From: an uncultured Prevotellaceae bacterium | Lineage (GTDB): Bacteria > Bacteroidota > Bacteroidia > Bacteroidales > Bacteroidaceae | Reading direction: 5' to 3' | Length of the DNA: 64,000 nt | Assembly (NCBI GenBank): GCA_900313705.1 | Contig: OMSJ01000001.1 | Coordinates: 15,115 to 79,114 of the forward strand | In this document: piece after piece, positions 1-64,000 of the stretch | Position numbering within the stretch: the stretch's first letter is position 1 | Layout of the letters: each line of letters opens with the position of its first letter | The notes under the pieces: generated by a model | Databases searched by the model: none | The model's input: only the letters and a program-made list of their open reading frames with translations | What the model was told of the DNA's origin: nothing | Position numbers and translations under genes: made by a program

Positions 1-32
1 TGAGCCCATGTAGCCTATGAGGATGATACTCT

Positions 33-2378
33 TCATTTACGTGGGAAGCGACGTTTGGTTGGCTTTGCCGCAGGCTTTTCACCTTGACCATTGATAATCT
101 GCATACACTCTTCGTAGGTCAGGTCTCTGGCGTGTTCATGCATTGCCTTCGGCAGACGATAGTTCGTGCCCTGATAAGCGATATATGGACCGTAACGGCC
201 ATTCAGCACTTCCAGCTCTGCATCCTCGCTGAAGCTCTTGAGGTGGCGCTCTGCCTCCTCGACGTGCTTGCGGTGCATCATGATAACAGCCTGCTCAAAG
301 GTTATCCCCATCGGATCGGTATCCTTGGGAATAGAGACATAAGAACCTCTGTGGGAGACATAGGGGCCGAACTTGCCGGCACCGATGACGATGGGCTCGC
401 CCTCGTACATACCAAGCTTACGCGGCAACCGGAAGAGCTCAAGGGCTTCCTCCAGGGTTATGGTCTCGAGCTTCTGACCTGCTGAGAGCTGTGCAAAGCG
501 AGGCTTCTGACCAGTAGATGTTCCGCCCATCTGTACCACAGGACCGAACCGACCAATCTTCACCGTTACCGGTGCACCGGTCTCAGGGTCGGTGCCAAGC
601 ATACGCTCGCCCACCTTGTGCTCCGTGCGAGTGTTGACAGACTTCTCTACCAAAGGCTCGAAGCCTTCATAGAACTTACGCACGACTCCCTCCCATTCGA
701 TTCTTCCTTCTGCTATTTCATCGAACTCCTTCTCTATGTCAGCAGTGAAGTTGTAGTCCATGATTTCGGGGAAGTTCTCTTTGAGGAAATCGTTCACGAC
801 GATGCCCGTGTCCGTAGGCAGCAACTTGCCTCGCTCCTGACCCACAATTGTCGTATGTGACTCTTTGACCACTTCATCGCCCGTGAGCGTAAGGGTCTGG
901 AAGACGCGCTCTTCTCCGGGCTTATCTCCCTTCTCTACATATTCGCGCTGCTGAATGGTGGTGATGGTGGTGGCATAAGTGCTTGGACGACCGATGCCGA
1001 GTTCTTCAAGCTTGCGCACCAGGCTGGCCTCGTTGTATCGGATGGGACGCTGAGAGAAGCGCTGAGTAGCCACAATCTGTTCGCGGCTGAGCTGCTCGCC
1101 CACCGTCATAGCAGGCAGAGTGGTCAGGTTCTCGTTGTCACCCTCGCCTTCATTATAGCCGTCACTGTTCATGTCACTATAGACACGCAGGAAGCCATCG
1201 AACTTGATGACCTCGCCATCTGCCTCGAAGGTCTCCTCTTTGCCGTTGATGCTGATGGTTACTTGCGTACGCTCCAGTTCAGCATCTGCCATTTGGCAAG
1301 CAATGGTTCGCTTCCAGATGAGGTCATAGAGACGACGCTCCTGCTGAGTGCCCTCAATCTGCTGCTGATTCATATAGGTGGGACGGATGGCTTCGTGAGC
1401 CTCCTGTGCGCCCTTTGAACTCGTATGATACTGACGCGTCTTCACGTATTCCTCGCCCATCTGTTCGGCAATGACACTCCTGCTTGCATTCAGACAGAGT
1501 TTGCTCAGGTTGACGCTGTCGGTACGCATGTAAGTGATGCGACCGTTTTCGTAGAGATGCTGAGCTACCATCATAGTCTGAGCTACGGTAAAGCCTAACT
1601 TGTGGGCCGCTTCTTGCTGCAGCGTACTGGTCGTGAAGGGGGGAGCCGGGGTACGCTTCACTGGCTTTGTCGTGATGTCCTGGACCGTAAAGTTGCAACC
1701 TTTGCAACTCTCCAGGAAAGCCTGTGCCTCCTCTATGGTGGGAAAACGACGGCTGAGCTCTGCCTTCACTTCGCTGCCATCGGCATTGCGGAAGACGGCT
1801 GTGACACGGTAATTCTCTTCGGGACAGAAATCCTCTATCTCGCGCTCACGCTCCACGATGAGGCGCACGGCAACGCTCTGGACACGACCTGCTGAAAGGC
1901 TCGGCTTGACCTTGCGCCAAAGCACAGGACTGAGCTTGAAGCCAACGATGCGGTCCAGTACGCGACGTGCCTGCTGAGCATTCACCAGATTGAGGTCTAT
2001 CTGCCTCGGATGCTCTATGGCCTCCAAGATGGCAGGCTTCGTGATTTCGTGAAAAACGATACGACGCGTGTTTTCAGGCTTGAGGCCGAGCACTTCGTAA
2101 AGGTGCCAGCTGATGGCTTCTCCTTCGCGGTCTTCATCGGATGCAAGCCATACCATACTCGCCTGCTGTGCCTGTCCCTTCAGCAACGCAACCACTTTAG
2201 CCTTGTCGGCAGGGACTTCATATTGAGGGGCAAAGGTCTTTTCATCTACACTGAACGATTTCTTCTTCAGGTCGCGTATATGCCCATAGCTTGACAGGAC
2301 CTTATACTTGTCGCCCAAGAACTTCTCGATAGTCTTAGCCTTTGCAGGACTCTCCACGATTACAAGATTTTCCTTCAT
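33..2378 (-). CDS. topA: DNA topoisomerase I
   Basis: 781-aa ORF. N-terminal Toprim signature MKENLVIVESPAKAKTIEKFLG and acidic DEDREGE cluster. Full type IA architecture with a basic C-terminal tail. Confidence 0.95.
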   Translation of the reverse strand: MKENLVIVESPAKAKTIEKFLGDKYKVLSSYGHIRDLKKKSFSVDEKTFAPQYEVPADKAKVVALLKGQAQQASMVWLASDEDREGEAISWHLYEVLGLKPENTRRIVFHEITKPAILEAIEHPRQIDLNLVNAQQARRVLDRIVGFKLSPVLWRKVKPSLSAGRVQSVAVRLIVEREREIEDFCPEENYRVTAVFRNADGSEVKAELSRRFPTIEEAQAFLESCKGCNFTVQDITTKPVKRTPAPPFTTSTLQQEAAHKLGFTVAQTMMVAQHLYENGRITYMRTDSVNLSKLCLNASRSVIAEQMGEEYVKTRQYHTSSKGAQEAHEAIRPTYMNQQQIEGTQQERRLYDLIWKRTIACQMADAELERTQVTISINGKEETFEADGEVIKFDGFLRVYSDMNSDGYNEGEGDNENLTTLPAMTVGEQLSREQIVATQRFSQRPIRYNEASLVRKLEELGIGRPSTYATTITTIQQREYVEKGDKPGEERVFQTLTLTGDEVVKESHTTIVGQERGKLLPTDTGIVVNDFLKENFPEIMDYNFTADIEKEFDEIAEGRIEWEGVVRKFYEGFEPLVEKSVNTRTEHKVGERMLGTDPETGAPVTVKIGRFGPVVQMGGTSTGQKPRFAQLSAGQKLETITLEEALELFRLPRKLGMYEGEPIVIGAGKFGPYVSHRGSYVSIPKDTDPMGITFEQAVIMMHRKHVEEAERHLKSFSEDAELEVLNGRYGPYIAYQGTNYRLPKAMHEHARDLTYEECMQIINGQGEKPAAKPTKRRFPRK

Positions 2379-2597
2379 TGTCTATTCGTTTTGTCATTTA
2401 GTCATTGAGTCGCCTGGCAAAGACATCGAGCTCGGCAGGGAATCGAAGCCCATGCGACCAAGCGACTTATTGCCAAACGGCCAATTGCGGCTGCAAAGGT
2501 AATGTATTTTTTTCAATCTACACATTATTTATTAAGAAAATGACCCCTTAGGCATAAAAATATCTGTCCTTTGTTCTCATGTCTGAAGTTTTTTCGC

Positions 2598-2605
2598 TAT
2601 TTTTG
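2598..2605 (+). promoter_or_regulatory. Bacteroidota sigma-A -7 box (TATTTTTG) for the YpfJ-like gene
   Basis: Matches the TAnnTTTG consensus, 36 nt upstream of the ATG at 2641. Confidence 0.55.
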
Positions 2606-2640
2606 CAGGCAACGAAGCATAAATCTTAAACCATACTATT

Positions 2641-3513
2641 ATGAAACTGACTGGAAGAAGAGAAAGTACCAACGTTGACGACCGCCGCGGAATGTCTGCT
2701 GCCAAGATGGGTGGCATCGGCGGCATCGGTGGCATCATCATTGCCCTATTGCTAACATTTCTGTCCAAGGGCAACCTTGACCTGACCGACATCGTCAGCA
2801 ATGTCGGGATGATGGGCAACGTCACGGAACAGGCTGAGGGAGGCCGCGAGTTTACTGCCGAAGAGCAAGAGCTCGCCAAGTTCTCAAAGCAGATTCTTGC
2901 CGGGACGGAAGACGTCTGGGCAGAAGAGTTCAAGAAACTGGGACGCACCTACGAGCCTCCGAAGATGGTGCTTTACACGGGAAGCGTACAGACTGGCTGC
3001 GGCAACGGGCAGTCGAGCATGGGTCCCTTCTATTGTTCTGCTGACCAATGCCTCTACATCGACCTCTCGTTCTTTACGTCGATGAAGCAGCAACTGGGTG
3101 CCGACGGCGACTTTGCCTATGCCTATGTCATTGCTCACGAAGTGGGACACCACGTGGAATACCTGCTTGGTACGCTTGGCAAGGTGCACCAGCAGATGTC
3201 GAGACTCAGCGAGACGGAGGCCAACAAGCTGAGTGTCCGCCTGGAACTTCTTGCCGACTTCTATGCAGGCGTCTGGGCTTATCACGACAACGAGATGTTC
3301 GGCAGCTTGGAGGACGGCGACCTGGAGGAAGCCATCCGCTGTGCACAGGTCATCGGCGACAACTACCTTCAGGAGAAAGCCCGTGGCTATTCGCAGCCTG
3401 AGACCTTCACCCACGGCACCAGCAAGCAGCGCATGAAATGGCTGAAGCTCGGCCTCAGCACTGGCGACATCCGCAAAGGCACCACTTTCCAGTGCAGCGA
3501 TGCTGAGCTCTAA
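2641..3513 (+). CDS. YpfJ-family neutral zinc metallopeptidase, membrane anchored
   Basis: 290 aa. Gly-rich N-terminal TM segment (GGIGGIGGIIIALLL) and HExxH motif IAHEVGHHVE. Resembles the YpfJ/PF04228 family from memory. Confidence 0.85.
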   Translation: MKLTGRRESTNVDDRRGMSAAKMGGIGGIGGIIIALLLTFLSKGNLDLTDIVSNVGMMGNVTEQAEGGREFTAEEQELAKFSKQILAGTEDVWAEEFKKLGRTYEPPKMVLYTGSVQTGCGNGQSSMGPFYCSADQCLYIDLSFFTSMKQQLGADGDFAYAYVIAHEVGHHVEYLLGTLGKVHQQMSRLSETEANKLSVRLELLADFYAGVWAYHDNEMFGSLEDGDLEEAIRCAQVIGDNYLQEKARGYSQPETFTHGTSKQRMKWLKLGLSTGDIRKGTTFQCSDAEL

Positions 3514-3555
3514 GTCCAGCCGTCCTGACATCAATATCGAATCTAATACTGCGCG

Positions 3556-4473
3556 ATGATGAAACACGGAATAACGCTCATTGCCTTACTGCTGCTCTCA
3601 TGCCTGACGATTTGTTCGCAGGACAATACGATGACCTTACGGTTAATGACCTACAACATTCGTCATGGAGCAGGAATGGATGACGTCATTGACTTGGACC
3701 GTCAGGCGAATGTCATTCGGGATGCCGCCCCGGACGTCGTAGGACTGCAGGAAGTGGATAGCTGCGTGAAACGCTCCGGGTACATCCCCGAGGCGGCAGT
3801 CTTAGGCAACAAGCTTGGCATGTACAGCACGTTCGGCCCTGCCATTCCCCTGACGGGCGGCAAGTATGGCGTTGCCATCTTGAGCAAGGAGCGTCCGCTG
3901 TCCGTCCGCAACATCCCTTTGCCCGGAACAGAGAAAAGGACCCTGCTGGTGTGTGAGTTCGAAGAATATGTGTTCGCCACCACCCATCTCGACCTTACAG
4001 AGGAGAACCGTCTTGCATCCCTGCCCATCATCATCGAGGAAGCAACGCGGTGGGACAAGCCCTTCTTCATCTGCGGCGACTGGAACGACACGCCTTCTTC
4101 CACCCTCATCAAGACCATGAAGAAATCCTTCTTCTTCATAAACAATACCACAGACAACTCTGCCAACTACACCTTCCCGGCACGCACACCGAAAAGCATC
4201 ATCGACTACATAGCCAGCTACGGCAAGGCCTTCACGTCGATAAGGAGTCGCAAAGTCATCAACGAACCCGAAGCCTCTGACCATAGGCCCGTAATCGTGG
4301 AAATCAAGCTCGAACGCTACTCGACCGGCATCCAAGCACCGGATGAGAGCACCGGACTCACTAAGGACGAGAAGATCTACGACCTTAGCGGCAAGCAGAT
4401 AGTAAAGCGTGACAGACTTCCTAAAGGCATCTATATCCTGAAGAACAAGAAGATAAAGATACAAAAGAATTAA
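3556..4473 (+). CDS. Endonuclease/exonuclease/phosphatase (EEP) family protein with T9SS-type C-terminal tail
   Basis: 305 aa with a signal peptide. EEP N-terminal motif LRLMTYNIRHGAG...VVGLQEVDS and C-terminal SDHRPV. Tail KIYDLSGKQIV..GIYILKNKKIKI looks like a Por/T9SS sorting domain. Paralogous to the EEP domain of 60725-63472. Confidence 0.8.
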   Translation: MMKHGITLIALLLLSCLTICSQDNTMTLRLMTYNIRHGAGMDDVIDLDRQANVIRDAAPDVVGLQEVDSCVKRSGYIPEAAVLGNKLGMYSTFGPAIPLTGGKYGVAILSKERPLSVRNIPLPGTEKRTLLVCEFEEYVFATTHLDLTEENRLASLPIIIEEATRWDKPFFICGDWNDTPSSTLIKTMKKSFFFINNTTDNSANYTFPARTPKSIIDYIASYGKAFTSIRSRKVINEPEASDHRPVIVEIKLERYSTGIQAPDESTGLTKDEKIYDLSGKQIVKRDRLPKGIYILKNKKIKIQKN

Positions 4474-4482
4474 AGCGAAACG

Positions 4483-5202
4483 ATGAAGATAGGCGACCAG
4501 GTGCGCTTCCTCTCCGAGGTGGGAGGAGGCAGAGTGAGTGGCTTCCAGGGGAAGAACATTGTCCTTGTCGAGGATGAGGACGGGTTTGAAATTCCGATGC
4601 TGGTGCAGGATGTCGTGGTTGTCGGCAACGAGGAATACGACAGCAGCAAGGTGAATACGATAGAGAGGGAAAAGCCTCTCTCCAAGACTCCCATCAAAGC
4701 GAGGGAACAAGAAGACCATGAAGAGAAGCCGATTACTTTCAAGCCAAAGCCTCTCGAAAGGCGTGAGGGGGAACGGCTCAACCTTTACCTGTCTTTCCTG
4801 CCAGACGACATCAAGGAAATCTCCAGCACGGGCTTCGAGTCGTACCTTGTGAACGACAGCAACTACTACATGCAGGTATCGTTGCTCAGCGCGGAAGGTG
4901 CGAGCTGGCATCTGCGCTTCTGCGGTGTCCTGGAGCCCAACAGCAAGCTCTTTGTAGAGGCTTTCGACCGCATGCAGGTCAACGACTTGGAACATCTATG
5001 CGTACAGGCCATCGCCTGGAAGCAGGACAAGCCGTTCCAACTGAAGCCTGCCATAACAACAGAACTTCGCCTCAACCTGACGAAGTTCTATAAACTGCAT
5101 GTCTTCCACCCAAATGAGTTCTTTGGTGAACCCAACTGGACGGAAGACATTATCCGTGACGACAAGCCTGTGCGCAGTGCCTGGTCGATACAGGAGTCTT
5201 AG
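4483..5202 (+). CDS. DUF2027-like conserved hypothetical protein
   Basis: 239 aa. The N-terminus MKIGDQVRFLSEVGGGRVSGFQGKNIVLVEDEDGFEIPML matches my recollection of Bacteroidales DUF2027 proteins. The TAG stop is the first unit of the GGTTAGA repeat array. Confidence 0.55.
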   Translation: MKIGDQVRFLSEVGGGRVSGFQGKNIVLVEDEDGFEIPMLVQDVVVVGNEEYDSSKVNTIEREKPLSKTPIKAREQEDHEEKPITFKPKPLERREGERLNLYLSFLPDDIKEISSTGFESYLVNDSNYYMQVSLLSAEGASWHLRFCGVLEPNSKLFVEAFDRMQVNDLEHLCVQAIAWKQDKPFQLKPAITTELRLNLTKFYKLHVFHPNEFFGEPNWTEDIIRDDKPVRSAWSIQES

Positions 5203-5346
5203 AGGTGGTTAGAGGTAAGAGGTTAGAGGTTAGGGGTTAGAGGTTAGAGGTTAGGGGTTAGAGGTTAGGGGTTAGAGGAATGTTTCGGGCTTTGATAACA
5301 GCCCCAAAGTATTCTCTAACCCCTAACCTCTTACCTCTTACCACTA
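5201..5346. repeat. Hairpin element with GGTTAGA/GGTTAGG heptamer-repeat arms, copy 1
   Basis: The left arm at 5201-5278 is about 11 tandem heptamers. The right arm at 5311-5346 is the complementary array. It starts on the TAG stop of the + gene and ends 4 nt from the stop of the - gene. Confidence 0.9.
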
Positions 5347-5349
5347 AAA

Positions 5350-6426
5350 TTAGCTTTTCGGGTCGCCGAACTTAGTGTCCGTATGCATACGTCGCATTGC
5401 AGCGACATCTTCACGCGGGCAAATCATTAGAATTTCACCTTCTTCTGCCACGACATAGTCATGCAGGTCCTTGATGACTGCCGTACGTCCCTTCGGCAGG
5501 CGAATGACGTTACCGGAGCATTCATAGAGAAGGGCTTCGGAGTCGAGCATGACGTTGCCTTTGTCGTCAGCAGGAACATCCTTGCCAATGCTGGCCCACG
5601 TACCGATGTCCGCCCAACCGAAGTGTCCACGCTGCACATAGACTTGGCTGCTACGCTCCAGGATGCTGATGTCCATGTTGTAATTGGGCAACATGCTGAA
5701 GCACTCGGGCACGAGCTTCGGGTCGTTGTTCTCGGCCTCAGCCATCATGCGTGGAATCTCCACTCTGTACTCGGGCACGAGCATGAAGAGGTTGTCGAGC
5801 ATGACGTGGGAGCTGAAGCAGAGCAGACCGGTGTTCCACAGGAAGTTGCCTTCCTGCATGAAGATGTTGGCAAACTCGTGATTGGGCTTTTCGGTAAACG
5901 ACTTGACGGGGAAGATGTCACCTGAGAGCGGCTTTTCGTCGTCCATCTGGATGTAGCCGTATCCCGTTTCGGGTCGTGAGGGTGTAATGCCCATGACGAG
6001 CAGCCCTTCGTTCTTGCCGACAAACTCCAGTCCTGCGAGTACGTCCTGCCTGTAGGTTTCCTCTTTGAGGATAATCTGGTCGGAAGGGGTGACGAACAGT
6101 GTTGCCTGCGGGTCCTGCTTTGCTACGAAGACCGAGCCCCAGGCTACAGCGGCCAGGGTTCCTCTGCGCAGCGGCTCTTCCAGGATGTGCATATCGTCCA
6201 CCTCAGGCAACTGCTCATAGACGAGTGGCAGGTAAGCCACATTCGTGCTGACGTAGATGTGGGAAGGGTCGATGAATTGTGCGACGCGGTCGTAGGTCTG
6301 CTGCAGCAGGGTGCGGCCCGTGCCGAAGAGGTCGAGGAACTGCTTGGGTTTCACAGTTCTGCTGATAGGCCAGAGTCGGCTTCCGTTGCCGCCTGCCAGG
6401 ATGATACAGTATTTGTTGTCGGCCAT
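5350..6426 (-). CDS. Mannose-1-phosphate guanylyltransferase (nucleotidyltransferase)
   Basis: N-terminal NTP-transferase motif CIILAGGNGSRLWPISR. I moved the start to MADNKY at 6426 because the longer ORF overlaps the upstream gene, whose stop is at 6431. Confidence 0.85.
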   Translation of the reverse strand: MADNKYCIILAGGNGSRLWPISRTVKPKQFLDLFGTGRTLLQQTYDRVAQFIDPSHIYVSTNVAYLPLVYEQLPEVDDMHILEEPLRRGTLAAVAWGSVFVAKQDPQATLFVTPSDQIILKEETYRQDVLAGLEFVGKNEGLLVMGITPSRPETGYGYIQMDDEKPLSGDIFPVKSFTEKPNHEFANIFMQEGNFLWNTGLLCFSSHVMLDNLFMLVPEYRVEIPRMMAEAENNDPKLVPECFSMLPNYNMDISILERSSQVYVQRGHFGWADIGTWASIGKDVPADDKGNVMLDSEALLYECSGNVIRLPKGRTAVIKDLHDYVVAEEGEILMICPREDVAAMRRMHTDTKFGDPKS

Positions 6427-6430
6427 GAGT

Positions 6431-7123
6431 TTAGCGCAGTTTCTTGATGACGGGCAGCAGGAGGTTCTCCATGACGGCATAGCCAGCGGCATTGGGGTGT
6501 ACGCCGGGATTGTCGTTAGCCAGTTCAGCCTTCATGGCAGTACCTTCGGCATTGACCATAGCGCTGAAGTAATCGACGTAGGGAATCTTGTTGGCCTGTG
6601 CGTAAGCCTTGACGCGTTCATTGAGCTTGCGTATCTTGTCCATGCTGTCGGTGATGGACGGACGCCAACTGAAGCCGCCTGCGGGAAGGCAACTGGTGAG
6701 GATGACCTTGCACTTGTGGTAGCGTGCCAGCTCGACCATCGAGAGGACGTTGCCGTAGGTGAGGTCTTCGTCGTATGCACCGGTGTTCTCAGCGATGTCG
6801 TTGGTGCCGTAGTTGATGACAACGACCTTTGGCTGCAGGTTGATGACGTCTTCGCGGAAGCGGAGGAGGAACTGGTAGCTGGTCTGTCCGCCGATGCCTC
6901 GACCGATGAGGTTGTTGTCCTTGAAGAACTCTGGCCTTGTGCGTGGCCATCCGTCGGTGATGGAGTTGCCCATGAGGACGACGCGCTTCTCGCCTTTGGC
7001 AGGAGCGCCGAGTTCTTTATTGGCGCCGGCATAGCGCTTCCAGTTGGCAAAATCATGTTTCTGTGCCTGTGTGCCGAGTGCGATGCAGAGCAAAGCGACG
7101 GCGGTGATGAGTCTAGTTTTCAT
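6431..7123 (-). CDS. SGNH/GDSL-family hydrolase (secreted)
   Basis: 230 aa with a signal peptide. Block I VVLMGNSITDGW (GDS-like Ser), block III GTNDI, and a C-terminal D..H-type region. Confidence 0.85.
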   Translation of the reverse strand: MKTRLITAVALLCIALGTQAQKHDFANWKRYAGANKELGAPAKGEKRVVLMGNSITDGWPRTRPEFFKDNNLIGRGIGGQTSYQFLLRFREDVINLQPKVVVINYGTNDIAENTGAYDEDLTYGNVLSMVELARYHKCKVILTSCLPAGGFSWRPSITDSMDKIRKLNERVKAYAQANKIPYVDYFSAMVNAEGTAMKAELANDNPGVHPNAAGYAVMENLLLPVIKKLR

Positions 7124-7146
7124 GATGCTTTATTATTGAGGTCTTT

Positions 7147-7184
7147 GGTTATGACGTTATAACATTATTTCGTTATGACGACGG
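7147..7184. repeat. GTTATGAC-type octamer micro-array, copy 1
   Basis: GGTTATGACGTTATAACATTATTTCGTTATGACGACGG, in the spacer between two co-directional genes. Confidence 0.85.
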
Positions 7185-7193
7185 TTAGTTTCA

Positions 7194-7586
7194 TCAAAAG
7201 GCTTTGCGGATGCTTTCTGCTATCTGCTGGAATTCCTCGGGCGTGAGCTGGAGGTGTGGGTTGGTGAACCGCATGTCGGCTTCGGACTGCATGGGTACGA
7301 GATGGATGTGGGCGTGTGGCACTTCGAGTCCGAGCACGCACTGTCCGACCTTGACGCAGGGTATGGCCTTCTTGATGGCACGGGCCACCTTCTTGGCAAA
7401 GACTTGGAGTCCGGCCAGCTCATCGTCTTCGAGGTCGAAGATGTAATCGACTTCGCGTTTGGGTATCACAAGGGTATGTCCCTTTTGCAGGGGGCTGATG
7501 TCGAGGAAGGCATAGTAACGGTCGTCCTCTGCTATCTTGTAGCTGGGTATCTCGCCTGCTACGATACGGGAAAAGATGCTTGCCAT
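7194..7586 (-). CDS. HIT-family nucleotide hydrolase
   Basis: Histidine triad HAHIHLVPM and GHTLVIPK motif. Start set at MASIFSRIVAGEIP (7586), the usual HIT N-terminus. Confidence 0.9.
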   Translation of the reverse strand: MASIFSRIVAGEIPSYKIAEDDRYYAFLDISPLQKGHTLVIPKREVDYIFDLEDDELAGLQVFAKKVARAIKKAIPCVKVGQCVLGLEVPHAHIHLVPMQSEADMRFTNPHLQLTPEEFQQIAESIRKAF

Positions 7587-7758
7587 AATGATATTAGGAG
7601 TTATAAGTGAAGTTAAAAGGGGAGTCAACTCGCTTCGCTCGTGGAAGTTAATTCACTATGTTCATGGACGATAGTTTCTTTTTTGCCATGTTGTTTTGTC
7701 CGGCACGAAGTGCTTAACTTCCTATATTACTTCCATGAGCAACGCGGATTTACTTCTT

Positions 7759-8226
7759 TTAGTCGAAATTGATGCTTACGACTTCGAGCTGGATGGTGCC
7801 TTGCGGTACTTTGATTTCAGCAATGTCGCCTACCTTCTTGCCGAGCAATCCTTTGGCGATAGGTGTTTCCACGCTGATCTTGCCGCTCTTGAGGTCGGCT
7901 TCTGTAGCGCTGACGATGGTGTATTTCATCGTCATCTTGTTCTTCACGTTGCGCAGCTCTACGGTAGAGAGGATCTGGACGGTGCTGGTGTCGAGGTGTG
8001 TGGTGTCGATGATTTTAGCCTCGATGATGGTTTTCTTCAGCATGGCAATCTCGGTCTCGAGCTTGCCCTGATGCTCTTTAGCAGCGTCGTACTCTGCATT
8101 TTCCGATAGGTCTCCTTTGTCGCGAGCCTCTGCGATGGCAGCACTGGCGGCAGGTCGGTCCACGCTCTCCATGTGCTGCAGTTTGGCCACGAGCTCGTCG
8201 TAGCCCTTTTGTGTCATGTAAGCCAT
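7759..8226 (-). CDS. greA: Transcription elongation factor GreA
   Basis: 155 aa. GDLSENAEYDAAKE coiled-coil signature and a C-terminal FKBP-like domain. Confidence 0.95.
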   Translation of the reverse strand: MAYMTQKGYDELVAKLQHMESVDRPAASAAIAEARDKGDLSENAEYDAAKEHQGKLETEIAMLKKTIIEAKIIDTTHLDTSTVQILSTVELRNVKNKMTMKYTIVSATEADLKSGKISVETPIAKGLLGKKVGDIAEIKVPQGTIQLEVVSINFD

Positions 8227-8489
8227 TTATAGTTTGTTTTAGTTATACATTATCTATATTATAGAGCCTTCCACTTTTTGGCGAGGCGCGAAAAAAATAA
8301 GAATCCCGACTGCCTAAGTCGGAACCCTTCATCTTTTCCCTGTTTTTTGTTTTACCGAATGCAAAGTTAGGAACTTTTTCTTAATCTGCAAACATTTTAC
8401 AAGAAAATTTCACTCCTGTGCATGTTTTTCCCTCCTTTTGAGGGAGTCGGAAAGGGGTTCACACCGTAAAAACCGACGGAAAGTTGCCT

Positions 8490-9620
8490 TTACCGTTTCA
8501 GTTTGTACTTGCCACCGACGAGCATCTGGACAGCCCCCTTCATTTCGAGTGTAAAAAGTAGGCTTGATAGCTGACTTACAGGGACATCCGTCTCGACGGA
8601 AAGGACGTTTATCTGTACGCCGTCGCTCTGGGACAAAGCCTTCAGGATGCGTTGCTCCTCAGGTGTGTAGTCCACGAAGAGTTCCTGCTGGATGCCTTCC
8701 TCTGCCAGCATTTGCCTGTGCTGCATGTCGTCGGTCCATCCCATGGCGAGGCAGAAGTCTTTGGCATCTGTGAGCAGCGAGGCTTTGTTCGAGAAGATGA
8801 GCTGGTTGCAGCCTGAGGAGTAGGTATCGTAGATGCGTCCGGGGAAGGCCCACACCTGCCGGTTGTAGCTCAGGGCGATGTCGGCTGTGATGAGCGAACC
8901 GCCTTTTGCTGCGCTCTCTACGACGACGACGGCGTCTGCCATACCTGCCACGATGCGGTTGCGCTGCACGAAGTTCCGCTTGTCGATGGCCGTGCCGGAC
9001 ATGTATTCCGTGAGCAGTCCGCCCTGCCCGACCATTTGCTTTGCCGTCTCGCGGTGCATCCTGGGATATATCTGGTCCAGGCCGTGAGCCAGGACGCCCA
9101 CCGTCGGGAGTCCGTCCTCCAAGGCTGCCCTGTGGCAATGTACATCGACGCCATAGGCCAGACCGCTTACCACGAGTGCATCGGGGCAGAGGCTCTTCAG
9201 GTCGGCGACGAAGGAGCGGCAGAGGTCCTTGCCGTAGCTGGTGATCTGTCGGGTGCCGACCATGCTGACGACGTGGCGGGCATTGAGGTCGGCTGTGCCC
9301 ATGCTGTAGAGCAGGACGGGCGCATCGGGGCAGTCCCTCAGGCGTTGGGGATAGTCCTCATCGGTCAAGCCAAGGCAACGGATGCCACTTTTCCGACAGA
9401 AGTCCAGCTCCTGCGCAGCACGCTGCAGATAGCTGTCCATCGCGGCGATGGCTGCGCAAGTGTTTTGCGAAGCGGCAGGCAGCAGGTCTTTTGCCGCATG
9501 GCGGTTCTCATAGACAGCCGTAGCTGAGCCTATCTCCTCGACGAGCAGATGCAGGTTCGTCAGGCTGAGCGAAGACACCTGCGTCAGCGCCATCATGTAT
9601 AGGGTTTCCTGGTCGGTCAT
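8490..9620 (-). CDS. dprA: DNA-processing protein DprA/Smf
   Basis: 376 aa. Rossmann-like DprA core (VSGLAYGVDVHCHRAAL, GGSLITA) and a C-terminal winged-helix region. Confidence 0.9.
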   Translation of the reverse strand: MTDQETLYMMALTQVSSLSLTNLHLLVEEIGSATAVYENRHAAKDLLPAASQNTCAAIAAMDSYLQRAAQELDFCRKSGIRCLGLTDEDYPQRLRDCPDAPVLLYSMGTADLNARHVVSMVGTRQITSYGKDLCRSFVADLKSLCPDALVVSGLAYGVDVHCHRAALEDGLPTVGVLAHGLDQIYPRMHRETAKQMVGQGGLLTEYMSGTAIDKRNFVQRNRIVAGMADAVVVVESAAKGGSLITADIALSYNRQVWAFPGRIYDTYSSGCNQLIFSNKASLLTDAKDFCLAMGWTDDMQHRQMLAEEGIQQELFVDYTPEEQRILKALSQSDGVQINVLSVETDVPVSQLSSLLFTLEMKGAVQMLVGGKYKLKR

Positions 9621-10027
9621 TTAATTTCAGCATTGAGATTCAGCTTCTTTTCCAGTTCTGGGCAGCGGCTGAGCTTGCCGTGAACGAGGCAGACGACATC
9701 GACCGTCCCCCTTGCCGCCAGCTTCATGTCAGAGAGACGGTATATGTCCTGACTGAAGATATAGCGGAGCCCTTCCTGCTTGACATTGAGGCAGGATAGA
9801 AACTCGTCGCGACTGCGGAGCGGTGTCTTGTAGCGAATTGTGATACTCGACACGACTGATATGATGTCCTGTGCAGTCATCTCGGCAAAGCTGATGCCCG
9901 CCGAGAGCAGGAACTCATGGCGCGTGTGCTCCATATAATGCTGATAATTAGCATTGTTGACAATCCCTTCGAGGTCGCACTCATAGTCGCGTACCTTCAT
10001 CTTCAGTTCGTAAGCGTATTCCTTCAT
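9617..10027 (-). CDS. Acyl-CoA thioesterase, YbgC/4HBT hot-dog family
   Basis: Motif VRDYECDLEGIVNNANYQHYMEHTRHEFL. Start moved to MKEYAYEL (10027) because the longer ORF start lies inside a 31-bp perfect palindrome. There is a 4-nt overlap with the dprA start. Confidence 0.8.
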   Translation of the reverse strand: MKEYAYELKMKVRDYECDLEGIVNNANYQHYMEHTRHEFLLSAGISFAEMTAQDIISVVSSITIRYKTPLRSRDEFLSCLNVKQEGLRYIFSQDIYRLSDMKLAARGTVDVVCLVHGKLSRCPELEKKLNLNAEIK

Positions 10028-10102
10028 TCGTCGTATTGGTTGGTTCATGCGGTCGAAATGCCCAGCTACACAAGGCTGATTGCCTGACATACCCTGTGAG
10101 GG

Positions 10103-10174
10103 AGTTTGATTGTTCATGTACTTGCAATTGCATGTTCATGTATATGCAATTGCAAGTACATGAACAATCAAACT
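10103..10174. repeat. 31-bp perfect inverted repeat with 10-nt loop
   Basis: AGTTTGATTGTTCATGTACTTGCAATTGCAT (10103-10133) pairs perfectly with ATGCAATTGCAAGTACATGAACAATCAAACT (10144-10174). No T-tract on either side. Confidence 0.9.
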
Positions 10175-10235
10175 ATGCAACGTGGGTAGTTGAGCAAGCA
10201 GGCTTGCGATGTTGGCTTTTTCTTCACGTCTGTTT

Positions 10236-11456
10236 TTAGTTGTTTCCCTTTAGATATTCGTATCCGAACCTGCATCGGAGGCAGTCGATTCGGTCGCAGT
10301 ATTGTCGTTTGAGCTGTATGAGGGCCTGGCTGTCGGCAGCCGAAGCGACACGCAGCCCGCAGTCTTGCCATTGCCGCAGGATGTAGTTGTTCTCGGCTGG
10401 AAGCTCCTCCAGAAGCCGGACCGCTCGCTGGCAGATGGTCTCGTCGCTGATGTGGCGGCCATAGGCAAAGAGGAGGGGCACCACGGTATTGATGATGAGC
10501 AGGCGTCGGCTCGCAGCCGTCATGCCCTTCACGGCGAGGCATCCGTGCAGTTCCTCTATGTTCCTGGCATCCAGGAGCCTGCTCATCTGAGCCCGTCCGC
10601 TGTGGTAGAGCTCCGCGATTTGCAGGATGCGGACGAAGGGGAAGTTCTTGGGGCGGGTGCGGAGGAAGCGCCAATCGGAGCGCTGCATCGGTTCGTCGAG
10701 GCTGAACTTGTGCCTGAGGAAGGCGAACTCCTGCTGGAGGAGCTGGACTTCCCTACTGCTCCTGACGGCTTCGGACTCTTCGATGAGACCGGCCATTCCG
10801 AGGAAGAGAGCCTCGATCTGGAACAGGTCGTCGCGATGTTTGCCAGCGGCAGAGAGGGGAATGCGCATGGCCCATCGCTCGAAGCAGTCGCCGTTCAGCC
10901 CAAAGCCAAAGCTACGACTCAAGGTGACGAAAGTGGCGCGTTCCCAGTCGCCGCCAGTCCGCTCGGCCCGCTCTGCCACCTTCTCCGAGCGCTCCTTCAG
11001 CCTCTCCACGAGCAGAGCGTCCATCCATTGATGCGCCTTCATGGGCGGTATGGAAGGGATGATGCGGTGGCAGCGCGGATAGTCCTCTGTCCTGCAAAGC
11101 TCATCGTAACTCCTGCGGATGCTCTCGGGTATGTCGAGCCGGACCTGGGCCGGTGTCTTTCCGTCCTGCGTCGTGACCTCTCCGTCTATCTCACCCACGA
11201 CGTGGAGGATGACGCTGTTGTAGGCAGGGTCCGTTTCGTGCCCGTGTCGGTACCAGTCCGACGAGCGCAAGTGCACTTCGACATTGCCCGCCCAGACGGT
11301 TCCGCCCAGCCGGATCTTGGCGTTGAAGAAGTCGGGGCCCTGGTCGTGGTTGTGCAGGCCGGGGTCGATGACCTCCAGCTCCTGACCGTCATCCGTGGTG
11401 AGCGGTTTCAGGGGCAATATCTTGTGCTTCCAGACGTAGTGCAGCAGTCTTTCCAT
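10236..11456 (-). CDS. DUF2851 family protein
   Basis: 406 aa. The N-terminus MERLLHYVWKHKILPLKPLTTDDGQELEVIDPG..NHDQGPDFFNAKI matches the conserved Bacteroidota DUF2851 family as I recall it. Confidence 0.75.
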   Translation of the reverse strand: MERLLHYVWKHKILPLKPLTTDDGQELEVIDPGLHNHDQGPDFFNAKIRLGGTVWAGNVEVHLRSSDWYRHGHETDPAYNSVILHVVGEIDGEVTTQDGKTPAQVRLDIPESIRRSYDELCRTEDYPRCHRIIPSIPPMKAHQWMDALLVERLKERSEKVAERAERTGGDWERATFVTLSRSFGFGLNGDCFERWAMRIPLSAAGKHRDDLFQIEALFLGMAGLIEESEAVRSSREVQLLQQEFAFLRHKFSLDEPMQRSDWRFLRTRPKNFPFVRILQIAELYHSGRAQMSRLLDARNIEELHGCLAVKGMTAASRRLLIINTVVPLLFAYGRHISDETICQRAVRLLEELPAENNYILRQWQDCGLRVASAADSQALIQLKRQYCDRIDCLRCRFGYEYLKGNN

Positions 11457-11520
11457 CCCTATTTTGGCTCCGTTAACTTATTTTGTGAAACAAAAGTACG
11501 GAAAATTGGTCGAAAAGCAG

Positions 11521-11528
11521 TACTTTTG
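11521..11528 (+). promoter_or_regulatory. -7 box TACTTTTG for dapB
   Basis: TAnnTTTG match 23 nt upstream of the dapB ATG. Confidence 0.6.
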
Positions 11529-11550
11529 CACGAAAATTATTATATAAGGT

Positions 11551-13810
<2,260 letters not shown>

Positions 13811-14563
13811 ATGAAGACCCTCTCTAACTCTCCCTTAAAGGGAGAGGACTCTGGTTCGCAAGTCTCCCCTTTAAGGGGCAATTGCCCGTTAGAAGCGGAG
13901 CAATTGGGGAGCGTCAGCGACGGAGGCCCGAAGGGTTTAGAAGGGTCTTTGCCTTGCTGCTACCTCGCACCTGTCTCCCACTATAGCGCTTACTATCGTG
14001 CCGATGAGGTGCGCCTTGAGGTCTGCGACAACTTTACGAAGCAGACGCTTCGCAACCGCTGCTACATCGACAGCCCGAATGGAGCGCTTGCCCTCACCAT
14101 CCCTGTCGTCAAGACAGAAGGCAAGACGATGATGAAGGACATACGCATCAGCGACCACGGCAACTGGCGCCACCAGCATTGGGTGGCTCTCGAGAGCAGC
14201 TACAGGCAATCGCCTTTCTTCGAATACTATGCCGATGACTTCGCTCCTTTCTACGAGAAGAAGTGGGAGTTCCTTGCCGACTTCAACGAGGAGCTCATGA
14301 TGTTGGTTGCTTCGTTGCTCGATATTGAGAAGCCCATCAAAAGGACTCAAGCCTTCAGCCCCCTCCCCGCTCCCCCTTTGGGGGAGTGCCACAATCCCAC
14401 TGGACAAGGAAGTTTTGGCGGCAACGGAGCACTCCCCCAAAGGGGGAGCGGGGAGGGGGCTCCCTACTACCAAGTCTTCGCCTCGCGTCACGGCTTCCTG
14501 CCCGACCTCAGCATCGTCGATTTGCTCTTTAACCAAGGACCGGAGGGCGTGCTATGGCTGTAA
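13811..14563 (+). CDS. WbqC-family protein
   Basis: The core YLAPVSHYSAYYRADEVRLEVCDNFTKQTLRNRCYIDSPNGALALTIPV is typical of the WbqC family. The first 46 codons are repeat-element derived, so a TTG start at 13949 is an alternative. A 103-bp palindromic element is inserted in frame near the C-terminus. Confidence 0.75.
   Translation: MKTLSNSPLKGEDSGSQVSPLRGNCPLEAEQLGSVSDGGPKGLEGSLPCCYLAPVSHYSAYYRADEVRLEVCDNFTKQTLRNRCYIDSPNGALALTIPVVKTEGKTMMKDIRISDHGNWRHQHWVALESSYRQSPFFEYYADDFAPFYEKKWEFLADFNEELMMLVASLLDIEKPIKRTQAFSPLPAPPLGECHNPTGQGSFGGNGALPQRGSGEGAPYYQVFASRHGFLPDLSIVDLLFNQGPEGVLWL
13815..13948. repeat. AGACCC...GGGTCT palindromic MITE-like element, copy 1 (134 bp, two inner hairpins)
   Basis: Termini AGACCCTCTCTAAC / GTTTAGAAGGGTCT are inverted repeats. 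Inner hairpins are TCTCCCTTAAAGGGAGA and TCCCCTTTAAGGGG. It lies in the 5' part of the wbqC ORF. Confidence 0.85.
14358..14460. repeat. 103-bp GC-rich palindromic element, copy A
   Basis: Arms GCCCCCTCCCCGCTCCCCCTTTGGGGGAGTGC and its exact complement enclose a 39-nt loop. In frame inside wbqC. Confidence 0.9.
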
Positions 14564-16170
14564 CTGTTCATCCCCTCCCCGCCGATGTGCAAGGCGTATC
14601 TCCGCCTTGCCAGTTCACCTATCCTTTCTGCTACGAGCCACACCCTCTCTGCATCGCAGCAGCAGACGGGGTGCGCCGTTACCTCGACCAGCATCCCGAA
14701 TGGCACGACGAGCTCCAACGCGGCAAGATGTTCGGGGTGCTGATAGTGGAGGGGGCTTTCCTCGCTGCCTTCTCCGGCACACTCGATGGCAAGACGCAGC
14801 ATGAATACTTCGTGCCGCCAGTCTTCGACCTCATGGCGCCTGGCTGTCATTTCCAAGAGGAAGAGGCTGCCATTAGCATCATCAACCATAAGATAGCCTT
14901 TCTCGAAGCCTCGCTTAAGCCAAGCCCTTTGCGTCAGCAGATGCAGGAAGAGCTTGCCGCCTACAAGGTGTTCATGCAGCAAAGCAAGGCCAAGCGAGAT
15001 GCCCTGCGCCAAAGCTCCTCCCTAAAGGGGGAGGACGGAAGGGGGCTGTTCCTCATCAAGGAGAGCCAGCACCAGAAGGCAGAGTTCCGTCGGCTGAAGC
15101 AAGTTTGGGAACAACGCATATCGAAAGAGGAGGCACCACTTCGGGAACAAGAAGCACAGATAGCGCAACTGCAAGAGGAGCGGCAAGAGCGCAGCCAGGC
15201 CTTGCAGCAATGGCTCTTCCAGCAGTTCAGGTTCCTCAACGCCTTAGGCGAGACCCGTACCTTGCCTGAACTCTTCTCGCCTGCCGTGCCGCCATCCGGT
15301 GCTGGGGAATGCTGTGCGCCACGGCTTCTGCAAGCTGCCTATCGGGAAGGACTAAAGCCGCTCTGCATGGCTGAGTTCTGGGTGGGTGCTTCGCCTAAAG
15401 ACGAGTTGCGCATCGACGGACATTACTATCCTGCCTGCAACAGCAAGTGCCGTCCGATTCTCCGGCACATGCTGAAAGGTCTTGACGTCGAGCCTAACCC
15501 TTTGCTTGCGAATCAGGAGACGTTGCTCTCCCAACTACACATTATATATAATAATAAGGAGCTGGCCGTGGTGAGCAAGCCTGCCGGGATGCTCTCCGTG
15601 CCAGGCAAGGAGGAGCTGCCCAACGTGCAGGATGCCATGCGACAGATGTTCCCTTGGGCCACCGGACCGCTCATCGTCCATCGTCTCGATATGGACACCA
15701 GCGGCCTCATGCTCGTCGCTCTCACCGAAGAGAAGTACCATGAACTGCAGGACCTCTTCCTCCGCCGCCGCATCCATAAGGTCTATCATGCCCTGCTCGA
15801 GCGGGAGATGCCCGTCGGACAGGAAGGTGACATCTGTCTGCCCCTTCGTCCCGACATCGACGACCGCCCGAGGCAGATGGTTGACCCGAAGCACGGCAAG
15901 CCGGCACAGACGCATTATCGTGTGCTGGCAAACAAGGATGGACATGCCCTGCTCGAGCTCAGGCCGATAACAGGCCGCACACATCAGCTCCGCGTCCATT
16001 GTGCCCATCCCCTCGGCCTTGGCAACCCCATCGTAGGGGATAGGCTTTATGGCAAGCCTGCAGAAAGACTTATGCTCCATGCTTACAGCATAACCATAGA
16101 GACCCCAAACTCCCCTTTAGGGGGAGTAATGTTCAACGATCAATGTTCAATGTTCAATGATAAAGCTTGA
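14554..16170 (+). CDS. RluA-family pseudouridine synthase with long N-terminal extension
   Basis: 538 aa. Catalytic motif HRLDMDTSGLML plus TGRTHQLRVH. The last ~20 residues (NSPLGGVMFNDQCSMFNDKA) are encoded by a hairpin element plus a TGTTCAA array. Confidence 0.85.
   Translation: MAVTVHPLPADVQGVSPPCQFTYPFCYEPHPLCIAAADGVRRYLDQHPEWHDELQRGKMFGVLIVEGAFLAAFSGTLDGKTQHEYFVPPVFDLMAPGCHFQEEEAAISIINHKIAFLEASLKPSPLRQQMQEELAAYKVFMQQSKAKRDALRQSSSLKGEDGRGLFLIKESQHQKAEFRRLKQVWEQRISKEEAPLREQEAQIAQLQEERQERSQALQQWLFQQFRFLNALGETRTLPELFSPAVPPSGAGECCAPRLLQAAYREGLKPLCMAEFWVGASPKDELRIDGHYYPACNSKCRPILRHMLKGLDVEPNPLLANQETLLSQLHIIYNNKELAVVSKPAGMLSVPGKEELPNVQDAMRQMFPWATGPLIVHRLDMDTSGLMLVALTEEKYHELQDLFLRRRIHKVYHALLEREMPVGQEGDICLPLRPDIDDRPRQMVDPKHGKPAQTHYRVLANKDGHALLELRPITGRTHQLRVHCAHPLGLGNPIVGDRLYGKPAERLMLHAYSITIETPNSPLGGVMFNDQCSMFNDKA
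16108..16157 (+). repeat. Hairpin ACTCCCCTTTAGGGGGAGT followed by (TGTTCAA)x4 heptamer array
   Basis: Hairpin at 16108-16127. Array TGTTCAA CGATCAA TGTTCAA TGTTCAA at 16130-16157. Encodes the C-terminus of the RluA-like protein and contains the first base of the ATG of the next gene. Confidence 0.85.
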
Positions 16171-16879
16171 CGTCCACACCCACACCGTCATGAGCGGCCA
16201 TGCCTACAGCACCATGCAGGAGATGGTGACTGCCGCCCAGCAGAAACATCTCGACATCCTCGGCATTACGGAACATGCCCCAGGCATCCCCGGCACATGC
16301 CATCCCATTTACTTCCGCAACCTCCACGTCGTGCCCCGACAGTACGACGGCCTCCGTCTGCTGCTTGGCGCAGAACTCAACATCCTCGACACGAAAGGTA
16401 CGCTCGACCTCGACGAGTACTACTACCGGAAGCTTGACCTGCGCATCGCCGGCATCCATCTGCTTTGCTGGGAAGGCGGCACCATCGAAGAGAACACGCA
16501 GGGCATGATAAACGCCATACGCAATCCCTGGACACAAATCATCTCCCACCCGGGCGACGGCACAGCAGACCTCCTCTTCGAGCCCATCGTCCTCGCTGCC
16601 AAAGAGACTAAGACCTTACTCGAAATCAACAACAGCAGCCTCAACCCTGTGCGTAAGAAGGAAACGGCCCTGAAGAACAACCTCGAAATTCTGCGCCTCT
16701 GCAAACGGTACGAGGTGCCCGTCATCCTGAGCAGCGACGCACACATCAGCTACGCCATTGCCGACTACAGCTTCATCTGGCCTCTGCTCCAAGAGACAGA
16801 CTTCCCCGACCAGCTCATCATGAACTACGACACCGAAAGGTTCTTGGAGTACATCTCACGGAAAGGAGGCACACAATGA
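16157..16879 (+). CDS. PHP-domain phosphatase (YcdX-like)
   Basis: 240 aa. N-terminal DVHTHTVMSGHAY metal-binding motif and C-terminal SSDAH. Confidence 0.85.
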   Translation: MIKLDVHTHTVMSGHAYSTMQEMVTAAQQKHLDILGITEHAPGIPGTCHPIYFRNLHVVPRQYDGLRLLLGAELNILDTKGTLDLDEYYYRKLDLRIAGIHLLCWEGGTIEENTQGMINAIRNPWTQIISHPGDGTADLLFEPIVLAAKETKTLLEINNSSLNPVRKKETALKNNLEILRLCKRYEVPVILSSDAHISYAIADYSFIWPLLQETDFPDQLIMNYDTERFLEYISRKGGTQ

Positions 16880-17736
16880 AGAAGATGCTATTTGCCTTGG
16901 CAGCCCTGATGTCGATGGCATGTCACTTGGAGTCGGCCGAACCGGTCTTGGACTCCCTGAAGATACAAGGTCAGATGCGCCGCTTCTGGATTTACAAGCC
17001 CGATGGCATCCAGAAGGATGCGCCGCTGGTGTTTGTGCTCCACGGCTACAGTAATCCTGGCAAGAAGGAGACATGGATGAACACAGCAGCAGAGAAGCAC
17101 AAGTTTGCCATCTGCATACCGCATGGATGGAAGGACCCCAAGGGAAAGCCTTCATGGAACGTCGGCTATCCCTTTCAGGAAGGATGGCAGGTGGATGAAG
17201 TAGCAGGCATGGAGAAGCTGGCCAGGTTTGTCCAGAAGAAGTATGACCTGAGCCGGGAGAACACCTTCATGACAGGCATGTCAAACGGTGGCGAGATGTG
17301 CTATCTGACAGCATTCAGCAAGCAGAAAACCTTTAAAGCGGTTGCGCCCGTATCGGGTCTGACCATGGAATGGATCTACCGAACGATGGATGCGCCGAGG
17401 CCCATGCCGCTGTTCGAGATACACGGCACAGCCGACCATGTCTCTGAGTGGAACGGCGACCTTGAGAACAAAGGCGGTTGGGGAGCCTACATGTCGGTTC
17501 CCATTGCCATCGGTTATTGGGTTGCCAAGAACAAGAACGAGCGCGAGCAAGTGGAACAAGTTGAGAGTCTGGACAAAGAGAGCGGACGGACCATCATCAA
17601 GCATAAGTACACAGGTGGGCCGACAGGCTGCGAGGTCTGGCTCTACGAAGTGACGAGCGGCTCACACAGTTGGTTCGTCGATGACTTCGACACAGGCGAG
17701 GAAATCTGGACTTTCTTCAGCAAGTATCTGAAATAA
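16876..17736 (+). CDS. Secreted alpha/beta-hydrolase esterase (PHB depolymerase / feruloyl esterase-like family)
   Basis: 286 aa with a signal peptide. VFVLHGYS and the nucleophile elbow GMSNGG. ATGA overlap with the upstream gene. Confidence 0.75.
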   Translation: MKKMLFALAALMSMACHLESAEPVLDSLKIQGQMRRFWIYKPDGIQKDAPLVFVLHGYSNPGKKETWMNTAAEKHKFAICIPHGWKDPKGKPSWNVGYPFQEGWQVDEVAGMEKLARFVQKKYDLSRENTFMTGMSNGGEMCYLTAFSKQKTFKAVAPVSGLTMEWIYRTMDAPRPMPLFEIHGTADHVSEWNGDLENKGGWGAYMSVPIAIGYWVAKNKNEREQVEQVESLDKESGRTIIKHKYTGGPTGCEVWLYEVTSGSHSWFVDDFDTGEEIWTFFSKYLK

Positions 17737-17760
17737 GCACGAGGGGCTTCGGGAATAATT

Positions 17761-18750
17761 CTACGAACTAAGCCAGCGCTCAATGTTGCGCATCAAGCCG
17801 TCGTACTTGGCACGCTTGACGGCAGAACCCTTGAAAAGCATTCGGTACTGCTCCACCGTGAGCGTTTTCCAGCCGTCGGGCGTCATCTGCAGAAGCGCTT
17901 CGGAAGGTTGGAAGGCAGGCTCATCTGTGGGCTTGGCCTCGAGGAACTGCGGCGTGGCGCGCAGGCAGCGGTCGCATCCGTAGAAAGTAGGGCCGAGACG
18001 TAAATCCTCGGGAAGTGGACCGCGATGCTCGATGGTCTGATAGCTGATGCAGCGACGCGCATCGAGTCCTTCAGATGTGAGGGCAGGACAGATAGTCCCC
18101 CCAGAAGCCCCCTCCCCGCTCCCCCTTTGGGGGAGTGCCTCAATCTCGCTGGACAGGGAAGCTTTGGCGGCAATGGAGCACTCCCCCAAAGGGGGAGCGG
18201 GGAGGGGGCTTTGGAGGGGGCTTTGGAGAGGGCTGTCGTAGTGGTCGGCCTTGGCAGTCAGGAAAAGCTCTCCGAGGAAGACCGTCGGTCCGTAGCCGGG
18301 CACGCTGAGGAAGCCGCCTTTGGGGGTGATGATGCCGATGCCACTCCGCCATGCCCAGTAGCGCTCGAGGACAGGTGCTGTATCGACAAAGCAACGCCCT
18401 TCGAGGTGGAGCTCCTGCATGAGCTGGTTCATTCTCTGCCGCATGACGTCGTGATAGTCCAGCCCTTGTGCATAAAGGCTGATGGCTGGCTGTTGGTGCC
18501 GAGGCATGAAGTTCATGGCAAGGCTGACAATCGTCTGCACCCCCGGCACAAGGCGGTCGGGATGAAGGCGCATATCGACGTTGCGGCGCATGTAGTCCAT
18601 CCCTGCACAATAGTCGAGCTCAAGCCAATGGCGGAAACGGGCAGCATAGTCCTCTGCCACGGCTTCTGCCTTAGCAAGGCCACATGCAACAAAGCCCAAG
18701 CGCAAGGCCTGGGCTTTGATGTCGTTGCTATTCAATAATGCCGAACTCAT
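17761..18750 (-). CDS. queG: Epoxyqueuosine reductase QueG homologue, probably degenerate
   Basis: 329 aa. N-terminal and C-terminal QueG-like sequence (RRCISYQTIEHRG, GCDRC). A 103-bp palindromic element plus a 12-mer triplication occupies the place of the first CxxCxxCxxxCP motif, and the last Cys of the second motif reads Thr. Confidence 0.8.
   Translation of the reverse strand: MSSALLNSNDIKAQALRLGFVACGLAKAEAVAEDYAARFRHWLELDYCAGMDYMRRNVDMRLHPDRLVPGVQTIVSLAMNFMPRHQQPAISLYAQGLDYHDVMRQRMNQLMQELHLEGRCFVDTAPVLERYWAWRSGIGIITPKGGFLSVPGYGPTVFLGELFLTAKADHYDSPLQSPLQSPLPAPPLGECSIAAKASLSSEIEALPQRGSGEGASGGTICPALTSEGLDARRCISYQTIEHRGPLPEDLRLGPTFYGCDRCLRATPQFLEAKPTDEPAFQPSEALLQMTPDGWKTLTVEQYRMLFKGSAVKRAKYDGLMRNIERWLSS
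18107..18233. repeat. 103-bp GC-rich palindromic element, copy B, plus 12-mer x3 tandem
   Basis: 18107-18209 has the same arms and length as copy A, and the loop differs at a few positions. It is followed by GGAGGGGGCTTT-type 12-mers up to 18233. In frame inside queG on the opposite strand. Confidence 0.9.
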
Positions 18751-19342
18751 ATCCTTCCTTCTTCAGCCACGACAGGATTTCTGGCAAGGCGTGCTTGAGC
18801 TTGTCGATGCTCTTGAGCGAATCGTGGAGGGTGATGATGCTGCCGTTGCGAGTGTAGCGCTTGACGTTGTTGACCACGTCGTCGGCTGTAAGCAGGCGGC
18901 TATAATCGCGTGTCACGACGTCCCACATCACGATCTTGACGCCTATGTAGCGCAGCACTCGGTATTGCACCATTCCTATCCATCCATGTGGGGGACGGAA
19001 GAGTTTGGTGTGGAGTACATCGTCGGCTTTCTTGATGTTGGCCAAGTAGGTCCAGGGCCTGTGGCGTGCTCCGGACATGTGGTTGTAGGTGTGGTTGCCT
19101 ATACCATGCCCGCGCAGCCGCACTTCCTGGAGCAGATGCGGATACTTCACGGCATTGTCTCCCACCATGAAGAAGGTGGCCTTTGCTCCGAAGCGGTCCA
19201 GCACATCGAGGATGAAGGGCGTAGCTTCGGGGATAGGTCCGTCGTCGAAGGTCAGATAGACCACCTTCCTGTCCTGGTTAATCCGCCATAATGCATGGGG
19301 ATAGAACCAGCGGAAGATTCTTGGAGGTTGCTCTATGAACAC
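18728..19342 (-). CDS. Polysaccharide deacetylase (CE4/NodB) family protein
   Basis: 204 aa. NodB motif YLTFDDGP, then ATFFMVG and GNHTYNH. Confidence 0.88.
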   Translation of the reverse strand: MFIEQPPRIFRWFYPHALWRINQDRKVVYLTFDDGPIPEATPFILDVLDRFGAKATFFMVGDNAVKYPHLLQEVRLRGHGIGNHTYNHMSGARHRPWTYLANIKKADDVLHTKLFRPPHGWIGMVQYRVLRYIGVKIVMWDVVTRDYSRLLTADDVVNNVKRYTRNGSIITLHDSLKSIDKLKHALPEILSWLKKEGYEFGIIE

Positions 19343-19377
19343 GACTCAGCTTGACTATTTGAGGATTTGACGATGCT

Positions 19378-19410
19378 GCGTCATCACGTTATAACGTCAT
19401 AACGATATGG
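19378..19410. repeat. GTTATGAC-type octamer micro-array, copy 2
   Basis: GCGTCATCACGTTATAACGTCATAACGATATGG. Confidence 0.8.
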
Positions 19411-19454
19411 CGACACAACGTAACTCCGGCTTCTCGCCTTTACATCTCATCGGT

Positions 19455-22400
19455 TCATACAGTATCATCCTCGTCGCTATACTCCTCCTCTGCCTCGTCT
19501 TCAGCATCCATGCCGACGCTTCCATAGAGACGGCTCTGCAGGAGTCTGTTGTAGGTATCGAGCTGTCTGACCAGTCCTGGTGTCTTGTCGCAGCCGGCAC
19601 TTTCCAGCACGGTCAAGGCGCTGTGCAACTGATAGAGGTAGTACATGCACTCCCTTTCGCTGATGAGGAGTATCTTGGCTGGCAGGTTCAAGTACCACTC
19701 CAGATACTCTGCGGCCTGGAGAGCCAAAGGATAAGCGATGTCGATAGCTTCCTTCTTCTTGCCCAAGGTGTTCCATACACGCGAGAGCTCAAGCGAGCCG
19801 CTACTGTAGCTATGGGGAACCGTGCTGGCCGGGATGACCTTTTCTGCTTTCGCTACCACACGGGCTGCCTTGTCGAGCTTGCCTTCCTGGACGAGGCGCG
19901 AGGCCAGCATCGAGAAGACGCGACGGTGGGTGCCGCACATGCGCATGACGGTCTCGTCGAGGTAGATACCGGGCTTGTCGATGCCGCCAAAGGCAAAGCG
20001 CGTCATCAGGTTCTCGTACATCTTCTCTGTGTCGATGTCCTTGCCGCTCTTCTTAGTATTGAAGGGCGTGATGCGATAGACGAGACCTTCCTGCACGAAG
20101 AAGTCCTGCACGGTGGCCTTATTCTCGGGGCCGACGGTCATTGCCATGTAGATAGGACGCTCCCAGTTGCACCTGTCAATCATCTCATACATCATCAGTT
20201 CGCTCTTATAGACTGCCCTTTTGCCCCTGAGCCTGATGACCATGTGGTCGGGGATGCTGTCGCCTGCTATCATCATGCCGCTTCTGCGGACGGCCTCCTT
20301 GTCGATGGTGAGGACGATACTGTCGGTGGGAATGAAGCGCAGGTCGGGATTGTCGTTGAGCACCCAGTTGTCTATGATGCTCCTGAGCTCGAATGGATTG
20401 TCACCAAGAAGGTTCTTTAGCGTTTCGGGGTCATCTTTGTACGAATCGACGAGGCGTTCCAAAGTGCCCGGACGGACGCTGATGCCTTCGCGAGTACCTG
20501 CCACGTACTGCAGGCGGCTCCAGTGGATGGGAACAGCCGGAGAGTCGTAAGCCGGACGCTTCATCTGGTCGATGTACCAGTCGGTCTGCAGATAGGAGAG
20601 GTTGCAGACGCGGGCATCGGTGCGGAACTCTTCGGTCTCCTGTGCATACCAGAGTGGGAAGGTGTCGTTGTCGCCGTTGGTATAGATGATGGGATAGTTG
20701 CCCTTCGAGAGCGACTCGAGGTAGTTGCGGCCAAAGTCGCGGCAGGCATAGCGTCCGCTACGGTCGTGGTCGTCCCACGTCTGACCTGCCATCTGAATGG
20801 GCACAAGGATGCAGAGGCAAGAGAGGAGCGCACATGCGGTCTCGTTCTTGAGCAGCTTCTGCAGGTAGTAGGCGAGGCCGGCAACGCCGAGACCTACCCA
20901 TATTGCAAAGGCATAGAAGGAGCCGGCATAAGCATAGTCACGTTCACGCGGCTGCATAGGTGTCTGGTTGAGGTAGAGCACGATGGCAAGGCCGGTCATA
21001 AAGAAGAGGAAGAAGACGATGCCGAACTGCTTCTCTCCTTCGCCCAGGTTCTTCTCGTCGTTCTTGAAGAGCTGCCAGAGGATGCCGATGAGTCCAAGCA
21101 GGAGCGGCAGGCAGTAGAAGACGTTGTGGCCCTTGTTCTCTTTGAGTTCGGTGGGCAGCTTGCTTTGATCGCCCAGTCGCATGTTGTCGAGGAAGGGGAT
21201 ACCTGTTATCCAGTTGCCGTGCTCCCATTCTCCGTTGCCCTGTATATCGTTCTGTCGGCCTGCAAAGTTCCACATGAAGTAGCGCCAGTACATGAAGTTA
21301 ACCTGGTAGCTGAGGAAGAAGCGGAGGTTCTCGAGCTGTGTCGGCATCTTTATCTGCACCATTTCTCCGCAGCGCTCGTAGCTTTTGACGGTTCCCTTCA
21401 CGCCGCCCATCCAGCTCTCGTAGGCTGAGGGATGCGGGTCGGAGGAGCTGTACATGCGGGGGAAGAACATGTTCTGCTGATAGACATAGTCCGTCTTGTA
21501 GCGCTGTATCTCGTAGCGGTCGGGCTCGTCGGGCGTCTGCTTTTCCTTGCGCTGATAGACGGGTGCTCCCTGCTTGCTGACTGGCACGCAGTAGTTGCCT
21601 TCGGGCTTGAGCAGCACCTGACTCGTGTAGGCCGGTCCGTAGAGGAGCGGACGGTCGCCGTACTGTTCGCGGCTCAGGTAGGTGCCCAGCGTGAAGATGT
21701 CCTCGGGCGAGTTCTGGTCCATAGGCGTATTGGCTGCGCTACGGATGACGATGACTGCGTAGGAACTGTAGCCTATCATAATCATCAGCATACAGAGCAA
21801 CGAGGTGTTCATCAGTCGAGCCGATACGAGGTCCTTGCCTTCCTTCTTCCATCGGAGGGCGAGGAAGAGCAGTCCCAGCACGATGACGCCGCAGACGATG
21901 CTCGTCCAGCCATAGCCGTAGAACGGAATGCCCAGCATACCGACGCTCAGCAGGTAGGAGATAATCATGCGGAGACGGCTCTTCTGCTTGATGGTCTCCC
22001 AGATGCTCCAGAGCACGATGCCGACAAGCAGGGCGATATAGATGATGACACCCGTATTGAAAGGCATGTTGAGCGTATTGACGAAGAGCAGTTCGAACCA
22101 TCCGCCGACCTTCACGATGCCCGGCACGATGCCGTAGAGCACGGCTGCGATGAGCAGACCGCTGCCCACGAGGGAGAGCATAGCGCCCTTCATCGTAGCG
22201 TTCTTCACCTTCCTGTAATAGAAGATGAGCACCAGGGCAGGCAGGCAGAGCAGGTTGAGCAGGTGGACGCCGATGCTCAGGCCCGTCAGGTAGGCGATGA
22301 GGATGAGCCAGCGGTCGCTGCCAGGTTCGTCAGCATGGTCCTCCCACTTGAGCATGAGCCAGAAGACAACGGCCGTGAAGAGGCTGCTGTAGGCATACAC

Positions 22401-22835
22401 CTCGCCCTCGACGGCGCTGAACCAGAACGTGTCGCTGAAGGTATAGACCAGAGCGCCGGTCAGGGCGCTGGCTTCCACGATGATGAGCTGAGCCAGCGTC
22501 TGCACCCGTCCGTTCTCGCCCACCAGCTTGCGTGCCAGATGGCTGATACTCCAGAAGAGGAACATGATACAGGCAGCGCTGAAGAGGGCGCTCATGATGT
22601 TAACCATCAAAGCCACCAGCGTTGGGTCGCTCACGAACTGAGTGAAGAGATTGGCCGTAAGCATGAAGAAAGGTGCCCCAGGCGGGTGACCGACTTCCAG
22701 CTTATAGGCTGTGGTGATGAACTCTGGGCAGTCCCAGAAACTGCACGTTGGCTCTACCGTGCTGCAATAGACGTAGGCAGCGATGGCAAAGGTGAGCCAA
22801 CCCATCAGGTTATCGACAAGTCTGAAATGTCTCAT
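19455..22835 (-). CDS. DUF2723 (TMEM260-like) polytopic membrane protein, putative glycosyltransferase
   Basis: 1126 aa. N-terminus STVEPTCSFWDCPEFITTAYKLEVGHPPGAPFFML, many TM helices and a C-terminal soluble TPR-like part. Confidence 0.8.
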   Translation of the reverse strand: MRHFRLVDNLMGWLTFAIAAYVYCSTVEPTCSFWDCPEFITTAYKLEVGHPPGAPFFMLTANLFTQFVSDPTLVALMVNIMSALFSAACIMFLFWSISHLARKLVGENGRVQTLAQLIIVEASALTGALVYTFSDTFWFSAVEGEVYAYSSLFTAVVFWLMLKWEDHADEPGSDRWLILIAYLTGLSIGVHLLNLLCLPALVLIFYYRKVKNATMKGAMLSLVGSGLLIAAVLYGIVPGIVKVGGWFELLFVNTLNMPFNTGVIIYIALLVGIVLWSIWETIKQKSRLRMIISYLLSVGMLGIPFYGYGWTSIVCGVIVLGLLFLALRWKKEGKDLVSARLMNTSLLCMLMIMIGYSSYAVIVIRSAANTPMDQNSPEDIFTLGTYLSREQYGDRPLLYGPAYTSQVLLKPEGNYCVPVSKQGAPVYQRKEKQTPDEPDRYEIQRYKTDYVYQQNMFFPRMYSSSDPHPSAYESWMGGVKGTVKSYERCGEMVQIKMPTQLENLRFFLSYQVNFMYWRYFMWNFAGRQNDIQGNGEWEHGNWITGIPFLDNMRLGDQSKLPTELKENKGHNVFYCLPLLLGLIGILWQLFKNDEKNLGEGEKQFGIVFFLFFMTGLAIVLYLNQTPMQPRERDYAYAGSFYAFAIWVGLGVAGLAYYLQKLLKNETACALLSCLCILVPIQMAGQTWDDHDRSGRYACRDFGRNYLESLSKGNYPIIYTNGDNDTFPLWYAQETEEFRTDARVCNLSYLQTDWYIDQMKRPAYDSPAVPIHWSRLQYVAGTREGISVRPGTLERLVDSYKDDPETLKNLLGDNPFELRSIIDNWVLNDNPDLRFIPTDSIVLTIDKEAVRRSGMMIAGDSIPDHMVIRLRGKRAVYKSELMMYEMIDRCNWERPIYMAMTVGPENKATVQDFFVQEGLVYRITPFNTKKSGKDIDTEKMYENLMTRFAFGGIDKPGIYLDETVMRMCGTHRRVFSMLASRLVQEGKLDKAARVVAKAEKVIPASTVPHSYSSGSLELSRVWNTLGKKKEAIDIAYPLALQAAEYLEWYLNLPAKILLISERECMYYLYQLHSALTVLESAGCDKTPGLVRQLDTYNRLLQSRLYGSVGMDAEDEAEEEYSDEDDTV

Positions 22836-22876
22836 TCTCGTTCCTTATATTATATAGATATGTGTAAAATTCCGCG

Positions 22877-22884
22877 CAAAGGTA
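22877..22884 (-). promoter_or_regulatory. -7 box TACCTTTG for the DUF2723 gene
   Basis: Reverse complement of CAAAGGTA, about 42 nt upstream of the ATG at 22835. Confidence 0.55.
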
Positions 22885-23013
22885 CGACAATTTTGCAATA
22901 AAAGCAACCTTGAGGCACGAAAACTCAACATTATTGAAATCTTTTAGCTTTTCAGGCGGCAAACAGGGCACAGACGGATGCCTGACTAAGCAGGCTCTTG
23001 TCACAAAGTAAGC

Positions 23014-23090
23014 GTACCTACTTCATCAATTAGGTGTACCTACTTCGTCAATTAGCTGTACCTACTTCGTCAATTAGCTGTACCTTCATT
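23014..23090. repeat. 22-bp tandem repeat x3.5 (GTACCTACTTCGTCAATTAGCT)
   Basis: Units at 23014, 23036 and 23058, with a partial unit at 23080. Sits between the DUF2723 promoter and the tRNA-Leu promoter. Confidence 0.9.
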
Positions 23091-23211
23091 TCAGGCTGGG
23101 TTTGCCGCGCGTAGCGACCAGGATGGGGTCACAAGCCCGCCATTTGCGGCTGGATGCGGACGCGCCTGAAGGTAATTATGCCGATTGACGTTAAAAAAAT
23201 TCGTCTTTCGC

Positions 23212-23242
23212 TTTGACGTTTAGCTAAAAAAGTGTAACTTTG
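23212..23242 (+). promoter_or_regulatory. tRNA-Leu promoter: -33 TTTG and -7 TAACTTTG
   Basis: TTTG at 23212-23215 and TAACTTTG at 23235-23242, with a 19-bp spacer. The tRNA 5' end is 15 nt downstream. Confidence 0.7.
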
Positions 23243-23256
23243 CACACGCTTAAATT

Positions 23257-23338
23257 GCGCTTGTGGTGGAATTGGTAGACACGCCAGACTTAGGATCTGG
23301 TGCCGAAAGGCGTGTAAGTTCGAGTCTTATCAGGCGTA
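23257..23338 (+). tRNA. tRNA-Leu (anticodon UAG), class II with long variable arm
   Basis: Cloverleaf read by eye. Acceptor GCGCTTG/CAGGCGT, anticodon stem CCAGA/TCTGG with loop CTTAGGA, variable arm TGCCGAAAGGCGT, T arm GTAAG-TTCGAGT-CTTAT. CCA is not encoded. Ends are accurate to about 2 nt. Confidence 0.9.
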
Positions 23339-23404
23339 CAAAACAACAAAACAAGACTGAAGGATTGACTTTTCAGGATTTAGCTTTACAGGTAACAGTA
23401 TTCT

Positions 23405-25537
23405 ATGGTAAATGGTAAATTGATTAGCAACTTGAAGCACGCGCTGTTTAGCTGTGCTTCCGTCATTTGTATTGCAGGCGCCATGCTGACTGCCGCCTGC
23501 ACGGAGGACATCGACACCTCTTCACGATATGTCTTCACGGAACGCACCATAGCCAGCTATCTCGAGGACCATCCGCAATTCAGCGAATACGTGCGGCTGC
23601 TGAAGGAGCAGAAAGTAAGCGACGTCAGCGAGACCACCGTCTATCAGCTCCTCACCGCATACGGCTACTACACCTGCTTCGCGCCCACCAACGACGCCAT
23701 TCAGCTCTACCTGGACTCGCTTGCCATCAAGGGCATCATCCCCGAAGCCAGTTGGGACGCCTTTGCCCGCGAGAGAGACCGCGACAGCATCCGGGCCGTC
23801 ATCGTGCTCAACAGTATTCTCGACGGCACCAATTCCGAGATGAAATTCTATTCGGCTGAATTCCCCAAGACCAACGAGGAGTTTGAAATCAACACAATGG
23901 CCGACCGCAAGATAAGCGCCTCCTATCCCAACAAGAACGACATGGACAGCGTCTGCATCGACGGTATCTGCCCCGTATCGAAGAAGAACCGCGACATCGA
24001 GACCATCAACGGATGCATCCACCAAATAGGCTATGTCATCAATCCCAGCAACGAAACGCTCGGCAGCACGATGCACAAGTTCTCCCGCGACTTCAAGTCG
24101 GGACTCAGCGTGATGGGAAAACTGATAGAGGCTTGCGGACTGACGGACACTCTCAGCGCCGTGAGGGACGAACGCTATGAGAAGCTTTACAAGACGGGAG
24201 CCTTCCCAAGCTTCAACTGGCAGTTGCGCTCCTGGCCTATACCTGCCCCTGAGCATCGCAAGTATGGATACACCCTCTTTGCCGAAACCGACGAGTTCTG
24301 GGAGGAACAACTCGGCAAGGAACGTCAGGACATCTCCGTCAAGGACGTCGTGACATGGCTTGAGAACCAGGGCTACTACCCCGAGGCTGTCAACGACGAA
24401 AACTATCAGGACAATAACAATTTGCTCAACCAGTTCGTCACATACCACCTGCTGCCCGAGCGAGTTCCCGTTGACAAACTTGTCCTGCACTACAACGAAA
24501 AGGGCTTCAACTACAGGAACAAAACCGCAAAACCCACGGTTCCCGTCTGGACTCACTACATCACAATGGGCAAACGTCGCCTGCTTCGTGCATGGGAAAG
24601 TAGTGAAAGCCAAGGCATTTACCTCAACCGTTTCCCAAAACTCTACAATGGCCGTCGGGAAGACTACCACGAGATGGAGTGCAGCGAGGAGAACAAAGGT
24701 GTGGAAATCAAAACGGACGATGCATCCGGCATCATCAAGCTCATCAACGGCATGATATACCCCATCCACGAACCCATCGCTTATACAGAGCATGTTCGCA
24801 ATCAGCTTGCCAAGGAGCGACTGCGCTACGATGCATGGGAACTGCAGCCGGAAGCCATGAACAACGACATGCGACTCGTCAGCCGTACAGACGCATGCTG
24901 GTACTTCTCCAGCGACCCCGACAAACAATACTTCGACAACCTTGTCGTCAACAGCAAGCAAACCAGGTTCATGTTGCTGTCCGGTCGCGACCAGAGCTGG
25001 CCGAACTATCAGGGCGACGAAGTGCTGGCAGAGGGTGTCTATGACATAACCATCACTTGCCCGCCTGTCCCCAAGACCGGAGTCTATGAGATACGCATGG
25101 GCGTATCAACGTATAGTGGCACGCGAGGCATCTGTCAGGTCTACTGGGGCTCACACAGAGACAAGCTCGTCGCTCAAGGCATCCCCGTCAACATGCAGTT
25201 GGGTGGTAACAGCGAAGACAACCTGCTGGGTTGGGAACGCGATACCGACGACGACGACTACAACGCCGAAGTGGACAAGAAGATGCGTAACAACGGCTTC
25301 ATGAAAGGACCTGAATACATCGTGGCCAGCGCCGGCGGAACCGAGACAAACCGCATGAATGCAGGCTCGACAAGGCGTATCGTCGTACGCGAACAGATGC
25401 AGGCCGACGTCGTTTACTACATGCGCTTCAAGACCGTGCAGTCCAACTACACGACAAAACAACTATTCGTCGATTACCTCGAATGGTGTCCCAAGGAAGT
25501 TTACGACAACCCCGAACATCCAGAAGACATTTGGTAA
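23405..25537 (+). CDS. Fasciclin (FAS1) domain-containing lipoprotein
   Basis: 710 aa. Lipobox MLTAAC and FAS1 signature YTCFAPTNDAIQLYL. The rest has no motif I recognise. Confidence 0.65.
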   Translation: MVNGKLISNLKHALFSCASVICIAGAMLTAACTEDIDTSSRYVFTERTIASYLEDHPQFSEYVRLLKEQKVSDVSETTVYQLLTAYGYYTCFAPTNDAIQLYLDSLAIKGIIPEASWDAFARERDRDSIRAVIVLNSILDGTNSEMKFYSAEFPKTNEEFEINTMADRKISASYPNKNDMDSVCIDGICPVSKKNRDIETINGCIHQIGYVINPSNETLGSTMHKFSRDFKSGLSVMGKLIEACGLTDTLSAVRDERYEKLYKTGAFPSFNWQLRSWPIPAPEHRKYGYTLFAETDEFWEEQLGKERQDISVKDVVTWLENQGYYPEAVNDENYQDNNNLLNQFVTYHLLPERVPVDKLVLHYNEKGFNYRNKTAKPTVPVWTHYITMGKRRLLRAWESSESQGIYLNRFPKLYNGRREDYHEMECSEENKGVEIKTDDASGIIKLINGMIYPIHEPIAYTEHVRNQLAKERLRYDAWELQPEAMNNDMRLVSRTDACWYFSSDPDKQYFDNLVVNSKQTRFMLLSGRDQSWPNYQGDEVLAEGVYDITITCPPVPKTGVYEIRMGVSTYSGTRGICQVYWGSHRDKLVAQGIPVNMQLGGNSEDNLLGWERDTDDDDYNAEVDKKMRNNGFMKGPEYIVASAGGTETNRMNAGSTRRIVVREQMQADVVYYMRFKTVQSNYTTKQLFVDYLEWCPKEVYDNPEHPEDIW

Positions 25538-25568
25538 AGCATGACCCAGTACAGGGCCTGAATCATCA

Positions 25569-26951
25569 ATGAAAAGACATATATTATTCTTAATCCTTCT
25601 CCTTTGCGCTTGCATCCCTGCCAGCTCACAGCAGAAGAACGACCAACTGTGGCAACGCGCCGAGAGTGAGGCTGCCGCAGGGAAGTACAAGGAAGCCTTC
25701 GAACATCTGCGCGACTTCGAACACGCCATTTCTGCCAACCCCAACCTCAGCGACAACGCCAAGGCTGCCGCGCGCTACAAGGCCATGCGGACACGCATGA
25801 ACATGTACATCAGGATGCACAGGCCGCAAAACGCGCTGGAGCAAATAGAGAAGATGGAGCAACTGGCCAAAGCTTCTGCCGACGTCTCAGTACAGAACGA
25901 CCTGCTCTACAACAAGGCCATCTTCTATTATACCGTCGGGCAGACGGACAAAGGCAACGCCGTCTTCAAGGAGATGACCACCAAACTCACCGCATCGAAA
26001 GACTACGGCAAGGTTGACGAAGTCTATAAGACGCTCATAGAGAATGGCCGGAAGTCCGGTAGTGCCAGCATGGTAGCACAGGCCTACAGCGGATACATCG
26101 CATGGAAAGACTCCGCCAACGCCATGAAAGTTGCCGACGAGACCAACGCCCTGAAGCAGCAAATCCAGGCGGGCGAACAGTCCATAGCAGAGAAGGACAG
26201 CTCCCTGGCTTCGCGACTGCACATCATCTATGCACTCTGCACCCTGCTTGCCATCCTGGTGGCAGCACTCGTTGCCTGTGCGCTCCTGCTCATCCGCTTT
26301 GTCTATCTCACCCGGAAGCAAAAGAAGACCATCCGAGTCCTCAACGAGAACATCGCCCTGAAAGCCAAGTTCACAAGCAACATCTCAGCACAGTTGACAC
26401 CAGCCTTGCAGAAGCTCTCAGGCAACCAGCCGGAGGTAAAAGCCCTGCTCGACTTTTCCAACCACATCCAGACCCTCTCCCAACTGGAGACAAGCACGGG
26501 CGAGACGCTGGAGAAGGAAGAGATTGCCCTGCACGACTTCTCAGAGAAACTCATGGACAAGATCAAGGACAAAGTCCGGAGCGGCGTAGTCCTGAGCACA
26601 GAAGTGCCCAAGATGACCGCCACCTTCAACAAGGACATGGTCACACACATCCTGAACCATCTGCTCATGGGCGCTGCCGAGCATACCCCCGAGGGCGGCC
26701 ACATCCGCCTGGAGTTCAAGAAGCGGAGCGTACACAAGTTCCAGTTCATCGTCTCCAACACAGGCCCCGTCATCCCGGAGGAAATGCGCGAGAACATCTT
26801 CAAGCCCTTTGTCGAAGTCAAGGACCTTACCACAGGCGATGGCCTTGGACTGCCCATCTGCCAACAGATGGCCATGAAGATGGACGGCGAGCTCCACATC
26901 GACCCCGAGTTCACCAAAGGCACACGCTTCGTCCTCAGCATCAACGCCTGA
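25569..26951 (+). CDS. Histidine-kinase-like ATPase membrane protein (degenerate H-box)
   Basis: 460 aa. Signal peptide, helical TPR-like periplasmic part and one TM helix. The DHp-like segment FTSNISAQLTPAL sits where kinases have SNMSHEIRTPL. The HATPase_c G-boxes are intact (GDGLGLPICQQMA). Confidence 0.75.
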   Translation: MKRHILFLILLLCACIPASSQQKNDQLWQRAESEAAAGKYKEAFEHLRDFEHAISANPNLSDNAKAAARYKAMRTRMNMYIRMHRPQNALEQIEKMEQLAKASADVSVQNDLLYNKAIFYYTVGQTDKGNAVFKEMTTKLTASKDYGKVDEVYKTLIENGRKSGSASMVAQAYSGYIAWKDSANAMKVADETNALKQQIQAGEQSIAEKDSSLASRLHIIYALCTLLAILVAALVACALLLIRFVYLTRKQKKTIRVLNENIALKAKFTSNISAQLTPALQKLSGNQPEVKALLDFSNHIQTLSQLETSTGETLEKEEIALHDFSEKLMDKIKDKVRSGVVLSTEVPKMTATFNKDMVTHILNHLLMGAAEHTPEGGHIRLEFKKRSVHKFQFIVSNTGPVIPEEMRENIFKPFVEVKDLTTGDGLGLPICQQMAMKMDGELHIDPEFTKGTRFVLSINA

Positions 26952-27063
26952 CGGCACCATCATTCCCCCTATCAACTCTTTACATCTCCTTCATGCCCTC
27001 CAAACGGTCAGTTATAGAGGAGAAAGCACAGAGTATCGCAAAACGCAGTACCCCCATGGAAAG

Positions 27064-27146
27064 AAGTACGTGTACTTGTTGCCATAAGTACGTGTACTTA
27101 TCCGAATAACTACGTGTACTTATCCCCATAAGTACGTGTACTTATC
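27064..27146 (+). repeat. 22-bp tandem repeat x4 (GTACGTGTACTTATCCnnATAA), locus A
   Basis: Unit starts at 27066, 27088, 27110 and 27132, an exact 22-bp phase. Confidence 0.9.
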
Positions 27147-27199
27147 TGACCACTTCCCGAGAGGGGAGCAAGGAGGGGCTTTTGCAGAATATCAAAAGA

Positions 27200-27281
27200 C
27201 GGATTACACGAATCCCACGGACTAACCTGCTACTGACTATCAGTATTGGTTAAACCCGTGGGATTCGTGTAATCCGCTTTT
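27200..27281. terminator. Bidirectional intrinsic terminator-like hairpin (21-bp perfect stem)
   Basis: CGGATTACACGAATCCCACGG (27200-27220) pairs perfectly with CCGTGGGATTCGTGTAATCCG (27256-27276). CTTTTT follows on + and CTTTTG on -. It sits between convergent genes. Confidence 0.7.
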
Positions 27282-27350
27282 TATATATCATCTGTAATAC
27301 GAGACGCGCTCTCCTTACATTATTATATATAATATGTATATCGTCTGCCA

Positions 27351-28568
27351 CTAAATGCCGAGCTTCTGACGGATGTCAGCAGGGATGGCATTCTTGTTGA
27401 TGACGATGTTCATGGTCTTGTAGGCTGCATAAGCCTGGCTGACGTACCAGAAGCCCTTGAAGGGACCGCTCTCGCCCCAAGAGTTCTTCATCATGAAGTA
27501 CTCCTTGCCGTACTGATCCTTAGCGAGACCATAGATCTGCATACCGTGGTCGTCGGTCGTCTCCCAGTTGTCATAAGCCTCTTGACGCATCTCAGGCGTA
27601 ATGGTCTTCTCAGCATTGGCGCTGACAATCTCGACCTTCTCTGAGGCCTTCTCGCCTGTCCAGCGTGCCTGGTCGCTGCCCACACCTGCCTTGAACTTCG
27701 TGTCGGGCACCATAGCTACGCTCTTGTTCTTGCCGCTGCGACGGCTGAAACCGTCCTCGCTGACGTCGGCACCCCAAGCGAATGTCCAGCCATTCTTGAC
27801 CGATTCGTACATCACACGCATCAGGTCGTCGAGGGGCAGGTTGTAGCTGCTTGCCCAGCGCCAGTTGTCTTCAATCTCCAGGATGAAGCTGCTCCAGTAG
27901 GGATGGTGCGTGTAGCTGGTCAGGCTGACATAGTCATTGGGGTCGAGGGTCAGATAATCCTTGACGAAGGACTGCGGCGTATAGCGCTTGCCTTTGTACT
28001 CGAACTCGGTGGGGCACTGGCCGAAGTAGCTGTCGAGCATAGCCTGCAGCGCGGACTTCCAAGCCTTCGGATAGATCTTCTTGGCGCCGCTCTTGCTGAT
28101 GCTCTGCAGATAAGCCGTCATCGGGGGGAAGAGCTGGCCGAAGTTGAAGAGGGAGTCGCCGTACTCGGTGATGGGATAAGGCATGATGCCCTCGGGGATG
28201 AGTCCGTAGTGCTCCATGCAGTAGAGGGCATCCTCGAAGCTACCGCCCTGGCTGAAGCTGGCGTCGCCGTGAGTGCGGACATGCTTGTCGGCACGATCGA
28301 CGTAAGTCTTGCTGATAAGGAATGACTCGCAGAGGTCGAGGTCACCCTTCATCTCGGGGTGCTTCTTGATGACCTCACTCTCCAGGAAAGCCAGCGAAGA
28401 ATAAGCCCAGCAAGTACCGCTGCTGTTCTGGTTCTTGATGCTTGTTACGGGTTGCTCCACGATGGTAGTGAAGATGAGGCTGTCCTTGTCTGCCTTCTTC
28501 TCCTTGTCCTTTGCAGCTGCAGGAATGACGAACAAAGCGGCTGCAGCAAGTGCGATGAGTTTTTTCAT
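27351..28568 (-). CDS. C1-family cysteine peptidase (aminopeptidase C-like, secreted)
   Basis: 405 aa with a signal peptide. Catalytic Cys motif QNSSGTCWAYSS and C-terminal NSWG. Confidence 0.85.
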   Translation of the reverse strand: MKKLIALAAAALFVIPAAAKDKEKKADKDSLIFTTIVEQPVTSIKNQNSSGTCWAYSSLAFLESEVIKKHPEMKGDLDLCESFLISKTYVDRADKHVRTHGDASFSQGGSFEDALYCMEHYGLIPEGIMPYPITEYGDSLFNFGQLFPPMTAYLQSISKSGAKKIYPKAWKSALQAMLDSYFGQCPTEFEYKGKRYTPQSFVKDYLTLDPNDYVSLTSYTHHPYWSSFILEIEDNWRWASSYNLPLDDLMRVMYESVKNGWTFAWGADVSEDGFSRRSGKNKSVAMVPDTKFKAGVGSDQARWTGEKASEKVEIVSANAEKTITPEMRQEAYDNWETTDDHGMQIYGLAKDQYGKEYFMMKNSWGESGPFKGFWYVSQAYAAYKTMNIVINKNAIPADIRQKLGI

Positions 28569-28608
28569 TTGGTTTATAATTATTTATTATTGTTTTTATG
28601 CTATTTTG

Positions 28609-28665
28609 TCCTCCCCCTTTGGGGGTCGGGAGGTACTTCCTCCCCCTAAAGGGGGCTGGGGGGTC
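28609..28665. repeat. Intergenic double-hairpin element (CCCCCTTTGGGGG / CCCCCTAAAGGGGG)
   Basis: CCTCCCCCTTTGGGGGTCGGGAGGTACTTCCTCCCCCTAAAGGGGGCTGGGGGGTC. It abuts the stop codon of the M24 peptidase gene. Confidence 0.8.
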
Positions 28666-30029
28666 TAGTATGGTATCCTGTCCTTGCCGAGGTATCGGCA
28701 ACCGTCTTTCGTGATGAGGATGTCGTCTTCGATGCGGATGCCGCCGAAGTCTTTGTATGTCTCCAACTTGTCGAAGTTGAGGAACTCCGCGCAATGTCCC
28801 GTCGAGCGCCACTCGTCGATGAGGGCAGGGATGAAGTAGATGCCCGGTTCGTCCGTCATAACAAAGCCTTCCTGCAAGCGGCGACCGCAGCGCAGGCAAT
28901 TGGTGCCGAACTGCTCGAGGTTGGGGCGCACCTCATCGTCGAAGCCGACATAGGTCTGCCCGAGGCCTTCCATGTCGTGAACGTCCATGCCCATCATGTG
29001 GCCGAGGCCGTGAGGCATGAACATGGCATGTGCTCCGGCACGGACGGCTTCCTCTGTGTCGCCCTTCATCAGACCAAGCTCCTTGAGGCGCTCCGTCATC
29101 AGTCGGCAAACGCCGAAGTGCACGTCCCACCACTTCACGCCAGGCGCGGCAAGCGTCAGAGCATAGTCATGGCAGTCCTTGACGATGTCGTAAATCTCCT
29201 TCTGACGTTGTGTAAAGGTGCCGCTTATGGGCGTCGTGCGGGTATTGTCGCTGCAATAGTTCTCGTTGGTCTCAGCTCCGGCATCGCAGAGAAGGAGTCG
29301 TCCTGCTTCAAGAGGGCGAGGGCTGGGATAGCCATGCATGATTTCGCCGTGCATCGTGACGATGCTGGGGAAGCTGACCATGCAGCCATGACTGCTGGCG
29401 ATACCGCTGATGCGACCCGCTATCTCCTGCTCCGTCACACCTTCACGGCACATTTGAATGGCCGTGGTGTGCATCTCGTAGCCAATGGCACAGGCACGCT
29501 CTATCTCGGCAATCTCGCCTGGACTCTTCACGGCACGCTGGTCGATGACGGCCTTGATGAGCTCCACGCTGGCTGCCACTCTTTGCTGAGAGGGATGAAT
29601 GCCCAGCATGTCCATGAGCTGGATCATGTGGTCGTGGCGATAAGGCGGCAGGAAATGGATGCGTTGACCGCTGGCTTTTGCCTTCTTTATGAAGTCCGAA
29701 AGACCTTTCATCGGCAAGGTCCTGGCCACGCCACACTCGGCAGCCATGTCCGCCACGCTGTTGACTGAGCCGAACCAGACGATGTCGTCGATGTCGATAT
29801 CATCGCCGACGAGGTATTCCTGATTGTTATCTACATCAATGATGCCGGCAAGCCCTTCGCGATGCTGTCCGTAGAAATAGAGGAACGAGCTGTCCTGACG
29901 GAAGCGATAGACGTTGCTCGGATAGTTGGCAGGCGAGTCGTTGTTGCCCATTAGCAAGATGATGCCTGAGCCGATGCGCTCTTTGAGCAGCCTGCGCCGC
30001 TCCATATAAGTCTGCTTATCAAATAACAC
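28665..30029 (-). CDS. Xaa-Pro aminopeptidase (M24B family)
   Basis: 454 aa. Metal-ligand motifs HGLGHMMGMDVHD, EPGIYF and IRIEDD. Creatinase/prolidase-type N-terminal domain. Confidence 0.88.
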   Translation of the reverse strand: MLFDKQTYMERRRLLKERIGSGIILLMGNNDSPANYPSNVYRFRQDSSFLYFYGQHREGLAGIIDVDNNQEYLVGDDIDIDDIVWFGSVNSVADMAAECGVARTLPMKGLSDFIKKAKASGQRIHFLPPYRHDHMIQLMDMLGIHPSQQRVAASVELIKAVIDQRAVKSPGEIAEIERACAIGYEMHTTAIQMCREGVTEQEIAGRISGIASSHGCMVSFPSIVTMHGEIMHGYPSPRPLEAGRLLLCDAGAETNENYCSDNTRTTPISGTFTQRQKEIYDIVKDCHDYALTLAAPGVKWWDVHFGVCRLMTERLKELGLMKGDTEEAVRAGAHAMFMPHGLGHMMGMDVHDMEGLGQTYVGFDDEVRPNLEQFGTNCLRCGRRLQEGFVMTDEPGIYFIPALIDEWRSTGHCAEFLNFDKLETYKDFGGIRIEDDILITKDGCRYLGKDRIPY

Positions 30030-30115
30030 CTTATTATATATATAATGATTTGATGATTTACGGTTTCCTGTTTTTCACCGTTTGACGTACACCGATGGGT
30101 TGTTGATGGCAGGAT

Positions 30116-31447
30116 TTAATTTTCGGAGTTGAGGTGTTCTGCAGCGGTGCGGATAAGGTTGATGGTTGTCGTGTCGCAAGCGAAGACGCAGTTGAGACCT
30201 TGTTCCTCTTGTGCAGGGTCACCTACATAGTCGTCCCATCGCTGCCAGCGCCGGTGCTGAGGCTGTGCATAGCCACCCCATGCCCAGAAGCAGCAGCCGG
30301 AGAGCTTCCCGCTGTCGCGTAGCAAATTGAAGACGTGAGCATAGTAGCCGTCGCGACCCAGAGTGGGCGAGCCCGGCTCGATGAGATAGCCGTCACGAGG
30401 ATAGCCAAACTCCTCCAACACCATCGGCTTGTTCAAGTCCTTCACGGCTTCCCAGCAAGCATCGAGGTAGGCATTGGTGTTCTGGCAAGCACTCATAAGG
30501 CTGTCTATCATAGAGGTGGCGCCGTTCTTTGCCAAGCCATTCTCCAGCGGACCACTGGCCGGACCGAGCCAATGCCAGTTGTAGGGCCAGATGTGGATGC
30601 AGATGTAGTCCATCTCAGGGAAGGCATGAACTTGGCGGAAGAGGTCAGGGTCGTATTCGCAACCTTCAAGTCCCTCGCTGCCAGTGGTAACGAGATGGTT
30701 GCTGTCCAGGCTCTTGATGAGTTTGGCCTGTGCCTGTACCCACTCAGCAAAGCAAGCCTTCGTCACAGAGTCCCTTGCAAAAGCGCGAGGCTCATTGGCA
30801 AGTTCCCAGGCCATGATGGCGGGCGACTCGCTGTAAGGCTTGCCTGTGACGGTATTGGTGCGCGACACCATGAAGCGGACATGCTGCTCAGCCATCTCCT
30901 TCGCCTTGTCGTTCTTCACGAACTGGCAATGGTAGTTCTGGGCAATAGTCCAGTCCGACCAGTCGGGTACAGGACCGCATCCTGCCCACTCAAGGTAAGC
31001 GCCGTATCCCCCACTCCATTCCCATGAGTTATTGAGGAAGAGGACAGCCGTCATATCGCGTTTCTCAAGTTCTGCCAAGAGGTAGTCCAGTCCACGGAGG
31101 ATTGTGTCGTTATAGACGCCGGGCTCTGGTTGCAAGACTGGTACGACATGCGAAGCCACCGTATCGGGCCCTTCGCCAGAAGCAAGGACACGAACATTCG
31201 TGATGCCCACTTCCTGCATCAGGTCGAGCTCCTTCTGGAGGCGTTCACGGTCACCGCCCTGACCTTCGCTAGCCAGCACAGCACCGAACCAGAAGTTCGC
31301 ACCGATAAACTTGTACTCTTTGTCGCCACGATAGAACTTGCCATCGTGGGTTGTCACATAACTCGGAGTTGCGGCTGGCTTATCACTCTGGCAAGCAAGG
31401 AAACCTGCCAAGCACGTCGCACACAATAGATACAGAATGCGTCTCAT
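30116..31447 (-). CDS. Glycoside hydrolase family 5 (beta-mannanase-like) lipoprotein
   Basis: 443 aa. Lipobox FLAC, acid/base motif WELANEPR and nucleophile motif LEEFGYP. Confidence 0.8.
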   Translation of the reverse strand: MRRILYLLCATCLAGFLACQSDKPAATPSYVTTHDGKFYRGDKEYKFIGANFWFGAVLASEGQGGDRERLQKELDLMQEVGITNVRVLASGEGPDTVASHVVPVLQPEPGVYNDTILRGLDYLLAELEKRDMTAVLFLNNSWEWSGGYGAYLEWAGCGPVPDWSDWTIAQNYHCQFVKNDKAKEMAEQHVRFMVSRTNTVTGKPYSESPAIMAWELANEPRAFARDSVTKACFAEWVQAQAKLIKSLDSNHLVTTGSEGLEGCEYDPDLFRQVHAFPEMDYICIHIWPYNWHWLGPASGPLENGLAKNGATSMIDSLMSACQNTNAYLDACWEAVKDLNKPMVLEEFGYPRDGYLIEPGSPTLGRDGYYAHVFNLLRDSGKLSGCCFWAWGGYAQPQHRRWQRWDDYVGDPAQEEQGLNCVFACDTTTINLIRTAAEHLNSEN

Positions 31448-31477
31448 AACTATTAACTATGAAGCATGAACTATGGA

Positions 31478-32356
31478 CTAGATGATGATTTTGCTCTTGT
31501 GGTAGTTGTCGCGGAAGGCTGTCGGCGAACAGCCCTTCTTCTTCTTGAAGATGCGGTTGAAGTTGCTGATGTTGTTGAAGCCGCAGCTGTAGCAAATCTC
31601 CGACACGCTGGTGTGTGTATCGACAAGCAGGCGGGATGCATAGCCCAGGCGAATGTCGATGATATAGTCGGACACGGTCTTGCCGGTGCGAGTGCGGAAG
31701 AAGCGGCTGAAAGCTGCTGGGGTCATTCCTGCGATGTCGGCAAGTGTCTTGAGACGAATCTCTTTCTTGAAGTTCTGGTCGATATGCTCTTCAACGGCCC
31801 TGACACGACGGCTCTCGGGCTGGTTCTTGACGTTGGCAAATGATTTGCTTGCCAGCAGATGATAGTTTTCCTGCAAGGAGAGTTCATAGAGAATCTCAAG
31901 CAGGGACAGCATACGATAGAACCCTGGCTGTGCCGAGGTGATGCCCGTTATCTTTCCGTAGAGCCCCATGATTGCCGGCAGCTCAAAGGCGATGCCACGC
32001 TTGGCATTGTCGAAGAGGGTGCGCAGACTGCTCAACTGGTTCTTCTGCAGGAACTGTTCGCCGAGCAGGTCTGGTGGGAACTGGATTGTTATCTCGTGGA
32101 TGGAGTGGCTTGTGCAGTCGTACTGGTCCCATGTGTGTTCCAGTCCGCTGCCTACAAGCACCAGGTCGTACTTGCCCAGCACCTCGATGCTGTCACCGAC
32201 TATGCGACGTGCGCCATCGCAATTCTCCACGAAGTTAAGCTCCATCTCATCGTGCTTGTGCAAGGGATAAGTGAAGGCATCCTTGTCACGGTCCACCATC
32301 AGGAAGCAATCCTTCTCGCCCAATGGGGTGACTTCTGTAATAACTTTATTCGTCAT
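31478..32356 (-). CDS. AraC-family transcriptional regulator (cupin + HTH)
   Basis: 292 aa. N-terminal cupin-like sensor and C-terminal AraC HTH (ICYSCGFNNISNFNRIFKKKKGCSP). Confidence 0.9.
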   Translation of the reverse strand: MTNKVITEVTPLGEKDCFLMVDRDKDAFTYPLHKHDEMELNFVENCDGARRIVGDSIEVLGKYDLVLVGSGLEHTWDQYDCTSHSIHEITIQFPPDLLGEQFLQKNQLSSLRTLFDNAKRGIAFELPAIMGLYGKITGITSAQPGFYRMLSLLEILYELSLQENYHLLASKSFANVKNQPESRRVRAVEEHIDQNFKKEIRLKTLADIAGMTPAAFSRFFRTRTGKTVSDYIIDIRLGYASRLLVDTHTSVSEICYSCGFNNISNFNRIFKKKKGCSPTAFRDNYHKSKIII

Positions 32357-32539
32357 GGTATTAAAATAAGGTTTTTATAATAACTATACATGCTTTTTGT
32401 TCTTTTTTCCTTTTTTCGGGCGTAAAATTACACTTTTTTCTTGAAAGGCACAAGTATTGCCCGAAAAAAATTGACAAGAATGCCGCTTCCTTGTGCTTTT
32501 TACAGCCCTAAGCGTTGCTTCGTGTCCTAAAGAAGGCTG

Positions 32540-33778
32540 TCAGAAGAGCTTCATTACGCCGCTTGCTGGTCTGCCGGCAAGCAGTTCCTGTCGCATGTAG
32601 TCCATATAGGGTGCGACATGGTGGAAGAATATCTGATAACCTGCGCAAAGATAGTTAAGCCCTGGTTCGCCATCGGCTGTCCTGAGGAAGCGCAGACGGG
32701 GACATTCTCCGTGACAGGCCTTGAGCCAAGGACATTCGCGGCACTGACGAGGGAGAGCCTCCTTCTTCAGTCGGCTGAAGCGGTTCTGCTTGGTGCCATA
32801 GAGCATCTGCGGCAGGCCATTCGTGCGTATGTTACCTAATTTATATTGTGGGAAGACGAAGTGGTCGCAGGAATAGACATCGCCGTTGTGCTCCATGACT
32901 GCGGCATGTCCACACTCTTCGGCATAGACGCAGACGCCGGGCTCTGCGCCCATCCAGCCTGCGAGGGTGGCATCAAAGAGCTGCACAAAGACTTCGCCTA
33001 CATCATGGCGCACCCATTCGTCGAAGATGGCACACATAAAATGTCCCCATTCTTCGGGTCGGATACTGAAGGGGGCTATGGGACAATCTTCATCGAAAAG
33101 CTGTGCCAAGTGTCGGCCATCGCTATGCTGCTTGATGCGTTCTACGACGGGACTTATCTGGAGGAACTTACATTGCAGTTCATCGCGAAAGAAGTGGTAA
33201 AAGGCAAGGGGGTCTTGTGCATTATGATGATTGGCTGTCGCCATTGCGTTCCACTCCACGCCATAGTCGTTCAAGAGCTTGATGCCGTCCATCACCTTCT
33301 GCCATGTTCCCCGACCCTGAACATCGAGTCGGTAGGCATCGTGCTGCTCCTGGGTGCCGTCGATGCTGATGCCCACGAGCCATCCTTCGTCGTGGAGGAA
33401 CTGGCACCACTCTGGGGTGAGCAAGGTGCCGTTTGTCTGTATGCTGTTGCTGATGCGCTTGCCTCGTCCATAATAGCGTTGCAGCCGGACTGCCTGTTTG
33501 TAGAAGCTGAGGGGCCTGAGCATGGGCTCGCCTCCGTGCCAGGTGAAGAGTACATCGGGCATCTGCTGCACCTGGATATAGTCGCGGATGTATTGCTCCC
33601 AGACCCTCTCTAACTCCCCCTTAAATGGGGAGGACTCTCTTCCTTTAAGGGAGGGTTGGGGAGGGTCTAAATGCTGCTTCTCCAAATAGTAGCAATACTC
33701 GCATCGCAGATTACACGTTGGTCCTGCAGGCTTGGCCATAACATAAAGCGGGCGGGCGAAAGGATAGGCAGTTTGCAT
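32540..33778 (-). CDS. Anaerobic sulfatase-maturating enzyme (radical SAM, SPASM domain)
   Basis: 412 aa. Radical-SAM motif CNLRCEYCYY and Cys-rich SPASM C-terminus. Carries an in-frame 68-bp palindromic element (PSLKGRESSPFKGELERV). Confidence 0.85.
   Translation of the reverse strand: MQTAYPFARPLYVMAKPAGPTCNLRCEYCYYLEKQHLDPPQPSLKGRESSPFKGELERVWEQYIRDYIQVQQMPDVLFTWHGGEPMLRPLSFYKQAVRLQRYYGRGKRISNSIQTNGTLLTPEWCQFLHDEGWLVGISIDGTQEQHDAYRLDVQGRGTWQKVMDGIKLLNDYGVEWNAMATANHHNAQDPLAFYHFFRDELQCKFLQISPVVERIKQHSDGRHLAQLFDEDCPIAPFSIRPEEWGHFMCAIFDEWVRHDVGEVFVQLFDATLAGWMGAEPGVCVYAEECGHAAVMEHNGDVYSCDHFVFPQYKLGNIRTNGLPQMLYGTKQNRFSRLKKEALPRQCRECPWLKACHGECPRLRFLRTADGEPGLNYLCAGYQIFFHHVAPYMDYMRQELLAGRPASGVMKLF
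33601..33668. repeat. AGACCC...GGGTCT element, copy 2 (68 bp)
   Basis: AGACCCTCTCTAACTCCCCCTTAAATGGGGAGGACT...CCTTTAAGGGAGGGTTGGGGAGGGTCT, inside the sulfatase-maturase ORF. Confidence 0.85.
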
Positions 33779-33790
33779 GTTATTAATGTA

Positions 33791-33950
33791 TTAAGGATTA
33801 AGGATTAAAGATTAAGGATTAAGGTTTTGTTGATTTGGGAAGTAGGACAGCATTGCATCGGGCTTATTTCTTAATATATTACTTGGTATTTAGGAACCAA
33901 AGCAAACAGCTTTAATCATTAATCTTTAATCCTTAATCCTTAATCTCTAA
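33791..33950. repeat. Hairpin element with TTAAGGA heptamer arms
   Basis: Left arm 33791-33824 (TTAAGGATTAAGGATTAAAGATTAAGGATTAAGG). The complementary right arm at 33910-33950 overlaps the lolE-like stop codon. Confidence 0.85.
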
Positions 33951-35176
33951 TTCAATATCTTGCCTGCAAGATACTTCACCGGATACCATATTGCGAGCCA
34001 GCCGACGGCGAGGACGGTGACGAGGACAAGGAGGATGTCGGTGAGATAGACGCTGACGGGATAGGTCTCGATGATGAAGCTGCCTTCGCTGTCGCCCATC
34101 GTTACGATGCCATACTCTTGCTGAATCCAGCAGAGGACAGTGCCGAGCACCAGTCCGAGCAAGGCTCCGGCAAGGCTGATGATGTGGCCTTCCAAACGGA
34201 AGATGGTACAGATCTGCGAGTCGTTGGCACCAAGGCTGCGGAGTGTCTGGATGTCCTGTCGCTTGTCTATCATCAGCATCGAGAGGGAGCCGATGATGTT
34301 GAAGCAGGCAACGAGCAGGATGAAGGAGAGGAAGAAGTAGGAGATGAGCTTCTCGATGCGCATCACGCGGAAGACATCGTTCTGCTGTTCATAGCGATCC
34401 TCCACCTTGAAGCGCTCGCCGAGCTGTGCCTTTAGCTGTGCCTTCACCTTGTCTGCCTTGAGGCCGTCCTTGAGCTTCAGCTCGACGGACGACACTCTGC
34501 CCTGTCGGTCGAAGAGGCGCTGGGCAAAGCCGAGACTGGTGAGGATGTAGTTGGCATCGTACTTGGCCTGTCTGACCATGAAGACGACGCCCGGGCTTTG
34601 CAGCTCGTCGTGATTGAAGGAGGACAGTGGATTGCCGATGTTGACGCGCTCACCTGGCTTGGGAGCATAGATCTGTAGAGGGTCTTCGAAAAAGGCAGAG
34701 AGGCCCAGTTGCTGAGCCAGTTGTATGCCGAGGACGCCGTACTCCAGGATGTCGGCATGTAGGCAGAAGGAGCCGTCGCCATAGAGGATTTCCTCGATGC
34801 GTGTCTGTTTCGTGAAGTTGTCGGCAACGCCTTTGATGGTCACGACCTGCTGCCGTCCGTTCTGCACCACGAGTGCCTGTCCTTCGAGGACTGGCGTATA
34901 GACTTCCACGGCATCGCTCTTCTTGAGCTCCAGCAGGGCGGCGTCCTTGATGCTGACGGTCTGCCCGTCTGCCGGTGTGACGCGCAGTTCGGCATCGAAT
35001 GCCGTGAAGAGGTCGGCCACGAGGTCCTGGAAGCCGTTGAAGACGCTCAGCGTGACCACCATTGCCATCGTTGCCACAGCCACTCCGAGCACAGAGATGC
35101 CGCTGATGATGTTGATGGCATGGTGGCTCTTCTTGGCGAAGAGGTAGCGGCGAGCTATGAACAATTCATAATTCAT
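33947..35176 (-). CDS. FtsX/LolE-like ABC transporter permease
   Basis: 409 aa. N-terminus MNYELFIARRYLFAKK...INIISGISVLGVAV and a C-terminal FtsX 3-TM block. Confidence 0.85.
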   Translation of the reverse strand: MNYELFIARRYLFAKKSHHAINIISGISVLGVAVATMAMVVTLSVFNGFQDLVADLFTAFDAELRVTPADGQTVSIKDAALLELKKSDAVEVYTPVLEGQALVVQNGRQQVVTIKGVADNFTKQTRIEEILYGDGSFCLHADILEYGVLGIQLAQQLGLSAFFEDPLQIYAPKPGERVNIGNPLSSFNHDELQSPGVVFMVRQAKYDANYILTSLGFAQRLFDRQGRVSSVELKLKDGLKADKVKAQLKAQLGERFKVEDRYEQQNDVFRVMRIEKLISYFFLSFILLVACFNIIGSLSMLMIDKRQDIQTLRSLGANDSQICTIFRLEGHIISLAGALLGLVLGTVLCWIQQEYGIVTMGDSEGSFIIETYPVSVYLTDILLVLVTVLAVGWLAIWYPVKYLAGKILN

Positions 35177-35273
35177 GGTTGAAAATCAGAAATGTAGAAA
35201 TGTAGATAATAAGATAGGGGATATTCACATTTTCTTATTTTCACATTTTCTTATTTTCACATTTTCTTATTTT
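35177..35273. repeat. Imperfect hairpin; right arm is a 16-mer (CACATTTTCTTATTTT) x3
   Basis: Perfect 16-mers at 35226, 35242 and 35258. The left part GAAAATCAGAAATGTAGAAATGTAGATAATAAG is partially complementary. Confidence 0.85.
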
Positions 35274-35602
35274 CCTAAGAGCTCGTCGATGTGTTCGACG
35301 TAATCTAATGAGTCATCCACAAAGAACTTGAGCTCTGGGATGATGCGGAGCTGTTTACCTACGCGGGTGCCGAGCTCATAGCGCACCTGTCGCTGGTTCG
35401 TACTGATGTTCTTCACTATCTCCTCTGCCTTCTCGCTTGGGAAGACGCTGAGATAGACGCGGCAGACGCTCAGGTCGGGACTGATGCGGCAAGCGCTGAC
35501 GCTCACCAGCACGCCTCTCATCGCGCTTGTCTGCTTCTGGAAGATGTCGCTCAGCTCCTTCTGTATGAGGCGAGCTATCTTGTTTTGTCGGGTTGTTTCC
35601 AT
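35267..35602 (-). CDS. rbfA: Ribosome-binding factor A
   Basis: 111 aa. RQNKIARLIQKELSDIF and VSVSACRISPDLSVCRVYLSVF are typical of RbfA. The stop codon lies in the last 16-mer repeat unit. Confidence 0.9.
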   Translation of the reverse strand: METTRQNKIARLIQKELSDIFQKQTSAMRGVLVSVSACRISPDLSVCRVYLSVFPSEKAEEIVKNISTNQRQVRYELGTRVGKQLRIIPELKFFVDDSLDYVEHIDELLGK

Positions 35603-35625
35603 AACTTTTTTATTTAAGAAGATAG

Positions 35626-35760
35626 AAGAAGATAAATGGAGATAGAAGAAGATAGAAGACGTTAGTTTTTGCAGCCGATAAAGGTATCGTCCTCTATCTT
35701 CGCCGCTGGAAGCGGCATATCTTCCTCTAACTTCCTCTATCTACTTCATCTTTAATCTTC
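35626..35760. repeat. Imperfect hairpin with GATAGAAGAA-type arms
   Basis: AAGAAGATAGAAGAAGATAAATGGAGATAGAAGAAGATAGAAG on the left, CTTCCTCTAACTTCCTCTATCTACTTCATC on the right, with an inner GCCGCT-GGA-AGCGGC hairpin. Confidence 0.75.
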
Positions 35761-37188
35761 CTCGCTGAACATCGGATCCCACGCTGGCAGGCGGATGGGC
35801 TTCTGCTTGAGCAGGTCGAGGACAGAGGCGGGACAGTACCTGCGGTTGGCGACGATGCGGAACATGTACTCGCGGAACCATTCGTCGGTCATGATGATGT
35901 AGCCGTTTGCGCCGCTGGCCGAGCCCCAACTGTTCTCCACCTTCCACTTCGTTGGCTTGCCCTCGCCGTCGAGGTCCACGGCCATGAGGGTCATGGCGTG
36001 CGTGCTGCCGCTGTCGAAGGTCTGGATGCGCTGTTTCTTGTTCATGCCGAAGGTGGTGCCCAGCAGACTGTCGTAGTCGAAGTTCTTGAGGTCGGCGATG
36101 CCCGTGTTGCGGTCGAGGCACTTGCCCACGTCGCAACTGAAGTATATCTGGCTACTGTCCTTGAGCGAAGCGATGGCGATGCTCTCCAGCTCCTCGATGG
36201 GCAGGTTGACGTAGAGCCAGTTGTGCCCGTCATAGACGTGGCGGTCGTAGTCTATCTCATAGACCTTGCCAAAGGGTCGGCTGGGGTCGTTCATCAGCAT
36301 GACGTAGTCCTTGTTGAGGTCCTCGCCCTCGCTGATGCAATAGGTCTTGAAGAAATCGAGGGGAGAAAAGACCCTCTCTAACTCCCCCTTAAAGGGGGAG
36401 GACTGGGGTAGGTCTTTCCAAGTGAATGTTTTTGGCGGTACGCCATAGGCCATGACGAGCATCTTATAGACGGTCTGGAGCTGCTCCACCTTCAGGGCTT
36501 CGAGCTGCTTCTCGCTCATGCCTGCCTCGCTCTTCTCGCGGAGGGTGATGCCGAACTCGCGGAGCTTGCGTTTCAGGTGACCGCAGAACTCGCTGGTACT
36601 GTTGCTGACGTAGGTCTCGGGCATGATGTCGGCAGGCACGACGCCGTATTTCGTGGCGAGGTCGGCCACGCCTGTGTAGGTGCCGCCGTCGGAGAGTGGG
36701 TGCTGGAAGAGCCAGCGCACCATCTCGCTGTCGATGGCTTCCTTGCGGGTGTCGATGATGCCTTGCAGGAAGAGGTTGCTCTTCTCCAGTTGGTCGTAGA
36801 AGAAGAGGTAGCCCTGGCTGAGCACGAAGTTCTTTGTGCCGAGCTTCTTCATGGCGCGTCCTCTCAGGATATTCAGCCCTGTGAAGAGCCAGCACCGCCC
36901 GCTACTCTTCTGGTCAGTGATTCCAGTATTCTTCACCTCGATGCTGAAGTCCAGATTCTTCGCTCCGGCGTTCTCCTGATTGATGGCCATCTTCTGCAGG
37001 CCGACATTGCTGATGGCGTTGCGGAGGGCCTTCTCGGCGGGTGTAGCGGTGTAGCTGCCTTCGAGCTTCTTCAGCACATCGGGCGTGATGTTCGTCTGGG
37101 CGCAGGCAGTAGAAAGTTGGACATCGAACATTGAACATTGAACTCCTGCTACAGCAAGGAGCAGGGCGCATAGAGTCGTTCTTTTCAT
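35752..37188 (-). CDS. pepC: Aminopeptidase C (bleomycin-hydrolase type C1B peptidase)
   Basis: 478 aa. Catalytic Cys motif QKSSGRCWLFTGLN and C-terminal ENSWG. Carries an in-frame palindromic element (SSPFKGELERV) and a TGTTCAA array in the signal-peptide region. Confidence 0.9.
   Translation of the reverse strand: MKRTTLCALLLAVAGVQCSMFDVQLSTACAQTNITPDVLKKLEGSYTATPAEKALRNAISNVGLQKMAINQENAGAKNLDFSIEVKNTGITDQKSSGRCWLFTGLNILRGRAMKKLGTKNFVLSQGYLFFYDQLEKSNLFLQGIIDTRKEAIDSEMVRWLFQHPLSDGGTYTGVADLATKYGVVPADIMPETYVSNSTSEFCGHLKRKLREFGITLREKSEAGMSEKQLEALKVEQLQTVYKMLVMAYGVPPKTFTWKDLPQSSPFKGELERVFSPLDFFKTYCISEGEDLNKDYVMLMNDPSRPFGKVYEIDYDRHVYDGHNWLYVNLPIEELESIAIASLKDSSQIYFSCDVGKCLDRNTGIADLKNFDYDSLLGTTFGMNKKQRIQTFDSGSTHAMTLMAVDLDGEGKPTKWKVENSWGSASGANGYIIMTDEWFREYMFRIVANRRYCPASVLDLLKQKPIRLPAWDPMFSEED
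36369..36415. repeat. AGACCC...GGTCT element, copy 3 (about 47 bp, single hairpin)
   Basis: AGACCCTCTCTAACTCCCCCTTAAAGGGGGAGGACTGGGGTAGGTCT, inside pepC. The first 36 nt are nearly identical to copy 2. Confidence 0.85.
37124..37144 (-). repeat. (TGTTCAA)x3 heptamer array in pepC signal-peptide region
   Basis: The minus strand reads GTTCAATGTTCAATGTTCGA, encoding QCSMFDV. Confidence 0.8.
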
Positions 37189-37222
37189 ATCATTATATGG
37201 TTTTATTTGTCGTATTTGCCTG

Positions 37223-37230
37223 CAAATGTA
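37223..37230 (-). promoter_or_regulatory. -7 box TACATTTG for pepC
   Basis: Reverse complement of CAAATGTA, 35 nt upstream of the ATG at 37188. Confidence 0.6.
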
Positions 37231-37309
37231 CGAAAAAGAATTAAGAGTTAAGAATTATGGGTGAATAAAAATAGATTATAATGAGGAAAACAACTCTTTT
37301 ACTGAAGTT

Positions 37310-37881
37310 CCCAAGGGTTTGTTTATCTCTAAGGAGTTGAGGAGTTATAGGAGATTTTCCCTGAGGCGCTGACGCAGTCCTCCTTTGACTCCTTGACTCC
37401 TTAGAATTATTATTGCCTAAGGAGTGAAGGAGGAAGGGAGTACCACAGCGTCTCATGGTACTGCCTTCCAGGCAGCAGGGAGAAAGTTACACGCTGACTC
37501 CGAGGGCTTCGCCCCCGGTTACTAAAAGTAAAGCCCTACAGGCTTTTTTGCCCATCATGGCATTTCCAAGCCCCAAGCAATCTCATCTTGCTCTAAATGC
37601 TGATATTATCGAGGGTGCAGACTATGATGAAAACTTTTAGCGGACAGCAATAAAACTATTTCTCCTTTGACTCCTTGACTCCTTAGAATTGATTATTGCC
37701 TAAGGAGTGAAGGAGGAAGGGAGTTGTTTCGCCAGCGAAACGTTTTCTCCTTTGACTCCTTCGCCAATGGGGTGTTTCTCTCTAAGGAGTTGAGGAGTTA
37801 TAGGAGATTTTCCCTAAAGCGCTGACGCAGTCCTCCTTTGACTCCTTGACTCCTTAGAATTGATTATTGCCCAAGGAGTGA
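37310..37881. repeat. Nest of AAGGAGT/GACTCCT octamer-arm hairpin modules (A-B-C modules)
   Basis: A1 37329-37353, B1 37378-37404, C1 37417-37440; B2 37661-37686, C2 37700-37723; A3 37782-37806, B3 37831-37857, C3 partial 37870-37881. A and C are both complementary to B. Confidence 0.8.
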
Positions 37882-37885
37882 AAAA

Positions 37886-37968
37886 AAGTACGTGTACTTG
37901 TCGCCATAAGTACGTGTACTTATCCGACTAACTACGTGTACTTATTGCCATAAGTACGCGTACTTATC
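37886..37968 (+). repeat. 22-bp tandem repeat x4, locus B (about 90 percent identical to locus A by eye)
   Basis: Unit starts at 37888, 37910, 37932 and 37954. Same orientation and register as locus A. Confidence 0.9.
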
Positions 37969-37980
37969 ACATATAATAAT

Positions 37981-38015
37981 AGAGGGTATGTCCGTTCATG
38001 TTGGACATACCCTCT
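37981..38015 (-). terminator. Hairpin after the 58-aa ORF (13-bp perfect stem)
   Basis: AGAGGGTATGTCC / GGACATACCCTCT with a 9-nt loop. An A/T-rich tail (ATTATTATAT) follows on the minus strand. Confidence 0.55.
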
Positions 38016-38020
38016 ATTCC

Positions 38021-38197
38021 TTACCATTCTTCGTCCCAGACGCTTCGGGATTCCCTGGTGCGGGCGTCACCGTCTCCAGCGCCGCCGTAGTTTATATCGG
38101 CATTGCTACTGAGAGTATGCACACTATCCACCAGCAAATGCTGTTTGTGTTGCAGTTGCACCATAATCATTCCTGGCGCCAAATAGGTCTTTTTCAT
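38021..38197 (-). CDS. Unannotated 58-aa ORF immediately downstream of the giant surface-protein gene
   Basis: Hand-translated: MKKTYLAPGMIMVQLQHKQHLLVDSVHTLSSNADINYGGAGDGDARTRESRSVWDEEW. ATG preceded by AGGAGG. It starts 17 nt after the upstream stop and is followed 6 nt later by a perfect 13-bp stem hairpin. It falls below the 60-aa cutoff of the ORF track. Confidence 0.4.
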   Translation of the reverse strand: MKKTYLAPGMIMVQLQHKQHLLVDSVHTLSSNADINYGGAGDGDARTRESRSVWDEEW

Positions 38198-38213
38198 ATT
38201 GCAGTCCTCCTAT

Positions 38214-41200
38214 TTATTTAATGATGAGTTTATGTCCGTTGTTGATATAGATGCCCTTCTGGGTTGGCTTGCTGCCGAGGCGACGTCCATTCAGGTCGTA
38301 CCACTCTGCATCGTTGCCGTTTGTCTGCTTTTCGCTCTCGATGGAGATGATGCCCGTCGCATCGTCGTCCTCGCCGAAGTTCAGCACGAAGGACTTGACG
38401 CTAGCGCCTCCGAGCACAACCTGGAAGTAGGCGCGGAAGGCCTTGATGCTGGTCGGAGCGGTACCACTGGGATAATAGAGCGTGTTGCCTGTGCCCAGGA
38501 AGAGGACGCTCTTGTTCTCTGTTTCATAGCTGACGCGATCGTAAGTGCCCTGGAATGTCACATCGTTCAAGCCTGCATTATGGGCAACAACAGCTTCGGG
38601 ATCTGTAGCATTGATGGTAACGCCTGTGAACACAGGATTGGTGATATTAGAACCCGTAGGCCACTTCACGAGGTAAGGCACACCAGCCTTCATGCCCTCG
38701 CCAAGGTTATTTTCGTCGGTGGGATCATCGTCGAAGGCAACGTCTGTGAAGTTGAGGAAGAGCGTACTCGTGGTAGCATCAAAGCCGGTCTGATGACGGC
38801 CTTCACCAGCTTCATCGTAATGATTACCCTCGGCATCGTAGTAACCATCCACATCGAGTTCCTTGATGGAAACGGCACTCGAGAAGGGTGATGCCAGGAA
38901 GACGCTGCCATTCAGGTCGAAGGGCAGGCAGACGGTGTTCCAGTCGCCATCCTTGTAGAAGGTGCGGCCTTTGAGTGTGACTGTCATGCCAGAGATGTGG
39001 TCATTCGTACTGAGGACAGAAGAGTTGTTGTCATTGTCCTGAAGGGCGAGCGACTTTTTCCAAGTGAAGTAGCCCGTCATGGGGTTGGCCATTGCAGAGT
39101 TTATCTTGAACGGGGTGTACTTCACGCCACCTGTTAAGCTCTTGCAGAACGCGAACATGTCTTCTGAAGTTTCAATGTTCCAGGTGTTTTCACAATAGAT
39201 GGTAGTCAACGAGGGGCAGTTACTGAACATGGTGGTGGTGTTGGTCACCTTGCTTACGTCAAAGCCGTTGACATCTATTGTCACCAATTTTTCGCAACTG
39301 GCGAATGTGGCGTTCATAACTGTCACCTCGCTGGTATTCAGATTATCGATTCCAACTATCATGGTCAAATCTTTGAAGTCGTAGAACCACATGTAGAGGC
39401 TGTTGGGCTTCACGTCCTTGAAGCTCGAGTCGAAGACGACTCTGGTGGCAGTTTTGGCGACTTCCAACCACTTCGGCATGCCCCAGCCAGTCTTGGTGAC
39501 ATCGTTGCCTTTCCAAGAGTTTCCGCTGGTAACGGCCACGCCATTCCAGTGACCATCTGTTATATTTATTTCAGTCGTGACGAAGTAGAGCGTCGTGTTC
39601 TCACTGTCCCAGATGGCATATGGGGTGACTTCAGAAGAAAGTGTCACACCCTCGGCGGGCATGGTGAAGTAGTAGTAAGGTGCTCCATCAGTAGTACTGT
39701 CTTCACTAAGGTCAACATTAGCTTCGCCCTCTGTCGTCTTGGCAGTAGTAATTACCGAGCTGGTGAATATCACTGTCTGGCCGCTGGCACCATAATACTT
39801 GAATTCTTCACCGGTGAACATCATGAGCATATTGCCGCCGACGAACATGCTGCTGGCACTATAGAAGTTATTCATGTATGGCATCACAGCACCTGTCTCG
39901 TCTTTTATCTCATAGACCAGATTGCCTTGGGCTTCACCAAAAGTTGTGGTGTAATAACAGTTCTGCACTTCCGCAAATTGAGAAGCAGCCTGTGTTCCTC
40001 CCCAGCGGACGAAAGTCTTGCTGTTCGATGTTCCGAAAGTCCTCTCCGCAGGAGCGAACAGGCCGTTTTTGATAGTCAAAGACATACCAGTGATGTTTGT
40101 CCAACCTACGAAGCCACCGCAGTGTGTTGTGCTTGAGCCAAGCAGTTTGCCAGCGAAGACGCATCCTTCAATGGTGCACTTGCTGGTATATAAATTGCTG
40201 TAGGGATTCTGGAGAATACCTACCAGACCACCGATAGTGCCGTCGCCACTTACTGAACTGGTAATGGCAACATCGCTGTAGCAGTTCGTCAATTTAAGAT
40301 ACATGCCGCGTCCCACGATACTGCCGGCAAACTTACCCGAGGTAGAGATGGTTCCCGTTACCTTGAGGTTGTATATATTGCCGTCCACGTTTCTGAAGGG
40401 AGCTACAGCGAGCTCTCCGCTTTCACCCGCGAGAGCCATTGTGATGGTGTGGCCGTTACCGTCAAAGTAGCCCTTGAATGCATTTCCTCCGGTTATGTTG
40501 TTGCCATCGGCTTCAATGGTTCCCACCATGGTGTTGCCGATGTTGATGTCAGCTGTGAGCTTCACATATTGTCCTTCATGGGTCCAGCCATCATTTACCT
40601 TTGCAGCAAATGCTTGCCATTGTCTGGCTGTACCGATGAGGAATGGGTCGTTATCCGTGCCACGACCTTGAATGGTGGAAGCACCATCTGTCTCGGTGAA
40701 GTAGCCTGTGTCGGGGTTAGCCATATTGCCATGAACCTTTGAACCATTGTAAGCCACGCTCTTAGGCGTATTTCTCAAAGCACCGCATCCATCGAACATG
40801 AAAACGGCCGTTTCTATATCCCACGCATTATCACAGGTAATCGTCGTCAGATGAGTACATTGGCCGAACATTGCAGAGGCATTGGTCACCTTGCTGACAT
40901 CGAATTTGTTGACATTGATGGATGTAAGACCATAACACTTAAAGAACATCGAGTTCATGTTTGTGCACTCACTGGTGTTCAAGTTCTCGATTCCAGTTAT
41001 TGTGGTCAAATACTGGAATTCCATGAACCACCAGTACATGCTGCGGGGCTTCACATCAGCAAAGCTATCGTCGAAGACTACGGTGGTGATATTGGCTTTG
41101 TTTGTTGAATTTACCCATCCTGGACTAAGCCAACCTATATCATCTACAGCCTTACCGCTCCAAAGTTCTTCGATGGTTCCTACTTCTCTCCATGTGTCAC

Positions 41201-42947
41201 CGACTTTATATTTCCCCTTCGAATAGGCAAAGACAAGTTTATTGGTTCCAATCCTGAAGACATAGGCACTACCCTCGTTAGCAGATACCATGACAGACTT
41301 GGCAGGCATAGTGAAAGAATAGGGGTCAGGGCCAGTGTATGAAACAGTTTTGCCATCTTCATCCGTTATACCGTATAAGGTTCCTGCTCCTTTAAGGTTG
41401 AAGTAGAAAACATCGCCTTCTGCTGCGAACGCCAAAAGGTCGTCATCTTCTCCGGGTTCGGAAAGGTAACTCATGGCACCACCATTATAGACTTTGATGC
41501 TACTGGTATAGTATTGATTGTGAAGCCGTGCGGGTTCCAGGACATCATCGTCGTCCAACTCTATTTCGAGAGCCTGCTTGCCTGCGCTCCACTTGTGGAA
41601 GTTATAGTTGCTCGAGTTGCCAAAAGCCTGAGTACTACCGCTATTGTAGCAATAGTTGAGGTTTGTGTTTGTGAAGTTCGTGTAGGTGCCTTTCTCCACA
41701 CAGTCGTTAACTGAGATGTAGGCCTTGGTGTCGCACCAGCCTACAATGGCACCGGCATATAAGCCACCGCTACTTTCACGTTTGATGGTACCTTCGAACA
41801 GACAGCCTTCAATAGGAGTGCCTACATTGGGAGAATGACCATGGCCGACGACACCTCCAGCATACCGGTCTGTAGTGATAACAGTCGTTGCAACGCGACA
41901 GTCGCGGATGGTGGCTTGGTTTCGAATACTGCCTACGAGTCCGGCCGCGTGGCGGTCACCCTTTACAGTTCCCTTCACATAGACATTCTGAATGGTTGCG
42001 TGGGAGACGCAGGCAAAAGGAGCAACGAACTCTTTAGAGCCTTCATCGATATCCACGGTAAGCACATATTGATTAACATTATCTTTACCGATGAAAGTTC
42101 CACTGAAAGGCTTTCTATTAGCTTCATTGTCATCTTCTACACCGATGCAAGTCTTCACGGAAATGCTGTCTCCCAATTGGAAGAAAAGTGTAGAGCAGTT
42201 GTTGCCGGCTGCCACATAGCTACTCAGAGCATCCCACTGTGCAGCGTATTTGATAACGAAGGGATCATTCTCCGCTCCTGTACCTGTCATTGCAGGCTTG
42301 GTGGTGAAATAGCCGGTAAAGGGATTGGCCATGCTGATGTCATCAGGAGAAGAATCTTTCACATATCCCTTCAACTTGGTATTATAGAACATGTCGTTCG
42401 AACTGGCGATGCCCGACCAAGTCTTGTTACAATAAATGGTCCTCAAATTTTTACAAGCATAGAACATACCATTGACATCTGTAACCTTGCTCATGTCGAA
42501 AGTGGAGACATCAATTGATGTAAGACTAGTGCAAAGGCTGAACATGGACGCCATGGTCGTTACCTCAGAAGTATTGAGGTTTTCTATGCCTATAATGCTA
42601 TTTAAGCTTCCCAAGCCACTAAACCATTTCTGAAGGCTCTTAGGCTGCACGTCCTTGAAACTGCTGTCGAACTTGACAGTTGTTGCATCCATAGCCCGCG
42701 AATACCATTGAGATGTCGAAGGTGAGTTTGTCACATCTGGACCGCTCCACACTGCTGACACTGTCTGTCCGTCGAAAGTGTCATCTTTTGAAACCTGCTC
42801 CAGATTCACGAAATAGAGCGTGCGGTTACCTGCACACCAGACAGCCTGAGCCACTGGATCTGCCTGGGCAATACCTGTCCCAGACAACAAGACCGAGAGA
42901 AGGATAAGCATCCTCTTCATGGGCCTCAATAAAAATCTTTTTGCCAT
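38214..42947 (-). CDS. Giant BspA-type LRR (DUF285-like) / GLUG-motif surface protein with T9SS C-terminal domain
   Basis: Three repeats of the module VxFDSSFKDVxPxSxxxWF...NLNTSEVTxMxxMFxxCxxLTxIDVxxFDxSKVTxxxxMFxxCxxLxTIYCxxxW. GLUG-like beta-solenoid stretches (AGLVGS, GGVVGH, IGGLVGI, CGGFVGW). C-terminal WYDLNGRRLG..GIYINNGHKLIIK sorting tail. The track start (TTG 43001) overlaps the -7 box, so I use ATG 42947. ATG 42920 (MKRMLILL signal peptide) is equally possible. Confidence 0.85.
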   Translation of the reverse strand: MAKRFLLRPMKRMLILLSVLLSGTGIAQADPVAQAVWCAGNRTLYFVNLEQVSKDDTFDGQTVSAVWSGPDVTNSPSTSQWYSRAMDATTVKFDSSFKDVQPKSLQKWFSGLGSLNSIIGIENLNTSEVTTMASMFSLCTSLTSIDVSTFDMSKVTDVNGMFYACKNLRTIYCNKTWSGIASSNDMFYNTKLKGYVKDSSPDDISMANPFTGYFTTKPAMTGTGAENDPFVIKYAAQWDALSSYVAAGNNCSTLFFQLGDSISVKTCIGVEDDNEANRKPFSGTFIGKDNVNQYVLTVDIDEGSKEFVAPFACVSHATIQNVYVKGTVKGDRHAAGLVGSIRNQATIRDCRVATTVITTDRYAGGVVGHGHSPNVGTPIEGCLFEGTIKRESSGGLYAGAIVGWCDTKAYISVNDCVEKGTYTNFTNTNLNYCYNSGSTQAFGNSSNYNFHKWSAGKQALEIELDDDDVLEPARLHNQYYTSSIKVYNGGAMSYLSEPGEDDDLLAFAAEGDVFYFNLKGAGTLYGITDEDGKTVSYTGPDPYSFTMPAKSVMVSANEGSAYVFRIGTNKLVFAYSKGKYKVGDTWREVGTIEELWSGKAVDDIGWLSPGWVNSTNKANITTVVFDDSFADVKPRSMYWWFMEFQYLTTITGIENLNTSECTNMNSMFFKCYGLTSINVNKFDVSKVTNASAMFGQCTHLTTITCDNAWDIETAVFMFDGCGALRNTPKSVAYNGSKVHGNMANPDTGYFTETDGASTIQGRGTDNDPFLIGTARQWQAFAAKVNDGWTHEGQYVKLTADINIGNTMVGTIEADGNNITGGNAFKGYFDGNGHTITMALAGESGELAVAPFRNVDGNIYNLKVTGTISTSGKFAGSIVGRGMYLKLTNCYSDVAITSSVSGDGTIGGLVGILQNPYSNLYTSKCTIEGCVFAGKLLGSSTTHCGGFVGWTNITGMSLTIKNGLFAPAERTFGTSNSKTFVRWGGTQAASQFAEVQNCYYTTTFGEAQGNLVYEIKDETGAVMPYMNNFYSASSMFVGGNMLMMFTGEEFKYYGASGQTVIFTSSVITTAKTTEGEANVDLSEDSTTDGAPYYYFTMPAEGVTLSSEVTPYAIWDSENTTLYFVTTEINITDGHWNGVAVTSGNSWKGNDVTKTGWGMPKWLEVAKTATRVVFDSSFKDVKPNSLYMWFYDFKDLTMIVGIDNLNTSEVTVMNATFASCEKLVTIDVNGFDVSKVTNTTTMFSNCPSLTTIYCENTWNIETSEDMFAFCKSLTGGVKYTPFKINSAMANPMTGYFTWKKSLALQDNDNNSSVLSTNDHISGMTVTLKGRTFYKDGDWNTVCLPFDLNGSVFLASPFSSAVSIKELDVDGYYDAEGNHYDEAGEGRHQTGFDATTSTLFLNFTDVAFDDDPTDENNLGEGMKAGVPYLVKWPTGSNITNPVFTGVTINATDPEAVVAHNAGLNDVTFQGTYDRVSYETENKSVLFLGTGNTLYYPSGTAPTSIKAFRAYFQVVLGGASVKSFVLNFGEDDDATGIISIESEKQTNGNDAEWYDLNGRRLGSKPTQKGIYINNGHKLIIK

Positions 42948-42998
42948 AAGAATAAATGATATAATAATAAATAATGTATTTAGTATGATTTGAGCGTG

Positions 42999-43006
42999 CA
43001 AATGTA
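42999..43006 (-). promoter_or_regulatory. -7 box TACATTTG for the giant surface-protein gene
   Basis: Same octamer as the pepC promoter. It lies on the TTG start proposed by the ORF track, which argues for a downstream ATG. Confidence 0.55.
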
Positions 43007-43282
43007 CGAATAAGTTAGTTTAGTACAAAATAATATCACTATTTTTTTTATAAATATCAATAACTTTTCATCCTAATTGTACCTTTATAGTGCCTATTCA
43101 CAGAGTAGTACAAGTAATAATCGCTCTGTTCTTCCCTTCGGTCAGGCGCAGACGGAACTCCCCTCCAGGAAAAAAAAGTGTCTGTCAGTCAGCTTACCCT
43201 ATTGAACAGATTTCGACAAACTCACGTTATGTTAATTTTGTATTTTATCCACGATGATTTTGCTTTTTTGAATTATATGTTG

Positions 43283-43290
43283 TATCTTTG
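43283..43290 (+). promoter_or_regulatory. -7 box TATCTTTG for the mannose isomerase/ROK/MFS cluster
   Basis: TAnnTTTG match 21 nt upstream of the ATG at 43311. Confidence 0.6.
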
Positions 43291-43310
43291 CAAAAGAAAT
43301 ATCATGTTTT

Positions 43311-45041
43311 ATGAGAAAAAGCAACTACGACAAGCAACCCAGCACCCACATCGACGGCAAGGCTGTCATTGGCTGGGACAATATCGTTCAGACACTCAGC
43401 AAAGCTTGGGCTGACGAGCCCGTCTGGGCCATCGACCTCTATCCGGGCACCTACGAGGAGGACTTCATCAACGCCTTTGCCAAGACCGGCCGAAAGATTA
43501 TCAATACCCGCGACCTCATGCGGCCTGAAGAGGAAATCCGACAACTGACGGAACGCTTTATGACCGATGACGTGCTCTTCGGATACATGTCGAACATTCG
43601 CTTACACGAATATTTCGACAATTCAAAATTAATAAATTCAAAATTCAAAATTGAAGAGCCCATTGCCATCATTGGCACAGGCGCAGCCTTCGTCGCCGAG
43701 AAATGGTCAATGGTCAATGGTCAATGGTCAATAGTTTACGCCGACATGGCCCGCTGGGAGATTCAGCAACGCTTCCGCCGACACGAAGTGAAGGCGCTCG
43801 GCATCGACAACCACGAGGACAGTCCCTCGGTGCAATATAAAAGAGGTTACTTCAACGACTGGAACATCATCGACCGCTACAAGGACGAGCTGATGCAGAG
43901 CGGACGCATCGAGTTCTGGATTGACTCGAACCGTCGCGACGAGCCGAAGATGATTACCGACGCGCAGATGCGGCAAGGACTGGAGCGCACGGCTCACAAA
44001 CCTTTCCGCGTCGTTCCCTTCTTCGACCCGGCTCCTTGGGGAGGCCAGTGGATGAAGGAAGTCTGCGACCTGCCTCGCGAGGAGGTGAACTACGGCTGGT
44101 GCTTCGACTGCGTGCCCGAGGAGAACAGCCTCTATCTGGAGGCCGACGGCATGCTCTTCGAACTGCCTTCGCAGGACGTCGTGCTGGCTCACACTCGCGA
44201 GCTGCTCGGACAGCAGGTGTGGCATCGCTTCGGCAAGAGTTTCCCCATCCGCTTCGACTTCCTCGACACCATGCAGGGCGGCAACCTCAGCCTGCAGGTG
44301 CATCCCACCAACGAGTTCGCACAGAAGGAGTTCGGTCTGCCCTACACGCAGGACGAGAGCTACTATCTGCTTGATGCTGGCGAGGATGCGGTGGTCTATC
44401 TCGGCCTGAAAGAAGGCATCGACAAGGTGCAGATGATAGAGGACCTGCGGGCTGCCCAGCGGGGCGAGATTCTGTTCGACGCCGAGAAGTACGTCAACAA
44501 ATTGCCTGCCAAGAAGCACGACCACTACCTCATCCCCGCCGGCACCATCCATTGCTCCGGCCACGACAGCATGGTGCTCGAGATAAGCTCTACGCCCAGC
44601 ATCTTCACCTTCAAGCTATGGGACTGGGCACGCCTCGGACTGGACGGCAAGCCAAGGCCCATCAACGTGGAGCGCGGCAAGTTCGTCATCCAATGGGAGC
44701 GCACCACATCCTTCGTCAAGTCGCAAATAGCCAACCACTTCGAGGTATTGAGCGAGGAAGAAGGCATCAAGGAAGAGCGGACCGGACTGCATCCCAACGA
44801 GTTCATCGAGACGCGGAGGCACACCTTCACTCGTCCCGTAGAGCACGACACGCGTGGCGGCGTCAACGTCCTCAACCTCGTTGATGGCGAAGCAGCACTC
44901 ATCGAGAGTCCCGAAGGCAAGTTCGAGCCCTTTGAGGTGCACTATGCCGAGACCTTCATCATCCCCGCTTGCGTAGGGCGCTACACCATCAAGCCCCTCG
45001 ACAAGGAGTGCATGACAATCAAGGCATACGTGAGAGCCTGA
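43311..45041 (+). CDS. Class I mannose-6-phosphate isomerase-like protein (long form)
   Basis: 576 aa. Cupin/PMI signature LSLQVHPTNEFAQKEFGLPYTQDESYY. Contains an in-frame (TGGTCAA)x4 array (WSMVNGQWS). Confidence 0.7.
   Translation: MRKSNYDKQPSTHIDGKAVIGWDNIVQTLSKAWADEPVWAIDLYPGTYEEDFINAFAKTGRKIINTRDLMRPEEEIRQLTERFMTDDVLFGYMSNIRLHEYFDNSKLINSKFKIEEPIAIIGTGAAFVAEKWSMVNGQWSIVYADMARWEIQQRFRRHEVKALGIDNHEDSPSVQYKRGYFNDWNIIDRYKDELMQSGRIEFWIDSNRRDEPKMITDAQMRQGLERTAHKPFRVVPFFDPAPWGGQWMKEVCDLPREEVNYGWCFDCVPEENSLYLEADGMLFELPSQDVVLAHTRELLGQQVWHRFGKSFPIRFDFLDTMQGGNLSLQVHPTNEFAQKEFGLPYTQDESYYLLDAGEDAVVYLGLKEGIDKVQMIEDLRAAQRGEILFDAEKYVNKLPAKKHDHYLIPAGTIHCSGHDSMVLEISSTPSIFTFKLWDWARLGLDGKPRPINVERGKFVIQWERTTSFVKSQIANHFEVLSEEEGIKEERTGLHPNEFIETRRHTFTRPVEHDTRGGVNVLNLVDGEAALIESPEGKFEPFEVHYAETFIIPACVGRYTIKPLDKECMTIKAYVRA
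43704..43731 (+). repeat. (TGGTCAA)x4 heptamer array inside the isomerase ORF
   Basis: Four perfect units encoding WSMVNGQWS. Confidence 0.95.
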
Positions 45042-45054
45042 GCCCCCTGCGAAC

Positions 45055-45097
45055 TGTCGTCATAACGAAATAACGATAAAACGTCATAACGAAAAAC
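45055..45097. repeat. GTTATGAC-type octamer micro-array, copy 3 (inverted)
   Basis: TGTCGTCATAACGAAATAACGATAAAACGTCATAACGAAAAAC. Confidence 0.85.
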
Positions 45098-45111
45098 TAA
45101 AACCCACTATT

Positions 45112-46206
45112 ATGAGTAAAGACAAGAAAATCGTGCTGACCCTCGATGCGGGCGGCACCAACTTCGTTTTCTCCGCCATTTGCAACAATGAGGAGATTGT
45201 GGAACCTGTTCGCCTGAAGGCTGTCACCACCGACACCGAGGGCTGCCTGGCTACCCTTGTGCAAGGCTTCACCACCGTCAAGGAGAAACTCGGCACAGAA
45301 CCCGTTGCCATCAGCTTCGCCTTCCCCGGCCCTGCAGACTACGAGCGTGGCGTCATCGGCGACTTGCCCAACTTCCCCTCCTTCCGAGGCGGCGTAGCGC
45401 TCGGTCCGTACCTGGAGAGCGTCTTCAAGATTCCTGTGTATGTAAACAACGACGGCAACCTCTTTGCCTACGGCGAAGCTCTGGCAGGTGCCCTGCCCAG
45501 AGTGAACAAAGCTCTGGAGGAGGCTGGCTGCAAGCGTCGCTACAAGAACATGGTGGGCATCACCCTCGGCACAGGTTTCGGCTGCGGCGTGGTGATAGAC
45601 AAGGTGCTGCTGACGGGCGACAACGGTTGCGGCGGCGACGTCTGGTGTATGCGCAACGGCATGTATCCCTTCGTCATCGCAGAGGAAAGCGTCAGCATCC
45701 GTGCCGTCCGCAGGGTATATGCTGAGATGTCGCACGAAGAGATAGGCGACCTCACGCCCAAGGACATCGGCGACATTGCCAATGGCACACGTCCCGGCAA
45801 CCAGAAGGCCGCACAGGAGAGTTTCCGCCAGTTAGGTCAGGTCACGGCAGCCGCTCTGGTAAATGTGCTGAACATCGTCGATGGCATCGTCGTCATCGGT
45901 GGCGGTCTCTCGCACAACTCGAAGTGGATTCTGCCCGGCATGATGGAGGAGTTCGCACGTCCGGCAGGCACCTTCACCGGCAACCTGCTTCCCACGCTCC
46001 AGTCGGAGGTCTATAACTTCGAAGACGAAGAGCAGCGAGCAGCCTTCCTCGAGGACAAGGATGTCTATGTCGATGTGCCTCATTCGGACCAGAAGGTGCT
46101 CTACCAAGCCCAGCGCAAGGTGGCCGTTCTGGTGTCGGAACTGGGTGCCAGCAAAGCCATCAACCTGGGCGCCTACAACTTCGCACTTAATCAGTTGGGA
46201 CAATGA
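45112..46206 (+). CDS. ROK-family sugar kinase
   Basis: 364 aa. N-terminal ATP-binding LTLDAGGTNFVFSAI and ROK-like GFGCGVV. Confidence 0.85.
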   Translation: MSKDKKIVLTLDAGGTNFVFSAICNNEEIVEPVRLKAVTTDTEGCLATLVQGFTTVKEKLGTEPVAISFAFPGPADYERGVIGDLPNFPSFRGGVALGPYLESVFKIPVYVNNDGNLFAYGEALAGALPRVNKALEEAGCKRRYKNMVGITLGTGFGCGVVIDKVLLTGDNGCGGDVWCMRNGMYPFVIAEESVSIRAVRRVYAEMSHEEIGDLTPKDIGDIANGTRPGNQKAAQESFRQLGQVTAAALVNVLNIVDGIVVIGGGLSHNSKWILPGMMEEFARPAGTFTGNLLPTLQSEVYNFEDEEQRAAFLEDKDVYVDVPHSDQKVLYQAQRKVAVLVSELGASKAINLGAYNFALNQLGQ

Positions 46207-46306
46207 CCCCCCAACCCCCTTTAGGGGGAGGGAAAGAAACATTAGTATAACCCTTAACAAAAATCCCTCCGACCGTAATCTCCCCCCTAAAGGGGGTCGG
46301 GGGGTG
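46205..46306. repeat. Intergenic MITE-like element with hairpin-containing terminal inverted repeats
   Basis: The left end ACCCCCCAACCCCCTTTAGGGGGAGGGA is the inverted counterpart of the right end TCCCTCCGACCGTAATCTCCCCCCTAAAGGGGGTCGGGGGGT. It fills the ROK-MFS spacer. Confidence 0.8.
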
Positions 46307-46312
46307 TGAATT

Positions 46313-47491
46313 ATGAATAAGAAGTTAATCCCCGTCATGCTATGCTTCTTCGCCATGGGCTTCGTCGATATGGTAGGCATAGCAAGCAACTATGTAAAAG
46401 AGGACTTGAACCTCACCGACTCGATGGCCAACACGCTGCCATCGCTTGTGTTCCTCTGGTTCCTCATCTTCAGCATTCCCACGAGTCTGCTGATGAACAA
46501 GATAGGCCGCAAGAATACCGTCCTGCTGAGCCTTGTTATGACCCTTGTGGCAATGGCGATTCCGGTATTCACCCTCGATTTCACCATGCTGCTGCTCTCC
46601 TTCTCCCTTTTGGGAATAGGCAACGCCATCCTTCAGACCTCGCTCAACCCGTTGGTTGATAGCGTGATGAAAGGCGGAGCATCAGCCAGCACCCTGACCT
46701 TTGGGCAGTTCATCAAGAGCATCGCCTCGTTCCTGGCTCCCATCATTGCCTCTTGGGGAGCTACGACGAATGCTTTCGGCTTGGGTTGGCAGGCACTCTA
46801 TCCTATATATTTATGTGTAGGAGTTGTGGCAACGCTGCTGCTCTTCGGAACGAAGATAACAGACCCCTCTAAATCTCCCCTTAAAGGGGAGACTTCCTGC
46901 GCAGGCTCCTCCCCTTTAAGGGGAGGTTGGGTAGGGTCTTTTGCCTTGCTGGGCAATCCCTTCATCCTGCTTTGCTTCCTCGCCATCATCTGCCATGTAG
47001 GCATTGATGTCGGCACCAGCATCACAGCCCCGAAGATCCTGATGGAGCGCACCGGCATGAGCCTCAACGATGCCGCCTTCGTCTGCACCATCTACTTTGT
47101 GGCCAAGGCTGCAGGCAGCTTCAGCGGTAGCTTCATCATGGGTTTCCTCAAGGACTGGACCTTCCTACTCCTGAGTGTCCTGTTGATGGTGGCAGCCGCC
47201 TTCGGCCTCATCTACGGAGAGAGCACCGCCGTCATCTATGCCAGCGTTGCCTTGATGGGCTTCGGCAATGGCAATCCCTTCAGCATCATCTTTGCCCGTG
47301 CCATGCAAGCCGTACCGGAGAAGAAGAACGAAGTCAGCGGCCTGCTCATCATGGGCATCTTCGGCGGCACCATCTTCCCGCTTCTGATGGGCTTTGCCAG
47401 CGATGCGATGGGACAGGTGGGTGCCGTCCTCGTCATGAGTGTCGGCATTCTCTACCTGCTTGGCTTCTGGCTACAAGGCAGGAAAGCATAG
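46313..47491 (+). CDS. MFS sugar transporter (glucose/galactose or fucose permease-like)
   Basis: 392 aa and about 12 TM helices. The central loop carries an in-frame 79-bp palindromic element (DPSKSPLKGETSCAGSSPLRGGWVGS). Confidence 0.85.
   Translation: MNKKLIPVMLCFFAMGFVDMVGIASNYVKEDLNLTDSMANTLPSLVFLWFLIFSIPTSLLMNKIGRKNTVLLSLVMTLVAMAIPVFTLDFTMLLLSFSLLGIGNAILQTSLNPLVDSVMKGGASASTLTFGQFIKSIASFLAPIIASWGATTNAFGLGWQALYPIYLCVGVVATLLLFGTKITDPSKSPLKGETSCAGSSPLRGGWVGSFALLGNPFILLCFLAIICHVGIDVGTSITAPKILMERTGMSLNDAAFVCTIYFVAKAAGSFSGSFIMGFLKDWTFLLLSVLLMVAAAFGLIYGESTAVIYASVALMGFGNGNPFSIIFARAMQAVPEKKNEVSGLLIMGIFGGTIFPLLMGFASDAMGQVGAVLVMSVGILYLLGFWLQGRKA
46861..46939. repeat. AGACCC...GGGTCT element, copy 4 (79 bp)
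   Basis: AGACCCCTCTAAATCTCCCCTTAAAGGGGAGACT...CTCCTCCCCTTTAAGGGGAGGTTGGGTAGGGTCT, inside the MFS ORF. Confidence 0.85.
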
Positions 47492-47527
47492 CCGTCAAGC
47501 TCCAGAGCAACGCGCTATCTGGTTATA

Positions 47528-47561
47528 AGGAAAGGGGCAGCCTCACGGTTGCCCCTTTCCT
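47528..47561. terminator. Hairpin between convergent MFS and anti-sigma-like genes
   Basis: AGGAAAGGGGCA (47528-47539) pairs with TGCCCCTTTCCT (47550-47561) around a 10-nt loop. Confidence 0.55.
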
Positions 47562-47650
47562 GTCGTTAGTCATGGTTTTTTAGAGAAAACTTCCGCTTCT
47601 CTGTACAATTGATTGTTTTATTAAGCAATTATCCTAAGAACATGAAATGA

Positions 47651-48163
47651 TTATCTCGTCAATGTGTTGAGCGTATCCTTTACGGGCTTGGCAAGCTCGG
47701 CAGATTGTTGTTCGGGCTTGGAAGCAATGGAGTCGTTGCCCATGGACCATTGAGCATCGACCACGACTTCTCCCTTCTTCGCAGCGGGACTGGGGTCGTC
47801 GGTGAAGCTTTGCTGTGCTGCATTGCCGATGGTAAGAAGGATGGCGATGAGTCCTGCTGCCCTGTAGAAAGGACGAAGGCGACGCACAAAGGTTAGGCGG
47901 CGAGCCTTGCAAATGTTCCCTTCCTGCCTTCCTCCGTTGTGGGAAGTGTCTTCCCCAACCATCTGAAGCATCTTGTCGGCAAAGTCTTTGCTCAAGTGCT
48001 CGCTTGCCATCTCGTCTTGCTCTTTGAAGAACTGACGATAGGGAAGCAGACTGGCCGGTACATCTTCCTGACGGAAGAAATTGCGCAGGATAGTCTCCTC
48101 TTCAAGCGTCGTCTGGCACTCCCAGTAGCGCTCAAGCAGTTGCTCTATGTATTTATAGTCCAT
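47651..48163 (-). CDS. Single-pass membrane protein, putative anti-sigma factor partner
   Basis: 170 aa and one TM helix (AAGLIAILLTIGNAA). Sits directly downstream of an ECF sigma gene. No motif I can name. Confidence 0.45.
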   Translation of the reverse strand: MDYKYIEQLLERYWECQTTLEEETILRNFFRQEDVPASLLPYRQFFKEQDEMASEHLSKDFADKMLQMVGEDTSHNGGRQEGNICKARRLTFVRRLRPFYRAAGLIAILLTIGNAAQQSFTDDPSPAAKKGEVVVDAQWSMGNDSIASKPEQQSAELAKPVKDTLNTLTR

Positions 48164-48173
48164 TGTCTTACCA

Positions 48174-48297
48174 AATTAAGAATTAAGAGATAGGAATTAA
48201 GAATTTGCTATTGTTCAAAGATCTTTAATCTTTAATCCTTAATCTTTAATCCTTAATCTTTAATCCTTAATCTTTAATCTTTAATCTTTATTCCCTC
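48174..48297. repeat. AATTAAG / TAATCTT-TAATCCT heptamer arrays
   Basis: 48221-48297 is about 11 tandem heptamers of the same family as 33910-33950. A short AATTAAG array lies at 48174-48205. Confidence 0.85.
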
Positions 48298-48771
48298 TTT
48301 TATCTTCGTCCTGGCCCTGTGGAGATAGACCTTGACTTGTGTCTCGCTGATGTCGAGGGTCTGTGCTATCTCCTGATAGGTCTTGCCTTCGATGTCGCGC
48401 AGCAGCATGATGGTGCGTTGCAGTTCCGGCAAGCTATCCATGAGGCGGCGCACGAGAGAGAGTTGTTCGCGGGCTTCCATCGAAGACTGCACGTTGGGCA
48501 TTGCGGAATGCACATCGTCAACCTCGTCGAGGGACTTGGTGTTGCGGCCCGCCCGTTTCAGCACATCGAGCGCTCTGTTCCTGCAAATGGCGATTGCGAA
48601 GGCTTCGAGGCTGTTTATCTGCTCCCACTGGCTGCGCTGCTCCCACACTTTCAGGAGTGTGTCCTGCACCACATCTTCGGCCTCTGCCCTGTTCATCGTG
48701 ATGCGCAGAGCAAGGCGGAAGAGCCTGTCGCTCAGCGGCAAAACGGTGGTTCGGAAGCTGATGTTTTCCAT
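48274..48771 (-). CDS. ECF-subfamily RNA polymerase sigma-70 factor
   Basis: Region 2 (AEDVVQDTLLKVW) and region 4 (TYQEIAQTLDISETQVKVYLHRAR). Start set to MENISF (48771). The last 7 codons and the stop lie in the TAATCTT heptamer array. Confidence 0.9.
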   Translation of the reverse strand: MENISFRTTVLPLSDRLFRLALRITMNRAEAEDVVQDTLLKVWEQRSQWEQINSLEAFAIAICRNRALDVLKRAGRNTKSLDEVDDVHSAMPNVQSSMEAREQLSLVRRLMDSLPELQRTIMLLRDIEGKTYQEIAQTLDISETQVKVYLHRARTKIKEGIKIKD

Positions 48772-48815
48772 CTCTCTACTTATGAAGACGATTGAAGAGG
48801 GCAAAAGTTACACAT

Positions 48816-48927
48816 GAAAAGGGAAAAAGTTGAAAAGGTAAAAAATTGAAAAGGGGTTACGACATAAGATGATACAAGTTCTCCTCCTTTTTTTACCTTT
48901 TCAATTTTTTACCTTTTCACCTTTTAT
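48816..48927. repeat. Hairpin with 23-bp perfect stem of GAAAAGG-type repeats
   Basis: GAAAAGGTAAAAAATTGAAAAGG (48832-48854) pairs perfectly with 48896-48918. The right arm encodes the argB C-terminus. Confidence 0.9.
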
Positions 48928-49719
48928 CGTTGTTCCCTTCGTGCCGTCGATGTTCTCGGAATGTGTGATGATGACCTGCTTTACGCCCTGATGGATGGCG
49001 CTGAAGGCGTTCTCTATCTTCGGTATCATGCCGCCCGAAATGATGCCGTCTTCTATCAAAACCGCTGCCTGCTCTTCGGTGATGAGCGGGATGACGCTGC
49101 TGTCATCGTCGGCATCGCGGAGCACACCGGCCTTCTCGAAGCAGAAGGTCAGCGTGACATCGTAGTGCCCGGCCAACGCACAGGCCACCGACGAAGCGAT
49201 GGTGTCGGCATTGGTGTTGAGGATGTGCCCCTCGCCGTCATGCGTGAGCGGAGCCACTACGGGCACGTTTCCGCTTTCGATAAGCGAGGCGAGCAAGCGG
49301 GCATCGACTTTATCGACATCGCCCACAAAGCCGAAATCGACCATTTGCTCCGTGCCGTCGTCCATCTTGACGCGCTTCAGCGGACGCCGGTGACTGCGGA
49401 TGACATCGCCGTCGGCACCAGTCAGGCCGATGGCCTTGACGCCCTTTGCCTGCAGGCCAGCCACGATGTTTTTGTTCACCAGACCGCCATAGACCATCGT
49501 CACCACGCGGAGCATCTCCTCGTCCGTAATGCGACGACCGCCCACCATGCGGCTCTCTATGCCAAGACGCGTAGCCATCGACGTTGCCAGTCGCCCGCCG
49601 CCATGCACCAGCACCTTGCGGCCTTCCATCCGCGCAAACTGGCTCAGCAGCGAGGCAAGCGAGGCGGCATTCTCAACTACGCCGCCTCCTACCTTTATTA
49701 TATTAAGCTTTTCTTTCAT
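48901..49719 (-). CDS. argB: Acetylglutamate kinase
   Basis: AAK family: IIKVGGG, VLVHGGG, GFVGDV. Start set to MKEKLNIIKVGGG (49719). The C-terminal KGEKVKN and the stop are encoded by a repeat arm. Confidence 0.9.
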   Translation of the reverse strand: MKEKLNIIKVGGGVVENAASLASLLSQFARMEGRKVLVHGGGRLATSMATRLGIESRMVGGRRITDEEMLRVVTMVYGGLVNKNIVAGLQAKGVKAIGLTGADGDVIRSHRRPLKRVKMDDGTEQMVDFGFVGDVDKVDARLLASLIESGNVPVVAPLTHDGEGHILNTNADTIASSVACALAGHYDVTLTFCFEKAGVLRDADDDSSVIPLITEEQAAVLIEDGIISGGMIPKIENAFSAIHQGVKQVIITHSENIDGTKGTTIKGEKVKN

Positions 49720-49760
49720 CCTTATAACTTTATAATGTCCGACTTCACATGTCAACTTCG

Positions 49761-49826
49761 TTGCACCGTCGCGACAATTCAATTGCATCGTCGCGACGAT
49801 GCAATTGCAGCATCGCGACGCTGCAA
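49761..49826. repeat. Three abutting 22-bp dyads TTGCAnCG-TCGCGA-CGnTGCAA
   Basis: TCGCGA cores at 49769, 49791 and 49813. The middle unit is part of a perfect 24-bp palindrome, ATTGCATCGTCGCGACGATGCAAT (49782-49805). Sits between the rsgA stop and the argB start. Confidence 0.9.
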
Positions 49827-49839
49827 CGGATGTCTGCTG

Positions 49840-50802
49840 TCAGAAGGCCGCACGATACTTGCCTTCATCCTTGTCGTCGAGCATCGAGAGATAGCTCATA
49901 TAGCGGCTCTCGGCAATGCTCCCTTCGGCTACGGCCTGCAAGACGGCGCAGCCCGGTTCGTGGGTATGCGTGCAGTTGCCGAAGCGACAGCCGTCGGAGG
50001 TGCGGAAGATCTCGCGGAAGTAGTGGGACACCTCCTCGCGCTCCATGTCAAAAGTGCCGAAGCCTTTGATGCCCGGCGTGTCGATGAGCGCCCCGCCTTC
50101 CGGCAGGAAGAACATCTGCGAGAAAGTCGTGGTGTGCATCCCTGAGTCGTGTACCGCGCTGATTTCTGCGGTCTTGGCATCGGCATCGGGCACGAGCAGG
50201 TTGAGCAACGTGCTCTTCCCCACCCCGCTGTTGCCGCTGAGAAGGGTCGTCCGGCCTTGAAGTTCCTTTCGAAGTTCTTCGATGCCCGTCCTTTCCTCTG
50301 CAGAGCAAGTCAGGCAGGAATAGCCGATGCCACGATACAGGGCAACGATTTCCTCGAGTTGCTTCTGCTCCGCTTCATCATAGAGATCCGTCTTGTTGAA
50401 GACAATCAAGACAGGTACACGATACGCCTCGGCGCTTGCCAGGAAGCGGTCGATGAAGGTGGTGCTCGTCTCGGGGTGGGCAATGGTGACAATCAGCGCA
50501 GCCATATCAACGTTGGCTGCGATGATGTGATCCTCGATGTCCTCTATCAGAGCAGTCGGACATTGAACATTGACCATTGACCATTGACCATTGACCGTTG
50601 GGGCGTTGGGGCTTTGCGAGGGGGGCTGGCCGTTGGGCATCGGTTGGGGTATGATGCTGACCACATCTCCTACGGCCACGGGGCTGGTGCTACGGATGCC
50701 TTTGAGGCGAAAGTTGCCTTTCACCTTGCATTCGTAGAGCCGGCCGTCGTCCGCCTGAACGGTGTACCAACTGCCGGTGTTCCTTATGACGAGACCCTTC
50801 AT
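49840..50802 (-). CDS. rsgA: Ribosome small-subunit-dependent GTPase A
   Basis: 320 aa. N-terminal OB fold [16 protein letters not shown]...VAVGD, circularly permuted GTPase motifs ([17 protein letters not shown]) and a C-terminal zinc knuckle [17 protein letters not shown] repeat-derived insertion lies after the OB fold. Confidence 0.88.
50563..50597 (-). repeat. (TGGTCAA)x4 + TGTTCAA array inside rsgA
   Basis: The plus strand reads TTGAACA TTGACCA x3 TTGACCG, encoding [12 protein letters not shown]. Further GTTGGGG-type repeats follow up to about 50660. Confidence 0.9.
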
Positions 50803-50810
50803 GTAAATTA

Positions 50811-50918
50811 AGGTTTAAGAGGTTAGAGGTTAGAGGTTAGGGGTTAGAGGATACCTCTGGAAGCTGACATGCTGCCAAGACAATTCTCTAACCCCTAACC
50901 TCTTACCTCTTACCACTA
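50811..50918. repeat. Hairpin element with GGTTAGA heptamer arms, copy 2
   Basis: Left arm 50811-50850. The right arm at 50883-50918 is identical over 36 nt (ATTCTCTAACCCCTAACCTCTTACCTCTTACCACTA) to 5311-5346. A partial arm is also present at 58211-58230. Confidence 0.9.
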
Positions 50919-50926
50919 TCAGCCCA

Positions 50927-51487
50927 CTAAACTGTCATGATTTCCTTCTCCTTGGCAGCAAGCAGTTCTTCCACCTTCTTGATGTACTTGTCGTGCATCT
51001 TCTGCATGTCGCCCTCAGCATCCTTCTCCACGTCCTCGGAGAGACCGTCCTTGATGCTCTTCTTGAGCTTCTCGATGACGTCACGACGTGTGTTGCGGAT
51101 GCTCATCTTGGCCTGCTCGCCCTCCTTGCCGCACTGCTTCGCAAGCTGCTTACGACGCTCCTCCGTCAAAGGGGGAATGCCCAGGCGGATAATCTCGCCA
51201 TTGTTCTCGGGCGTGATGCCCACGTTGCTGTCCATGATGGCCTTCTCGATGGGACGGAACATGCTCTTGTCCCAAGGCTTGATGGTGATGGTGCGCGGGT
51301 CGGGAGCATTGACTGCTGCCACCTGGTTCAAGGGCACCAGACTACCGTAACTATCTACGCGAATACCATCCAGGATCTTCACGTTGGCCTTGCCTGCACG
51401 GATGTGGGCCAGAGTCTCCTCAAGATACATTACAGCTTCTTCCATTTTCTCCTCGGCCTTGCCAAGGGTTTCTTTTACATCAATCAT
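50927..51487 (-). CDS. frr: Ribosome recycling factor
   Basis: Start set to MIDVKETL (51487). Typical RRF sequence ([26 protein letters not shown]). Confidence 0.95.
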
Positions 51488-51538
51488 ATTCTTTTGCGTT
51501 TTATGGTTTATAACTCGTCTTTTTACGTTATTCTTTAG

Positions 51539-51546
51539 CAAAAGTA
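51539..51546 (-). promoter_or_regulatory. -7 box TACTTTTG for frr
   Basis: Reverse complement of CAAAAGTA, about 52 nt upstream of the ATG at 51487. Confidence 0.55.
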
Positions 51547-51600
51547 GTGATTTTTTGTTAAAAACATAACGCCACACTCCATTATTTGTGCAAAAAGTGC

Positions 51601-51608
51601 TATATTTG
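51601..51608 (+). promoter_or_regulatory. -7 box TATATTTG for the VTC gene cluster
   Basis: TAnnTTTG match 23 nt upstream of the ATG at 51631. Divergent from the frr promoter. Confidence 0.6.
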
Positions 51609-51630
51609 TCGCGCAGAACATAAAAAAAGG

Positions 51631-52410
51631 ATGGATATTGATGCCCGCATAGACGATTTACTGACAAATCTGAAGCCTATCACGCTGGACGAGATGAAGG
51701 AGATTCGTCTGATGAACCGCACCGACACGAAATTCGTGACGAACAAGGAAACCCTGGCACGCCTGCTGGAGCTGGCGCAGGGCAAGTACTATGCGCAATT
51801 CCACAACGGCAGCAAGATAGCCAACTACATGACAACCTACTGGGACACCGACACCCACAAGTTCTACATGGAGCACCACAATGGTCGCGCACCACGGCAG
51901 AAAGTACGCGTCAGGACCTACATGGACAGCGACGACACCTTCCTCGAGATAAAGACAAAGAACAACCACGGACGGACGAAGAAGAAGCGCGTCGCAGTCC
52001 CCAGCCAGCAGATAACAGGCGAGAACGGCAACGAGGAGTTCCTGCAGGAGCGCGTCCACCTCAGCCTGGCAGACATACACCCCACCGTACGCAACCAGTT
52101 CCACCGCATCACACTCGTCAACTACGGCAAGACGGAACGCCTCACCATCGACTACGACGTACACTTCCATAACATGGAGACCGGCAGGGACGCCAACGTC
52201 GGGCCACTCGTCATCGTAGAGCTCAAACGCGACGGCAACGTCTTCAGCCCCGTGCTCGACATCCTCCGCAGGCTGCGCATCAAGCCAAGCGGATTCAGCA
52301 AGTACTGCATCGGCTCCGTCATGACAAACAAAAGCCTGAAGCAAAACAACTTCATGGAACGCATGGTCCTCTTTGACAAACTGGCAGGACAAAAACTACA
52401 AACCAACTAA
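51631..52410 (+). CDS. VTC-domain (polyphosphate polymerase-like, triphosphate-tunnel) protein
   Basis: 259 aa from [30 protein letters not shown] and VIVELKRD beta-strand motifs are typical of VTC/CYTH tunnel folds. TATATTTG -7 box 23 nt upstream. Confidence 0.8.
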
Positions 52411-52441
52411 ACAACACACCAGAGAACAAAAAAACTTATAT

Positions 52442-53155
52442 ATGGATTTCATTAACAACCTAAACTACGAGCTGGGCAACCTGATCGGTTTGACGCTCTT
52501 CGACCCCCAGCACTCCATCTCACTGGTAATTCGCTTCGTCATCAACCTGATAGTAGTGAGCGTCATCGCCCGTTACCTTTACTATCCCCGCAGCCATCGC
52601 CGCGACTACATGTTCATCTTTATCCTGATGTCCATGAGCATCTTCCTGCTGGTCAGCCTGATGGAAGGCGACGGCATGAACCTCGGAGCAGCAATGGGCC
52701 TCTTTGCCATCTTCGGCATCATGCGCTTCCGGACGGAAGCTGTGCCCATTCGCGAAATGACATACCTCTTCATGCTCATTGCCGTAAGTGTCGTAAATGC
52801 CCTCGGTCGTGCTGAATACCACCCCAAGGCAGACTATTGGGACGGCTTCGGACTGGTGACCATCATATTCGTCAACCTAATCTTCCTGGGTATGGCATGG
52901 CTCTTCGAGAGCAGCAGACTGGTCAGCTCCAACTGTAGTAAGTACATCAAGTACGACAATATCGCCCTCATCGCTCCCGACAAGCGCGAAGAACTGAAGG
53001 CAGACCTCGAGAAGCGTACAGGACTGAAGATTGAGCGTCTGGAAATTGGCCTCGTCGATTTCCTCAAGGACGCCTGCCTCATCCGCATCTTCTACAACGA
53101 ACCGGCAGACCGCGGCAACAGCATAGAGGAAATGACTAAGATGCCACGCCTATAA
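52442..53155 (+). CDS. DUF4956 membrane protein
   Basis: 237 aa from MDFINNL with 3-4 TM helices. This is the usual genomic partner of bacterial VTC-domain proteins, as I recall the family. Confidence 0.7.
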   Translation: MDFINNLNYELGNLIGLTLFDPQHSISLVIRFVINLIVVSVIARYLYYPRSHRRDYMFIFILMSMSIFLLVSLMEGDGMNLGAAMGLFAIFGIMRFRTEAVPIREMTYLFMLIAVSVVNALGRAEYHPKADYWDGFGLVTIIFVNLIFLGMAWLFESSRLVSSNCSKYIKYDNIALIAPDKREELKADLEKRTGLKIERLEIGLVDFLKDACLIRIFYNEPADRGNSIEEMTKMPRL

Positions 53156-53159
53156 CAAC

Positions 53160-54101
53160 ATGAAACTGCGCCATTCCATACTTGCACTCCTGCTCTTTAC
53201 CCAGTGGTCAATGGTCAATAATCAATGGTCAATGATTCGGGCACAAGAGAACGACGAGGTCGGCATCTGGTCGGAGATAGGAGTAGAGAAGTCCATCACG
53301 AAGAAATGGAACGTGGGCCTGGACTTGGAGTATCGTGCCCAGAACAGGTCGCGCTTCTCCGCAGGACTCAGCACAAGCTACAAGCCGTGGAAATGGCTAA
53401 AGTTCGGCATCGGCTATAACTACCTCCACTCCTACCGCCCGGACAGGTACAAGGAGAAAAACACCAAAGAGGAAGATCCCGACAACTATTCCATCGGCTA
53501 CAACCTCACTCCCGAGTACTGGTTCCCCCGACATCGCTTCAGCGTAGAAGCGATTGGCAGCGTCAAACTCTGGGGATGGCTCAAGGTTTCACTCAGAGAG
53601 CGCTATCAGTTGACATACTGCAAAGAAAGAAACGTCGCCAAATACAAGTACCGTCAGGACTATACGACACAAATGGACCTGGTATATCCTCCAGGCAATC
53701 CCGACGACCCATGGGATCCCATCAACTGGGCTGACCCGACGCCCGTCTATACCTACGACGTCCCCGACGGAGAACCGACAGGAACATGGGAGACAGAAGT
53801 CAAACCATCCTCTACCGACCAGGTGCTGCGCTCGCGACTGAAACTTGAATTTGACAAGAAGCGCAACCCATTCTCGCCATTCATCTCGGCAGAGCTACAC
53901 AACAGCGTCAAGCCAGGCGACAAGATGCTTCTGCAGAAGATACGAACCGCTGCAGGCCTAAGCTATAAATTCCGCAAGCACCACGAGGTGACCTTTGCAT
54001 ACCTGCTGACCTTCGACATTCACGACGTCGAAGAAGATGTTGTGGTCAGCGTACACAACAGGATGCACGCCATCAACTTCGGATACAACTACAGCTTCTG
54101 A
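53160..54101 (+). CDS. DUF2490-like outer-membrane beta-barrel protein
   Basis: 313 aa with a signal peptide. Alternating amphipathic strands ending in an aromatic residue (NFGYNYSF). A TGGTCAA array sits next to the signal-peptide cleavage region. Confidence 0.55.
   Translation: MKLRHSILALLLFTQWSMVNNQWSMIRAQENDEVGIWSEIGVEKSITKKWNVGLDLEYRAQNRSRFSAGLSTSYKPWKWLKFGIGYNYLHSYRPDRYKEKNTKEEDPDNYSIGYNLTPEYWFPRHRFSVEAIGSVKLWGWLKVSLRERYQLTYCKERNVAKYKYRQDYTTQMDLVYPPGNPDDPWDPINWADPTPVYTYDVPDGEPTGTWETEVKPSSTDQVLRSRLKLEFDKKRNPFSPFISAELHNSVKPGDKMLLQKIRTAAGLSYKFRKHHEVTFAYLLTFDIHDVEEDVVVSVHNRMHAINFGYNYSF
53205..53232 (+). repeat. (TGGTCAA)x4 (one unit TAATCAA) array in the DUF2490-like ORF
   Basis: TGGTCAA TGGTCAA TAATCAA TGGTCAA, encoding WSMVNNQWSM just after the signal peptide. 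Confidence 0.9.
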
Positions 54102-54175
54102 TAGACCATCATTCAACCCGAACCAATAACAGCATAACTATATAGCAAATCACAAACCATTAAACAATACAAAAG

Positions 54176-54631
54176 ATGAAGACAAAGAACATTCTGGCAG
54201 CCCTGCTGCTCATGGCCAGCTCCACCGCTATGGCCGACAACTCCAAGTTCCTCACCATTACCTACAGCGGTACCGAACAGAACATCTCCCTGCCCATCGT
54301 GCAGAGAATCACCTTCGAGGAAGGCTATGTCGTTGTCACCACAACAGAAGGCAAGCACTCCTACCCCATCTCTGTCCTGGACAAGATGACCTTCACCGAA
54401 AAGGACGAAGCTACCGCCATCCAGGCACTGCCCGAACAGGCAGAGAACATCACCTGCAAGGACGGCACACTCGCCATCAAGGGCAACGGCATGTTGCGCA
54501 TCTACAACACAGCCGGCGCACTCGTCAGCATTGCCAACGTCAAGGAAGGTGCCAACATCAGCCTCGACAACCTGCCTGCCGGTGTCTATGTTGTGCGCAT
54601 GGGTGACAAGGCCATCAAGATAAGGAAATAA
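54176..54631 (+). CDS. Small secreted protein with T9SS C-terminal sorting domain
   Basis: 151 aa with a signal peptide. C-terminal LRIYNTAGALV...LPAGVYVVRMGDKAIKIRK. Confidence 0.6.
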   Translation: MKTKNILAALLLMASSTAMADNSKFLTITYSGTEQNISLPIVQRITFEEGYVVVTTTEGKHSYPISVLDKMTFTEKDEATAIQALPEQAENITCKDGTLAIKGNGMLRIYNTAGALVSIANVKEGANISLDNLPAGVYVVRMGDKAIKIRK

Positions 54632-54637
54632 CACACA

Positions 54638-55849
54638 ATGAAACGTACTCTTATCACAAGTGTACTCTTGTGCTGTGCGTTCATGTTGCAAGCCCAGGAG
54701 CAGATACGCATCTGGCAAGCTGGCAACGACACACGCGTGACGACCACTGAGATGCCGTTCTCCGACGGAGGAACAAGCTTCACCATAGGAGACAAGACGT
54801 TCAGCACAAGCAGCGTGGACAGCATCACGGTGGTACACACCATCTACGTCACGTTTGCCGGAAGCACGGCCACCGTCGATCTGGGACATGCTCCAGAGGT
54901 TACGGCAACTACTGACGGCGCGCATGTCTCCATCGTCAGCACAAACACCAGGAGCGAACTGGAGCTTGTGCTGCAAGGCGAGAGCACACAAGGGTCACTG
55001 ACCTACGAAGGTCCGCTCAAGTGTAAGTTCTACCTGAACGGCCTCAATCTCACGAGCGACCGTGGCGCTGCCATCGACATCCAGTGCGGCAAGCGCGTTG
55101 ACCTCATCCTCAACCCTGGCACGCAGAACTTCCTTACCGATGCTGCCGGTGGAACCCAGAAGGCAGCCTTGTACTGCAAGGGACACCTCGAAGTGGAAGG
55201 CAGCGGCTCACTCACCGTTGCCGGAAACGCCAAGCACGCCATCGCCTCCAAGGAGTATATGCAGCTGAAGAAGGATGTCGGCAGCATCACCGTCACCAAG
55301 GCAGCATCTGACGCCATGCACGTCGGCCAATACTTCCTTATGAGCGGCGGAACACTGACGCTCACCGGACAGGCTGGCGACGGACTGCAGGTCGAAGTGA
55401 TGACACTCGACGATGACGTCACGCCCAACCCCGAGAAGGAGAACAACGGAAAGATGTTCATCCGTGGAGGCAAGCTGAACATTGAGGCTGCGAACAACGA
55501 TGTCAAGGGCATCAAGGTTCCAGGCGACCTGACCGTCAGTGGCGGAACATTCCAAATCATCGCCTCCGGCAACGGAAGCAAAGGCATCTCTGTCTCAGGC
55601 AACATGCTGGTCAACGAAGATGACAACACTACCCTCATGCAGATACGTGCCACAGGCAACATCTATGAGAACGAGGAAACGGAGGAAGAATCACGCTGCA
55701 TGGGCATCAAGGTGGACGGCAACCTGACCGTCAATGCCGGCACCATACGCGTCTCCAACACCGGTAGGGACTCACGCGGCATCAGGGTACATGGCACATA
55801 CACAAAGTCTGCCAACGCCACAGTTCAAGCCAACATCAAGCAAGGCTAA
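54638..55849 (+). CDS. Secreted beta-helix protein, carbohydrate-binding (Cthe_2159-like) candidate
   Basis: 403 aa with a signal peptide. Repetitive G-x-L/I-x-V/I turns (LEVEGSGSLTV, LTLTGQAGDGLQV, LNIEAANNDVKGIKV, LTVSGGTFQI) suggest a right-handed beta-helix. The family assignment is from memory only. Confidence 0.45.
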   Translation: MKRTLITSVLLCCAFMLQAQEQIRIWQAGNDTRVTTTEMPFSDGGTSFTIGDKTFSTSSVDSITVVHTIYVTFAGSTATVDLGHAPEVTATTDGAHVSIVSTNTRSELELVLQGESTQGSLTYEGPLKCKFYLNGLNLTSDRGAAIDIQCGKRVDLILNPGTQNFLTDAAGGTQKAALYCKGHLEVEGSGSLTVAGNAKHAIASKEYMQLKKDVGSITVTKAASDAMHVGQYFLMSGGTLTLTGQAGDGLQVEVMTLDDDVTPNPEKENNGKMFIRGGKLNIEAANNDVKGIKVPGDLTVSGGTFQIIASGNGSKGISVSGNMLVNEDDNTTLMQIRATGNIYENEETEEESRCMGIKVDGNLTVNAGTIRVSNTGRDSRGIRVHGTYTKSANATVQANIKQG

Positions 55850-55872
55850 ATACAGAATAGGCCTACATACAC

Positions 55873-55910
55873 AAAGAGGCTGTGTCACAAAACACAGCCT
55901 CTTTTGTTTT
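55873..55910. terminator. Bidirectional intrinsic terminator
   Basis: AAAGAGGCTGTGT / ACACAGCCTCTTT 13-bp stem with a 6-nt loop, followed by TGTTTTT. It sits between the convergent beta-helix gene and rfbA. Confidence 0.85.
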
Positions 55911-55926
55911 TATTCACACAACTTGC

Positions 55927-56835
55927 TTAGAAGTCGTCGCTGGCAGTGCCAAAGCGCTTCACATCTTCAATCACCTTGAGCAGGTACTGCCCGTACTGGT
56001 TCTTGAGCATGGGCTTTGCCAGTTGGCGCATCCTTTCCTCGTCTATCCAACCTTTGCGGTAGGCAATGCCTTCCAAGCAACCCACCTTGAGTCCCTGGCG
56101 CTTCTCGAGCACCTCGATGTAGGTGGAAGCCTCAGAGAGGGAATCGAAAGTGCCTGTGTCGAGCCAGGCAAAGCCGCGGCCAAGGGTCTGTACCTTCAGT
56201 TCACCATCGGCGAGGAAGCACTGGTTGACCGTCGTTATCTCATACTCACCTCTTGCGCTGGGCTTGATGTTCTTTGCCACATCCACCACCTTGTTGGGGT
56301 AGAAGTACAGACCAACCACGGCATAATTACTCTTGGGCTTTGTCGGCTTCTCCTCGATGGAGAGGCAGTTGCCCTGCTTGTCGAACTCGGCCACGCCGTA
56401 GCGCTCAGGGTCGTTCACCCAGTAGCCGAAGACCGTTGCCTTCTTCTCAACCTCTGCCGTACGTACCGCTTCGCGGAGCATGGCACTGAAACCGTTGCCT
56501 TGGAAGATATTATCGCCCAGGACGAGGCAGGCGCAATCGTCGCCGACGAAGTCAGCCCCAATGGTGAAAGCCTGTGCCAATCCGTCGGGCGAAGGCTGTT
56601 CAGCATACTCGAAGTGCACGCCGTAGTCGCTGCCGTCGCCCAGCAAGCGCTTGAAGCCTGGCAAGTCGAAGGGTGTAGAGATGATGAGGATGTCACGTAT
56701 GCCCGCCAGCATGAGGACGCTGATGGGATAGTATATCATCGGCTTGTCGTAGATGGGCATGAGCTGTTTGCTGATACCCTTCGTGATGGGATAGAGCCGG
56801 GTGCCTGAGCCGCCGGCCAGTACAATTCCTTTCAT
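55927..56835 (-). CDS. rfbA: Glucose-1-phosphate thymidylyltransferase
   Basis: 302 aa. [18 protein letters not shown] and the full RmlA pattern. Confidence 0.95.
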
Positions 56836-56850
56836 AGTTCTTCTTATTTT

Positions 56851-56890
56851 TGTCGTTATGACGTTATAACGTTATTCCGTTATGACGCGA
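56851..56890. repeat. GTTATGAC-type octamer micro-array, copy 4
   Basis: TGTCGTTATGACGTTATAACGTTATTCCGTTATGACGCGA. Confidence 0.85.
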
Positions 56891-56899
56891 TGGTTTTGC

Positions 56900-57208
56900 T
56901 TACTTTATCTCATAGTCGAGGCATGTGCGCAGACAAGTATAGGGGCGGACCTTGCCGTCTGCGACTGCCACATGTTCGGGATGCACGGCGTAGGCCTTGA
57001 GTGCTGCCTCGTCGATAAATGTACTGTCGAGCATGACGTCAGCATTCGACGAGTCCAGACGTCCATCCACGTTGACGGTGATATCCACCATTCCGGGTAT
57101 GCGTCCTGCCAGCCCTTCCAGTCCAGACTTGATGCCTTGCTTCACGCTTTCCTTTTCCTCAGCAGTGAGGTCTTCCCTCAGCCGCCACAATATGATATGC
57201 TTTACCAT
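56900..57208 (-). CDS. Dabb (stress-responsive A/B barrel) family protein
   Basis: 102 aa. MVKHIILWRL...AYAVHPEHV is typical of the Dabb family. Confidence 0.85.
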   Translation of the reverse strand: MVKHIILWRLREDLTAEEKESVKQGIKSGLEGLAGRIPGMVDITVNVDGRLDSSNADVMLDSTFIDEAALKAYAVHPEHVAVADGKVRPYTCLRTCLDYEIK

Positions 57209-57272
57209 AATATATATTATATAATGTGTTATTGTGCTACAAAGATAACATGAATTATGGACATATACAAAT

Positions 57273-58163
57273 TTAAGAGTGGAAATATCCTGCTGTAGGA
57301 GACTTTAGGAAGAGCCAGACAGCCCCTGCAAGCATCATGAAGATACCACAATAGACGAATGGCAGCCATGGGTCGTGCACCAGTTCAAGGACGCTGATGT
57401 CGCTCATGCTGCCCTTAGCCTCATCGTAGCTGTACTGGTAAATCTTCCATCCGTTGATGCTTAGAGGCTTGTTGACACGGATGGTGTCACGCACAGCAGC
57501 GCCATCCTTCGTATAGGCTGTCACGTCGGACGAGAAGCTGAGCTTCGGGGACTCCTCAATGGCGAAATCGTGAAGTTCAATGGCGATGGGCAACTGGTGC
57601 ACTCTGTGCTTTGCATCAATGGCACGCCACTCAGTCTTACCCTCTTGCACGACCATACGCAGACGCTGCATGTCGGCATTGCCGAGCGTGCCAGCGACGA
57701 GGGCGAGAAGCAGCCCGGCGTGGTTGAGCAGGAAGGGAACACTGCGCCAGGACGGACGGGAGAGTTTGGTCATGCAGACCATGCCAAGCAGCAAGGCAAG
57801 CCACACATAAGTGAGTACGAAAGGCCAGAAGGAAAGCATGTCGGTGATGCCGATGGGGTCAGCCGCCATGTGTCCGGGAGGAACCTGTCGCGTGACGCCC
57901 ATGAGCATCGTCAGCATGACGCAAGCCAGCAGAGCCGGTATGCCTGCCTGCAACGTTGACATCCAACGGAAGAGGCCGACACGCTTGCGGCACAGATGCA
58001 TCGTGATGACTGCGCACGACAGCACTGCCAGCACAACGGCATTGACGGGCCACGCCAGCATGTCCCATCGGACAGGACCTGCCACCAGTTGCAACAACAT
58101 CCCCACGGCAACAAGTCCGCTGCAGAACAGTCCGCCTGCAGCCATTCCCTTTGTCTTATTCAT
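57273..58163 (-). CDS. ResB-like (cytochrome c biogenesis family) membrane protein, orphan
   Basis: 296 aa and several TM helices. ResB-like C-terminal block ELHDFAIE...FSSDVTAY...IRVNKPLSINGWKIYQYSY. There is no ccsA or cytochrome gene adjacent. Confidence 0.5.
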   Translation of the reverse strand: MNKTKGMAAGGLFCSGLVAVGMLLQLVAGPVRWDMLAWPVNAVVLAVLSCAVITMHLCRKRVGLFRWMSTLQAGIPALLACVMLTMLMGVTRQVPPGHMAADPIGITDMLSFWPFVLTYVWLALLLGMVCMTKLSRPSWRSVPFLLNHAGLLLALVAGTLGNADMQRLRMVVQEGKTEWRAIDAKHRVHQLPIAIELHDFAIEESPKLSFSSDVTAYTKDGAAVRDTIRVNKPLSINGWKIYQYSYDEAKGSMSDISVLELVHDPWLPFVYCGIFMMLAGAVWLFLKSPTAGYFHS

Positions 58164-58236
58164 CTGCTTAACCTATAGCACATGCAAAGATACAAACTTT
58201 TTTTGGATTGGAGGTTAGAGATTAGAGATTATTTCG

Positions 58237-58244
58237 TAACTTTG
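58237..58244 (+). promoter_or_regulatory. -7 box TAACTTTG for xth
   Basis: TAnnTTTG match 25 nt upstream of the ATG at 58269. Confidence 0.65.
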
Positions 58245-58268
58245 CACTCAACAATAAACTCACATGCT

Positions 58269-59021
58269 ATGAAATACGTCAGTTGGAACGTCAACGGGCT
58301 GCGGGCTGTCGTTGGCAAGAACTTTGGAGAAACCTTCGCGCAGCTTGACGCGGACTTCTTTTGCCTACAGGAGACAAAGATGCAAGCTGGTCAGCTCGAC
58401 CTCTGCTTCCCAGGTTATACCTCGTACTGGAACTACGCCGAAAAGAAGGGCTACTCAGGCACCGCTGTCTTCACGCGGCAGACTCCCCTGAATGTCACCT
58501 ACGGCATGGGCATCGATGAGCACGACCACGAGGGACGCATCATAACACTGGAGATGGAGGACCACTATCTGGTCTGCGTCTATACGCCCAACAGTCAGGA
58601 TGGTCTGCGCCGCCTCAGCTATCGTATGCAGTGGGAGGATGACTTCCGCCAGTATCTGCTTTCGCTCGACAAGAAGAAGCCTGTCATTGTGTGCGGCGAC
58701 ATGAACGTGGCTCACCAAGAAATCGACCTGAAGAATCCGAAGACGAATCACATGAATGCGGGCTTCACAGACGAGGAGCGGGAGAAGATGACCACGCTGC
58801 TGGACAGCGGCTTCATCGACACCTTCCGACACTTCTACCCCGATGCCACCGACCGCTATAGCTGGTGGAGCTATCGCTTCCGGGCCAGGGAGAAGAACGT
58901 GGGCTGGCGCATCGACTACTTCCTCGTCTCTGAGCGCCTGGCATCGCGTCTGCAATCAGCCGACATCCACGACAGCATCATGGGCAGCGACCACTGCCCT
59001 GTCTCTCTGGTGCTGCAATAG
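58269..59021 (+). CDS. xth: Exodeoxyribonuclease III
   Basis: Start set at MKYVSWNVNGLRA (58269), 25 nt after a TAACTTTG -7 box. Motifs LQETK, GDMNVAH and SDHCPV. Confidence 0.92.
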   Translation: MKYVSWNVNGLRAVVGKNFGETFAQLDADFFCLQETKMQAGQLDLCFPGYTSYWNYAEKKGYSGTAVFTRQTPLNVTYGMGIDEHDHEGRIITLEMEDHYLVCVYTPNSQDGLRRLSYRMQWEDDFRQYLLSLDKKKPVIVCGDMNVAHQEIDLKNPKTNHMNAGFTDEEREKMTTLLDSGFIDTFRHFYPDATDRYSWWSYRFRAREKNVGWRIDYFLVSERLASRLQSADIHDSIMGSDHCPVSLVLQ

Positions 59022-59846
59022 TCAGCAGGGACGCACCTTGGGCAGGTTGAAGACGTCCTGCACTTCCTTCATGGCCTCGTCCGTCATCCCTTCCGGCTCG
59101 CTGCCCATCGAGCGGGCACACATATATATATTGGCTGCCTTGCAAAGGACATCCGTCTGGTCGAAAGCATCCATGATATCCGTGCCGACGGACACCGTGC
59201 CGTGCTTTTCCCAGAGGACGACATCGTAGTCCTTGATGAGCTTGAGCGTGGCGTCGGCCAGTTGGACAGACCCCGGCAAGGTGTAGGGGACGATGCCTAT
59301 GCCAAGCGGAGCAAAGGCAAGGGTCTCGGGAATCATGGACCAAAGCACATGCGTCATCTCGCCTGGCTGCAGGAAGCATTTGATATGGCTCATTGCCACC
59401 AGTTCGATGGGATGTGTGTGAAGCGTCGCCTTGTAGCAGGAGCCTGAGCCGATGAGGTAGTCCTGAAGAGCCAGATGGCTGGGCAATTCGCTGGTAGGCG
59501 CCACGGGAGCATCGGCGATGATTTCATAGCTTTGGCAATCGTCGCAGATGCGGATGATGGCACCATTCTCCATCGGCTTACGCGCCAGGTCACGCATACG
59601 CTTCCCTGTTCCTTTTGCATAGAAATACTTCCCCCGCAGGTTCGGCAGCACCTTGCCTATCTGCCTTGGCGAAGCGATGGCTGGCATAGTGCGGCATTCC
59701 TCGTCCATGAACTCTGTGACGTTCACGGTGATATTGCCACCGTTGCGCTCGGCCCATCCCTTCTGCCAGAGGTAGCCCGCCACCTCAGCCACTTGTTCTA
59801 TCACTGCTGCCAGCTCAGGCCGGCCTTTCAATACTGATTCCTTCAT
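59022..59846 (-). CDS. rhaD: Class II aldolase, rhamnulose-1-phosphate aldolase-like
   Basis: 274 aa. ERNGGNITV and THTHP zinc-ligand region. The length matches RhaD. Confidence 0.75.
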   Translation of the reverse strand: MKESVLKGRPELAAVIEQVAEVAGYLWQKGWAERNGGNITVNVTEFMDEECRTMPAIASPRQIGKVLPNLRGKYFYAKGTGKRMRDLARKPMENGAIIRICDDCQSYEIIADAPVAPTSELPSHLALQDYLIGSGSCYKATLHTHPIELVAMSHIKCFLQPGEMTHVLWSMIPETLAFAPLGIGIVPYTLPGSVQLADATLKLIKDYDVVLWEKHGTVSVGTDIMDAFDQTDVLCKAANIYMCARSMGSEPEGMTDEAMKEVQDVFNLPKVRPC

Positions 59847-59908
59847 TACACACTATTTATGTTATACCTTTGCAAAGATGCGAATAAGCGAAGACGACCC
59901 AGGTCGTA

Positions 59909-60646
59909 TCAATTCACCTCGTCGGGCTGCTGCCCGTCGTGAGCCTTCCACGCACACTCCGTAATCTTCATGTCTGAGAAGACCGCCGTGAAGGACGATT
60001 CCTCGGGCGAGCAGGCATAAACGCCAAAGCTGATTTCCTCGGCAGCAGCATACATGTGGCAGATGCGCATCTGGCTGAAGTCGATGCCATTGGTGGAGCA
60101 CTCGATGCAGTAGTCGTCCTCGCGGCGCGAGAAGCGATACCACATGGTCTTGACGTCAGCAGGAATGGCTGTCGTTGCCCAGTCGGAATAGCCATTGTTC
60201 GTTGCCACACTGCCCAGGTGCTGGAACTCGTCGTTCTCATACTCCACGGAACCTTTCAGCCAGTTCTCGCTATCCAGGTACATGACGATGCCGCACTGGT
60301 CGAAGCGTTGATGGCTCTGTGTGAAGTCGGTCTTTACGACAAAGCTGAAGAACTTCTCCCGCGTCTTCATCTGAAGGACAGGGGCATTGTCGTTCTGGAA
60401 GTGATAGTAGGTGCGTTGCCAGAGGTCGGTGTGAGGAGCCGTCGTAATGACTATCGTATCGCCTTTCACCTCATAGCCTGCCGGTTTTCTTGTCCATTGC
60501 AAGCTGTTGAGGTCGATGCTACCACCTGCCGAAAGAGCAACAGCCACATCATCGGTAAAAGGTTCACTTGTCTCTTTCTGACTCTGCTCGCCACAAGCCG
60601 TTAGCAGCAGTCCAAGACTCATCAATGCAAATAGACTTTTCTTCAT
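59909..60646 (-). CDS. DUF1349 (concanavalin-like) lipoprotein
   Basis: 245 aa. Lipobox LLTAC. TAPHTDLWQRTYYHF and FDQCGIVMY are typical of DUF1349 as I recall it. Confidence 0.7.
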   Translation of the reverse strand: MKKSLFALMSLGLLLTACGEQSQKETSEPFTDDVAVALSAGGSIDLNSLQWTRKPAGYEVKGDTIVITTAPHTDLWQRTYYHFQNDNAPVLQMKTREKFFSFVVKTDFTQSHQRFDQCGIVMYLDSENWLKGSVEYENDEFQHLGSVATNNGYSDWATTAIPADVKTMWYRFSRREDDYCIECSTNGIDFSQMRICHMYAAAEEISFGVYACSPEESSFTAVFSDMKITECAWKAHDGQQPDEVN

Positions 60647-60724
60647 AAGCTCTTTATTTCTTAGTGCATTTAGTTATATTCCATCGTAGTGATGCGGATA
60701 ACCACAGCGGACGGAGGAGGTGAT

Positions 60725-63472
60725 TTACTTCACCACCTTCCGTCCGTTGTAGATATAGATACCGCTCTGGAGGATATTGCTCGACGACTTGCCGTTCACT
60801 CTCTGACGGCCCTGCAGGTCGTACCAGATGCCGTCGTCATGTGACTTGGACTCAGAGTTCCTGATGCAACCTATTCCTGTGCCGCTGTCAAAGCCAATGC
60901 GGAAGTCACCCACGATAGGCATGTGGTCAGAGGTGACCTTGTCGTTGACCACTTCGTAGCTGAGTTTCTCTACACCGCCTATCGGGTCATAGCTGATGAT
61001 GTTGTCGATGACGTACGTGCCGTCGCTCCAAGTCGGAGTGGTGAGGTCAGAGTGGAAGGTGAAGCCGTTCTCCTGCAAGTACTTGGTGAGCACGCCGCGT
61101 GCTCCCTGCATCTCGTCGTCGGTGCCATCGTCGTTGAAGTCGCCGGCTATGATGAGCGGTTTGCCTGTCTCAACCCATTCCTCAGCAGCAGCCTTAATGA
61201 TAGGACCTGTACCACGCCTTGCGTTAGCCGAGAGACCGACGTGGAGACTTGCGAAGACATAGTTGTCGAACTCAGCTATGAGCATACGGCGAGGCTCGAA
61301 GTCGGGCGTCAGGGACACGACCTTGACGGAGAGCGGCAGTTCCTTACAGAGGATGCCTACGCCATAGCCGGTCAGGGCGCTGCAGAAGATGCCGTACATG
61401 CCTGTGGCCTCAGCCAGTTCCTTTATCTGATACTTGTTGTCGGAACGTGTGGAGAAGACGCTATCAACCTCTTGCAGAGCCACCACGTCGGCCTGCTGTG
61501 CGGCGATGACACTTGCTGTCCTCGCTAAGTTCAGCCCGTCCTTGTTGCCGGCACAATGCTTCACGTTGTAGCTCAGCACACGCAGGTTCTGCTTCTTGTA
61601 CTTGTCGTAAACGGGTGCGACGTACTTGCCTTGTGCAGCAGCATCGAGGTCGGCAATCAGACGCTCGAGGATGATGTCGTAGGCACCGTTGGTGACGGCT
61701 TCGTCAGCTTTGCTCCAGATATTGCGGAAGTCCTGAAGCTGTGTCTGGCTAAGGCCGGTTTGGTCGCAGAAGTCGGGGTTTCCCACCTCGTCCATCTTCT
61801 TGGCGAGAGCGAGTCGGAGCTTGGCGGAAGGGCTGTCCAGCGAGGCGGCATCCACCTTCTGCGTCTTCCAGTTTTCCACCACGGCTGCGTCCGTTGTGCC
61901 GATATGGGTGTAGGGAGTTCCGCTGACGGGAGCAAACATCTCGCTGTTGGCGTTGTAGATGGAGAACTCTCTGTTGTTGGTCAGCACGCGGAAGAACGTG
62001 AGCGGTTCCTCTTCCGTGTCGGACATGAAGACCAGTCCGTCTTCGGTCATCGTGCCGCTGACGTACCTGCCCGACGCATAGTTGCGAATTCGGTACTGCC
62101 CTTTCTCCCTATCTACAGCCTCGATGCGGAAGATGTTGCGCGGATCACCGCTGTGCTGTGTGTCGAGGATGAGACTTGCGCCTTGCTCGTAGGCCTGTGC
62201 GTCGGCCTTCTTGTCGCTCCAGCATTTCTTCTCCGTGCCGTTGGGGTAGAGGATGTTGTAGTAGCCGTTGGCCAGGTTGAAGTAGTCCGACTGTTCCTCG
62301 CTGCCCGGGTTGACCTTCATCAGTTTCCAGCGTCCGGGATAGCCGGCGGTTGCTGCGTCGCTGGAGTAGTCATCGTCGCCTACGTTCTGCTTGGCCAGGC
62401 TGTTGTTGGGGCGGTCGCTGCGCAGGTAGCCCTGGACGTGCGGCGAATGCTCCGACTCGCTGTTGGTCATAAAGAAGCGTCCTGCGCCTTCGGTGAGGTC
62501 GGTGAGCGTGTAGCCCACGGGAGCGTCGGAGAAGATGATGTCGGCCTCGGCAGGCATGTTCATGTTGCCAAGGAATCGGCCGTTCTCCTTATTGAGGAAA
62601 GCCCACTGCCCCTCTTCGCCGGCCTTCAGTGCGGTCCAGATGAAGCCGTCGGACTCCTTGTCGAGGTCGGCCCAATAGACATACTGGTTGCCCCAGTTAA
62701 TCTTGAAGTTATCCTGCAGACATGCCATTGCCTTTGGCAGTCCGGTGCTGTTGCCTGCGAACTTCGTGCGGTCGCTGACGATATAGTACTGCTCGCCTTC
62801 CTTGATTTCGCTCACGTCCGTTATCCAGACGTTCTGCAAGGAGCCCTCAGCTTCGTAAATCTGCCAGCGGCCCGGATAGCCGTTGGTCTGGCCGTCGCCA
62901 GGATAGTCGTCGTCGCCCACGCCCTGCTTGGCAAGGCTGTTGTTGGGACGGTCGCTACGCAGGTAGCCCTGTACGTGTGGTGAGTGCGAGTTGTCGCTGC
63001 TGACCATGTAGAAACGTCCTGCACCTTCGTCCAGGTCGGTGAGGGTATAGCCCACGGGAGTGGCGGAGAAGAGCACGTCATCGTCGTAGCTGTTCTTCAC
63101 GCCGAGGTACTCGTCCTTCACCTTGTTCTTGAAAGCCCACTGGTCTTCGCCTACCTTTTCTGCTATCCATTGGAAGCCTTCCTCCTCCTCATTGAAGTCG
63201 CCCCAATAGACGAAGTAGATGCCGTCGGAGGGCTTGTCCCAACTGATTGTATAGCTATCCAGCTTGTTGGACATGCCTTTGGGCTTGCCTGTGTTGTTGC
63301 CCGCAAACTTTGTGCGGTCGCTAATGATGAAATACGTCTTTCCTTCCTCGATGTCGTCGGCATAGAGCACGCGCTTGTAGCCTTCGATGAGGTCTTGTGC
63401 ACTTACGCTCATGCTGCCCATGAACAGCAGAGCGCCTACAAAAAGCTGTAATAATAAATAAATCTTTTTCAT
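60725..63472 (-). CDS. Large EEP-family T9SS protein with tandemly duplicated N-terminal domain
   Basis: 915 aa with a signal peptide. Two ~180-aa repeats (..DRTKFAGNxTGxPK....PVGYTLTDLxEGAGRF...HSPHVQGYLRSDRPNNSLAKQ.VGDDDY..). EEP domain LRVLSYNVKHCAG..VVALQEVDS..SDHMPIV. T9SS tail IWYDLQGRQ..GIYIYNGRKVVK. Confidence 0.8.
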   Translation of the reverse strand: MKKIYLLLQLFVGALLFMGSMSVSAQDLIEGYKRVLYADDIEEGKTYFIISDRTKFAGNNTGKPKGMSNKLDSYTISWDKPSDGIYFVYWGDFNEEEEGFQWIAEKVGEDQWAFKNKVKDEYLGVKNSYDDDVLFSATPVGYTLTDLDEGAGRFYMVSSDNSHSPHVQGYLRSDRPNNSLAKQGVGDDDYPGDGQTNGYPGRWQIYEAEGSLQNVWITDVSEIKEGEQYYIVSDRTKFAGNSTGLPKAMACLQDNFKINWGNQYVYWADLDKESDGFIWTALKAGEEGQWAFLNKENGRFLGNMNMPAEADIIFSDAPVGYTLTDLTEGAGRFFMTNSESEHSPHVQGYLRSDRPNNSLAKQNVGDDDYSSDAATAGYPGRWKLMKVNPGSEEQSDYFNLANGYYNILYPNGTEKKCWSDKKADAQAYEQGASLILDTQHSGDPRNIFRIEAVDREKGQYRIRNYASGRYVSGTMTEDGLVFMSDTEEEPLTFFRVLTNNREFSIYNANSEMFAPVSGTPYTHIGTTDAAVVENWKTQKVDAASLDSPSAKLRLALAKKMDEVGNPDFCDQTGLSQTQLQDFRNIWSKADEAVTNGAYDIILERLIADLDAAAQGKYVAPVYDKYKKQNLRVLSYNVKHCAGNKDGLNLARTASVIAAQQADVVALQEVDSVFSTRSDNKYQIKELAEATGMYGIFCSALTGYGVGILCKELPLSVKVVSLTPDFEPRRMLIAEFDNYVFASLHVGLSANARRGTGPIIKAAAEEWVETGKPLIIAGDFNDDGTDDEMQGARGVLTKYLQENGFTFHSDLTTPTWSDGTYVIDNIISYDPIGGVEKLSYEVVNDKVTSDHMPIVGDFRIGFDSGTGIGCIRNSESKSHDDGIWYDLQGRQRVNGKSSSNILQSGIYIYNGRKVVK

Positions 63473-63543
63473 GACAACGATTATTATAAGGTTTAGTAAT
63501 AAATATATGTCTCTTGGGTATCGTTTCTTTTTTACATCCCTGC

Positions 63544-63551
63544 AAAGTTAC
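63544..63551 (-). promoter_or_regulatory. -7 box TAACTTTG for the 915-aa EEP gene
   Basis: Reverse complement of CAAAGTTA, about 72 nt upstream of the ATG at 63472. Confidence 0.55.
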
Positions 63552-64000
63552 TATTTTTTTCTGAAAGGGCACACATCTTGAAGACTTTTTCAGTAAGAAT
63601 TGAGTCTATTGCTTGCTCTATATGCTGAAAGGCATAATATCGGGGATGAAAAAGGACCGGCACGAGAAAAAAGAGGCGAAATAATTTGTACGGATGAAGA
63701 ATTTGTCCTACATTTGCAGCCGCTAAAGCGAGAAACAGCATGACCGGATAGGTAAAATCGACTGCATGACAGTGTAACAGACTGGGGGACTTGCCCCTAC
63801 AGACATCCTTCGCAGGAGAGGGGTGCTCTGTGCGTTCTTTTATTTATTGTTACACTTAATCATGTAGTTATGAGAAAACGATTTAATCATTGCTGTGTGT
63901 GTACGTGCTCTCCCGAAAGAGGAGTAGCGTTTATGGATGTCGAGATGCTGAAGGGCATCGTGAATCGCGGAATACATGCCATCCGTTGTGCTTCCACCTG

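What the first reader, a model, noticed from the sequence alone, without database searches (positions are those of the whole stretch)
48174..48927. Intergenic hairpins whose arms are micro-tandem repeats; several genes end inside them
The recurrent architecture is a short tandem array, a spacer, then the complementary array. Different unit sequences appear at different loci: GGTTAGA, TTAAGGA, GAAAAGG, GATAGAAG and a 16-mer. The stop codon, and up to 7 C-terminal codons, come from the repeat arm in five genes. These are the ECF sigma factor (EGIKIKD-stop, 48274-48297), argB (KGEKVKN-stop, 48901-48927), rbfA (K-stop, 35267-35272), the lolE-like gene (stop at 33947) and pepC (stop at 35752). The + strand DUF2027-like gene also stops on the first unit at 5200. 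The elements sit 0-10 nt after stops, where terminators would be. They also separate co-directional genes such as frr and rsgA.
Basis: partly seen in the sequence, partly recalled or inferred. Interest (0 to 1): 0.6.

Follow-up and report, generated by a model that had tools for sequence, protein, structure and literature searches.

The report
Gene-less IVS-like hairpins with repeat arms

Summary
The window holds at least seven hairpins whose arms are short tandem arrays, and the genome holds at least 143.

Close congeners have nothing at the same junctions, where the genes abut or overlap. The tails of ArgB (GEKVKN), the ECF sigma factor (GIKIKD) and RbfA (GK) are therefore element-derived. 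The pepC stop is ancestral.

The elements do not look like intrinsic terminators. Only 4 of 80 have a T-run after the stem. Many sit between translationally coupled operon genes, and they also occur in divergent regions.

A RAYT gene exists, but it is flanked by a different REP family.

The decisive link is to the 23S_rRNA_IVP genes (PF05635/TIGR02436, Avd-like):
- All nine full-length copies in this genome, and 28 of 30 in five congeners, are bracketed by the same kind of inverted tandem arrays.
- 118 of 143 gene-less hairpins share an arm unit with such a cassette, and 115 of 117 share its polarity.
- Two families keep the cassette's subterminal sequences.

I read the hairpins as gene-less relatives of IVS-like cassettes. 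Their arms slip, and copy number varies within the species. How they move, and whether RNase III cleaves them, is not tested.

This scan reported the same hairpin-to-IVP link earlier in other phyla. Here it is tested independently in a Bacteroidota genome.

The parts
5200..5347 (.). Hairpin element between the convergent DUF2027 and NTP-transferase genes. Arms are GGTTAGN x10 (5207-5278) and CTCTAAC x5 (5314-5347). The loop has the family A core. The DUF2027 stop TAG (5200-5202) lies in the first degenerate unit.
   Evidence: (z -7.1). Congeners G016 and G011 have no element here. G007 has a different family here.
33779..33951 (-). Hairpin element between the lolE-like gene and the radical-SAM/SPASM gene. 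Arms are ATTAAGG and TTAATCC. The lolE stop TAG (33947-33949) lies in the first unit. The loop ends resemble the ends of the G000:C68 IVP cassette.
   Evidence: (z -6.6). The junction is empty (ATGA overlap) in G007 and G324. Arm copy number varies among strains.
35177..35275 (-). Weak hairpin between rbfA and the lolE-like gene. The 5' arm is three copies of the 16-mer AAAATAAGAAAATGTG (35224-35274, minus-strand reading). The opposite arm is AGAAATGT units (35188-35206). The rbfA tail GK-stop is element-derived.
   Evidence: z -2.7. There are 2 or 3 copies of the 16-mer among 10 same-species contigs. G007, G011 and G016 have a GTGA stop/start overlap instead. G324 and G017 carry other families here.
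35604..35751 (-). Hairpin between pepC and rbfA. Arms are built from GAAGATAGAG-like 10-mers, with an inner GC hairpin. The pepC stop at 35752 is ancestral; the element begins just after it.
   Evidence: (z -6.4). Empty in G007. Other families are present in G011, G016, G017 and G324.
48164..48297 (-). Array pair between the ECF sigma gene and the next gene. It has ten AGATTAA/GGATTAA units (48221-48294) and four to five AATTAAG units (48174-48205). It is a poor hairpin. The sigma tail GIKIKD-stop (48274-48294) is read from the array.
   Evidence: (z -1.8). In G007 the sigma ORF runs 19 nt into the next gene and there is no array.
48805..48927 (-). Hairpin between argB and the ECF sigma gene. 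Arms are GAAAAGGT / AAAAGTTG 8-mers (48815-48855 and 48889-48925). The ArgB tail GEKVKN-stop (48901-48921) is read from the arm.
   Evidence: (z -5.3). G007, G016 and G011 end at GTTIK or GTTIKER and have only a short plain hairpin. G324 shares this element, with longer arms and a different loop.
50803..50926 (-). Hairpin between frr and rsgA. Arms are GGTTAGN, and the loop has the family A core. The frr stop TAG lies in the first degenerate unit.
   Evidence: (z -6.8). In G007 and G011 the frr TAA abuts the rsgA ATG. G017 (GGATTAG arms) and G324 (GTGAAGA arms) carry other families at this junction.

Best explanation
The hairpins are gene-less members of a class of small IVS-like cassettes. 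They are either internal-deletion derivatives of those cassettes or close relatives.

**The full cassette.** It consists of an array of 4-10 tandem 7-9-nt units, about 20-100 nt of subterminal sequence, a gene of about 120 codons for a four-helix-bundle '23S rRNA intervening-sequence protein' (PF05635/TIGR02436, homologous to DGR Avd), more subterminal sequence, and the complementary array. Here the cassettes lie between ordinary protein genes, not in rRNA. They are co-oriented with their neighbours.

**Shown**
- Cassettes and gene-less hairpins share arm units, arm polarity and, for two families, subterminal ends.
- The hairpins are absent from the same junctions in congeners. One family is patchily distributed in the genus.
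- Arm copy number is polymorphic within the species, so the arms slip like microsatellites.
- The inward-reading arm usually carries a stop triplet. Because the period is not a multiple of 3, that triplet closes all three frames within 21-24 nt. An upstream gene therefore ends inside the arm with a tail of at most about 7 codons.

**Inferred**
- The elements are selfish and persist at junctions because insertions there are tolerated.
- By analogy with rRNA IVSs, the long perfect stems are RNase III substrates in the transcript.

**Unknown**
- How they move. No transposase is associated with them.
For: **Link to IVP cassettes**
- G000 has 13 PF05635 hits, nine of them full length.
- All nine are bracketed by inverted tandem arrays and are co-oriented with both neighbouring ORFs.
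- 28 of 30 IVP genes in congeners G242, G285, G324, G017 and G007 are bracketed in the same way.
- 118 of 143 gene-less hairpins have an arm unit within one mismatch of a cassette arm unit. The shuffled-unit null is 49.5 +/- 4.8, maximum 63.
- 115 of 117 informative hairpins have the cassette's polarity.
- Loops of GTGAAGA-armed hairpins match the subterminal ends of the C84 cassette (GAAGAATCAAAGTAAC ... GGTAACTCTGATTCTTCAC). Scores are 16-24 against a null 99th percentile of 15.
- The family A core (AGAGAATAC..TTTGG ... ACAATYCTCTAACC) equals the ends of the GGTTAGN-armed cassette G324:C8:46810.
- The proteins reach TIGR02436 'four helix bundle protein' at E 2e-32 to 6e-26. One has a weak Avd hit.

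**Evidence of insertion and turnover**
- Six window junctions are empty in G007 and G011.
- The family A covariance model hits 17 of 121 genus genomes. Five have 40 or more, or at least 17 copies, while close relatives have 0-1.
- Some IVP proteins are identical between species whose ArgB is about 81% identical.

**Slippage**
- The 16-mer has 2 or 3 copies, and one arm gains 7 heptamers, among 10 same-species contigs.

**Stop logic**
- The inward-reading unit contains a stop in 92 of 122 elements; the outward-reading unit in 51 of 122.
- 29 genes end inside an arm, at most 5.3 codons past its boundary.

**Published background on IVSs (PMC4990558)**
- IVSs are stem-loop selfish elements with terminal inverted repeats.
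- Some carry an S23p ORF, and they are excised by RNase III.
- G000 encodes RNase III.
Against: - None of the window's own hairpins contains an IVP gene, and no IVP gene lies in the window.
- For several window families (the 10-mer element at 35604-35751 and the 8-mer element at 48805-48927) I found no matching parent cassette.
- The direction of descent is not shown. IVP genes could instead have entered pre-existing hairpins.
- No target-site duplication or defined ends were seen at six filled-versus-empty sites.
- Copies within a family are fairly diverged in the loop (mean column identity 66%), so recent copy-and-paste is not demonstrated.
- RNAalifold finds no conserved structure inside the core.
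- All genomes are incomplete MAGs.
Confidence: 0.68

Rival explanations
1. The hairpins are host-selected RNA elements: intrinsic or bidirectional terminators, or mRNA stabilisers or insulators. Their arms happen to be repetitive.
For: - They form strong hairpins (z -5 to -7).
- 50 of 80 gene 3' ends overlap an arm or lie within 10 nt of one.
- Family A cores are co-oriented with flanking genes in 12 of 14 tandem contexts (p = 0.013).
- Y-rich, often U-rich arms lie 3' on both strands.
Against: - There is no U-tract: 4 of 80 have a T4 run. No terminator-like hit overlaps them.
- They are not conserved at orthologous junctions in congeners, which have overlapping stop/start codons there.
- They occur in divergent regions at the baseline rate.
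- Different families occupy the same junction in different species.
- Co-orientation is equally explained by descent from co-oriented cassettes.
Confidence: 0.1
2. They are REP/REPIN-type elements spread by a RAYT or an IS200/IS605 TnpA acting on single-stranded hairpins.
For: - One Y1_Tnp gene (151 aa, E 1e-20) lies in G000:C119 between housekeeping genes, with classic RAYT flanks.
- The loops of one hairpin superfamily carry GGGCGTAGCC, which contains a GTAG.
Against: - The RAYT is flanked by a different palindrome (GCCCTGAAAGGGC / CAGGGCATCGCCCTG, 33 and 16 copies), not by tandem-armed hairpins.
- No homologue was found in G242, G285 or G324, each with 40 or more family A copies. These MAGs are incomplete.
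- One enzyme would be unlikely to recognise dozens of unrelated arm units.
Confidence: 0.05
3. The arrays arise locally. Replication slippage expands a short word at the gene end, and intrastrand template switching (quasipalindrome correction) copies it to the other arm. IVP genes are later passengers in some loops.
For: - Arm copy number changes within the species, independently in each arm.
- Solo arrays exist, for example TCTTCAC x4 at pepC|rbfA in G011 and CTAATCC at the sigma junction in G324.
- Empty sites in congeners sometimes resemble the arm unit: pepC end GAAGAAGA, lolE end AAGGATTAG. By longest common substring the combined p is about 0.02; by window match it is about 0.17. The metric was chosen post hoc.
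- Orthologous elements have arms TTGCCCC versus TAACCCC around a similar loop.
Against: - The same units recur at dozens of loci, with fixed polarity within each family (16/16, 15/15, 10/10).
- Subterminal and loop sequences are shared between loci and between species. Independent local origin does not predict this.
- 37 of 39 IVP genes have such arms, too regular for occasional passengers.
Confidence: 0.12

Closest known systems
23S rRNA intervening sequences (IVS) that carry an S23p ORF (Coxiella burnetii, Leptospira; PMC4990558)
   Same: - A long stem is made by terminal inverted repeats around a small ORF of the same protein family (PF05635/TIGR02436).
- Regarded as selfish, with sporadic distribution and suspected horizontal transfer.
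- The stem is an RNase III substrate in the published cases.
   Different: - The elements here lie between protein-coding genes, not in helix 25/45 of 23S rRNA.
- The stems are tandem arrays of 7-9-nt units and are length-polymorphic.
- Most copies have lost the ORF or never had it.
- There are dozens to hundreds of copies per genome.
- RNase III cleavage was not tested here.
Paired convergent GGGAATC heptamer arrays of Xanthomonas campestris / X. axonopodis (Rehm et al. 2015, PMC4692102)
   Same: - Intergenic tandem heptamer arrays occur as inverted pairs able to form stem-loops. There are 70-75 pairs per genome, and array length differs between species.
   Different: - Xanthomonas has a single G-rich unit, studied as a G-quadruplex former. 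No protein gene or conserved loop module was reported.
- Here there are at least 40 unit families, most not G-rich, with shared loop and subterminal modules and a link to IVP genes.
Heptanucleotide repeats: cyanobacterial STRR, TAACTGA repeats (PMC4679880), and the long SSRs of Mrazek et al. 2007 (as summarised in PMC4679880)
   Same: - Abundant intergenic tandem 7-mers of unknown origin.
- Period 7 is the commonest long-SSR class.
- Slippage has been proposed as the mechanism.
   Different: - Those are described mainly as direct arrays. TAACTGA has a single inverted case.
- The inverted-arm architecture, the conserved cores and the enclosed gene are not part of those descriptions.
REP/REPIN with RAYT, and MITEs (PMC3116915)
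   Same: - Short non-autonomous hairpin repeats at gene junctions.
- Lineage-specific copy numbers.
- A gene-carrying relative shares their ends.
   Different: - The gene-carrying relative encodes a four-helix-bundle Avd-like protein, not a transposase.
- No target-site duplication was seen.
- The genome's RAYT is tied to another repeat family.

Membership tests
IVS-type element (stem-loop with terminal inverted repeats, with or without an S23p/PF05635 ORF) | Long terminal inverted repeats that fold into a stable stem | tested here: met
   Five of seven window elements have z between -5.3 and -7.1. 143 inverted array pairs were found genome-wide.
IVS-type element (stem-loop with terminal inverted repeats, with or without an S23p/PF05635 ORF) | PF05635 ORF in the loop | tested here: not met
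   - The window's hairpins have loops of 8-90 nt with no ORF.
- The feature is met by the related cassettes elsewhere: 9 of 9 in G000 and 28 of 30 in congeners.
- The window elements are therefore filed as gene-less relatives, not as full IVSs.
IVS-type element (stem-loop with terminal inverted repeats, with or without an S23p/PF05635 ORF) | Inserted in helix 25 or 45 of the 23S rRNA gene | tested here: not met
   All lie between or inside protein-coding genes. Whether an rRNA copy also exists was not examined.
IVS-type element (stem-loop with terminal inverted repeats, with or without an S23p/PF05635 ORF) | Excised from the transcript by RNase III | not testable with these tools
   An RNase III gene is present.
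REP/REPIN-RAYT system | A RAYT gene flanked by the same repeat in inverted orientation | tested here: not met
   The RAYT at G000:C119 is flanked by GCCCTGAAAGGGC-type palindromes, not by tandem-armed hairpins.
MITE | Terminal inverted repeats plus a target-site duplication | tested here: inconclusive
   The arms are inverted. No duplication was visible at six filled-versus-empty junctions, but the flanks are about 20% diverged, so boundaries are fuzzy.
MITE | A parent autonomous element that shares the ends and encodes a transposase | tested here: not met
   The elements that share the ends encode IVP proteins, not a recognisable transposase.
Intrinsic (rho-independent) terminator | A stem directly followed by a U-tract in the transcript sense | tested here: not met
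   4 of 80 have a T4 run, and 10 of 80 have at least 5 T in 8. No scan hits fall on the elements.
Heptanucleotide long SSR / STRR-like repeats | Tandem arrays of 7-nt units, over-represented and mostly intergenic | tested here: met
   There are 866 non-redundant period-7 arrays, against 37 TRF rows in a shuffled genome. 454 are intergenic, although only about 14% of the genome is intergenic.

The most novel reading that the evidence does not exclude
The IVP/Avd-like protein is the specificity factor of an undescribed kind of mobile cassette.
- Each paralogue may recognise its own tandem unit, possibly one unit per subunit of the published pentameric ring. Cassette arms cluster at about 4-5 units.
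- It would promote copying or homing of the hairpin to gene ends, perhaps through an RNA or self-primed intermediate as Avd does in DGRs.
- The gene-less hairpins would be mobilised in trans.
- This would explain decades-old heptamer repeats (STRR, Xanthomonas) across phyla.
Probability: 0.2. Interest if true: 0.85.

Novelty: new variant of a known kind. Interest (0 to 1): 0.62.

Why it matters
**An old puzzle gets a testable partner.** Tandem heptamer repeats in bacterial intergenic DNA have been reported since about 1990 without an origin. 23S rRNA IVS proteins have no known function. Tying the two together gives both a testable partner. Full-text searches for PF05635, TIGR02436 and related names returned four papers; the one I opened (PMC10053308) concerns Avd homology, not repeat arms.

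**Annotation.**
- The arms rewrite C-termini of housekeeping proteins (ArgB, RbfA, an ECF sigma factor, DUF2027).
- They split translationally coupled operon genes.
- They create strain-level length polymorphism usable as markers.

**Rumen metagenomics.** They are likely breakpoints for assembly, given the many short contigs.

Tried and rejected
- **Strict arm-loop-arm pattern for GGTTAGR arms.** It hit only G000 among 201 family genomes. The pattern was too strict; the covariance model later found 17 of 121 genus genomes.
- **RAYT link.** Rejected.
- **Transposase-carrying parent.** I searched for same-unit inverted arrays 300-4000 nt apart. This gave no transposase, but in hindsight it listed six IVP cassettes.
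- **Conserved RNA structure in the family A core.** RNAalifold keeps only arm pairs and finds no compensatory changes.
- **Rfam at gathering threshold.** Only a tRNA in the window.
- **Microhomology between empty sites and arm units.** Suggestive at 3-4 of 6 junctions, but metric-dependent. Left as a lead.
- **Treating G324 as a very close relative.** It shows 93% identity at recA, but only 82-85% over the window.
- **Elhai et al. 2008** (small dispersed repeats in Nostoc) is not held in the library.

Full report
**1. What is in the sequence**

The window has many short-period tandem arrays (66 TRF rows). Several are followed within 8-90 nt by the complementary array. The clearest pairs are:
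- 5207-5347 (GGTTAGN)
- 33790-33951 (ATTAAGG)
- 35616-35739 (10-mer)
- 48815-48925 (8/16-mer)
- 50818-50918 (GGTTAGN)

As RNA in the sense of the neighbouring genes they fold far better than dinucleotide shuffles, with z from -5.3 to -7.1. Two elements are weak hairpins: 35177-35280 (z -2.7) and 48164-48300 (z -1.8), which is the first element named in the finding.

**2. It is a genome-wide feature, not chance**

The window is G000:C57:15115-79114 of a 2.83-Mb, 185-contig, about 80% complete MAG. Earlier notes of this scan call it a rumen Prevotellaceae genome. The contigs that carry an identical RbfA come from rumen metagenome projects.

| Period | TRF rows, real genome | TRF rows, Markov-shuffled genome |
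|---|---|---|
| 7 | 900 | 37 |
| 8 | 442 | 65 |
| 22 | 283 | 1 |

- Among adjacent same-period array pairs, 152 are inverted and 43 direct.
- After removing overlaps there are 143 paired elements with a median length of 111 nt.
- Units recur. There are about 50 unit families among the pairs, the largest being GGTTAGN, GTGAAGA, GGGGCAA/GGAGCAA, AGTTAAAGA and GAAAAGGT.
- Within a family the order 'unit array ... complementary array' is never reversed (16/16, 15/15, 10/10, 7/7 ...).
- In 119 of 143 elements the purine-rich array is the 5' arm.

**3. Comparison with relatives**

In four congeners (ArgB 81-86% identical) the same junctions are nearly empty.

| Junction | Congeners | G000 |
|---|---|---|
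| rbfA / lolE | overlap by GTGA | 100-200 nt element |
| lolE / radical-SAM gene | overlap by ATGA | 100-200 nt element |
| frr / rsgA | frr TAA abuts the rsgA ATG | 100-200 nt element |
| sigma / next gene | sigma ORF runs 19 nt into the next gene | 100-200 nt element |

The protein tails follow from this:
- ArgB ends GTTIK (or GTTIKER) in relatives and GTTIKGEKVKN here.
- Sigma ends ...KIKEWITNT in G007 and ...KIKEGIKIKD here.
- RbfA ends ...LLKQ in relatives and ...LLGK here.
- The DUF2027 protein has lost the ancestral ...VFADVEQVKEALNS tail.
- The pepC stop is the ancestral one.

Other species carry other families at the same junctions:
- frr|rsgA has GGTTAGN arms in G000, GGATTAG in G017 and GTGAAGA in G324, and is empty in G007, G011 and G016.
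- rbfA|lolE, pepC|rbfA and the DUF2027 junction behave in the same way.
- Only the argB|sigma element is shared, between G000 and G324. There it has longer arms and a different loop.

Within the species the elements are fixed in place, but the arm length varies. Ten independent contigs encoding the identical RbfA have 2 or 3 copies of the 16-mer. One has seven extra heptamers in one arm, and one has both arms rearranged.

**4. Why genes end inside them**

The inward-reading unit contains TAA, TAG or TGA in 92 of 122 elements whose period is not a multiple of three. The outward-reading unit does so in 51 of 122. With a 7- or 8-nt period, one stop triplet per unit closes every frame within three units.

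Genome-wide, 29 genes end inside an arm, at most 5.3 codons past its boundary. In total 50 of 80 gene 3' ends overlap an arm or lie within 10 nt of one. Purine-rich arms that contain a T almost automatically carry stops (T-R-R), so the purine polarity and the stop polarity are one feature. I cannot say which is selected.

**5. They do not look like terminators or RAYT-borne REPs**

Terminator features are missing:
- Only 4 of 80 transcript-sense tails have a run of four T.
- The terminator scan finds no more sites than shuffles do, and none falls on the elements.
- The elements occur in tandem, divergent and convergent regions (60/15/10) roughly in proportion to the junction types (1355/289/341).

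RAYT findings:
- A RAYT-like Y1 transposase is present.
- It is flanked by perfect inverted copies of a different palindrome, which has 33 copies in the genome.
- A homologue was found in two of five congeners rich in one hairpin family, and in none of five others.

**6. The link to IVP cassettes**

Loops are not random. Families share asymmetric modules next to the arms.

Notes from earlier follow-ups of this scan, made in other phyla, suggested looking for '23S rRNA intervening-sequence protein' genes. I tested that here.

- G000 has 13 PF05635 hits, nine of them full length.
- Every one of the nine sits between an array and its complementary array.
- The arm units are AGATTAA, AGGAGCA, ATTGAAA, TTCACAA, AATTAAG, AAAAATT, AGAAAATA, AGTGAAG and ATTTAAGG. 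These are the unit types of the gene-less hairpins.
- All nine are co-oriented with both neighbours. The upstream gene's stop lies in or beside the first unit, and the next ATG lies just after the last unit.
- In five congeners, 28 of 30 IVP genes are bracketed in the same way.
- Of the 143 gene-less hairpins, 71 have an arm unit identical to a cassette arm unit and 118 are within one mismatch. The shuffled-unit null is 49.5 +/- 4.8.
- 115 of 117 have the cassette's polarity.

Subterminal sequence agrees as well:
- All GTGAAGA-armed hairpins match the two ends of the C84 cassette best. Scores are 16-24 against a null 99th percentile of 15.
- The family A core is the two ends of a GGTTAGN-armed cassette in G324.
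- The GGGCGTAGCC module of a third superfamily lies between the IVP stop and the 3' arm of the C169 cassette.

The proteins are TIGR02436 four-helix-bundle proteins, and one has a weak Avd hit. PF05635 is regarded as Avd-like (PMC10053308).

The nine paralogues are 11-50% identical. Protein distance correlates with arm-unit distance over 35 cassettes (Mantel r = 0.44, p = 0.0002). Relatedness of the cassettes inflates this correlation.

Some IVPs are identical over the matched region between species whose ArgB differs by about 19%. This points to recent transfer or strong constraint.

At the junction upstream of a recA-like gene, the flanks of G000 and G324 are far more alike than the IVP genes they bracket. 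I estimated about 93% against about 60% by eye from the alignment. The two cassettes also have different arms, which suggests replacement.

**7. Reading**

Published IVSs are stem-loop selfish elements in 23S rRNA. Some carry this ORF, and they are excised by RNase III (PMC4990558).

The elements here have the same anatomy, but they lie between protein genes and their stems are built from microsatellite-like units. I therefore read the window's hairpins as gene-less members of this class.

They are tolerated at junctions for two reasons:
- They close incoming reading frames quickly.
- Possibly, RNase III removes or cuts them in the transcript. G000 has rnc.

The mobility mechanism is unknown. 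One weak reverse-transcriptase ORF exists and was not followed up.

The patchy genus distribution of family A fits lineage-specific bursts. It hits 17 of 121 genomes, with at least 40 copies in four and 0-1 in the nearest relatives.

**8. Limits**

- All genomes are MAGs.
- Gene calls are my own crude ORF calls.
- TRF thresholds miss short arms.
- The direction of descent (deletion derivative versus gene capture) is not resolved.
- No transcript evidence could be obtained.

The closest published precedent for the bare architecture is the paired GGGAATC arrays of Xanthomonas (PMC4692102).

Noticed in passing
window 49761-49826, 27064-27146, 37886-37968, 10111-10166, 23014-23085: A second abundant repeat class consists of tandem 22-bp units, each internally palindromic. 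There are 246 non-redundant arrays genome-wide, against 1 row in a shuffled genome. The array at 49721-49855 is an insertion between rsgA and argB relative to congeners, which have about 20 nt there.
   Followed up: partly
G000:C119:3501-3956 (L052 1483-1938): A RAYT-like Y1 transposase gene lies between housekeeping genes. It is flanked by perfect inverted GCCCTGAAAGGGC palindromes, which have 33 copies in the genome. This appears to be a separate REP/RAYT system.
   Followed up: partly
window 46206-46305: A CCCCCCAACCCCCTTTAGGGGG...CCCCCTAAAGGGGGTCGGGGGG hairpin of another repeat family fills a junction that is 6-8 nt long in G007 and G016 and an overlap in G011.
   Followed up: no
window 50561-50650: CATTGAC and CGTTGGGG arrays form a 75-nt in-frame insertion inside rsgA relative to four congeners.
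   Followed up: partly
G000:C68:7139-7453 vs G017:C46:3850-4164; G000:C169:31432-31743 vs G285:C41:32890-33201: IVP proteins are identical over the Pfam-matched region between species whose ArgB is only about 81% identical. This suggests recent horizontal movement of the cassettes.
   Followed up: partly
G000:C164:732-1230 vs G324:C8 (L101): The same junction upstream of a recA-like gene holds IVP cassettes with different arms (GGGGCAA versus GGTTAGN). The genes are about 60% identical by eye while the flanks are about 93% identical. A neighbouring gene-less hairpin has arms TTGCCCC versus TAACCCC around a similar loop.
   Followed up: partly
window junctions 35176-35278, 35604-35751, 50803-50926, 5203-5347: The same gene junctions are occupied by different hairpin families in G000, G324, G017 and G007, and are empty in G011 and G016. 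Whether this reflects junction hotspots or replacement of resident elements is unexplained.
   Followed up: partly
G000:C62:29216-29944: The only reverse-transcriptase-like ORF in the assembly (RVT_1, 38 bits, 507-aa frame). This may matter because IVP proteins are Avd-like.
   Followed up: no
window 4483-5202: The DUF2027 protein matches only profile positions 1-135 of 156. Its last approximately 7 residues differ from G016 and G011, so its C-terminus was replaced at the repeat-filled convergent junction.
   Followed up: partly

Follow-up and report, generated by a model that had tools for sequence, protein, structure and literature searches.

A conserved Bacteroidales operon around a VTC-type protein: a candidate trans-envelope polyphosphate-related system

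The VTC complex of yeast and protists (Vtc4, Vtc3 or Vtc2, and Vtc1) is a polyphosphate (polyP) polymerase coupled to a polyP channel. In yeast, the complex couples synthesis to membrane transit, and polyP leaves the cytosol (VTC cryo-EM paper). A bacterial counterpart of its catalytic domain occurs next to the membrane protein DUF4956 in the cotH-VTC-DUF4956(-DUF4832) module of Gram-positive Pel loci and C. perfringens NELoc-2. An earlier note on the DNA described here stated that the VTC-DUF4956 pair has no experimentally defined function, which proved essentially right: the only experiments that came to light are gene deletions in Streptococcus intermedius. Deletion of the VTC gene in that species gave no aggregation phenotype; polyP was not among the read-outs. 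In the view of its authors, the DUF4956 homologue there combines a transmembrane region resembling MgtC with an ACT domain, and polyP may remain cytoplasmic.

We analyzed a 64,000-nucleotide stretch of DNA (the window) from a Prevotella-like gut bacterium, in which a VTC-DUF4956 pair heads an operon of five genes, g1 to g5. As in the yeast and protist complex, the catalytic domain belongs to PF09359 and keeps the triphosphate/Mn-binding residues, including a Lys specific to Vtc4. A genetic link between the soluble tunnel domain and a small protein with several membrane passes is likewise common to both. Unlike in yeast, an SPX domain is missing, the catalytic domain forms a protein of its own that is not fused to transmembrane helices, the partner is DUF4956 (~5 helices and an ACT-like domain) rather than the 3-helix Vtc1/DUF202 fold, and the proposed destination of the polymer is the periplasm or cell exterior rather than the vacuole. 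The Gram-positive module has the same core, which is adjoined by secreted or extracytoplasmic partners (CotH, DUF4832), as it is in Bacteroidales. By contrast with that module, the Bacteroidales operon lacks CotH, is unlinked to Pel genes, and brings in three further components: a barrel for the outer membrane, a beta-helix of the Cthe_2159 family and a putative T9SS adaptor. There is also a common layout logic with synthase-dependent exopolymer systems (alginate Alg8/44-AlgE, Pel, PNAG, cellulose), which combine an inner-membrane polymerase, a dedicated outer-membrane barrel with an electropositive lumen for anionic polymer, and extracytoplasmic beta-helix accessories. Unlike those systems, the operon has no glycosyltransferase, TPR scaffold or c-di-GMP receptor, and the polymer would be inorganic.

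Operon structure and conservation

The five co-directional + strand ORFs at 51631-55849 form one operon (Table 1), with intergenic gaps of 31, 4, 74 and 6 nt from g1 to g5. The earlier note had described tightly spaced genes behind one -7 box, and this description holds: TATATTTG is the sole TAnnTTTG on the + strand in the region searched (51000-56100). It lies 22 nt 5' of the g1 ATG and is preceded, ~20 nt upstream, by a -33-like TTTG. A strong terminator-like hairpin directly 3' of the g5 stop, between g5 and the convergent rfbA, closes the operon, giving one promoter and one terminator for the five genes. The note had placed the start of the cluster at 51586; the TTG at that position was rejected as the g1 start because it is upstream of the -7 box, and gene callers and homologues point to the ATG at 51631. 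The g2 start is most likely the ATG at 52442.

Table 1. Features of the operon, with coordinates in the window
Feature	Coordinates	Strand	Evidence
Bacteroidetes-type promoter	51581..51608	+	TTTG (-33-like) + TATATTTG (-7 box, 51601-51608); read from sequence
g1, VTC/triphosphate-tunnel domain protein, 259 aa, predicted cytoplasmic	51631..52410	+	PF09359 E=6.9e-31
g2, DUF4956 inner-membrane protein, 237 aa	52442..53155	+	PF16316 E=8.1e-50
g3, DUF2490 outer-membrane beta-barrel, 313 aa	53160..54101	+	PF10677 E=3e-19; AF2 barrel
g4, T9SS-tailed protein, 151 aa	54176..54631	+	TIGR04183 28.8 bits (cut-off 23)
g5, Cthe_2159-family right-handed beta-helix, 403 aa	54638..55849	+	PF14262 E=5.1e-41
Intrinsic-terminator-like hairpin	55873..55904	+	13 bp, 6 G-C, then T-run

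Conservation of the gene neighborhood, which the note had made a test of its own reading, is strong. Synteny was assessed in 69 species-level Bacteroidales loci, in which VTC identity spans 50 to 85% and the flanks carry unrelated genes. DUF4956 directly follows VTC in all 69, with DUF2490 as the next gene in at least 62 and Cthe_2159 downstream in 64. The same order is found in further metagenomic loci, and stop and start codons overlap at the VTC-DUF4956 and DUF4956-DUF2490 junctions in several lineages. The operon is self-contained and conserved across Prevotellaceae and other Bacteroidales. CotH-like kinases, which the note had considered possible companions of the cluster, were found neither in the window nor in 87 related loci. 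They do accompany the pair on Deinococcus plasmids, which carry CotH-VTC-DUF4956. In other phyla, the pair has phosphate-related neighbors: Nitratireductor has a PiT transporter next to it along with a phytase-like esterase, Deinococcus has phnDCE together with a HAD acid phosphatase, and one further locus (L100) has a PhoU-domain Na/Pi cotransporter. Such neighbors fit phosphate storage as well as export.

Predicted properties of the encoded proteins

HMM searches confirmed all five family assignments of the earlier note (as PF09359, PF16316, PF10677, TIGR04183 and PF14262), and the compartments it had predicted were upheld, with a triphosphate-tunnel (TTM) enzyme in the cytoplasm, a protein crossing the inner membrane several times, a barrel in the outer membrane, and the remaining proteins at the surface or secreted. 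The first protein, g1, has a pI of 9.5, with no transmembrane segment or SPX domain. Its best family match is PF09359 (108 bits), and its family profile matches the structures of Vtc2 (3G3O, E=3e-5) and Vtc4 (3G3Q, E about 1e-4 to 4e-4). By alignment, g1 has eight of the nine Vtc4 active-site residues: K200, R264, R266, K281, R361, E426, S457 and K458 of Vtc4 correspond to K34, R93, R95, K108, R159, E197, S223 and K224, all of which are invariant in 90 diverse bacterial homologues. The ninth, Y359, is Phe in g1 (F157). The roles of these residues are taken from the VTC cryo-EM paper, according to which Vtc2 and Vtc3, both inactive, have Ile or Leu in place of K458, and Y359F in yeast Vtc4 leads to less polyP. 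The active site of g1 is intact, and, as the note had suggested, we regard g1 as a putative polyphosphate polymerase.

A hydropathy profile and a moderately confident AF2 monomer model (pLDDT 66) give g2 ~5 helices and, at the C-terminus, a beta-alpha-beta-beta (ACT-like) domain, for which Foldseek returned weak ACT-like matches. Conserved basic residues (R53/R54, R95, R97 and R104) lie in loops predicted to face the cytoplasm. Searches by fold and by sequence found no PDB relative and detected no similarity to the yeast Vtc1/Vtc4 channel (Vtc1/DUF202), and Pfam returned no MgtC match even at E up to 10.

The g3 protein has a C-terminal Phe and a signal peptide, the region of which contains an insertion of heptamer repeats; its AF2 model is a barrel (pLDDT 88.9). 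Residues of lumen parity comprise 25 K/R and 16 D/E, and ~13 of the Arg/Lys positions are at least 98% conserved. Foldseek matched the model to generic barrels only, with TM-scores of at most 0.36, and not to a specific polyanion porin. AlgE was the 48th match (E=5.7e-3), so the likeness of g3 to AlgE-type systems is architectural rather than homologous. Inside the g3 barrel, the charged residues might form a salt-bridge network that closes the interior, instead of lining a pore.

The earlier note handled the secreted proteins g4 and g5 as separate entities; our results point instead to an adaptor-cargo pair. The g4 protein consists of a signal peptide, an N-domain of ~55 aa and a T9SS type-A C-terminal sorting domain, a feature of type-A cargo that here scores above the TIGR04183 cut-off (against Pfam PF18962 it scores 24.7, just below the cut-off of 27). 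The g5 protein, which lacks a T9SS tail, has an SPI-type signal peptide and, at its N-terminus, a ~50-aa domain that matches the adaptor. These N-domains are homologous (hhalign Prob 93.9%, E=1.6e-7; control 2.1%), and the g5 N-domain co-occurs with g4 (table 55/0/1/12, Fisher p=1.8e-12). Where g5 lacks the N-domain, g4 is absent, and g5 is either dockerin-fused or a lipoprotein with an acidic surface-export-like motif. In the lipoprotein form, as in Bacteroidota surface lipoproteins, the Cys is followed by D/E-rich residues, a pattern that we take to resemble the described lipoprotein export signal of this phylum. Together, the N-domain homology and the complementary pattern make g4 look like a surface-anchoring adaptor for the g5 beta-helix. 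Unlike other type-A cargo, g4 has a cargo part of only ~55 to 70 aa and is apparently a handle for a second, tail-less protein. The N-domain common to g4 and g5 is new here, and to our knowledge a non-tailed protein hitch-hiking on T9SS cargo is an undescribed arrangement.

The sole characterized relative of g5 is Cthe_2159 of Clostridium thermocellum, a PL9-like beta-helix of the same Pfam family that is reported to bind cellulose and polygalacturonate. Its solved structure (PDB 4PEU/4PHB) is matched directly by g5 (E=6e-8). Two things set g5 apart from Cthe_2159: its additional adaptor domain at the N-terminus and its place in a VTC operon. The g5 protein is acidic (pI 5.4), and its conserved polar residues (K128, K152, D168, K175, H200, Y207 and D225; 69 sequences) form a Lys/His/Tyr/Asp cluster; within the family, an acidic polymer is a reported ligand.

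Polyphosphate export and alternative readings

Our best reading, to which we give somewhat less than an even chance, is polyP synthesis coupled to outward transfer; with the same reserve, the operon may encode a four-layer envelope system around a VTC-type polymerase. In this mechanism, g1 would dock on g2 and, on the cytoplasmic side of the inner membrane, build a phosphate chain from ATP. On the analogy of yeast VTC, the conserved Arg-rich cytoplasmic loops and a Gly-rich helix of g2 would take the chain and hand it to the periplasm, a transfer that the ACT-like domain may gate. The g3 barrel would be the outer-membrane conduit, and g5, at the cell surface, would bind, retain or process the polyanion, held by its own lipid anchor in some lineages or, here, by N-domain pairing with g4, which would be carried out and anchored by the T9SS. 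This reading is supported by the g1 site, the operon structure, the synteny, the g4/g5 pattern, the conserved basic barrel lumen and the phosphate-related neighbors of VTC-DUF4956 elsewhere. Against it stand the Phe aligned with Y359, the lack of any detected similarity of DUF4956 to the Vtc1/DUF202 channel, the moderate confidence of its monomer model, the generic matches and possibly closed interior of g3, the acidity of g5 and the ligands of its relative, which do not include polyP, the lack of a known outer-membrane crossing route for g5 by itself, and the S. intermedius phenotype. The overall interpretation in the earlier note is partly supported: it stands for families, operon, layout, synteny and the g1 site, whereas CotH kinases, a likeness of DUF4956 to the yeast channel, a specific polyanion-porin match for the barrel and separate roles for g4 and g5 are not supported.

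Flow could instead run inward. In this alternative, which is unlikely if well within reason, g5 and the barrel would capture a substrate that is anionic or carries phosphate (polyP, Pi, phytate-like compounds, or pectic polymers to which phosphate is bound), and VTC-DUF4956 would store the phosphate, in the form of polyP, either in the cytoplasm or in the periplasm. Yeast VTC buffers Pi, the uptake and scavenging genes beside VTC-DUF4956 in other phyla fit this scheme, a basic lumen suits anion entry as well as exit, and Cthe_2159 proteins bind extracellular polyanionic polysaccharide. However, the Bacteroidales cluster contains neither an importer of the TonB-dependent or SusC/D type nor a periplasmic phosphatase, the tight and sometimes overlapping DUF4956-DUF2490 junction connects the barrel with the partner of the synthase and not with an uptake system, and yeast VTC sends polyP out of the cytosol. 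We consider it rather unlikely that the polymer does not cross the envelope at all and that one transcript carries two functional halves: VTC making cytoplasmic polyP or sensing triphosphates, with DUF4956 as a membrane regulator of MgtC-resembling architecture with an ACT-like sensor, and DUF2490, g4 and g5 forming a surface adhesin or binder of plant cell-wall polysaccharide. This division agrees with the S. intermedius authors' description and their suggestion of cytoplasmic polyP, with the ACT-like Foldseek matches, with Cthe_2159 biochemistry, which is confined to cellulose and pectate binding, and with the gut and rumen fiber degraders of the source organism's clade. Yet almost all Bacteroidales loci have DUF2490 and Cthe_2159 after VTC-DUF4956 although their flanks are shuffled, and with the overlapping junctions this order would be difficult to account for if the halves were functionally unconnected. 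The Gram-positive pair also has extracytoplasmic partners, and the MgtC resemblance is unmatched in Pfam.

It is quite improbable that g1 has other chemistry (that of a nucleotide cyclase, a tripolyphosphatase, or an enzyme that transfers phosphate or a nucleotide onto an acceptor lipid or glycan), such that the system exports or decorates a different phosphorylated product. The Tyr-to-Phe change and the profile-level match to Vtc4 would allow this, as would the diversity of TTM enzymes, which, according to PMC9582702, act on differing triphosphates with a common basic tunnel. Nevertheless, the best family match is specifically VTC, and the Ser-Lys pair equivalent to S457-K458 is invariant, its Lys being the residue lost in the non-catalytic Vtc2 and Vtc3. 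Chance adjacency of five genes without a common function is scarcely credible and is contradicted by synteny, with the order kept in about 60 species-level genomes with differing neighbors, by the co-variation of g4 and g5, and by the single promoter and terminator. On the outward-transfer reading, the operon may be an undescribed route that places polyphosphate outside the cell.

Organization and conservation of the operon

The five operon genes encode a VTC protein (g1), a DUF4956 protein (g2), a DUF2490 protein (g3), a 151-aa protein with a type IX secretion system (T9SS) tail (g4) and a Cthe_2159 beta-helix protein (g5), and are separated by 31, 4, 74 and 6 nt from g1 to g5. A TTTG lies ~20 nt 5' of the −7 box (see table), and the box stands 22 nt ahead of ATG 51631. 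The earlier note had placed all five genes behind one −7 box, which is borne out, and had opened the interval at TTG 51586, which is not, that codon being upstream of the box; gene callers and homologues both support ATG 51631 as the g1 start, giving a protein of 259 aa. Given that the −7 box is the only one of its kind and that a hairpin and T-run follow g5, the five genes look like one transcription unit.

Features discussed in the text; positions are those of the window or, where a related locus (L number) is named, of that locus
Feature	Position	Strand	Remark
Operon ORFs g1-g5		+	Between divergent frr (ribosome recycling factor, − strand) and convergent rfbA (− strand)
−7 box TAnnTTTG, TATATTTG	51601-51608	+	Sole such box on the + strand of 51000-56100
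13-bp hairpin and T-run	55873-55904		3' of the g5 stop codon
ECF-type sigma-70 gene	48274-48804	−	~3 kb 5' of the operon
Likely anti-sigma gene	47651-48163	−	As above
(CAATGGT)n array	43701-43735	+	Within coding sequence
(CAATGGT)n array	50566-50600	−	Inside rsgA
(CAATGGT)n array	53202-53236	+	g3 signal-peptide region
ORF, 308 aa	3547-4473	+	C-terminal stretch resembles g4 tails
g4 with dockerin-like motif	L050:12507-12935		T9SS tail replaced
g4 with dockerin-like motif	L056:12371-12778		T9SS tail replaced
g4-dockerin or dockerin-Cthe_2159 case	L073:13605-14954
g4-dockerin or dockerin-Cthe_2159 case	L091:10720-12084
g4-dockerin or dockerin-Cthe_2159 case	L100:9731-11083
ORF after DUF2490, 610 aa	L048:12381-		Shares only the g4-like tail
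ORF after DUF2490, 680 aa	L066:12631-		Shares only the g4-like tail

Neighbourhood conservation had been set beforehand as a test that could refute the cluster. A scan of one genome per species with a 20-sequence VTC alignment returned 80 loci, all from Bacteroidales, in which the VTC protein is 50-85% identical to g1; these are mostly Prevotellaceae, and include Alloprevotella, Paraprevotella, Prevotellamassilia and a Muribaculaceae genome. Among the 69 loci with enough downstream sequence, DUF4956 directly follows VTC in every one, DUF2490 comes next in at least 62 (the others have an ~300-aa ORF in that slot, or an overlap), and Cthe_2159 lies downstream in 64. The cluster thus survived the test, and this synteny excludes chance adjacency of the five genes. 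More distant metagenomic loci preserve this arrangement, in some cases together with an additional Cthe_2159 paralogue that bears a dockerin, and the stop and start codons of adjacent genes overlap in several lineages. The flanks vary among loci; the genes they share are housekeeping genes (frr, rsgA, pyrH, birA-like), and no additional conserved accessory gene was found in them.

The cluster is often found between frr/rsgA and the UMP kinase gene pyrH (L010, L020, L030, L033, L038, L043 and others). Since pyrH and frr usually adjoin in bacteria, the operon appears to have been inserted at that junction in part of the clade. Three loci (L011, L048 and L058) come from metagenome-assembled genomes labelled Opitutae, Oscillospiraceae and Clostridiales, but agree with Prevotellaceae in sequence and gene order; the contigs have probably been mis-binned. 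In the window, a gene for an ECF-type sigma factor and a likely anti-sigma gene lie upstream of the operon, and such pairs also occur near VTC-DUF4956 in Aminobacter, Nitratireductor, the Clostridium perfringens locus NELoc-2 and loci L005-L007. This proximity could be coincidence because Bacteroidales have many ECF sigma factors. The window also carries tandem heptamer arrays at three sites (10 matches observed vs 0 expected by chance), which translate to QWSMVN-type insertions; in g3 the array adds ~12 aa, relative to orthologues, to the segment linking the hydrophobic core of the signal peptide to its cleavage site. A role for these repeats as phase-variation switches was considered and rejected, as four near-identical strains all carry the same number of copies, giving no sign of phase variation.

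The VTC protein and its membrane partners

HMM searches upheld the family assigned by the earlier note to each of these three proteins. g1 is a member of the VTC domain family, matching PF09359 with 108 bits against a curated cut-off of 23 (E=6.9e-31). The VTC domain occupies residues 29-229; there is no SPX regulatory domain or other Pfam match, and the protein is basic (pI 9.5) and lacks transmembrane segments. An exhaustive search for bacterial VTC proteins returned 3693 cluster representatives at E up to 1e-3. As a single sequence, g1 gave only noise against the PDB. A profile built from 90 diverse full-length homologues (31-67% identity to g1, with 23 invariant positions) matched only the catalytic domains of yeast Vtc2 (3G3O, E=3e-5) and Vtc4 (3G3Q, E=4e-4).

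Residues of Vtc4 and g1 were paired along the profile alignment, with residue roles taken from the VTC cryo-EM paper. g1 is identical to Vtc4 at seven of eight positions, and these seven are invariant in the 90 homologues: the triphosphate/Mn-binding set K200 (K34 in g1), R264 (R93), R266 (R95), K281 (K108) and R361 (R159), the Mn2+ ligand E426 (E197), and S457 (S223). The single departure is Y359, which is F157 in g1; in yeast, Y359F reduces polyphosphate (polyP) content. The catalytic lysine of Vtc4, K458, corresponds to K224 of g1, an invariant residue within the motif GFSKYC, which aligns with FSKF of Vtc4. As the cryo-EM paper reports, the inactive subunits differ at K458 alone (Ile in Vtc2, Leu in Vtc3), and the bacterial VTC family keeps Lys at this position. 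These matched, invariant residues argue that the active site of g1 is essentially intact, and polyP synthesis is the activity that we would infer from them.

The second protein, g2, matches DUF4956 (PF16316, 169.3 bits, E=8.1e-50, model positions 1-169) and is predicted to have four or five hydrophobic helices, with a beta-alpha-beta-beta domain at its C-terminal end. Basic and acidic residues are strongly conserved across the family, as is a Gly-rich helix, GxAxGLFAxFG; R53/R54, R95, R97, E99, R104 and E105 of g2 fall in loops that are cytoplasmic according to the positive-inside rule. An AF2 monomer model was of moderate quality (pLDDT 66), which limits the fold test: a Foldseek search of the PDB gave nothing under E=0.27, with weak ACT-like matches to the C-terminal domain recurring. 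A DUF4956 family profile found no relative in the PDB, and Pfam at E up to 10 returned neither DUF202 (Vtc1) nor MgtC for g2. No three-helix channel subunit of the Vtc1 type (DUF202) was thus recognised, and no VTC chain appeared among the fold or sequence matches of g2 in the PDB. Two candidate identities for DUF4956, a Vtc1-like channel and an MgtC relative, were rejected because Foldseek, profile and Pfam searches gave no support for a demonstrable relationship. If DUF4956 does conduct polyP, its fold would be unrelated, or not recognisably related, to that of the yeast channel.

The third protein, g3, has a signal peptide and matches DUF2490 (PF10677, 69.9 bits vs a cut-off of 29.8, E=3e-19). 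Outer-membrane barrels usually end in Phe, and g3 ends in ...NYSF. An AF2 model is a confident beta-barrel (pLDDT 88.9). Foldseek returned only generic barrels (FadL, VDAC, OmpG) with TM-scores of at most 0.36, and AlgE ranked 48th; specific homology of g3 to AlgE, OprP or KdgM was accordingly rejected. When the less hydrophobic side of each strand is assigned to the lumen face, the modelled lumen carries 25 Lys/Arg vs 16 Asp/Glu. About 13 of the basic lumen positions (R59, R65, K75, K81, R124, R126, R146, R148, R224, R226, K260, R262 and K270) are kept in at least 98% of 52 homologues. A basic lumen of this kind fits an anion-conducting pore, and would equally fit a salt-bridged closed barrel. 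The DUF2490 family has been placed as a putative porin in TC 1.B.81 (PMC4827864).

Outside Bacteroidales, evidence for the VTC-DUF4956 pair comes from the literature and from annotated records of plasmids and megaplasmids, in which the two genes are adjacent in Deinococcus and Alphaproteobacteria. The pair is accompanied by a CotH kinase in Deinococcus taeanensis. In Deinococcus sp. QL22 it adjoins an HAD acid phosphatase and phnDCE, and in Aminobacter it occurs with an S8 peptidase, an ECF sigma factor and a phytase-like esterase. In Nitratireductor, the genes directly after the pair encode an inorganic phosphate transporter and a phytase-like esterase; at L100, a locus of the Bacteroidales type, a Na/Pi cotransporter with a PhoU domain lies 3.9 kb upstream on the same strand. 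These independent contexts tie VTC-DUF4956 to phosphate metabolism, and are silent on the direction of flow.

A search of the available literature found no paper that names DUF4956 together with VTC, and no enzymology of a bacterial VTC protein. Published work does describe an accessory cotH-polyP polymerase-DUF4956-DUF4832 block in Gram-positive Pel loci, and VTC genes with CotH in C. perfringens NELoc-2. In those modules CotH lies next to the pair, whereas the Bacteroidales cluster lacks it: the CotH kinases suggested for checking by the earlier note were not found in the window or in 87 loci, using tblastn with a single distant Deinococcus CotH query of limited sensitivity. In Streptococcus intermedius, deletion of the DUF4956-like or CotH gene reduced aggregation and altered Pel levels, and deletion of the VTC gene gave no aggregation phenotype. 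Bacteroides thetaiotaomicron BT3498-BT3499 (DUF4956, DUF2490) are listed in an iron-stimulon table without statistical significance.

Proposed pairing of g4 with the beta-helix protein

The T9SS-sorted protein and the secreted beta-helix proposed by the earlier note were both recovered by profile searches. g4 has the signal peptide MKTKNILAALLLMASSTAMA and a T9SS sorting tail (TIGR04183 28.8 vs a cut-off of 23; PF18962 24.7, just under its cut-off of 27), and its L096 orthologue has a weak precomputed Por_Secre_tail match. g5 is a beta-helix protein with a signal peptide (PF14262, 141 bits, E=5.1e-41; 4PEU/4PHB, E=6e-8 over residues 129-293), and in the window it has no T9SS tail and no lipobox. 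Polar residues conserved on successive turns of g5 (K128, K152, D168, K175, H200, Y207 and D225) suggest a defined binding or catalytic site. Homologues of g5 on plasmids amounted to two matches with no informative annotated context.

Orthologues of g5 take two forms. In the first, which is that of the window, an ordinary signal peptide is followed by an ~50-aa domain with the consensus MRIWQxGESTR...VDSITV; in the second, a lipoprotein Cys is followed by acidic residues (CTDDD, CSNDDE, CVNDD, CEKDD, CGSDD and similar), a pattern that we take to resemble the Bacteroidota signal for export of lipoproteins to the cell surface. The N-terminal domain (N-domain) of the first form is homologous to the ~55-aa N-domain of g4 (hhalign local probability 93.9%, E=1.6e-7), compared with 2.1% for a control alignment of the g4 tail with the g5 N-domain. 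Across loci, a g4-family gene stands directly before each of the 55 g5 copies that have the N-domain, and before just one of the 13 that lack it (Fisher p=1.8e-12, uncorrected for phylogeny); the 12 others comprise 11 lipoproteins and a dockerin fusion. L080 has both forms, in the order lipoprotein g5, g4, N-domain g5.

The simplest reading of these sequence patterns is that g4 acts as a small anchoring adaptor that would hold the beta-helix at the cell surface through the paired N-domains, and that lineages without g4 would use a lipid anchor for g5 instead. Co-transport with g4 through the T9SS is one possibility for how a tail-less g5 crosses the outer membrane. The g4-g5 adaptor relationship is a new element of the operon. 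At L050 and L056, the T9SS tail of g4 is swapped for a dockerin-like DxNxDGxI motif. In some lineages it is a second Cthe_2159 paralogue that carries a dockerin by direct fusion, and further cases of g4-dockerin or dockerin-Cthe_2159 proteins occur at L073, L091 and L100; these variants suggest an alternative, possibly Ca2+-dependent, anchoring of the beta-helix. Two loci, L048 and L066, have no Cthe_2159 gene and encode after DUF2490 a large protein that shares only the g4-like C-terminal tail; the core may serve a different surface cargo there. Elsewhere in the window, the C-terminal stretch of a 308-aa ORF weakly matches the T9SS-tail profile of g4 orthologues (E=1.2e-4), hinting at other T9SS cargo encoded by this genome.

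Competing readings and significance

The observation behind the cluster is real, the family calls are correct and the operon is strongly conserved. The best supported reading, which we hold with somewhat less than even confidence, is that g1 would make polyP at the inner membrane and hand it on to g2, that the polymer would then move through g3, and that surface-tethered g5 would capture or process it. g1 shares its domain with the yeast VTC complex, but the complete system is not to be classed as a VTC complex, since neither a recognisable Vtc1-type channel nor an SPX domain is present; it may nevertheless work like one. A more specific proposal, and a doubtful one, is that the operon is a dedicated trans-envelope synthase-exporter of inorganic polyP, in which a VTC polymerase would feed DUF4956 as a new kind of inner-membrane conduit, then DUF2490 and then a surface beta-helix receptor that itself hitch-hikes on a minimal T9SS adaptor via the paired N-domains. 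If true, the operon would represent a new class of polymer-secretion system in bacteria, and g4 would be the first T9SS cargo to ferry a partner that has no sorting tail.

The same parts could instead capture and store phosphate, in which case the outer components would work inward; we regard this as rather unlikely. The links to phosphate metabolism bear on this reading and on polyP export alike, since they do not give a direction. Somewhat less probable still is a regulator plus an adhesin with nothing crossing the envelope. That g1 has a non-polymerase triphosphate tunnel (TTM) chemistry is improbable, and stands against the residues shared with Vtc4, with Y359 as the exception.

The locus is a testable candidate for a bacterial route that puts polyP outside the cytoplasm. 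Extracellular and surface polyP are reported in several bacteria and affect host coagulation, immunity and gut-barrier function, and we know of no export route for polyP in bacteria. A VTC enzyme hard-wired to inner-membrane, outer-membrane and surface parts in abundant gut and rumen Bacteroidales provides a concrete candidate for such a route. Bacterial polyP synthesis is credited to PPK1 and PPK2, and reviews describe VTC as a eukaryotic enzyme; one from 2025 contrasts VTC as the eukaryote-type with PPK as the prokaryote-type enzyme. Despite this label, there are thousands of bacterial VTC-only proteins, counted as cluster representatives. The locus offers a way into the unexplained CotH-VTC-DUF4956 modules of streptococcal Pel loci and C. 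perfringens NELoc-2, and the g4-g5 adaptor pattern provides a separate idea of how Bacteroidota may display proteins that have no sorting signal of their own.
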